Assembly (NCBI GenBank): GCA_046726415.1
Contig: JBKPAK010000004.1
Span: 1-14,165 of the forward strand
Reading direction: 5' to 3'
Source of the DNA: Candidatus Methylomirabilota bacterium
GTDB taxonomy: Bacteria > Methylomirabilota > Methylomirabilia > Rokubacteriales > CSP1-6
DNA length: 14,165 nt
Below, piece after piece: positions 1-14,165 of this stretch. The translations under genes were made by a program, and so were the position numbers. The notes below the pieces were generated by a model that was not told the origin of the DNA, did no database searches, and was given only the letters and a program-made list of their open reading frames with translations. Each line of letters begins with the position of its first letter. Within the stretch, counting starts at the first letter, position 1.

Positions 1-1233
1 GCGCTGGCGCCAAGAGTATGGCTCCCGCCGTGGAGCGGGATCAGGGAGGTCGTCGCGCCCGGGGCCACGATGACCTGCCCGCCGCTGGACGCCTGGATAA
101 ACCCGCCGGTGAGACTCAGCGGACTTCCCGTGCCGGCGTTCAGCAGCGCTCCTCCCAGGGTCGCCGTGGCCGGGGTCCCCCCGTCGGCCCCGAAGCCCCC
201 TACCTGAAGCACACTGTTGAGCCCGGTCAGTTGCGCGTTGTCGAGCTCGATCAACGCGGCGCTCGCACTGCCCCCGGTGAACTGCCCGCCGTTGGAGACG
301 CCGATCGCGCTGGCGCCAAGAGTATGGCTCCCGCCGTGCAGCGTGATCAGGGAGGTCGTCGCGCCCGGGGCCACGTTGACCTGCCCACCGTTCGCCGCTT
401 GGATGAGCCCCCCGGTGAGATTCAGGGTGCTTCCACTGGCGGCGTTGAGCAGGGCTCCTCCCAGGGTCGCCGTGGCAGGGGTCCCCCCGGTGGCCCCCCC
501 GACTCCATCCGCCCGGAGCACACTCCCGGCTCCGGTCAGTTGCGCGCTGTTGTCGAGACCGATCAACGCGGCGCTCGCACTGCCCCCGGTGAACTGACCG
601 CCGTTGGAGACGCCGATAGCGCTGGCGCCGAGAGTATGGCTCCCACCGTGCAGCGTGATCAGCGACGTCGTCGCGCCCGGGGCCACGATGACCTGCCCGC
701 CGCTGGACGCCTGGATAAACCCACCGGTGAGACTCAGGGGGCTTCCCGTGCCGGCGTTCAGCAGCGCTCCTCCCAGGGTCGCCGTGGCCGGGGTCCCCCC
801 GGTGGCCCCCCCGACTCCATTCGCCTCGAGCACACTGCTGGCCCCGGTCAGTTGCGCGTTGTCGAGCTCGATCAACGCGGCGCTCGCACTGCCTCCGGTG
901 AACTGACCACCGTTGGAGATGCCGATGGCGCTGGCGCCGAGGCTATGGCTCCCGCCGTGAATCGTGATCAGGGAGGTCGTCGCGCCCGGGGCCACATTGA
1001 CTTGCCCGCCGCTGGACACCTGGATGAACCCCCCGGTGAGACTCAGGGTGCTTCCACTGCCGGCGTTGAGCAGCGCTCCTCCCAGGTTCGCCGTGGCCGG
1101 GGTCACCCCGTCGGCCCCGAAGCCCCCTACCTGAAGCACACTGTTGAGCCCGGTCAGTTGCGCGTTGTCGAGCTCGATCAACGCGGCGCTCGCACTGCCT
1201 CCGGTGAACTGACCACCATCGGAGATGCCGAGG
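1..1233 (-). repeat. Four intragenic tandem repeat units (306, 312, 309, 306 bp), probably continuing beyond the window edge
   Basis: Anchor gcgctggcgcc recurs at 1, 307, 619 and 928, with a diverged equivalent at 1234. All periods are multiples of 3. Protein unit approximates GGQFTGGSASAALIELDNAQLTG...ATLGGALLNAGxGSxLSLTGGFIQxSSGGQVxVAPGATTSLITLHGGSHTLGASAIGVSN. Confidence 0.95.
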
Positions 1234-2843
1234 GCGTCCCCGGTCATCGTGAGCTGGGTTCCGTTGACGGCGCGGAATAGCGGCCCGTCCAGAGCGAGCC
1301 GGCTCGGGTTACCGGTCGACGGTGAGCCCTGCACGCTGATGAGCGCCCCGGCCGAGTCCACGGGGGAGGCGTCGAACACGAGGAGCGGTGCTCCACTCGC
1401 TCCGGTTTGCTCGAGCGACGAGCCGTCGAAGATCCCTAGGAACGGCGAGGTGTTGCTCGTGGGATCCCCTGAGCTGAACGAGGTGCTTTGCGCCGTGAGG
1501 AGCGATCCCTGCACACCGAGGCTGGAGCCGCCGTCGAGGCGGATCACGCCGGTGCCTGCGTTCACGATGCTCGAGTCAAAGGATAGCAGCGCCGGGATCG
1601 GCGCGGCGTCCAGGTGTGCGGAGCCCACGTGGACGACGTTCCCCCCGGTCGTGAGCGTGCTGTTGGTCACCAGAAGGAGAGGTGCCGCAAAGGTGGCCGC
1701 CGAGCCAGGGGCAGCCTCCACGAAGGTGCCATCCCCCGAGACGGTGGACTGATCGATCCGCACCACCGGAATCGTCGCGGGCCAGGTGCTGGTCCCTGTG
1801 AACGTAATGATCGATTGTCCCGATGGCAATCCCCGCGTCTGGTTCTCGATCACCACGCACCCGGCGCACAGGGGCGGCGGCGGGGGGGGCGATGGGGGGG
1901 GCGACGGGGGAAGCGGCTGGTTCTCCAGCGCCTGGTTCGCCACGAACGTGTTCACCTGGAGCTGGGACGTGCTCGTGATTTCGCTCGCCAGATTCCCTGT
2001 CGCCCCGTCGCCCTGAGCGGCGTTGATCGTCGCTTCCTGAAACAGCGGATCTGGCGTTGGCGGGCCCTGGAGCGCGACGACCAGTTCGATCGCCTGCGCG
2101 ATGCTCGCTGCCGCGATCTCGGGCGCCATCGGCGAAGTCGCCTCCTGCTCCCTCGGCCGCGGTGCCTCGGCGGTCCTCGCCGCCGCTGCCGCCTGCGTCG
2201 CCGTCATGTTCGTCACGGGCCCGACCTGCGTCTGCGCCCCCATTCCCGTCACGTGGACGCTCTGGTTCGAGTTGAGATCGATCGACACGCTGGGCATCGC
2301 CAGCGGGGAGATTGTGATCGCCTTCGAGGCCTGTGGCGCCTCGAATGTCGTGCGCACGTCACTACCCACCTGCACCACGGTCACCACCAGGAGACTCCCG
2401 CGGATGCCCGCCACCGCGTTGGGCGTCCGCACCTCGATGGTCTCCCCCGGCCGCAGGAGGCTCGGCGCCACGCCCACCGCTGCCTTCCCGGTCCGCAGAT
2501 CGATGACCACCTGATTCGGCCCTTCGGACGCGGTGAAACTCGATAACTCGCGAACGGTCACCAGGGCCCTGCCCCCCAGCAGTACGCGGACGAGCGAATC
2601 TGCCCGAGTCTCCACGCGGTCCCGCACGAACACGTCGTCCTTGAACTTCAGGGACAGCGGTTGCGGGGTCATCGGGCGCGCCACGATGGCCTGCCCCCTC
2701 AGCGCGGTGACCACTCCGACCTTCTCCTCTTGAGCGGCGGCCCGCCCAGGTCCGAGGACCACCGAGGCCCACATCGCCGCGAAGACAAGAACGGCAATGC
2801 GGCGCGAGGCCCGATGCGCGGAAGGACGGCGGGAGATAAACAT
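1..2843 (-). CDS. Large secreted FecR-domain protein with Pro-rich linker and tandem ~103-aa beta-strand-rich repeats; 3' end lies outside the window
   Basis: Manual translation from ATG 2843 with RBS GAGGAGG just upstream: MFISRRPSAHRASRRIAVLVFAAMWASVVLGPGRAAA|QEEKVGVVTALRGQAIVAR...LKFKDDVFVRDRVETRADSLVRVLLGGRALVTVRELS...IEVRTPNAVAGIRGS (signal peptide, then FecR-like TPxAxAGIRG motif). PLPPSPPPSPPPPPP linker at ~1870-1915, then G/A/S/T/L-rich repeats. Frame is the same at 2843, 2640 and 3-41, and I saw no stop (~947 codons visible). Many + strand ORFs here are its antisense shadows. Confidence 0.88.
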   Translation of the reverse strand, partial: MFISRRPSAHRASRRIAVLVFAAMWASVVLGPGRAAAQEEKVGVVTALRGQAIVARPMTPQPLSLKFKDDVFVRDRVETRADSLVRVLLGGRALVTVRELSSFTASEGPNQVVIDLRTGKAAVGVAPSLLRPGETIEVRTPNAVAGIRGSLLVVTVVQVGSDVRTTFEAPQASKAITISPLAMPSVSIDLNSNQSVHVTGMGAQTQVGPVTNMTATQAAAAARTAEAPRPREQEATSPMAPEIAAASIAQAIELVVALQGPPTPDPLFQEATINAAQGDGATGNLASEITSTSQLQVNTFVANQALENQPLPPSPPPSPPPPPPLCAGCVVIENQTRGLPSGQSIITFTGTSTWPATIPVVRIDQSTVSGDGTFVEAAPGSAATFAAPLLLVTNSTLTTGGNVVHVGSAHLDAAPIPALLSFDSSIVNAGTGVIRLDGGSSLGVQGSLLTAQSTSFSSGDPTSNTSPFLGIFDGSSLEQTGASGAPLLVFDASPVDSAGALISVQGSPSTGNPSRLALDGPLFRAVNGTQLTMTGDALGISDGGQFTGGSASAALIELDNAQLTGLNSVLQVGGFGADGVTPATANLGGALLNAGSGSTLSLTGGFIQVSSGGQVNVAPGATTSLITIHGGSHSLGASAIGISNGGQFTGGSASAALIELDNAQLTGASSVLEANGVGGATGGTPATATLGGALLNAGTGSPLSLTGGFIQASSGGQVIVAPGATTSLITLHGGSHTLGASAIGVSNGGQFTGGSASAALIGLDNSAQLTGAGSVLRADGVGGATGGTPATATLGGALLNAASGSTLNLTGGLIQAANGGQVNVAPGATTSLITLHGGSHTLGASAIGVSNGGQFTGGSASAALIELDNAQLTGLNSVLQVGGFGADGGTPATATLGGALLNAGTGSPLSLTGGFIQASSGGQVIVAPGATTSLIPLHGGSHTLGAS

Positions 2844-3272
2844 GTGGCCTCCTCAATCGGATTGTCGCGGGACGCAGGGAATTCGCGCACCGATCACCTG
2901 CCGCCCCACGCGGCCGTGGCCGGTCTGGAGGCGATGCGGGCCGCGGCGCGGCTCGGGGTGGGGGTGAGCGATCTTCTGCCCACGCGGCTGGTCGGACTGC
3001 TCGTCCTCGTGGGCACGCGGCGCCTTGCCCGCCGGGCCGGAGTCCGGCAGCGCCCCCGTGGCGGCGTCACGACCCAACCGCAAGTCCTCGGGCCAAACCG
3101 GCGTAACCACTGGCTTTCGGAATGGGCTGCGCTTCGCTCGACGACGGCACGGAGGCATCGTACGCGAAGAACAGGTTGTCATTGCCCAGATTCGCGTGCC
3201 CCACAGGGAAGCACTCCCGTGCTCTGCTGTCCGTGCCAAGGGTCCCAAATGCCCGTTTACGCCGATCAATTA

Positions 3273-3347
3273 ATGAGGTTGCCCTGGGGCCTCATCGCCG
3301 TCGCCGCCGTCCTGGCGGTAAGGCTGGCCACGTGGCTTGGTGTGGCC
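3273..3347 (-). terminator. Cluster of short hairpins downstream of the STAND-lectin gene (possible terminator or DGR cis-element)
   Basis: ATGAGG..CCTCAT (3273-3295), CCGCC..GGCGG (3304-3318), GGCCAC..GTGGCC (3326-3347). No clear poly-U tail, and stems are short for GC-rich DNA. Confidence 0.25.
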
Positions 3348-3363
3348 GTGCGCTGCCCGATCG

Positions 3364-5742
3364 TCACGGCATGCGTGAATCGTCCCGGGCACAGCGGAAA
3401 CCGAGGTTGAGGCCGCGGTCGGCTGACGAGAGGTTGTTGCGGAACGACACCCGCAAGACCTGCGCGTCGTCGTTCCAGGACCCGCCGCGAACCGCCCGGG
3501 GCCTACGAGACGACCGATCCTCGCTCCCCCCGTCGCTTTGAAAGGGGTTGTCGCGATAGAGACTCGAGGTCCACTCCCAGACGTTGCCGATCACGTCGTA
3601 CAGGCCGTAGCCGTTCGGCGGAAAGGATCCAACAGGTGCGGTTGCCTCCCACGTATCCTTGCCCGCCACTCCCTCGCCGTTGGCCTGATCGGCGGAATAC
3701 TTGTTCCCCCAGGGATAGATCCCTTCGGCGTTCCCACCGCGCGCGGCGTACTCCCACTCCGCCTCCGTGGGGAGCCGGCCGCGGACGAATTCACAAAAGC
3801 CCCTGGCGTCGTCCCAGGAGACGTACACGACAGGATGGCTGTCCTGGCTCCACTCGGGCTGCTGCTCCATGACGACGCCCCTCGGCTGGAGTAGGCGTCC
3901 GATGATCGTCGACTGAGCGTCGACGAACCGCCGGAACCGATCGACCGTCACCTCGCGGGACATGACCTCGAAGCCCCGGGACAGTTGGGTTGGGCGACGA
4001 ATCTTGTCAGGGGGCCGCTCATTGGAAAAGCAGTCTTTGTCCCCAGGCACGCAGCCCATCATGAACTGACCGCCGGGCGGCGCCGAGATCCGTATCCAGC
4101 CCAGATCGCTCATCAGGGCGTGCCGAATAAACTCCCGCCTCGCCACGCTGATGCCCAGCGTGCCCAGGACGCCAAGAACGGCGACCGCGACGACCAGCGC
4201 GAGCGTTTTCCTGACGCTGCGTCGGCGTATGTCGCGCTCGCGGCGTTCCTGCTCGGCGCGCAGGCGTTCTTCCTCGGCGCGCCGATCGCGCTCGCGGACC
4301 GCCGTGCTCTCCTCCAAGAAGCGCATGGCTCGCCCGAAGTCGGGATGGTATTGGTCGGCCCACGTGTCGTTCGGCTGATTCCGCTCCCGCCAATCGAGCG
4401 CTACCTGAAGGTCAGGGTCGCGCCATAGGCTCGCCTTGCCCGCCGCGTGCAACTCGGCCGTCTCCGCCAGGCGGCGGTACATCTGGGCCGAGTGGGCTTC
4501 GGCGTCTCCCCAACCTCTCAGCCGCCCCCACACCCGCATCAGACTCTCATGGGAGATGTCGATGACCGTCTCGGCCTTCAACGGTTCCCCGGCCGGCGGC
4601 ATCAAGAACGAACGGCTCGGCTCGCGGAACACGTTGACGACCGCGGTGACCTGCGCGGCCGTAGCCTCGGCAATAGCGCACAAGGCACCAAGCGTGGTCG
4701 GGCGTCGGATTCCGCGGGCGTCCGTCCCCGTGTCGGTCAGCGCCTTGAAGATCTTCTCGCAAATCTTCTGATCGCGCTCGCCGGCCAGCTGGGAATACGC
4801 CTCCTCCGCATGCTCGTCCAGAGCGTTGACCATGGTTCCGATCGCTTCATAGTGCCGCAGCTCCAGCGGGCCTTTGCCGCCGGTCTCCTGCTGCCAGCGG
4901 GCCCAGGTGCGGTTGAGCGCGTGCTGCAGGATCGAAAGCTGGTCCGGATTGTCCCCGACGTCGTTCACCAGCCGCGTCAGTAACACCGGGGCAATCTCGG
5001 CTCCGCCCACGCTGGCCGGCCCCACGATGGCGGCCCGGCGCTCGTCCCGGCTCATCCGGGGAACCAGATACTGACCCTTGTTGATGGCCTCGGGCAACCC
5101 AAAGAATTGCGCGCACTCGCCCAGGAAGTCCGAGCGCATGGTGAGCACGACGTAGACCGGGCAGGAGGCGTCCGCCCGCACTTCCAGCAGCCGGTTCACG
5201 AACCCCGTGGCGTCCTCGCCGATACCTGATGCGGCTTCCAGATGCGAGGCGCCCAGTCTTCGATAGCGAAACAGCTCCTCGAATTGATCCACCAGCAGCA
5301 GCAGATGGACGCCTTCGTCCAGCCGGGCTTGGCGATAGACGTCGATCAGTCCCAGGGTGCTCATGCGCAAGGTGGTCTCGATGATGTCTGCCAGGCTGAA
5401 ATCCCCCGCGTCGAAGCCCTTGTACAACACGCCGTCGCGGGCCAGAGCCGCGGCCATTGCCCGCAAGGGATTGCTGCCAGGCCGGAACTGGGCCATGCGC
5501 CAGGCCGTCCCGGCGCTGGCCATGAGGCCCCGATGCAAGGCCGGGCGCAGCCCGCAGTTGACCAGCGAGGACTTGCCGGAGCCCGAGGTGCCTACCACGG
5601 CCAGGAAGTGAGCCTCGGCCAGGGTGTTCACCATGACATCGACCTGCCTCTCGCGACCGAAAAACAGGTATTCCTCTTCTTCGCGGAACGGTCTCAGACC
5701 CGGGTAGGGATTTATCGGAGCGTCGACGGTCGGTGGGCTCAT
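3364..5742 (-). CDS. nSTAND1-type P-loop NTPase + coiled coil + TM helix + C-terminal FGE-sulfatase/C-type-lectin-fold domain (792 aa)
   Basis: NPYPGLRPF...FFGRE N-terminus, Walker A GTSGSGKSS, Walker B LLLVDQFEELF, VVLTMRSDFLG and DISHESL motifs typical of nSTAND1; R/E-rich coil; TM LALVVAVAVLGVLGTLGISVA (~4143-4208); FGE-family motifs HPVVYVSWDDA, RLPTEAEWEYAARGG, NGYGLYDVIGNVWEW, RGGSW, GFRC. Confidence 0.93.
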   Translation of the reverse strand: MSPPTVDAPINPYPGLRPFREEEEYLFFGRERQVDVMVNTLAEAHFLAVVGTSGSGKSSLVNCGLRPALHRGLMASAGTAWRMAQFRPGSNPLRAMAAALARDGVLYKGFDAGDFSLADIIETTLRMSTLGLIDVYRQARLDEGVHLLLLVDQFEELFRYRRLGASHLEAASGIGEDATGFVNRLLEVRADASCPVYVVLTMRSDFLGECAQFFGLPEAINKGQYLVPRMSRDERRAAIVGPASVGGAEIAPVLLTRLVNDVGDNPDQLSILQHALNRTWARWQQETGGKGPLELRHYEAIGTMVNALDEHAEEAYSQLAGERDQKICEKIFKALTDTGTDARGIRRPTTLGALCAIAEATAAQVTAVVNVFREPSRSFLMPPAGEPLKAETVIDISHESLMRVWGRLRGWGDAEAHSAQMYRRLAETAELHAAGKASLWRDPDLQVALDWRERNQPNDTWADQYHPDFGRAMRFLEESTAVRERDRRAEEERLRAEQERRERDIRRRSVRKTLALVVAVAVLGVLGTLGISVARREFIRHALMSDLGWIRISAPPGGQFMMGCVPGDKDCFSNERPPDKIRRPTQLSRGFEVMSREVTVDRFRRFVDAQSTIIGRLLQPRGVVMEQQPEWSQDSHPVVYVSWDDARGFCEFVRGRLPTEAEWEYAARGGNAEGIYPWGNKYSADQANGEGVAGKDTWEATAPVGSFPPNGYGLYDVIGNVWEWTSSLYRDNPFQSDGGSEDRSSRRPRAVRGGSWNDDAQVLRVSFRNNLSSADRGLNLGFRCARDDSRMP

Positions 5743-7253
5743 CGGGGGGCTGGGGTCGTGGGCGCGACGACCCGCACGAAGGCATCCATCGCCACGTCCG
5801 AGAAACCCTCCAGCCCGTTGATCAGGGTGGGCTCCTCAAGGGCCAGCAAGAGGTCCTTATCGTCCGTGGCCGAGCCCGCGAGGTAGGTGTACTCGGCGAG
5901 GAGCGGCTTGTCACGCTGACCGCGTATCTTCTTGAGCTCGTTTTGCTGGTGGAATTTCCAGGCCTCGTCTCCCCCCCCGTAGAACAGGATGACGGCATCA
6001 CAGCCCATGTACAGCGCCTGGTTGGCCTCTCTGACCTTCGTGGCATCTCCGGTGAAGACGGGGAGCGCGACCTCGAGCCCCCTGGCTTTCAGAAACTTCA
6101 ACACGGGCACGACGTCTTTCCGGTCCCGCTCGACGCAGAGGATGTACACCAGCTTGCGGCTGGCTTCGGCAAGGGGTTGGTCGGTGGTTTTCGGCTGCTC
6201 GGGCTGTTCCAGCTTCTTCAGCGCGGCGTGGATCGCGCCTTTCAGCTGCTCGAGGTCGCCGGTGATCAGGTCGGCGCCCGACTGCATCTCGGCATTCTGA
6301 TGAAGGGCGTCGATGAAGGCCTGCTGGGCCGCCTGCCCGGAGCTGGTCCCCTCGGGGAGCCAGATCACGCGTGGCAACCCGCCGCTCTTGCTGTGCCGAG
6401 CCGCGAGTTCGTTCTGCAGGACGACCACCGATTTCTGGCTGGCCCCATCGGGCACGACCCCGTAGCTGGTGCCGATCAGATGAACCGAGAACCGACATTT
6501 CGCCAGGAGGCGCTCGACCTCGGCGACGTACTCCTCTTCATCGCTGGAGAGCTGTTGATTCGGCAGGACCGTATACCCGTAGCGTTCCAGCTCCCCGCGC
6601 AGGGCCTCCCGGGCGTCTCGGCGGTCGCGACTACACTCGGCGAGATAGACCGTGGGTTTGGGTGCAGACCCGTCGGTGAGCGTGCTGTCGCTGTGCGGAA
6701 CACTGGCGCCGAGCCGGGCCAGCAGTTGGGCGATGTCCCGGGCCAGCTTGTAGACCTTCCTGAGGAACTCCTCTTTCGACTTGTCTCCGTAGGCGGGGTC
6801 GAACTCTCTCGGGGTCTGGTCCTCATCGTAGCCATAGAACTCGTACCCCAGCAGCTTGATCACGACAGGGGGCAGCGGCTCCTCCCGGTCGACCGGGGTT
6901 TTGATGACCTTGAAGACCCGGGACTTATTGTCGACAACGAGACCCCCGGTCCGCAGGGCCCGCTGACAGAACTCGTTGATCTCTTTGGTGCACCATTCCG
7001 AGTGGAGGTAGCGGGGCGTGAGGACGGAGATCAGCGCCGCAGTTTTGGGGAGCTGATCGACGATCTCGTCGGAGAAGATGTCGTTGCCTCTGAGTTTCTC
7101 GTCTCTCCAGATGCCCGCTTTGGTTCCTATCTGCTGGCTGAGCATCGTTTGCAGCGTACGGTGGAACAGGGTGACCCAACCCTTTTGGTCAGGAGTCAAG
7201 GGTTCGTTGTCGATGTGGGCGTAGCTGATGAAGACGTCCCACTGAAAGCTCAT
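5739..7253 (-). CDS. TIR-domain protein with two additional TIR-like/DUF4062-like Rossmann domains (504 aa)
   Basis: Preferred start ATG 7253 (MSFQWDVFISYAHIDN) with GAGGAAG upstream; the 123-aa extension to 7622 in the track looks like non-coding sequence. TIR motifs DVFISYAH, IWRD, TPRYLHSEWCTKE. Domain 2 TVYLAE...ELERYGYTVLP...SVHLIGTSYG; domain 3 LVYILC...FLKARGLEVALP...CDAVILFYG...W...EL. Stop overlaps the next start (ATGA, 5739-5742). Confidence 0.9.
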   Translation of the reverse strand: MSFQWDVFISYAHIDNEPLTPDQKGWVTLFHRTLQTMLSQQIGTKAGIWRDEKLRGNDIFSDEIVDQLPKTAALISVLTPRYLHSEWCTKEINEFCQRALRTGGLVVDNKSRVFKVIKTPVDREEPLPPVVIKLLGYEFYGYDEDQTPREFDPAYGDKSKEEFLRKVYKLARDIAQLLARLGASVPHSDSTLTDGSAPKPTVYLAECSRDRRDAREALRGELERYGYTVLPNQQLSSDEEEYVAEVERLLAKCRFSVHLIGTSYGVVPDGASQKSVVVLQNELAARHSKSGGLPRVIWLPEGTSSGQAAQQAFIDALHQNAEMQSGADLITGDLEQLKGAIHAALKKLEQPEQPKTTDQPLAEASRKLVYILCVERDRKDVVPVLKFLKARGLEVALPVFTGDATKVREANQALYMGCDAVILFYGGGDEAWKFHQQNELKKIRGQRDKPLLAEYTYLAGSATDDKDLLLALEEPTLINGLEGFSDVAMDAFVRVVAPTTPAPR

Positions 7254-7674
7254 GGCCGCTGTCTTCCTCGAAAGCTGCTGCTGGGCGAGCATGGGAACGA
7301 TTGAGGCCACCTCCGCGGCCTCGGGGCGGGCCGCGGGCGTCCGGCTGGCTTCGAGGCGCCCCTCGCCTATGCTCGGGGCCCCGCCGCACCAAGTCTCCCG
7401 TACCACGACTCCTGAATCCGCCCCGGTGCTTCTCTTCCATGGGCCTTCCGACCCCCCCGAGGGGCTGGCCGCCCCCGGGAAGCGTCTGGGCAGACATCTT
7501 ACGGCAAGTTCGAGGCCGCGGTGGACGATCGAGACCCGGCCCCGCCCTCCTCCCCGCGGCGGCGCCCGGTTGATGACGGCGACGCCCCGAGGTGCTCGAC
7601 CGCCGCGTCGAAGTACCCACAATCCTGGTTGAGGCGGCCCCTGACGGGAGTGTCATCCGGCGGCAGGGAGGGGC

Positions 7675-7915
7675 GACGTTGAGGAGACGGCGAGCACGGC
7701 GGTATCGGCACGCGGTATCGGCACATGGTGGCGCGGGGCTGCTCGGCCAGGTTGGCTTTCATGAACTCGAATCTCTGGACGGGATCGACGTGGTCTCCTT
7801 GGCGAACCAGGCCGCGGCGTTGCGGAGGATCTCGCGCTCTTCGCGCAGGACGCGCTCCCGGCGCAGGCGCCGTAGCTCCTCCCGTTCCTCCGAGGTCACG
7901 CCGTCGCCGGCTGGC
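7675..7915 (-). mobile_element. IS3-family transposase remnant (OrfA C-terminus and OrfB N-terminus)
   Basis: OrfA tail [34 protein letters not shown]; overlapping shifted frame [18 protein letters not shown]...VLAVSS resembles the IS3 OrfB start. No DDE domain or terminal inverted repeats seen. Confidence 0.8.
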
Positions 7916-8242
7916 CCTCTTCTCGGTCGGCTTGGGCGACCCCGTTGCGGATGGCGGCGGCCGACGGTTCGAACTTTCGGGCCCTTTGCCAGAACTGCGT
8001 CAGGCCGGCGAGTTGTTGATCTGTTGGCTATAGGGATAGGAATTTCTAGGGCGCTCGCGCGCGTGCCTGACGCCAACCTTCACCTCGTTCTCGCTCCCCC
8101 CGGGTCGCGCCGCCTGAGCCGCGATGCTCCGCTGGCGTGGGGAGGGCCGGGTGTGCGGAGGGCGTCTCCGCGGTCCCGATTTCTTGGAGGGAAAGCGGGC
8201 GTGGAAGGGCCGCCCCGAGGGGGACGGATCCGATAAGATCGC

Positions 8243-9097
8243 TCATCGTGCGTCCTTGCGGCGCATCTCGCGGATCGCGTCTTGAGTGCGCCGATCAGCT
8301 CGTCGTCGGGACGGCCGCCAGGCGCCCGGCCCCAATGTGGCACCGTGAACGCCTCGGGCACGTGGCGGTACCGAGACGGGTTGCCGTCGTAGTCGGGGTC
8401 GATCGCGATCGGCACGATGAACGTGCGGCCCCCAGGGGGGATCCTATTCGCTCGTTCCACCGCCTCGCGCCACTCCACGAGGAGGAGTGGGCTCTCCTTC
8501 AGCCGGTAGTTGAGCCACTCCGGGAGGCGTGCCGTCTCAGTGAGCAGGGTTGCAGCCACTCGAGGATGTCCTCGTCGTGCAGGGCGTACTGCGGGGTCGA
8601 GGACGCTTTGCCGAAGACCTTGAACACCACCGTGTCGTCTTCCGGGGTGCGCGCGCGTTCTCCTCCTGCTCGCCCGTGGACTGGTTGGGCGAGAACTCGC
8701 GCGTGCGCGCTTCGGCGCCGAAGCGGACCCCGTTGAGGGCGCGGGCGAGGAGCGAGTCGAACGTCGTGCCGATGAAGACACGGAAGTCGCCGATGCCTGC
8801 GAGCTGGCGCAGTGCCTCCGGCGGTTCCGGATTCAGATCGGAGAGGAGGTCGTTGACCACCCGGTAGAGGCGCTGGGCTTCACCGCGCCCGGCCAGGTCG
8901 CTGCGACGGCGTCATCAAGCGCGGATTCTGGCCCCCAGTCGACCTTGAGCTGATACCGCGCGGCGATGCGTTCGCCCAGGAGCCGCGAGAGGGTCACCGG
9001 CCGATCGCCATCCTGGACCCTGACGAGCTCCGGCCCGGAGCACCCGCTCTTTCAAGTGCCCGAGGATATCGTCCCAGAAATCCTCGCGTGCGGTCAC
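8243..9097 (-). pseudogene. Degraded SIR2-like + TIR protein (about 5 frameshifts and a probable large internal deletion)
   Basis: GTG 9097 with GGGAGG RBS. Stitched frames: VTAREDFWDDILGHLKERVL / GPELVRVQDGDRPVTLSRLLGERIAARY... / LYRVVNDLL...ALRQLAGIGDFRVFIGTTFDSLLARAL... / VVFKVFGKASSTPQYALHDEDILEWL / LPEWLNYRLKESPLLL // VEWREAVERANRIPPGGRTFIVPIAID...VPEAF / DAIREMRRKDAR*. TTFD and FKVFG match SIR2-like motif positions; EW...FIVPIAID matches a TIR C-terminal half. Confidence 0.75.
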
Positions 9098-9368
9098 CCG
9101 GCCTCCCTCTCGGATCAACAGATTAGCGCAGGACGCCAATTCGACCAGGGGCCCCAGAATGGACCCAATAGCATCAACGAATTCGGGCATCGGAGGGCTG
9201 GCGTGGCACACCCCGAGAGCCCTCGGCCCGCCTGCGGCGGCCGCCTGGCCTCGGTATGAGGATGCCGGGCCGGTCAGTCCTTCGGCAGTCGTCCGCAAAG
9301 CGTCGCGCTTGTCGTGTCGACGAGCTTTTTGTGCGCACGTCTCGATACGCTCCTCCTTTTTCCAGGGA

Positions 9369-9388
9369 GTGATGTCAAGTAACATCAC
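9369..9388. promoter_or_regulatory. Perfect 7-bp inverted repeat GTGATGT-N6-ACATCAC in a divergent intergenic region (candidate operator)
   Basis: Arms at 9369-9375 and 9382-9388, in a locally AT-richer patch ~40 bp upstream of the + strand gene at 9430. Confidence 0.3.
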
Positions 9389-9429
9389 GCTCGAGAAGGA
9401 CGGGCGACAGGCGGGGTAGGAGGTGATGT

Positions 9430-9969
9430 GTGGTCATCGCGGTGGCCGGCCGGCGCATCGATGCGGCCCATGCGAAGGCTCCGCGCTTTCCGCTGCACAA
9501 CGTGCCGATCGTTGAGCGACGGCTTGGTGAGTTGTTCGAGCGGGAAGCCGCGACGGCCCTGGTCGGCTCCGCCGCGTGCGGAGCTGACCTGGTGGCATTG
9601 AGGGTGGCGGGCGTGCGGGGAATGCGCCGCCGCATCGTGCTTCCCTTCAGTCGCGATGAATTCCGCGCGACCTCAGTAGCTGATCGGCCTGGGGACTGGG
9701 GCCCGGTGTACGACCGGGTCCTGGCCGAGCTAGTTCCGACCCGCGACGTGATCATCCTCGAAGGGCGCAGCAAAGAGAACGATCCGTACCTGGCGGCCAA
9801 CGAGGTTATCTTGCACAATGCAGCAACGCTGGCTCGGGAGTCGAACGCCAAAGTGCTGGCCGTCCTTGTCTGGGAAGGAGCGCCACGTGCCGCCGACGAC
9901 GTCACGGCCGCCTTCGGTGACGAAGCCTGTAGACGCGGCTGGCGCGTGGAGGAGGTGAGGACGCTGTGA
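9430..9969 (+). CDS. Stand-alone SLOG-like (YpsA/DprA-fold) putative nucleotide-binding protein (179 aa)
   Basis: GTG start with AGGAGG (9418-9423) 6 nt upstream. Motifs VIAVAGRRID...PRFP, GSAACGADL, RRIVLPF, LVWEG parallel the C-terminal domain of the 680-aa protein (VILFAGHRID...PRFP, APGGDILF, CLPM, LALWDG). Confidence 0.8.
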   Translation: MVIAVAGRRIDAAHAKAPRFPLHNVPIVERRLGELFEREAATALVGSAACGADLVALRVAGVRGMRRRIVLPFSRDEFRATSVADRPGDWGPVYDRVLAELVPTRDVIILEGRSKENDPYLAANEVILHNAATLARESNAKVLAVLVWEGAPRAADDVTAAFGDEACRRGWRVEEVRTL

Positions 9970-9977
9970 GGCCGTTT

Positions 9978-11162
9978 TTAGATCTCGACGGCCGCCACCT
10001 CCGGCAGATCGAAGCCGGCGGGGAAATCCGCGGCATTCACGTCACGCGCGGCCGCCAGGACGCCAAGCTTGTGTAGGTACGACATGTTCTCCGGCGCATC
10101 CATCGCGCTCAGCGATGCGATCCTGTTGGCCTCAGGGGGCACCGGATCAAGCGCGCGCACGCTGTCGGCCCTAAGATCGACGTTGTAGCGCAGGTAGCTG
10201 AGGGCTGGAACGCTACCGGCAAGGTCCTGCCCCAGATCGCCGAGCTCGAGATCGATCTGGCGGGCCGTGCGGCTGCTCGACATCCACTGCAACAGCATCT
10301 CCTGCAGTAGGGCACAGTCCTCCATAAGGGACAGGAGCGCCTTGAGCGCGCCCTGCGCGGCGAGCTTCGAGGGTTTCACGCTCGGATCCGATGCGCCCGT
10401 GCCCACCGAAACCACCAGAAGCTTGTCCGCCCCTGTCGGCCAGCCGATCCGGTAGCCGCCGAGCGTGGCATACATGACAGCTATCAGCGCCGGGTTGTTA
10501 AATGGGCTGATGCCACCATCGATGAACTCGCCGACGACGGGCGCCGCGCCGGGCGTGCTCCCGATCGTGATAGGCTCTGGCTCGAAGTACGATGGGGCAG
10601 CGGTGGATGCTCGCACAACCTGCCAAAGCGGGTAGTCGCTGTTGCCGATGGTCCCGCCGACTCGCGCCGCGAAGTACTTGCCGCGAGGATTGTTGCTGAT
10701 CGGCCACCAGCTCCCGGTGTCGATTCGCTTGGTGACCAGGAGCAGGCCCGTCTCGATCTTGTCGCTGCCCAGGGTCGTCTCGGGCCCGTAGACCTTCTGG
10801 AGCTCGTCGATCAGACGGCTCTCGTCGTACTTGGCGCGCAGCACACCCTGCCGGAAGAACGTCTTTTCAAACACCCGTGAGCCCAGCTCCATGTACTTCG
10901 CGCGGATCTGCTCGACGGACCAGCCAAGCGAGACGGTCGCGGCGATAATGGCGCCGGTAGAGGTGCCTGCGACGAGATCGAAGTAGTGGCACAGCCGGAA
11001 GTCGGGGCTGTCCCCGTGCCGTTCTCGCAGAATCGTCTCGATCCGCTGGAGGATGGCGAGAGTTAGGATCCCACGCAACCCGCCCCCGTCGAGCGCGAGG
11101 ATCCGCTTGGGCTCACCGTCATTACTCAGGTGCTGGTCGCGACTTCGTCTCACGTGCGGCAT
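9978..11162 (-). CDS. Patatin-like phospholipase (394 aa)
   Basis: ILALDGGGLRG glycine loop, catalytic GTSTG, RASTAAPSYF, and DGG motif. ATG 11162 preferred because AAGGAGG lies 6 nt upstream; the track start 11198 is an alternative. Confidence 0.93.
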   Translation of the reverse strand: MPHVRRSRDQHLSNDGEPKRILALDGGGLRGILTLAILQRIETILRERHGDSPDFRLCHYFDLVAGTSTGAIIAATVSLGWSVEQIRAKYMELGSRVFEKTFFRQGVLRAKYDESRLIDELQKVYGPETTLGSDKIETGLLLVTKRIDTGSWWPISNNPRGKYFAARVGGTIGNSDYPLWQVVRASTAAPSYFEPEPITIGSTPGAAPVVGEFIDGGISPFNNPALIAVMYATLGGYRIGWPTGADKLLVVSVGTGASDPSVKPSKLAAQGALKALLSLMEDCALLQEMLLQWMSSSRTARQIDLELGDLGQDLAGSVPALSYLRYNVDLRADSVRALDPVPPEANRIASLSAMDAPENMSYLHKLGVLAAARDVNAADFPAGFDLPEVAAVEI

Positions 11163-11181
11163 GGGGCGCCTCCTTGCATCT

Positions 11182-13224
11182 TCATCCGACATCGTCATTC
11201 GAGAGCAGCTCGTGGGAGTCGATGCGCCTCACATCGACGACACCGGCGTGGCGCGCCAGCTCGACCATGTCCGCCGTCCCGCCGCGGTCATCCCCCGTCG
11301 GCTGGCCGTCCCACAGGGCCAGCAGCGTGATCCGCTTGGCACCGGCGGCCAGCCCCATCTGGAGGACCCAGCGATTCCCCCGCTCCCAAACGTTGATCGA
11401 CGTGCCGGCCAGCCAGCGTGGGAGACCCTCCTGGTCGGTCAGTTCAAGTACGTCGCAGTTGCGCTCCCGATTGCGGTTGAGCAACGCCAGGAACCGGGAA
11501 CGCCAGTCGTCGACATCGTCGCTGAACATGTGGGAGGAGTACTTGTCCGCTGGCATCGGGAGGCACGGAAGGCTGCGAACCCCAAGCTCGTTGCACACTT
11601 CGTGGAAGAGAATGTCGCCGCCAGGCGCGGCGGGGGCGAATCCGAGCATCTGCATGTCGTCGGAGACGAGCTTGGTCAAGGCATCGCAGATGAGGCGCTT
11701 GGCTCGATCACCCTTGCTGGCGGGAAAGCGGGGCTCAGGCCGGCCGGGACGGTCGATGCGATGGCCAGCGAACAGAATGACGTGCAGAGGTTTCGGGGGA
11801 GGTTTGCTGGACCCGGCAAACTTGCGATCGACTTCCGCCATGACCTTCTCCGCGCGGCCGGCTCGAACTCCGAGGTCGGCGAAAAGCTGGAGCTGGCCTC
11901 TGGCCGCGTCCCACACGAACGGCTTGTCACGGGGAATGGTGTCGCGATAGCGGCTGACGACCCGCTGATCGTTCTGATCTGTTAGGAACAGCACGTCCCC
12001 CTTGCTCACCTCGGGCCAAATCCGGTCCTTGTGGTTGGCCGGCAACTGCGCCAGGGCCCTGTCGACGGAGGCCGAGACGACGTGTCGCAGCGCTGCGACG
12101 TCCTGGACGAGCTCCTGCCGATACCGGTCGGCCTGCGCATCGTCGTCGAACGTCGACTTCCAGGTCTCAACCGTGTCCGATAGATCGAGGAAGATCGTGC
12201 CCATCTGGAGTGCGGCCAGCCCGGACCAGAAGTGATTGAGATCCTTGGCGAACGCGGCTCGATAGGCATCGAAACTTTTGCGCAACGACTCAGTCATCCC
12301 GGACGACCGGCGCTCCTCGACGGACGCCAGGTCCGCGAATTCCAGACGCCAGCGCGTCTTTAGATTACGCCCCTGCAGCGCAAACGCTTCCACCTGGTCT
12401 CTGCCAGCAACGTCCTGGCGCCTGAGTATGCGCTCGATGGCTTGATCGGATAGAGCGAGCAGTTCGGGCTTCCTCTCGTCCCTGTACAACCGCTCGTAAA
12501 CGTTGACCAAGGCGAGGTTGGCTTTCACGTTCTCCGGCTCGACCGCTCGAATGGCCTCGAGATTTTCCCGGGCGCCCGCGTAGTCCTTAAGGTCGCACTG
12601 GCTGTCCGCGACCAGCTGGAGGCCCGGACGCTCGAATGGGCGACCACGGACCTCCTGCGCGAGGAGTCGCAGCCAGCCCTTGGAGTTCGCGGCCTGGGCC
12701 CGGTTGACCTCCTCCCGGAAGTCGAAGGGGACGAACTGACCTGAGGACGGATCGGCCTCCAACAGTTCGGGAAGCATGGTGAAGATCGGGCTGTCGCTGC
12801 GTCGATCGCTCTGCAGCGTGGCACGGATCGACTGCACGAGCTTGGCCTTCGCCCCCTGATCGGCAAGGTCATAGGAAATATATCGGTCGGTGAGCAGATC
12901 GAACGGAGGTGTGTCCGCTGAACCGACGTGCTTGATGACGAGCGTGCTCTTTCGCCGTAGCGCGTGGCGAATGCCGAGCTCGTAGAAGACGTTCGCGTTC
13001 AGCAGCGTGATGTCACAGACCACCAAGTCGGCCGCGAGGATGAAGGAGAACATGTCCTCGCGTATGTTTCCGGCATCGATGATCTCGCCAGTGGTGGATC
13101 CCGCAAGTCCCGCTTCGCTGAGCGCCGGACCGATCAGATTGGCATGCACCGCCTCAAAATCGAACTCCCGGCCGGCAGAGTCCTTCTTCCTTCCAAATGG
13201 GCGGATGACGAATGCACGCGCCAT
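11182..13224 (-). CDS. Deoxyribohydrolase/NDT-like domain + TPR region (DUF4071/MAP3K TRAF-binding/TPR-S-like) + C-terminal SLOG-like domain (680 aa)
   Basis: ATG 13224 with AGGAGG 5 nt upstream. N-terminal AFVIRPFG...ADLVVCDITLLNANVFYELGIRHALR...PFD, then SDSPIF; helical TPR-like middle (ALQGRNLKTRW, YRAAF..DLNHFWSGL); C-terminal (~11790-11182) FAGHRID, APGGDILFHE, LALWDG, GGTADMV. Confidence 0.88.
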   Translation of the reverse strand: MARAFVIRPFGRKKDSAGREFDFEAVHANLIGPALSEAGLAGSTTGEIIDAGNIREDMFSFILAADLVVCDITLLNANVFYELGIRHALRRKSTLVIKHVGSADTPPFDLLTDRYISYDLADQGAKAKLVQSIRATLQSDRRSDSPIFTMLPELLEADPSSGQFVPFDFREEVNRAQAANSKGWLRLLAQEVRGRPFERPGLQLVADSQCDLKDYAGARENLEAIRAVEPENVKANLALVNVYERLYRDERKPELLALSDQAIERILRRQDVAGRDQVEAFALQGRNLKTRWRLEFADLASVEERRSSGMTESLRKSFDAYRAAFAKDLNHFWSGLAALQMGTIFLDLSDTVETWKSTFDDDAQADRYRQELVQDVAALRHVVSASVDRALAQLPANHKDRIWPEVSKGDVLFLTDQNDQRVVSRYRDTIPRDKPFVWDAARGQLQLFADLGVRAGRAEKVMAEVDRKFAGSSKPPPKPLHVILFAGHRIDRPGRPEPRFPASKGDRAKRLICDALTKLVSDDMQMLGFAPAAPGGDILFHEVCNELGVRSLPCLPMPADKYSSHMFSDDVDDWRSRFLALLNRNRERNCDVLELTDQEGLPRWLAGTSINVWERGNRWVLQMGLAAGAKRITLLALWDGQPTGDDRGGTADMVELARHAGVVDVRRIDSHELLSNDDVG

Positions 13225-13298
13225 ACGCACCTCCTGCCGAATGGCTCAACGGGGGTTCCTGCCATCCCTTTCAGTCCGGAAGGACCGCAGCCGGCGAG

Positions 13299-13327
13299 AT
13301 TATAGCCCACCTACCAAAGTCAGTCGT
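13299..13327 (-). promoter_or_regulatory. Candidate sigma70-type promoter for the 680-aa gene/patatin unit
   Basis: Perfect TATAAT on the minus strand (13304-13299), ~75 bp upstream of the ATG; the -35 at 17-bp spacing is poor (ACGACT). Confidence 0.35.
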
Positions 13328-14046
13328 GCACCTGCAGCTCTTTCGCGCGGGCGGCGCCCCTCTACAACCCGAAGCTCTTCGTCGCTTGCGCCGGCCAGAC
13401 ACGCCCATCCTCGACCTGACCACGGGCGAGCGGACCGCCGTCGCGCGGTTCGCCGCCGTCCTCGGCGCCTCGAACTACACCTACGCCGAAGCCAACCTCA
13501 CTCAGCAGCGGTCCCAGAATAGATCAGTCACCTGCCCGCCTTCGCCTTGCCCGGCGGCGTCACCGCGGCTGTGGTTTGCGATCAGCTCTTAGAGCGGCGT
13601 CGTGATCTTGTGTCGCTACGAGCTGGGCCTGCAGCGCACTGACGAGGAGCTCGCCCAACACTAAGGCGCGGTGATCGTGCCCGCACGGCACCCGCATTGC
13701 CGAGCTCGTCACCGCCGTCAAAATCCGTACCAGGCGCCTCTACCGGGCGAGCCGCCGGGATCTGTTCGAGCGCCTCGGACCGAGTCGCGCTCCGCCCCAC
13801 CCCACAGAACCCTTCGTCTAGGGCGAATGGAAGACCGCGCGGGTCGGACCACCACATCGAGATGCACAGTCACTACTACTCCGTGCACTATATGCTCCTG
13901 CACGAGGTCGTCGAGGTCCGCGCCAGCGCGAGCATCGTCGAGATCTTCCACCGGGCCAGCGCGTCGGAGCCCATCCCCGCAGCGATTTCCGCGGACACCA
14001 CACCACCGACCCTCCCATATGCCCAAGGCGCACCAGCGCCACCTTG
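13310..14046 (+). mobile_element. istA: IS21-family transposase (IstA) pseudogene remnant
   Basis: Fragments across frames: KLFVACAGQ, ILDLTTGE...FAAVLGASNYTYAEA, GGVTAAVVCDQL/SGVVILCRYELGLQRTDEELAQH*GAVIVPAR, SRRDLFERL, EWKTARV, DHHIEMHSHYYSV...VEVRASASIVEIFHR, MPKAHQRHL. Multiple frameshifts, stops and deletions; no istB or terminal repeats seen. Confidence 0.88.
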
Positions 14047-14165
14047 CAGCTCGCGCCGAGAGACGTGCCAGCAGCGAGTCAGCTCGGCCTGCATTTGCCG
14101 GTTGCGTACTCGATCATCATGACCGCCTCTTCGGGGGTGTGACTCCGAAGATCCGGCACCGCTCG

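Follow-up and report, generated by a model that had tools for sequence, protein, structure and literature searches.

Two Gene Sets and a Decayed Gene on One Contig

The window, meaning the whole stretch of DNA analysed, is one entire contig (C4) of 14,165 bp. It carries a receptor gene with an adjoining gene for a three-domain enzyme, TIR3 (module A, positions 3364–7253, minus strand), and a further set of three genes for the core protein P0001, a patatin-like phospholipase, and a small stand-alone SLOG-like protein (module B, positions 9430–13224). Both gene sets are large, widespread, and strongly conserved, each with more than 500 loci in species-representative genomes, and they are immune-type by prediction. 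The reading we favour is that the region holds two separate conflict modules, together with a ruined third one, rather than one system. The mechanistic steps proposed below for both modules are all derived from homology, conservation, and fold.

The wreck between the modules is a decayed SIR2_2-TIR_2 gene (8275..9091, minus strand). A phmmer search with one of its reading-frame pieces identified an intact relative of 462 aa, P0244 (E 1e-29), in which Pfam recognises SIR2_2 (E 4e-9) and TIR_2 (E 1e-16) domains. By tblastn, residues 3–216 and 379–451 of P0244 map onto three frames of the window; two or more frameshifts interrupt the gene, and the region matching P0244 residues about 217–378 is gone. 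An IS3-family remnant (7700..7920, minus strand) comprises the end of orfA, with 65% identity over 43 aa to its counterpart in an intact IS3 on contig C322 (tblastn), and an apparent start of orfB, read by eye. A 105-bp repeat (8034..8138) has copies on contigs C106 and C294 with 86% and 81% identity, respectively (blastn). The decayed SIR2-TIR gene and the IS debris that an earlier note on this DNA had claimed are thus both present. The C294 copy of the repeat adjoins a fragment that, from its motifs, may be an IS110-type transposase.

A Receptor and a Multi-Domain TIR Protein

The module A receptor is a 792-aa protein (3364..5742, minus strand) with an nSTAND1 NTPase domain (PF20703, E 3e-93; residues 12–432, about 4447–5709) and a C-terminal FGE-sulfatase domain (PF03781, E 2e-54; residues 556–786, about 3385–4077). 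The nSTAND1 domain and the C-type lectin proposed in the earlier note therefore belong to one polypeptide, the latter being an FGE-sulfatase domain with a C-type-lectin-like fold. The NTPase has a Walker A motif, GTSGSGKS, with K57, and a Walker B motif, LLLVDQFEE. A hydropathy scan found one TM-like segment, a hydrophobic helix at residues 512–530 (about 4153–4209) between the two domains. As a signal peptide is absent and Arg and Lys residues are more numerous on the N-terminal side of the helix, a crude hydropathy rule predicts a cytoplasmic NTPase and an extracytoplasmic FGE-sulfatase domain.

The same scan detected one such segment following the NTPase in 50 of 62 relatives. The regions at the sensor end of these 62 nSTAND1 partners contain WD40 (22), RDD (3), FGE-sulfatase (2), Glyco_hydro_19 (2), TPR (2), SPOR (1), or DUF2914 (1), and 29 have no recognised domain. 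Such variation between relatives would be expected of a sensor end. The only PADLOC matches bearing on an Avs assignment were weak ones at the level of the P-loop (mads_8 and mads_3; E values of about 6e-4 to 9e-4). The genome contains no template-repeat-like copy of the 3' part of the receptor gene; its best genomic match, on contig C87, has 76% identity with mismatches of all kinds that are not adenine-specific, and the two RT matches in the genome both lie on contigs other than that of the window.

TIR3 (504 aa; 5739..7253, minus strand) combines a TIR_2 domain, a DUF4062/NIR-like domain, and a conserved third domain. The TIR_2 domain (Pfam, E 6e-12) has a SEWCTKE motif with an invariant Glu. 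The second domain resembles DUF4062 with E 5.5e-5 and 23.7 bits, just below the Pfam cut-off of 24.7, and has an invariant Glu in its LQNE motif; PF13271 is present in many TIR3 homologues according to precomputed annotation. Both the catalytic-type TIR Glu and the DUF4062-like Glu are invariant in 22 of 22 sequences. Three TIR-like domains had been suggested, of which the first stands and the second stands at this borderline score, whereas the third is not upheld, as by hhalign it resembles the second no more than weakly (E 0.0025, probability 12%). The match of TIR3 to the NCBIfam model FxsC_Nterm (54 bits) is below the cut-off of 130.

TIR3 and the receptor form a tightly conserved pair. 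In the window, the stop codon of TIR3 overlaps the start of the nSTAND1 gene by 4 bp, and an nSTAND1 gene directly follows TIR3 in 77 of 80 related loci. Two of the remaining three are cut by the contig end (L121 and L160), and the last is a truncated TIR3 without nSTAND1 (L132). Among 8000 candidates scored, 1602 were TIR3 homologues; the 120 matches listed have 49–99% identity, mostly 57–70% for the full-length ones. The genes just downstream of the pair are heterogeneous and mostly housekeeping (47 scanned), and its upstream neighbours, for example OMP barrel, dnaX, and recR genes, track lineage synteny, which argues that the TIR3-nSTAND1 pair is the whole unit. Some module A homologues lie amid housekeeping genes, which is at best neutral for a defence role. 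Pfam recognised no adaptor domain in TIR3 or in the receptor, whose NTPase begins at the nSTAND1 domain (residue 12).

From these features, we infer that module A is an NLR-like, membrane-anchored receptor pair. The outward-facing lectin-fold FGE-sulfatase domain would bind a cue from the cell envelope, upon which the cytoplasmic nSTAND1 NTPase might oligomerise and bring together the separately encoded TIR and DUF4062 protein. TIR3 would then cleave NAD+, either depleting it or producing an ADP-ribose-type signal. DUF4062 is reported as an NADase in phage defence in two preprints (bioRxiv 10.64898/2026.05.01.722283; 10.64898/2026.09.04.749371).

A Glycosidase-TPR-S-SLOG Protein with a Patatin Partner

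P0001, the core protein of module B, is encoded on the minus strand at 11182..13224 (680 aa, ATG start) or up to 13230 (682 aa, GTG start). Its AlphaFold model (pLDDT 90, pTM 0.86) consists of an N-glycosidase head of the MilB/DNPH1/NDT type (about 12736–13224), a TPR-S middle (about 11800–12735; PF20308, E 4e-10, residues 216–342), and a YpsA-like SLOG tail (11185–11799). The head was identified by its fold: VIA-align matched it to MilB with Z 11.8 and to nucleoside deoxyribosyltransferases with Z 11.6 and 11.5, scores that TIR and receiver domains approach within about 1 Z unit, and Foldseek matched it to DNPH1 with TMt 0.67–0.71. A profile search against PDB sequences also produced a weak DNPH1 match (E 0.34) in which the YELG motif is aligned. 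The N78-x-N80-x3-E84 motif of the head is invariant in 44 of 44 sequences. The order of NDT-like hydrolase, TPR, and SLOG anticipated by the earlier note is hence recovered, with TPR-S as the specific repeat type.

The tail matches YpsA (2nx2) with TMt 0.70 (Foldseek). The small SLOG-like protein (179 aa; 9430..9969, plus strand) is a paralogue of this tail, the two aligning with a probability of 100% and E 3.5e-53 (hhalign), and its gene is convergent with the patatin gene. No Pfam SLOG model matches either of them, so the assignment of both SLOG domains, likewise anticipated, rests on fold and motif. The LOG-type motif is PGGxGTxxE. Its Glu is not conserved at the GGTAxMVx position of P0001, which makes a sensor role likelier than a hydrolase role for the SLOG domain. 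Searches of P0001 against NCBIfam (June 2026) and PADLOC (2023) found nothing beyond a weak PADLOC TIR-effector match (E 1.3e-4), and the same two collections gave no match for 11 shorter glycosidase-TPR relatives. Homologues of P0001 numbered 1142 among 8000 candidates scored; the 120 matches listed are nearly all full-length with 53–80% identity, apart from one cluster at 99%.

The patatin-like phospholipase (406 aa; 9978..11198, minus strand) starts within the end of the upstream P0001 gene, overlapping it by 17 nt. The expected patatin fold is well supported, by PF01734 with E 5e-27 and by the PADLOC model of CBASS-type phospholipase effectors with E 2e-41, and the GGGxRG oxyanion loop, the G-T-S80-T-G nucleophile motif, and the D227-G of the dyad are invariant among 29 sequences. 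Species-representative genomes hold at least 586 module B loci. A patatin gene adjoins the P0001 homologue in 47 of 80 loci (46 by clustering), a stand-alone SLOG copy is found in seven of the 80, and relatives of the small SLOG protein with 48–49% identity adjoin the big core protein in L011 and L019. TPR-S-patatin fusions occur in eight loci, some of which also have a stand-alone patatin. Where patatin is missing, other effector types adjoin instead, including TIR genes, SLATT neighbours (L026 and L040), and giant DUF7379-LCAT-CHAT-TPR-S proteins (Pfam; L004, L030, L042, and L059). A TIR-like gene, as detected by a custom HMM at E <= 1e-3, lies within 4.5 kb of the P0001 homologue in 22 of the 80 loci.

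Module B would thus appear to be a Thoeris-VIII-like effector set. The TPR-S middle, the SLOG tail, or both might perceive an ADP-ribose-derived nucleotide or a TIR partner, thereby switching on the MilB-like glycosidase head to destroy NAD+ or nucleotides. The co-transcribed patatin would attack membrane phospholipids. The ligand is probably recognised by the small SLOG paralogue as well, which would buffer or tune the response.

Do the Two Modules Belong Together?

The earlier note had proposed a possible circuit running from the STAND-lectin sensor through a TIR signal and SLOG to patatin. In its strictest form, this would be a single obligate five-gene system in which every part is required. 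All the parts do lie inside 10 kb of one contig, and similar sets occur at L003 and L103. However, the distribution already contradicts obligate linkage, as hundreds of loci keep either module on its own. The other module was seen in the fetched flanks of only two of 80 module B loci and three to four of 80 module A loci. In the phylum of the window, the module B core is present in six and TIR3 in two of 251 genomes, and four of the six genomes with the core are devoid of TIR3. Among 49 genomes with TIR3, an uninterrupted full-length module B core was found in ten, one of which (G002) is an unpublished genome, and partial or split matches in four more, that is, any core in at most 14; the other 35, some of them incomplete MAGs, have no match or a separate head or tail domain. 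An obligate circuit is therefore contradicted by the refuting condition that the earlier note itself had set, each module being kept without the other, and we regard it as highly improbable.

The two modules are nevertheless not always apart. They are co-located in the window and in L003, L064, L101, L103, L144, and L181–183, which represent about seven independent lineages and several unrelated bacteria. In some of these, the genes are co-directional with short gaps (about 308 bp in L103, 236 bp in L101, and 75 bp in L144); in L003 a TPR-S-patatin gene precedes TIR3 by 107 bp in the same orientation, and in L094 a ThsI-like gene begins 20 bp after the TIR3-nSTAND1 pair. TIR3 is present in 16 of 49 module B genomes, and each family is found in about 20–33% of the genomes of the other, compared with 0.8–2.4% in one phylum. 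Their joint occurrence exceeds the expectation for independent modules, which counts against full independence, in a sample that is rich in a few soil lineages and uncorrected for kinship, and with a background rate from that one phylum.

These observations could reflect a facultative coupling, a receptor-gated Thoeris, in which the nSTAND1 receptor activates TIR3 and TIR3 in turn activates the glycosidase and patatin of module B, through a cADPR-type product or direct contact between TIR and TPR-S, while each module also works alone. Validated precedents exist for a TIR protein driving a glycosidase-TPR effector, in type VIII Thoeris and in the BcTir/BcTpr system, and the TIR-like neighbours of module B cores and the co-located lineages point the same way. 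On the other hand, about 95% of the loci of either module lack the other inside 7–9 kb. A genome that has both usually carries them on separate contigs (in 13 of the 16 module B genomes with TIR3, and in all but one in the TIR3-genome set). In the window itself, the dead gene and the IS debris lie between the modules, which form two separate transcription units, and the co-occurrence figures carry the sampling limits just given. We regard such coupling as possible but doubtful. As cross-talk of an optional kind, the proposed circuit retains some ground that it has lost as an obligate system.

Still more tentatively, and in our view unlikely in its full form, one might picture an optional two-tier pathway. 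A membrane STAND receptor would read the envelope via its lectin fold and license a multi-TIR enzyme, and the NAD+-derived product, or the TIR protein itself, would be read by the nearby TPR-S or SLOG domain of a ThsI-like glycosidase with its patatin lipase. Plant TIR-NLR signalling to lipase-like proteins of the EDS1 family would be an analogue of such a pathway. The recurrent pairing of the modules bears on whether STAND receptors are able to control pathways of the Thoeris type.

The account that we prefer, and judge somewhat probable, is a small defence-type island with two self-sufficient modules that work independently, their adjacency arising from island clustering and any cross-talk being optional. 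The earlier note had allowed for two independent modules in a defence hotspot, and this alternative is the one favoured by the mostly solitary conservation of each. A role other than anti-phage defence was also considered. The same domains could serve envelope surveillance, kin discrimination, or programmed death in socially living bacteria, with outside-facing sensors reading cell-surface or peptidoglycan cues. Most nSTAND1 partners look membrane-anchored, with outer domains including SPOR, Glyco_hydro_19, RDD, and FGE-sulfatase, several loci sit amid housekeeping genes, and Kaur et al. (eLife 10:e70394, PMC8195603) link such systems to multicellular bacteria. The nearest tested relatives, namely ThsI, BcTpr, DUF4062 proteins, and CapV-type patatins, all act in phage defence, however, and the SIR2-TIR wreck and IS debris of the window are typical of defence islands, making such a role quite improbable.

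Relation to Known Systems

The closest counterpart of module B is type VIII Thoeris, whose effector ThsI becomes toxic upon addition of cADPR (Yirmiya et al., bioRxiv 10.64898/2025.12.03.692087). The related BcTpr of the BcTir/Tpr system binds cADPR, is reported to act as a TIR-Tpr complex, and uses N80, N82, and E86, the last corresponding to E103 of MilB (bioRxiv 10.1101/2023.05.26.542521). Both effectors are reported to be activated by cADPR that TIR proteins make (bioRxiv 10.64898/2025.12.03.692087; 10.1101/2023.05.26.542521). Like them, P0001 has an N-glycosidase similar to MilB and CMP hydrolase followed by a TPR that Burroughs and Aravind tied to TIR signalling; the TPR of ThsI would correspond to the Pfam TPR-S. 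The spacing of N78, N80, and E84 in P0001 equals that of the BcTpr residues, TIR genes are frequent near P0001 homologues, and SLATT sometimes accompanies module B, a feature also described for types VII and VIII. The likeness of P0001 to ThsI is one of architecture, fold, and motif only.

P0001 differs from ThsI and BcTpr by its additional SLOG tail, which is YpsA-like and about 200 aa long, and by its most common partner, a patatin lipase, to which a small SLOG paralogue is at times added; most loci are without TIR. The operon in the window likewise has no TIR gene; the nearest intact one is 2.2 kb off (7253 versus 9430), belongs to the nSTAND1 pair, and lies beyond the pseudogene and the IS debris, which is not the operon layout of type VIII Thoeris. 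We found no published description of a SLOG tail and patatin partner on a ThsI-type core. The locus had been taken to match no named system: this holds for module B insofar as it extends type VIII Thoeris in a way not reported before, and fails for module A, which belongs to a computationally described class. Module B would extend cADPR-driven type VIII Thoeris by a second nucleotide-sensing domain and a membrane-lytic partner, raising the question of which domain reads the signal: the Thoeris preprint presumes it to be TPR-S, whereas in ThsA it is SLOG.

With ThsA of type I Thoeris (SIR2-SLOG), P0001 shares the logic of a nucleotide-sensing SLOG joined to an enzyme domain cleaving NAD+ or nucleotides, but its enzyme is a MilB-like glycosidase rather than SIR2, and TPR-S stands between enzyme and SLOG. 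Type I Thoeris itself was rejected, as the SLOG proteins of the window are without SIR2 and the sole SIR2 belongs to the decayed SIR2-TIR gene, itself devoid of SLOG. The patatin shares its fold and intact Ser-Asp dyad with CapV, the cGAMP-activated patatin of CBASS, and would fill the same position of a membrane effector controlled by a second messenger; unlike CapV, its constant partner is the glycosidase-TPR-S-SLOG protein. CBASS was rejected too: among the window ORFs scanned, Pfam, PADLOC, and NCBIfam gave no CD-NTase match, and the patatin scores 105 bits against NCBIfam CBASS_lipase, below the cut-off of 200.

Module A is closest to the nSTAND1-FGS systems of Kaur, Iyer, Burroughs, and Aravind (2021), sharing the fusion of nSTAND1 to FGE-sulfatase ('FGS') and a TIR effector. 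Those systems have an effector, TIR among others, that is fused at the N-terminus or connected via a common effector-associated domain (EAD). Here the TIR protein has three domains and its own gene, translationally coupled to that of the receptor, and module A showed no recognisable EAD-linked pair. The abstract of that article describes the lectin-like sensors as intracellular, whereas the helix of module A is predicted to put FGS outside the cytoplasm; no link of module A to a diversity-generating retroelement, frequent in those systems, was found in the genome, and within this family few sensors are FGS (2/62 relatives). Module A might suggest a membrane-receptor role, with the sensor facing outward, for many NLR-like STAND proteins of bacteria, unlike the cytoplasmic Avs paradigm. 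Avs/AVAST was rejected as an assignment, as the effector is a separate protein and not part of a single effector-STAND-sensor polypeptide, and the PADLOC matches are at the level of the P-loop.

The DUF4062/NIR NADases, represented by Swarozyc and the Avs2 effector, offer a further comparison, in which the DUF4062 Pfam score of the window TIR3 is borderline. TIR3 shares with them the DUF4062-like second domain, the invariant Glu, and a STAND NTPase partner. In TIR3, the DUF4062-like domain is neither fused to an Avs-type STAND nor stand-alone with an auxiliary domain, and instead sits in a separate multi-TIR protein beside a membrane nSTAND1.

Gene content of the window

The window is an entire contig (C4, 14,165 bp) and belongs to a 7.6-Mb assembly of 352 contigs with a G+C content of 64–72%, at which many long open reading frames (ORFs) are spurious; we therefore retained only ORFs with family matches or conserved homologues. 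Two modules were delineated. Module A comprises the gene of the 504-residue protein TIR3 (5739–7253, minus strand) and, overlapping it by 4 bp, that of a 792-residue nSTAND1 protein (3364–5742, minus strand). Module B comprises the gene of the core protein P0001 (680/682 residues; 11182–13224, minus strand), a patatin gene (9978–11198, minus strand) overlapping the end of P0001 by 17 nt, and, on the opposite strand, a 179-residue ORF termed the small SLOG (9430–9969). A broken SIR2-TIR gene (8275–9091, minus strand) and debris of insertion sequences (IS; about 7700–8138) lie between the modules.

Pfam supported several domain assignments that an earlier note had made from the sequence alone: nSTAND1 (E = 3e-93), patatin (E = 5e-27), and a lectin-fold domain, which is an FGE-sulfatase domain (E = 2e-54). 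A TPR-S domain was found in P0001 (E = 4e-10). The proposal of three TIR-like domains held in part. The first domain of TIR3 is TIR_2 (E = 6e-12) and the second is a borderline DUF4062, with 23.7 bits against a cut-off of 24.7 bits, many TIR3 homologues being annotated with PF13271; the third was not borne out as TIR-like and weakly resembles the second (hhalign E = 0.0025, probability 12%). No significant likeness was found by hhalign between TIR3 domains 1 and 3, the head of P0001, and the SLOG domains. Pfam gave no significant match for the pseudogene pieces, the IS pieces, or the small SLOG even at E-values up to 10; the pseudogene and IS pieces were identified instead by phmmer on a representative library and by tblastn against the same genome.

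Two modules or a single circuit

The arrangement had been read either as one circuit, running from a STAND-lectin receptor through a TIR signal and SLOG to patatin, or as two independent modules in a defence hotspot. As an obligate five-gene circuit, the former is contradicted by the distribution of the modules. TIR3 with nSTAND1 occurs within the fetched flanks of only 2 of the 80 loci gathered around P0001 homologues (L003 and L064), and patatin and/or the core within those of only 3 of the 80 loci gathered around TIR3 homologues (L101, L103, and L144).

The two modules do meet in other genomes, and the co-located cases span different lineages; in three cases both modules point the same way and lie 75–308 bp apart. 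In three mutually related acidobacterial genomes (L181–L183), about 7.5 kb separates a TIR3-nSTAND1 pair from patatin and the core, and a 424-residue glycosidase-TPR gene, ThsI-like and without SLOG, lies 20 bp past a TIR3-nSTAND1-WD40 pair on the same strand (L094:14164–15438). At the genome level, 10 of 49 TIR3-holding genomes contain a full-length core without interruption and another 4 contain partial or split matches, while a TIR3-family gene is present in 16 of 49 core-holding genomes. For the background, 251 genomes of the window's phylum include 6 with a full-length core and 2 with TIR3, the window's genome being counted in both. Because the samples derive mostly from a few soil lineages with relatedness uncorrected, and the background rate from one phylum, this excess of co-occurrence is suggestive only. 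Most genomes with both modules hold them on different contigs. Optional cross-talk between modules A and B, with which the co-located cases would be consistent, seems rather unlikely to us. The best-supported reading is an island that houses two autonomous modules and a defunct SIR2-TIR gene, and this reading is probably correct, albeit with considerable room for doubt.

As two autonomous modules, module A might consist of a membrane NLR-like receptor controlling a TIR/DUF4062 partner that would cleave NAD+, and module B of a ThsI-like glycosidase responsive to a nucleotide, a patatin executioner, and the small SLOG as an accessory. These mechanistic steps are predictions drawn from homology and fold, from the invariance of catalytic residues, and from the genes nearby.

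Structure and conserved residues of the core protein

The AlphaFold model of P0001, built from 44 sequences (pLDDT 90, pTM 0.86), places a long stretch of helical repeats between a head and a tail that both have an alpha/beta fold. The tail resembles Bacillus subtilis YpsA, a protein of the SLOG superfamily (Foldseek TMt 0.70, r.m.s.d. 4.2 Å), and the 179-residue ORF is clearly homologous to it (hhalign probability 100%, E = 3.5e-53), in agreement with the second SLOG claimed in the earlier note. A profile of the tail against PDB sequences gave matches at chance level alone, of which TTK kinase (E = 0.06) is an example. Since the Foldseek list for the whole 682-residue model was filled mostly by TPR proteins (SPY/OGT), with YpsA alone being informative, the head was folded separately (pLDDT 81). 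The anticipated likeness of the head to nucleoside 2-deoxyribosyltransferases (NDTs) was substantiated by this model, which matched the CMP N-glycosidase MilB with a Z-score of 11.8 and NDTs with Z-scores of 11.6, 11.5, and 10.9; TIR and receiver domains scored about one Z unit lower. Foldseek also found DNPH1 (TMt 0.67–0.71). The profile match of the head to DNPH1 among PDB sequences was weak (E = 0.34), yet it aligned the segment ...ADLVV.D......V.YELG..., which carries the catalytic Glu. All 44 sequences aligned have the same residues at N78, N80, and E84 (numbered from the GTG at 13230). Apart from one weak PADLOC match to a TIR effector, neither the head nor the tail was recognised by Pfam, NCBIfam, or PADLOC models, and NCBIfam matched no family in P0001 or its shorter relatives.

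The closest counterparts are BcTpr and ThsI. According to a preprint (bioRxiv 10.1101/2023.05.26.542521), the MilB-like head of BcTpr requires N82 and E86, the latter corresponding to E103 of MilB; BcTpr binds cADPR with a Kd of 1.9 µM and works as a complex with BcTir; and 29 of 78 BcTpr-type cores have no TIR neighbour. Another (bioRxiv 10.64898/2025.12.03.692087) describes type VIII Thoeris, in which the TIR makes canonical cADPR, toxic to cells carrying the system, and type VII SLATT effectors, which use the same cADPR signal and are in some cases encoded in one operon with ThsI. As far as these sources reach, P0001 shares with BcTpr the N-x-N-x3-E spacing and with both BcTpr and ThsI the head-then-TPR order, the likeness to ThsI being one of architecture, fold, and motif, but differs in its additional SLOG tail and its patatin partner. 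Our literature search found no paper on the combination of glycosidase-TPR-S-SLOG with patatin, and the term 'TPR-S' appeared in none of the papers that it turned up; Burroughs et al. 2015 (NAR) and Burroughs & Aravind 2020 (J Bacteriol), which the search did not cover, may describe parts of it, and the variant may already stand among the roughly 29 supplementary configurations of the Thoeris preprint, which were beyond the reach of the search.

Partners of the core protein

The single sequence of P0001 retrieved no relatives in the scan for related loci, and an alignment was used as the query instead. The family is large and tightly conserved, with 1142 proteins among 8000 candidates scored; the best 120 relatives are nearly all full-length with 53–80% identity, apart from one cluster at 99%. 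The core was found at no fewer than 586 loci in species-representative genomes from many phyla. A patatin homologue adjoins it, on either side, in 47 of the 80 loci kept (46 by clustering), 7 of which are from closely related Bradyrhizobium genomes, and a stand-alone small SLOG copy occurs in 7 of the 80. TPR-S-patatin fusions are present in 8 module-B loci, and at L039 (2432–6757), one of the loci that lack an adjacent patatin homologue, the gene immediately upstream of the core encodes a 1441-residue fusion in which a ParA-like ATPase and the C-terminal part of nSTAND1 are joined to TPR-S and patatin.

Among the 33 loci without patatin, 29 were examined, the contigs of the remaining four being too short. 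SLATT proteins with two transmembrane segments are among the nearest genes at two of these loci (L026 and L040), and others include TIR_2 genes of several architectures and ordinary metabolic genes. Proteins of about 1,800 residues with a DUF7379-LCAT-CHAT-TPR-S layout, combining an LCAT-type lipase and a CHAT protease, adjoin the core at L004, L030, L042, and L059 by Pfam and at L001 and L035 by clustering. TPR-S may be a docking or sensing module shared across different effectors. With an HMM built from the TIR domains of these loci, a TIR-like ORF was detected within 4.5 kb of the core in 22 of 80 loci, 11 with and 11 without patatin. Overall, the core protein of module B stays constant and its effector-type partners are exchangeable, with a TIR gene often close by.

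In further loci from TIR3-holding genomes (L161–L180), we observed many proteins of 440–490 residues with the same glycosidase head and part of TPR-S, lacking the SLOG tail; the TIR HMM detected a nearby TIR domain at 1 of these 20 loci (L172, where one such domain is fused and another adjacent). Four genomes (G026, G032, G034, and G038) also have stand-alone SLOG ORFs of roughly 200 residues.

TIR3 and its STAND partners

The TIR3 family is likewise large and tightly conserved, with 1602 proteins among 8000 candidates scored and at least 511 loci; the best 120 relatives are 49–99% identical, the full-length ones mostly 57–70%. An nSTAND1 gene directly follows TIR3 in 77 of 80 loci, one of them (L082) from a genome flagged as unpublished, and the three exceptions are two cuts by contig ends and one truncated TIR3. 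The NTPase part of these partners is 43–78% identical to that in the window, and the similarity ends near residues 480–545. Beyond it, the C-terminal regions (n = 62) carry WD40 (22), RDD (3), FGE-sulfatase (2), Glyco_hydro_19 (2), TPR (2), SPOR (1), DUF2914 (1), or no recognised domain (29). By a simple hydropathy rule, a transmembrane-like segment follows the NTPase in 50 of the 62 (residues 512–530 in the window protein), so most partners appear to be membrane-anchored, with the variable domain past the helix. This suggests a whole family of STAND receptors that are anchored in the membrane and whose sensors face outwards.

Kaur et al. 2021 (PMC8195603) define nSTAND1 and describe STAND-FGS proteins that have TIR or other effectors and are often associated with diversity-generating retroelements. 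We looked for such an element targeting the FGE-sulfatase domain of the window and found none; in this, module A is unlike many STAND-FGS systems as presented there. Two preprints show DUF4062 to be an NADase that resembles TIR, has a catalytic Glu, and serves in defence, where its roles include that of an Avs effector (bioRxiv 10.64898/2026.05.01.722283 and 10.64898/2026.09.04.749371). The neighbours of module A either reflect lineage synteny (in acidobacterial loci, an OMP barrel, dnaX, and recR) or are of mixed kinds, and the neighbourhood comparison revealed no conserved third gene beside TIR3-nSTAND1.

Gene remnants and flanking regions

The note's suggestion of a decayed SIR2-TIR gene proved correct. 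One reading-frame piece led by phmmer to intact relatives of about 460 residues composed of SIR2_2 and TIR_2, and the best of these, P0244, aligns to the window in three different frames, its residues from about 217 to 378 having no counterpart; the gene is thus frameshifted and internally deleted. IS debris is indeed present, though little of it: 43 residues match the end of orfA in an intact IS3 element of another contig (C322) of the genome. A 105-bp repeat (8034–8138), common to contigs C106 and C294 at 81–86% identity, could be either the terminus of an IS or a small mobile repeat; by motifs alone, the C294 copy adjoins a fragment resembling an IS110-type transposase.

About 0.9 kb of the window (13231–14165) contained neither a family match nor a conserved ORF, and a scan of the window at Rfam gathering thresholds matched no RNA family. 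Within this region, 319 bp (13371–13689) are 73% identical to contig C77.

Outside both modules, a secreted FecR-domain repeat protein truncated by the contig end is encoded at 3–2843 (minus strand). The idea that it belongs to module A as a further component was rejected: none of 47 downstream neighbours scanned was FecR-like, and a FecR gene was nearby at L064 only. The protein has a signal peptide, FecR at residues 75–152, and then a Pro-rich linker, and its tail, where the contig end cuts the gene, consists of at least four tandem Gly/Ser/Thr-rich repeats of 306 bp (102 residues) at 1–1236, mutually 87–91% identical.

Follow-up and report, generated by a model that had tools for sequence, protein, structure and literature searches.

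A probable orphaned and frozen DGR variable repeat at the lectin tip of a chimeric nSTAND1 receptor from a Methylomirabilota bacterium

The window analysed here, a stretch of 14,165 nucleotides, is the entire contig C4 of the source genome, a Candidatus Methylomirabilota bacterium (G000; 7.6 Mb, 67.5% GC, 98% complete, 352 contigs, not closed). Its features are collected in Table 1. The central gene encodes a receptor and is overlapped at its start by a TIR-domain gene, whose product also has an FxsC-like N-terminus (E 1.2e-14 in a profile search, below the cut-off) and is the likely partner effector or adaptor of the receptor. Upstream of these two genes lie a patatin gene, a TPR-S gene and a broken gene, and because of this company the locus was interpreted as a conflict island. 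The presence of PF20703 and PF03781 in one ORF next to an overlapping TIR gene corresponds to the architecture of nSTAND1-FGS/CLec conflict systems. PADLOC assigned neither the receptor nor the TIR protein to a system and returned no more than weak NTPase matches.

Table 1. Features of the receptor locus (window coordinates).
Feature	Position	Strand	Details
Receptor gene	3364..5742	-	792 aa, intact ORF
TIR-domain gene	5739..7253	-	TIR_2 E 6.4e-12; 4-base overlap with receptor start
Gap 3' of receptor stop	2844..3363	.	520 bases; expected site of a cis cassette (avd, TR, RT)
nSTAND1 NTPase domain	4447..5709	-	aa 12-432; PF20703 E 3.4e-93
Putative graft junction, charged helix	4213..4332	-	aa 471-510; from sliding identity
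Single hydrophobic helix	4138..4206	-	about aa 513-535; Kyte-Doolittle 2.5 over 19 aa
FGE-type C-lectin (CLec) domain	3385..4077	-	aa 556-786; PF03781 E 1.8e-54
Putative fossil variable repeat, RGGSW...GFR	3394..3489	-	aa 752-783; 12 template-defined NNC codons between 3474 and 3406

The first-pass annotation of this DNA had described a STAND receptor carrying a lectin sensor, and both domain and fold matches agree with that description. The nSTAND1 domain has intact Walker A (GTSGSGKSS) and Walker B (LLLVDQFEE) motifs. In a structure model of the receptor (pLDDT 77, pTM 0.56), Foldseek matched the NTPase to ORC/Cdc6 and CED-4 and the lectin to FGE-fold proteins, including 2Y3C. Pfam, PDB sequence and fold matches place the variable repeat at the C-terminal pocket region of the CLec fold, a tip that is itself weakly modelled (pLDDT <50 at 758-763). 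The hydrophobic helix between the two domains is preceded by an Arg-rich stretch, and the model contains one long helix spanning residues 469-546. Membrane helices can be oriented by the positive-inside rule; because the Arg-rich stretch precedes the helix, an N-in/C-out topology is suggested, with the NTPase in the cytoplasm and the lectin outside it.

The best PDB matches by sequence and fold are FGEs, and the receptor shares the fold and core motifs of SUMF1/FGE. This favours a catalytic formylglycine-generating enzyme, or a related oxidase, fused to the STAND domain. However, the catalytic cysteine pair that follows GGS has no counterpart in the receptor when it is aligned to human FGE, as the first-pass annotation had noted; every NCBIfam enzyme family scores far below its cut-off; and the family is hypervariable at the pocket columns discussed below (mean entropy 2.77 vs 1.14 bits). 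An enzymatic role is therefore considered extremely improbable.

The two halves of the protein have different relatives. Among the best 120 matches to aa 1-480, PF03781 occurs in at least four, three of which belong to this lineage (domains as listed), and most of the others, at 69-77% identity, carry WD40, TPR, kinase or pentapeptide tails or have none listed. Over aa 1-470, identity to the closest lectin relatives is 26-51%, versus 66-83% over aa 511-751. Sliding identity places the switch at aa 471-510, where similarity passes from nSTAND1-WD40/TPR kin to a TM-CLec family. On these sequence comparisons, the receptor is shown to be a chimera, in which a WD40/TPR-type nSTAND1 NTPase has been joined to a TM-CLec module.

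The tip of the lectin had drawn attention because of its codons, which were quoted correctly (window 3477-3394, minus strand; aa 756-783 of the 792-aa ORF). Template positions were defined independently, using the TR of G172, a same-family genome with a complete DGR whose VR/TR pair has 14 mismatches, all at TR adenines. The 12 AAC codons of this TR correspond to aa 757-759, 762, 767, 769-771, 775 and 777-779 of the receptor, and the receptor codon is NNC at every one of them (12/12), which extends the 11 positions listed in the first-pass annotation. Conditioned on the encoded residues and on codon usage elsewhere in the gene, the probability that all 12 end in C is 4.2e-4; without conditioning on residues it is 2.8e-5, and for the 11 codons listed earlier, with a rough genome-wide codon table, p = 7.5e-3. 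The third base of the remaining 20 codons of aa 752-783 is C in nine, G in nine, A in one and T in one, so the earlier remark that neighbouring codons often end in G or A holds for G (9/20) and fails for A (1/20). The codon pattern is genuine and exceeds what chance would give. The templates that supply these positions belong to caspase-FGE targets and differ from the tip at 10-11 non-adenine sites.

When equal-length non-template FGE tips from the fetched loci were scored in the same way, 3 of 69 reached 12/12: the receptor, the VR verified in G172 and a tip of G015 that is immediately followed by a DGR RT gene. Scores of 9-11 of 12 are reached by several tips with no template nearby, including one on contig C8 of the source genome (10/12), so the NNC signature is strong but not unique. 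These scores also favour a simpler reading, in which the tip is an ordinary binding loop never touched by a DGR, the NNC run results from high GC and an Asn/Asp/Phe-rich surface, and the variability seen in distant relatives reflects diversifying selection. Of the 12 codons, eight specify N, D or F, residues for which C-ending codons are common anyway in this genome (71-87%), and ordinary binding loops, too, are typically rich in Asp, Tyr, Asn and Ser. The same reading gains from the lack of a cognate template among 308 loci and of a verified DGR target in the family's clade. The conditional probability given above argues against it, and so does the comparison with relatives.

The closest homologue among GTDB genomes is found in G001, a member of the same genus, and its tip sequence is identical to that of locus L011. 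This homologue has NNC at 11/12 template positions. Over the 12 codons, the window and G001 differ at 16/24 first and second bases and at 1/12 third bases (Fisher p 0.0013), while third bases in the domain core differ at 52/125 codons for the same residue and 37/79 for different residues. Such divergence at bases 1 and 2 only is the pattern that two independent rewrites from similar templates would leave. Furthermore, an avd-like frame of 47 codons starts 80 nt after the homologue's stop. It matches NF033474 (E 8.9e-7) and PF22296 (E 0.0028), both below the curated cut-offs, has the Avd of the G032 DGR as its best blastp match, and is truncated where an opposite-strand ATPase gene ends. The STAND gene of the homologue is split over three frames, and an RT search of G001, a genome 72% complete, found none. 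The 24 bases that follow the tip match G001 at 22/24; the pyrimidine-rich stretch that comes next in G001 is absent from the window, where no template defines an IMH.

The wider family bears similar marks. Across 30 family proteins (column statistics excluded P0001 and P0006), the 12 columns form the most variable block, at the entropy given above. Residues that cannot be reached from AAC (K, E, Q, M, W) occupy 19/360 cells at these columns versus 350/1549 at other variable columns. For instance, P0003 shares 75% of the core and 16/20 tip framework residues with the receptor and 0/12 variable sites. This excess variability in distant members at the 12 codons fits past activity. The receptor family occurs at close identity in 3/251 genomes of the phylum, and a complete DGR with a target of the receptor's own family was not found; the truncated avd in G001 is the only such part. 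An ordinary loop sits poorly with third bases kept at 11/12 codons while the core drifts by 42-47%, with an avd-like gene directly behind the G001 homologue and with a four-fold depletion of AAC-unreachable residues, and we regard it as unlikely. Codon statistics, the divergence from G001 at bases 1 and 2, the avd-like fragment and the family's residue set together argue strongly for a DGR ancestry of the tip, in agreement with the origin first proposed for it.

A tree of the family groups the receptor with P0132 and P0002 (support 0.994) within a clade that includes P0003-P0010 (0.998). This tree excludes the G172 target, whose locus is truncated, and P0006, whose tip is frameshifted; the two DGR-linked targets that it contains (L054, L173) both fall outside the receptor family's clade. 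From this topology, the last rewrite would postdate the separation from P0003-like genes and predate the divergence of the receptor, P0132 and P0002.

Present-day variation at the tip is low. The 90% protein cluster contains 13 members, namely the receptor, seven other 792-aa alleles, P0132 and four partial or frameshifted proteins with no visible tip. The seven near-identical alleles differ from the receptor at 2-6 residues each and at 10 sites overall; the tip is identical in 7/7, and among these eight alleles, receptor included, none of the polymorphic sites falls within the 12 codons (0/10). Further away, P0132 (~90% identical) retains 10/12 variable residues and P0002 (83% identical in the core) retains 11/12. 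Identity over aa 752-783 is 0.91 for P0132 and 0.84 for P0002, versus 0.83-0.88 in the lectin core; because these values are comparable, the tip does not at present evolve faster than the remainder. Among those proteins of clusters 2-6 and 8 that extend to the tip, a single Y-to-F change is the sole difference in it; cluster 7, with members ~90% identical, shows a few tip changes; and a separate subclade of ten proteins ends D(S/F/A)(T/S)(I/T)GFR. Mapping of metagenomic runs used contigs only, which hide rare variants, and the source sample may be among these runs. The contig of run X3 shows 0 differences over 3381-3589, and that of run X1 has seven differences, with none in the tip among the six listed (X1 and X2 differences were taken as listed). 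Within these alignments, one allele is shown to have been fixed since before the split from relatives ~84-90% identical.

The first-pass annotation had gone further and proposed that the tip is a hypervariable target served in trans by a remote DGR. Its statement that the window itself holds no TR and no DGR RT is correct. The 520 bases behind the receptor gene gave only noise among the matches listed in a tblastn search with 14 avd-like proteins (best listed E 0.017), and contigs of two soil runs continue through this stretch into the receptor gene. Short-word blastn of the tip against the source genome produced no non-self match better than E 0.028. A scan of all 352 contigs with adenines treated as wildcards gave a best non-self place with 35 non-A mismatches in 111 nt, and a 96-nt version gave 28; wildcard scans within loci recovered true pairs at 0 non-A mismatches (L054, G172). 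AAC/AAT-rich windows of the genome proved to be Asn-rich coding sequence, with no FGE template framework in the best 31 places. No avd was matched in the source genome with NF033474 and PF22296. RTs were found at two places, both best matching TIGR04416 and bearing the G(T/V)PQGG...YADD motifs of group II intron type; when DGR RTs of relatives served as queries, their RT parts matched only these two group II RTs (25-35% identity).

Searches beyond the source genome gave a similar picture. A template motif returned no match in G000, G001 or G002 and 10 matches over 183 genomes of the order. Three of these are true templates (G172, G032, G015), and the four translated among the other seven represent one unrelated conserved protein. 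DGR cassettes with FGE-type templates exist in these three genomes, which belong to the same bacterial family as the source organism, and complete cassettes occur in that family. A looser tip motif had 0 matches over 5 genomes. No RT was found in G034, and G002 has five RT places, of which the four with the motif read are of group II type. A motif scan of IMG/VR yielded 0 template-like matches; a family scan there yielded 77 loci, none of them close (best segments <=48% identical), and the templates of these loci depart from the tip at >=17 non-adenine sites. A metagenome scan likewise contained no close family member (<=48% identity).

A remote target that is still active would require the template and RT to lie on an unassembled contig, on a mobile element or in only part of the population, with strong selection purging variants. 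The assembly is in 352 pieces, and FGE-type-template cassettes are present in the family (G172, G015, G032). Trans activity and mixed populations are documented in the available text of Dore et al. 2024 (PMC10907252), and purifying selection is able to mask activity according to that of Roux et al. 2021 (PMC8144416), where it is also noted that RT-anchored searches miss remote targets. This scenario is nevertheless hard to reconcile with a 98%-complete assembly that shows no TR, avd or DGR RT, with a tip that is the same in 7/7 alleles and nearly the same in relatives ~84-90% identical, with a soil-run contig that matches 3381-3589 at every base, and with the lack of a template-like match in IMG/VR; it is judged very unlikely, and the proposal of a remote, hypervariable target is not upheld. 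The first-pass annotation would have given up its reading if neither a TR-like copy nor a DGR RT existed and the codons showed no excess variability. This is largely what was found: the TR and DGR RT were indeed not detected, but distant family members do vary in excess at these codons.

The type of system is already known, because STAND-CLec DGR targets and degenerate DGR loci have been published (Dore et al. 2024; Kaur et al. 2021; both as far as their available text goes). In the former (PMC10907252), clade-5 cellular DGRs are described as diversifying nSTAND1/NACHT-CLec (FGE) "putative antigen sensors", such as those of DGR 3 and DGR 6 of Thiohalocapsa PB-PSB1. Like the receptor, the Thiohalocapsa targets combine nSTAND1 with a C-terminal FGE-type CLec, carry a variable repeat at the tip and change at codon positions 1-2. 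Nearby TIR effectors, membrane helices in some targets, degenerate loci, trans activity and the recombination of CLec regions onto new N-termini are also reported in the accessible parts of that study. However, each undiversified or degenerate target described there matches a TR in its genome or population, even in the invariant DGR 1, and for the receptor none was found. Unlike those targets, the receptor has an allele common to relatives ~84-90% identical and a genome in which TR, avd and DGR RT were not detected.

The STAND NTPase-FGS counter-invader systems (Kaur et al. 2021, PMC8195603) share with the receptor the nSTAND1-FGS fusion, a TIR partner and a proposed role in invader sensing, and DGR parts often occur close to them or at other places in the genome, to judge from the portions of that paper that bear on them. 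The receptor differs in that a Pfam scan found no EAD or bDLD3 adaptor, in its membrane helix between NTPase and lectin, and in that DGR parts were not found. Similarly, Treponema denticola TvpA (PDB 2Y3C) has an FGE-type CLec fold (phmmer E 4e-15, Foldseek E 4.1e-8), but TvpA is described in the available text of PMC10907252 as a stand-alone surface lipoprotein of an intact DGR, whereas the receptor is STAND-coupled and without a cassette. A full-text literature search found no paper pairing DGRs with Rokubacteria or Methylomirabilota, although supplementary tables of surveys may list them, and nothing on long-fixed orphan tips appeared at title and abstract level in the literature on lost or inactive DGR targets. 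What this case adds is a target that has long stayed fixed and sits on a swapped chassis, in a genome where its template was not found.

Taken together, the tip is probably an orphaned, frozen DGR variable repeat, the fossil of a known system and not a sensor under diversification. The imprints in the sequence suggest that an ancestral TM-CLec module was a DGR target with an adjoining avd, in which adenine-specific retrohoming would have rewritten 12 AAC-derived pocket codons. This module, whose joining at the charged helix to a different nSTAND1 NTPase is visible in the chimeric protein, would have left its cassette behind or lost it, in the order and at the time proposed here; a single allele has then stayed fixed since before the divergence from the ~84-90% identical relatives. 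By analogy with STAND/NLR biology, the product may act as a fixed-specificity, NLR-like receptor with a single membrane pass. Its outer lectin pocket would bind a ligand, probably an invader's, upon which the cytoplasmic STAND switch would oligomerise and activate the co-translated TIR protein, leading to a defence or death response.

DGR-diversified STAND-lectin proteins have been proposed as bacterial antigen sensors, and none had been tested as of 2024 according to the available text of PMC10907252. A naturally fixed and long-retained allele would offer a simpler ligand bait than a hypervariable one. The locus also warns against reading ongoing hypermutation from codon signatures alone, and RT-anchored DGR surveys miss fossil tips such as this one. 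More tentatively, and with the odds rather against it, DGRs could serve as a temporary maturation step, in which a winning pocket is fixed, freed from its cassette, grafted as a helix and lectin module onto a STAND chassis and inherited as an innate receptor. The receptor family may then show fixation repeatedly, with the window lineage at one allele and the ten-protein subclade at another. If this reading is true, fixed pockets would document ligands that have persisted for long, probably conserved molecules of invaders encountered in the periplasm.

DGR cassettes or parts of them were found in several genomes of the bacterial family to which the window's genome belongs (see table). The complete DGR in G172 targets a caspase-PEGA-FGE protein, and G015, from the same family, carries a target and template resembling those of this system, and also a further DGR whose repeats are of a different type. 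At G172:C39, adenine-specific repeat pairs lie on yet another, third kind of target. As a positive control, the complete DGR with an FGE target of Candidatus Accumulibacter aalborgensis (L054, 10702 and 12396) was used; its repeat pair differs by 18 mismatches, all 18 at template adenines. Across the order, 10 of 183 genomes gave avd-like matches, five exceeding the cut-off, and three of the matches presumably represent 23S-rRNA intervening-sequence proteins rather than avd.

At the end of G015:C21, the DGR reverse transcriptase frame 3' of the target (L204:8552-9064) changes sequence after about 100 residues. Because the replacing sequence has several copies in the window's genome (53-79% identical), the comparison suggests that an insertion element splits this reverse transcriptase at the contig break.

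NNC-rich codons also mark other FGE tips, as scored over the 12 tip positions that are AAC in the G172 template. Another FGE protein encoded in the genome that contains the window (L004, G000:C8:119572-120375) has 10/12 NNC and 12/12 NNY codons at the positions of the window tip, with no template found in that genome; its tip is possibly an older fossil DGR tip. In a Myxococcales MAG (L048), two FGE tips 3 kb apart, at 7454 and 10624, score 10/12 and 11/12 NNC and differ from each other at 22 of 96 bases. No template for them was found within the 11-kb locus, and the two are candidate paired DGR targets.

The broken gene near the receptor reads like a protein combining SIR2-like and TIR parts, although tblastn did not match it to the SIR2-TIR gene preceding the receptor's homologue in G001. 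The adjacent short remnant, single-copy in the genome, resembles the start of an IS3-family transposase. The patatin, TPR-S and SLOG-like ORFs are additional conflict-system genes. The FecR-domain protein contains at least four tandem repeats, each of about 306-312 bases.

Genes around the receptor and DGR loci of the family
Feature	Location	Strand	Remark
FecR-domain protein	window 1-2843	-	secreted-looking; continues past contig end
Short remnant	window 7640-8050	-	frameshifted; between broken gene and TIR gene; no Pfam match
Broken gene	window 8060-9100	-	at least 3 frames; no Pfam match for pieces
Small SLOG-like ORF	window 9430-9969	+	weak match
Patatin gene	window 9978-11198	-	resembles CBASS phospholipase models, with scores under the cut-off
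TPR-S gene	window 11182-13230	-	
DGR cassette or part	G172:C44 (L193)		
DGR cassette or part	G015:C21 end (L204) + G015:C133 (L192)		
DGR cassette or part	G032:C151 (L194)		
DGR cassette or part	G124:C2 (L195)		
DGR cassette or part	G015:C131 (L197)		
DGR cassette or part	G172:C39 (L196)		

Members of the TM-CLec family use at least three different STAND chassis. Within the family, a separate subclade (support 0.978; P0064, P0067, P0071, P0077, P0080, P0090, P0093, P0096, P0100 (= G034, L172), P0102 and P0115) carries one tip type throughout, with gradual change only, and so resembles a second, older tip freeze.
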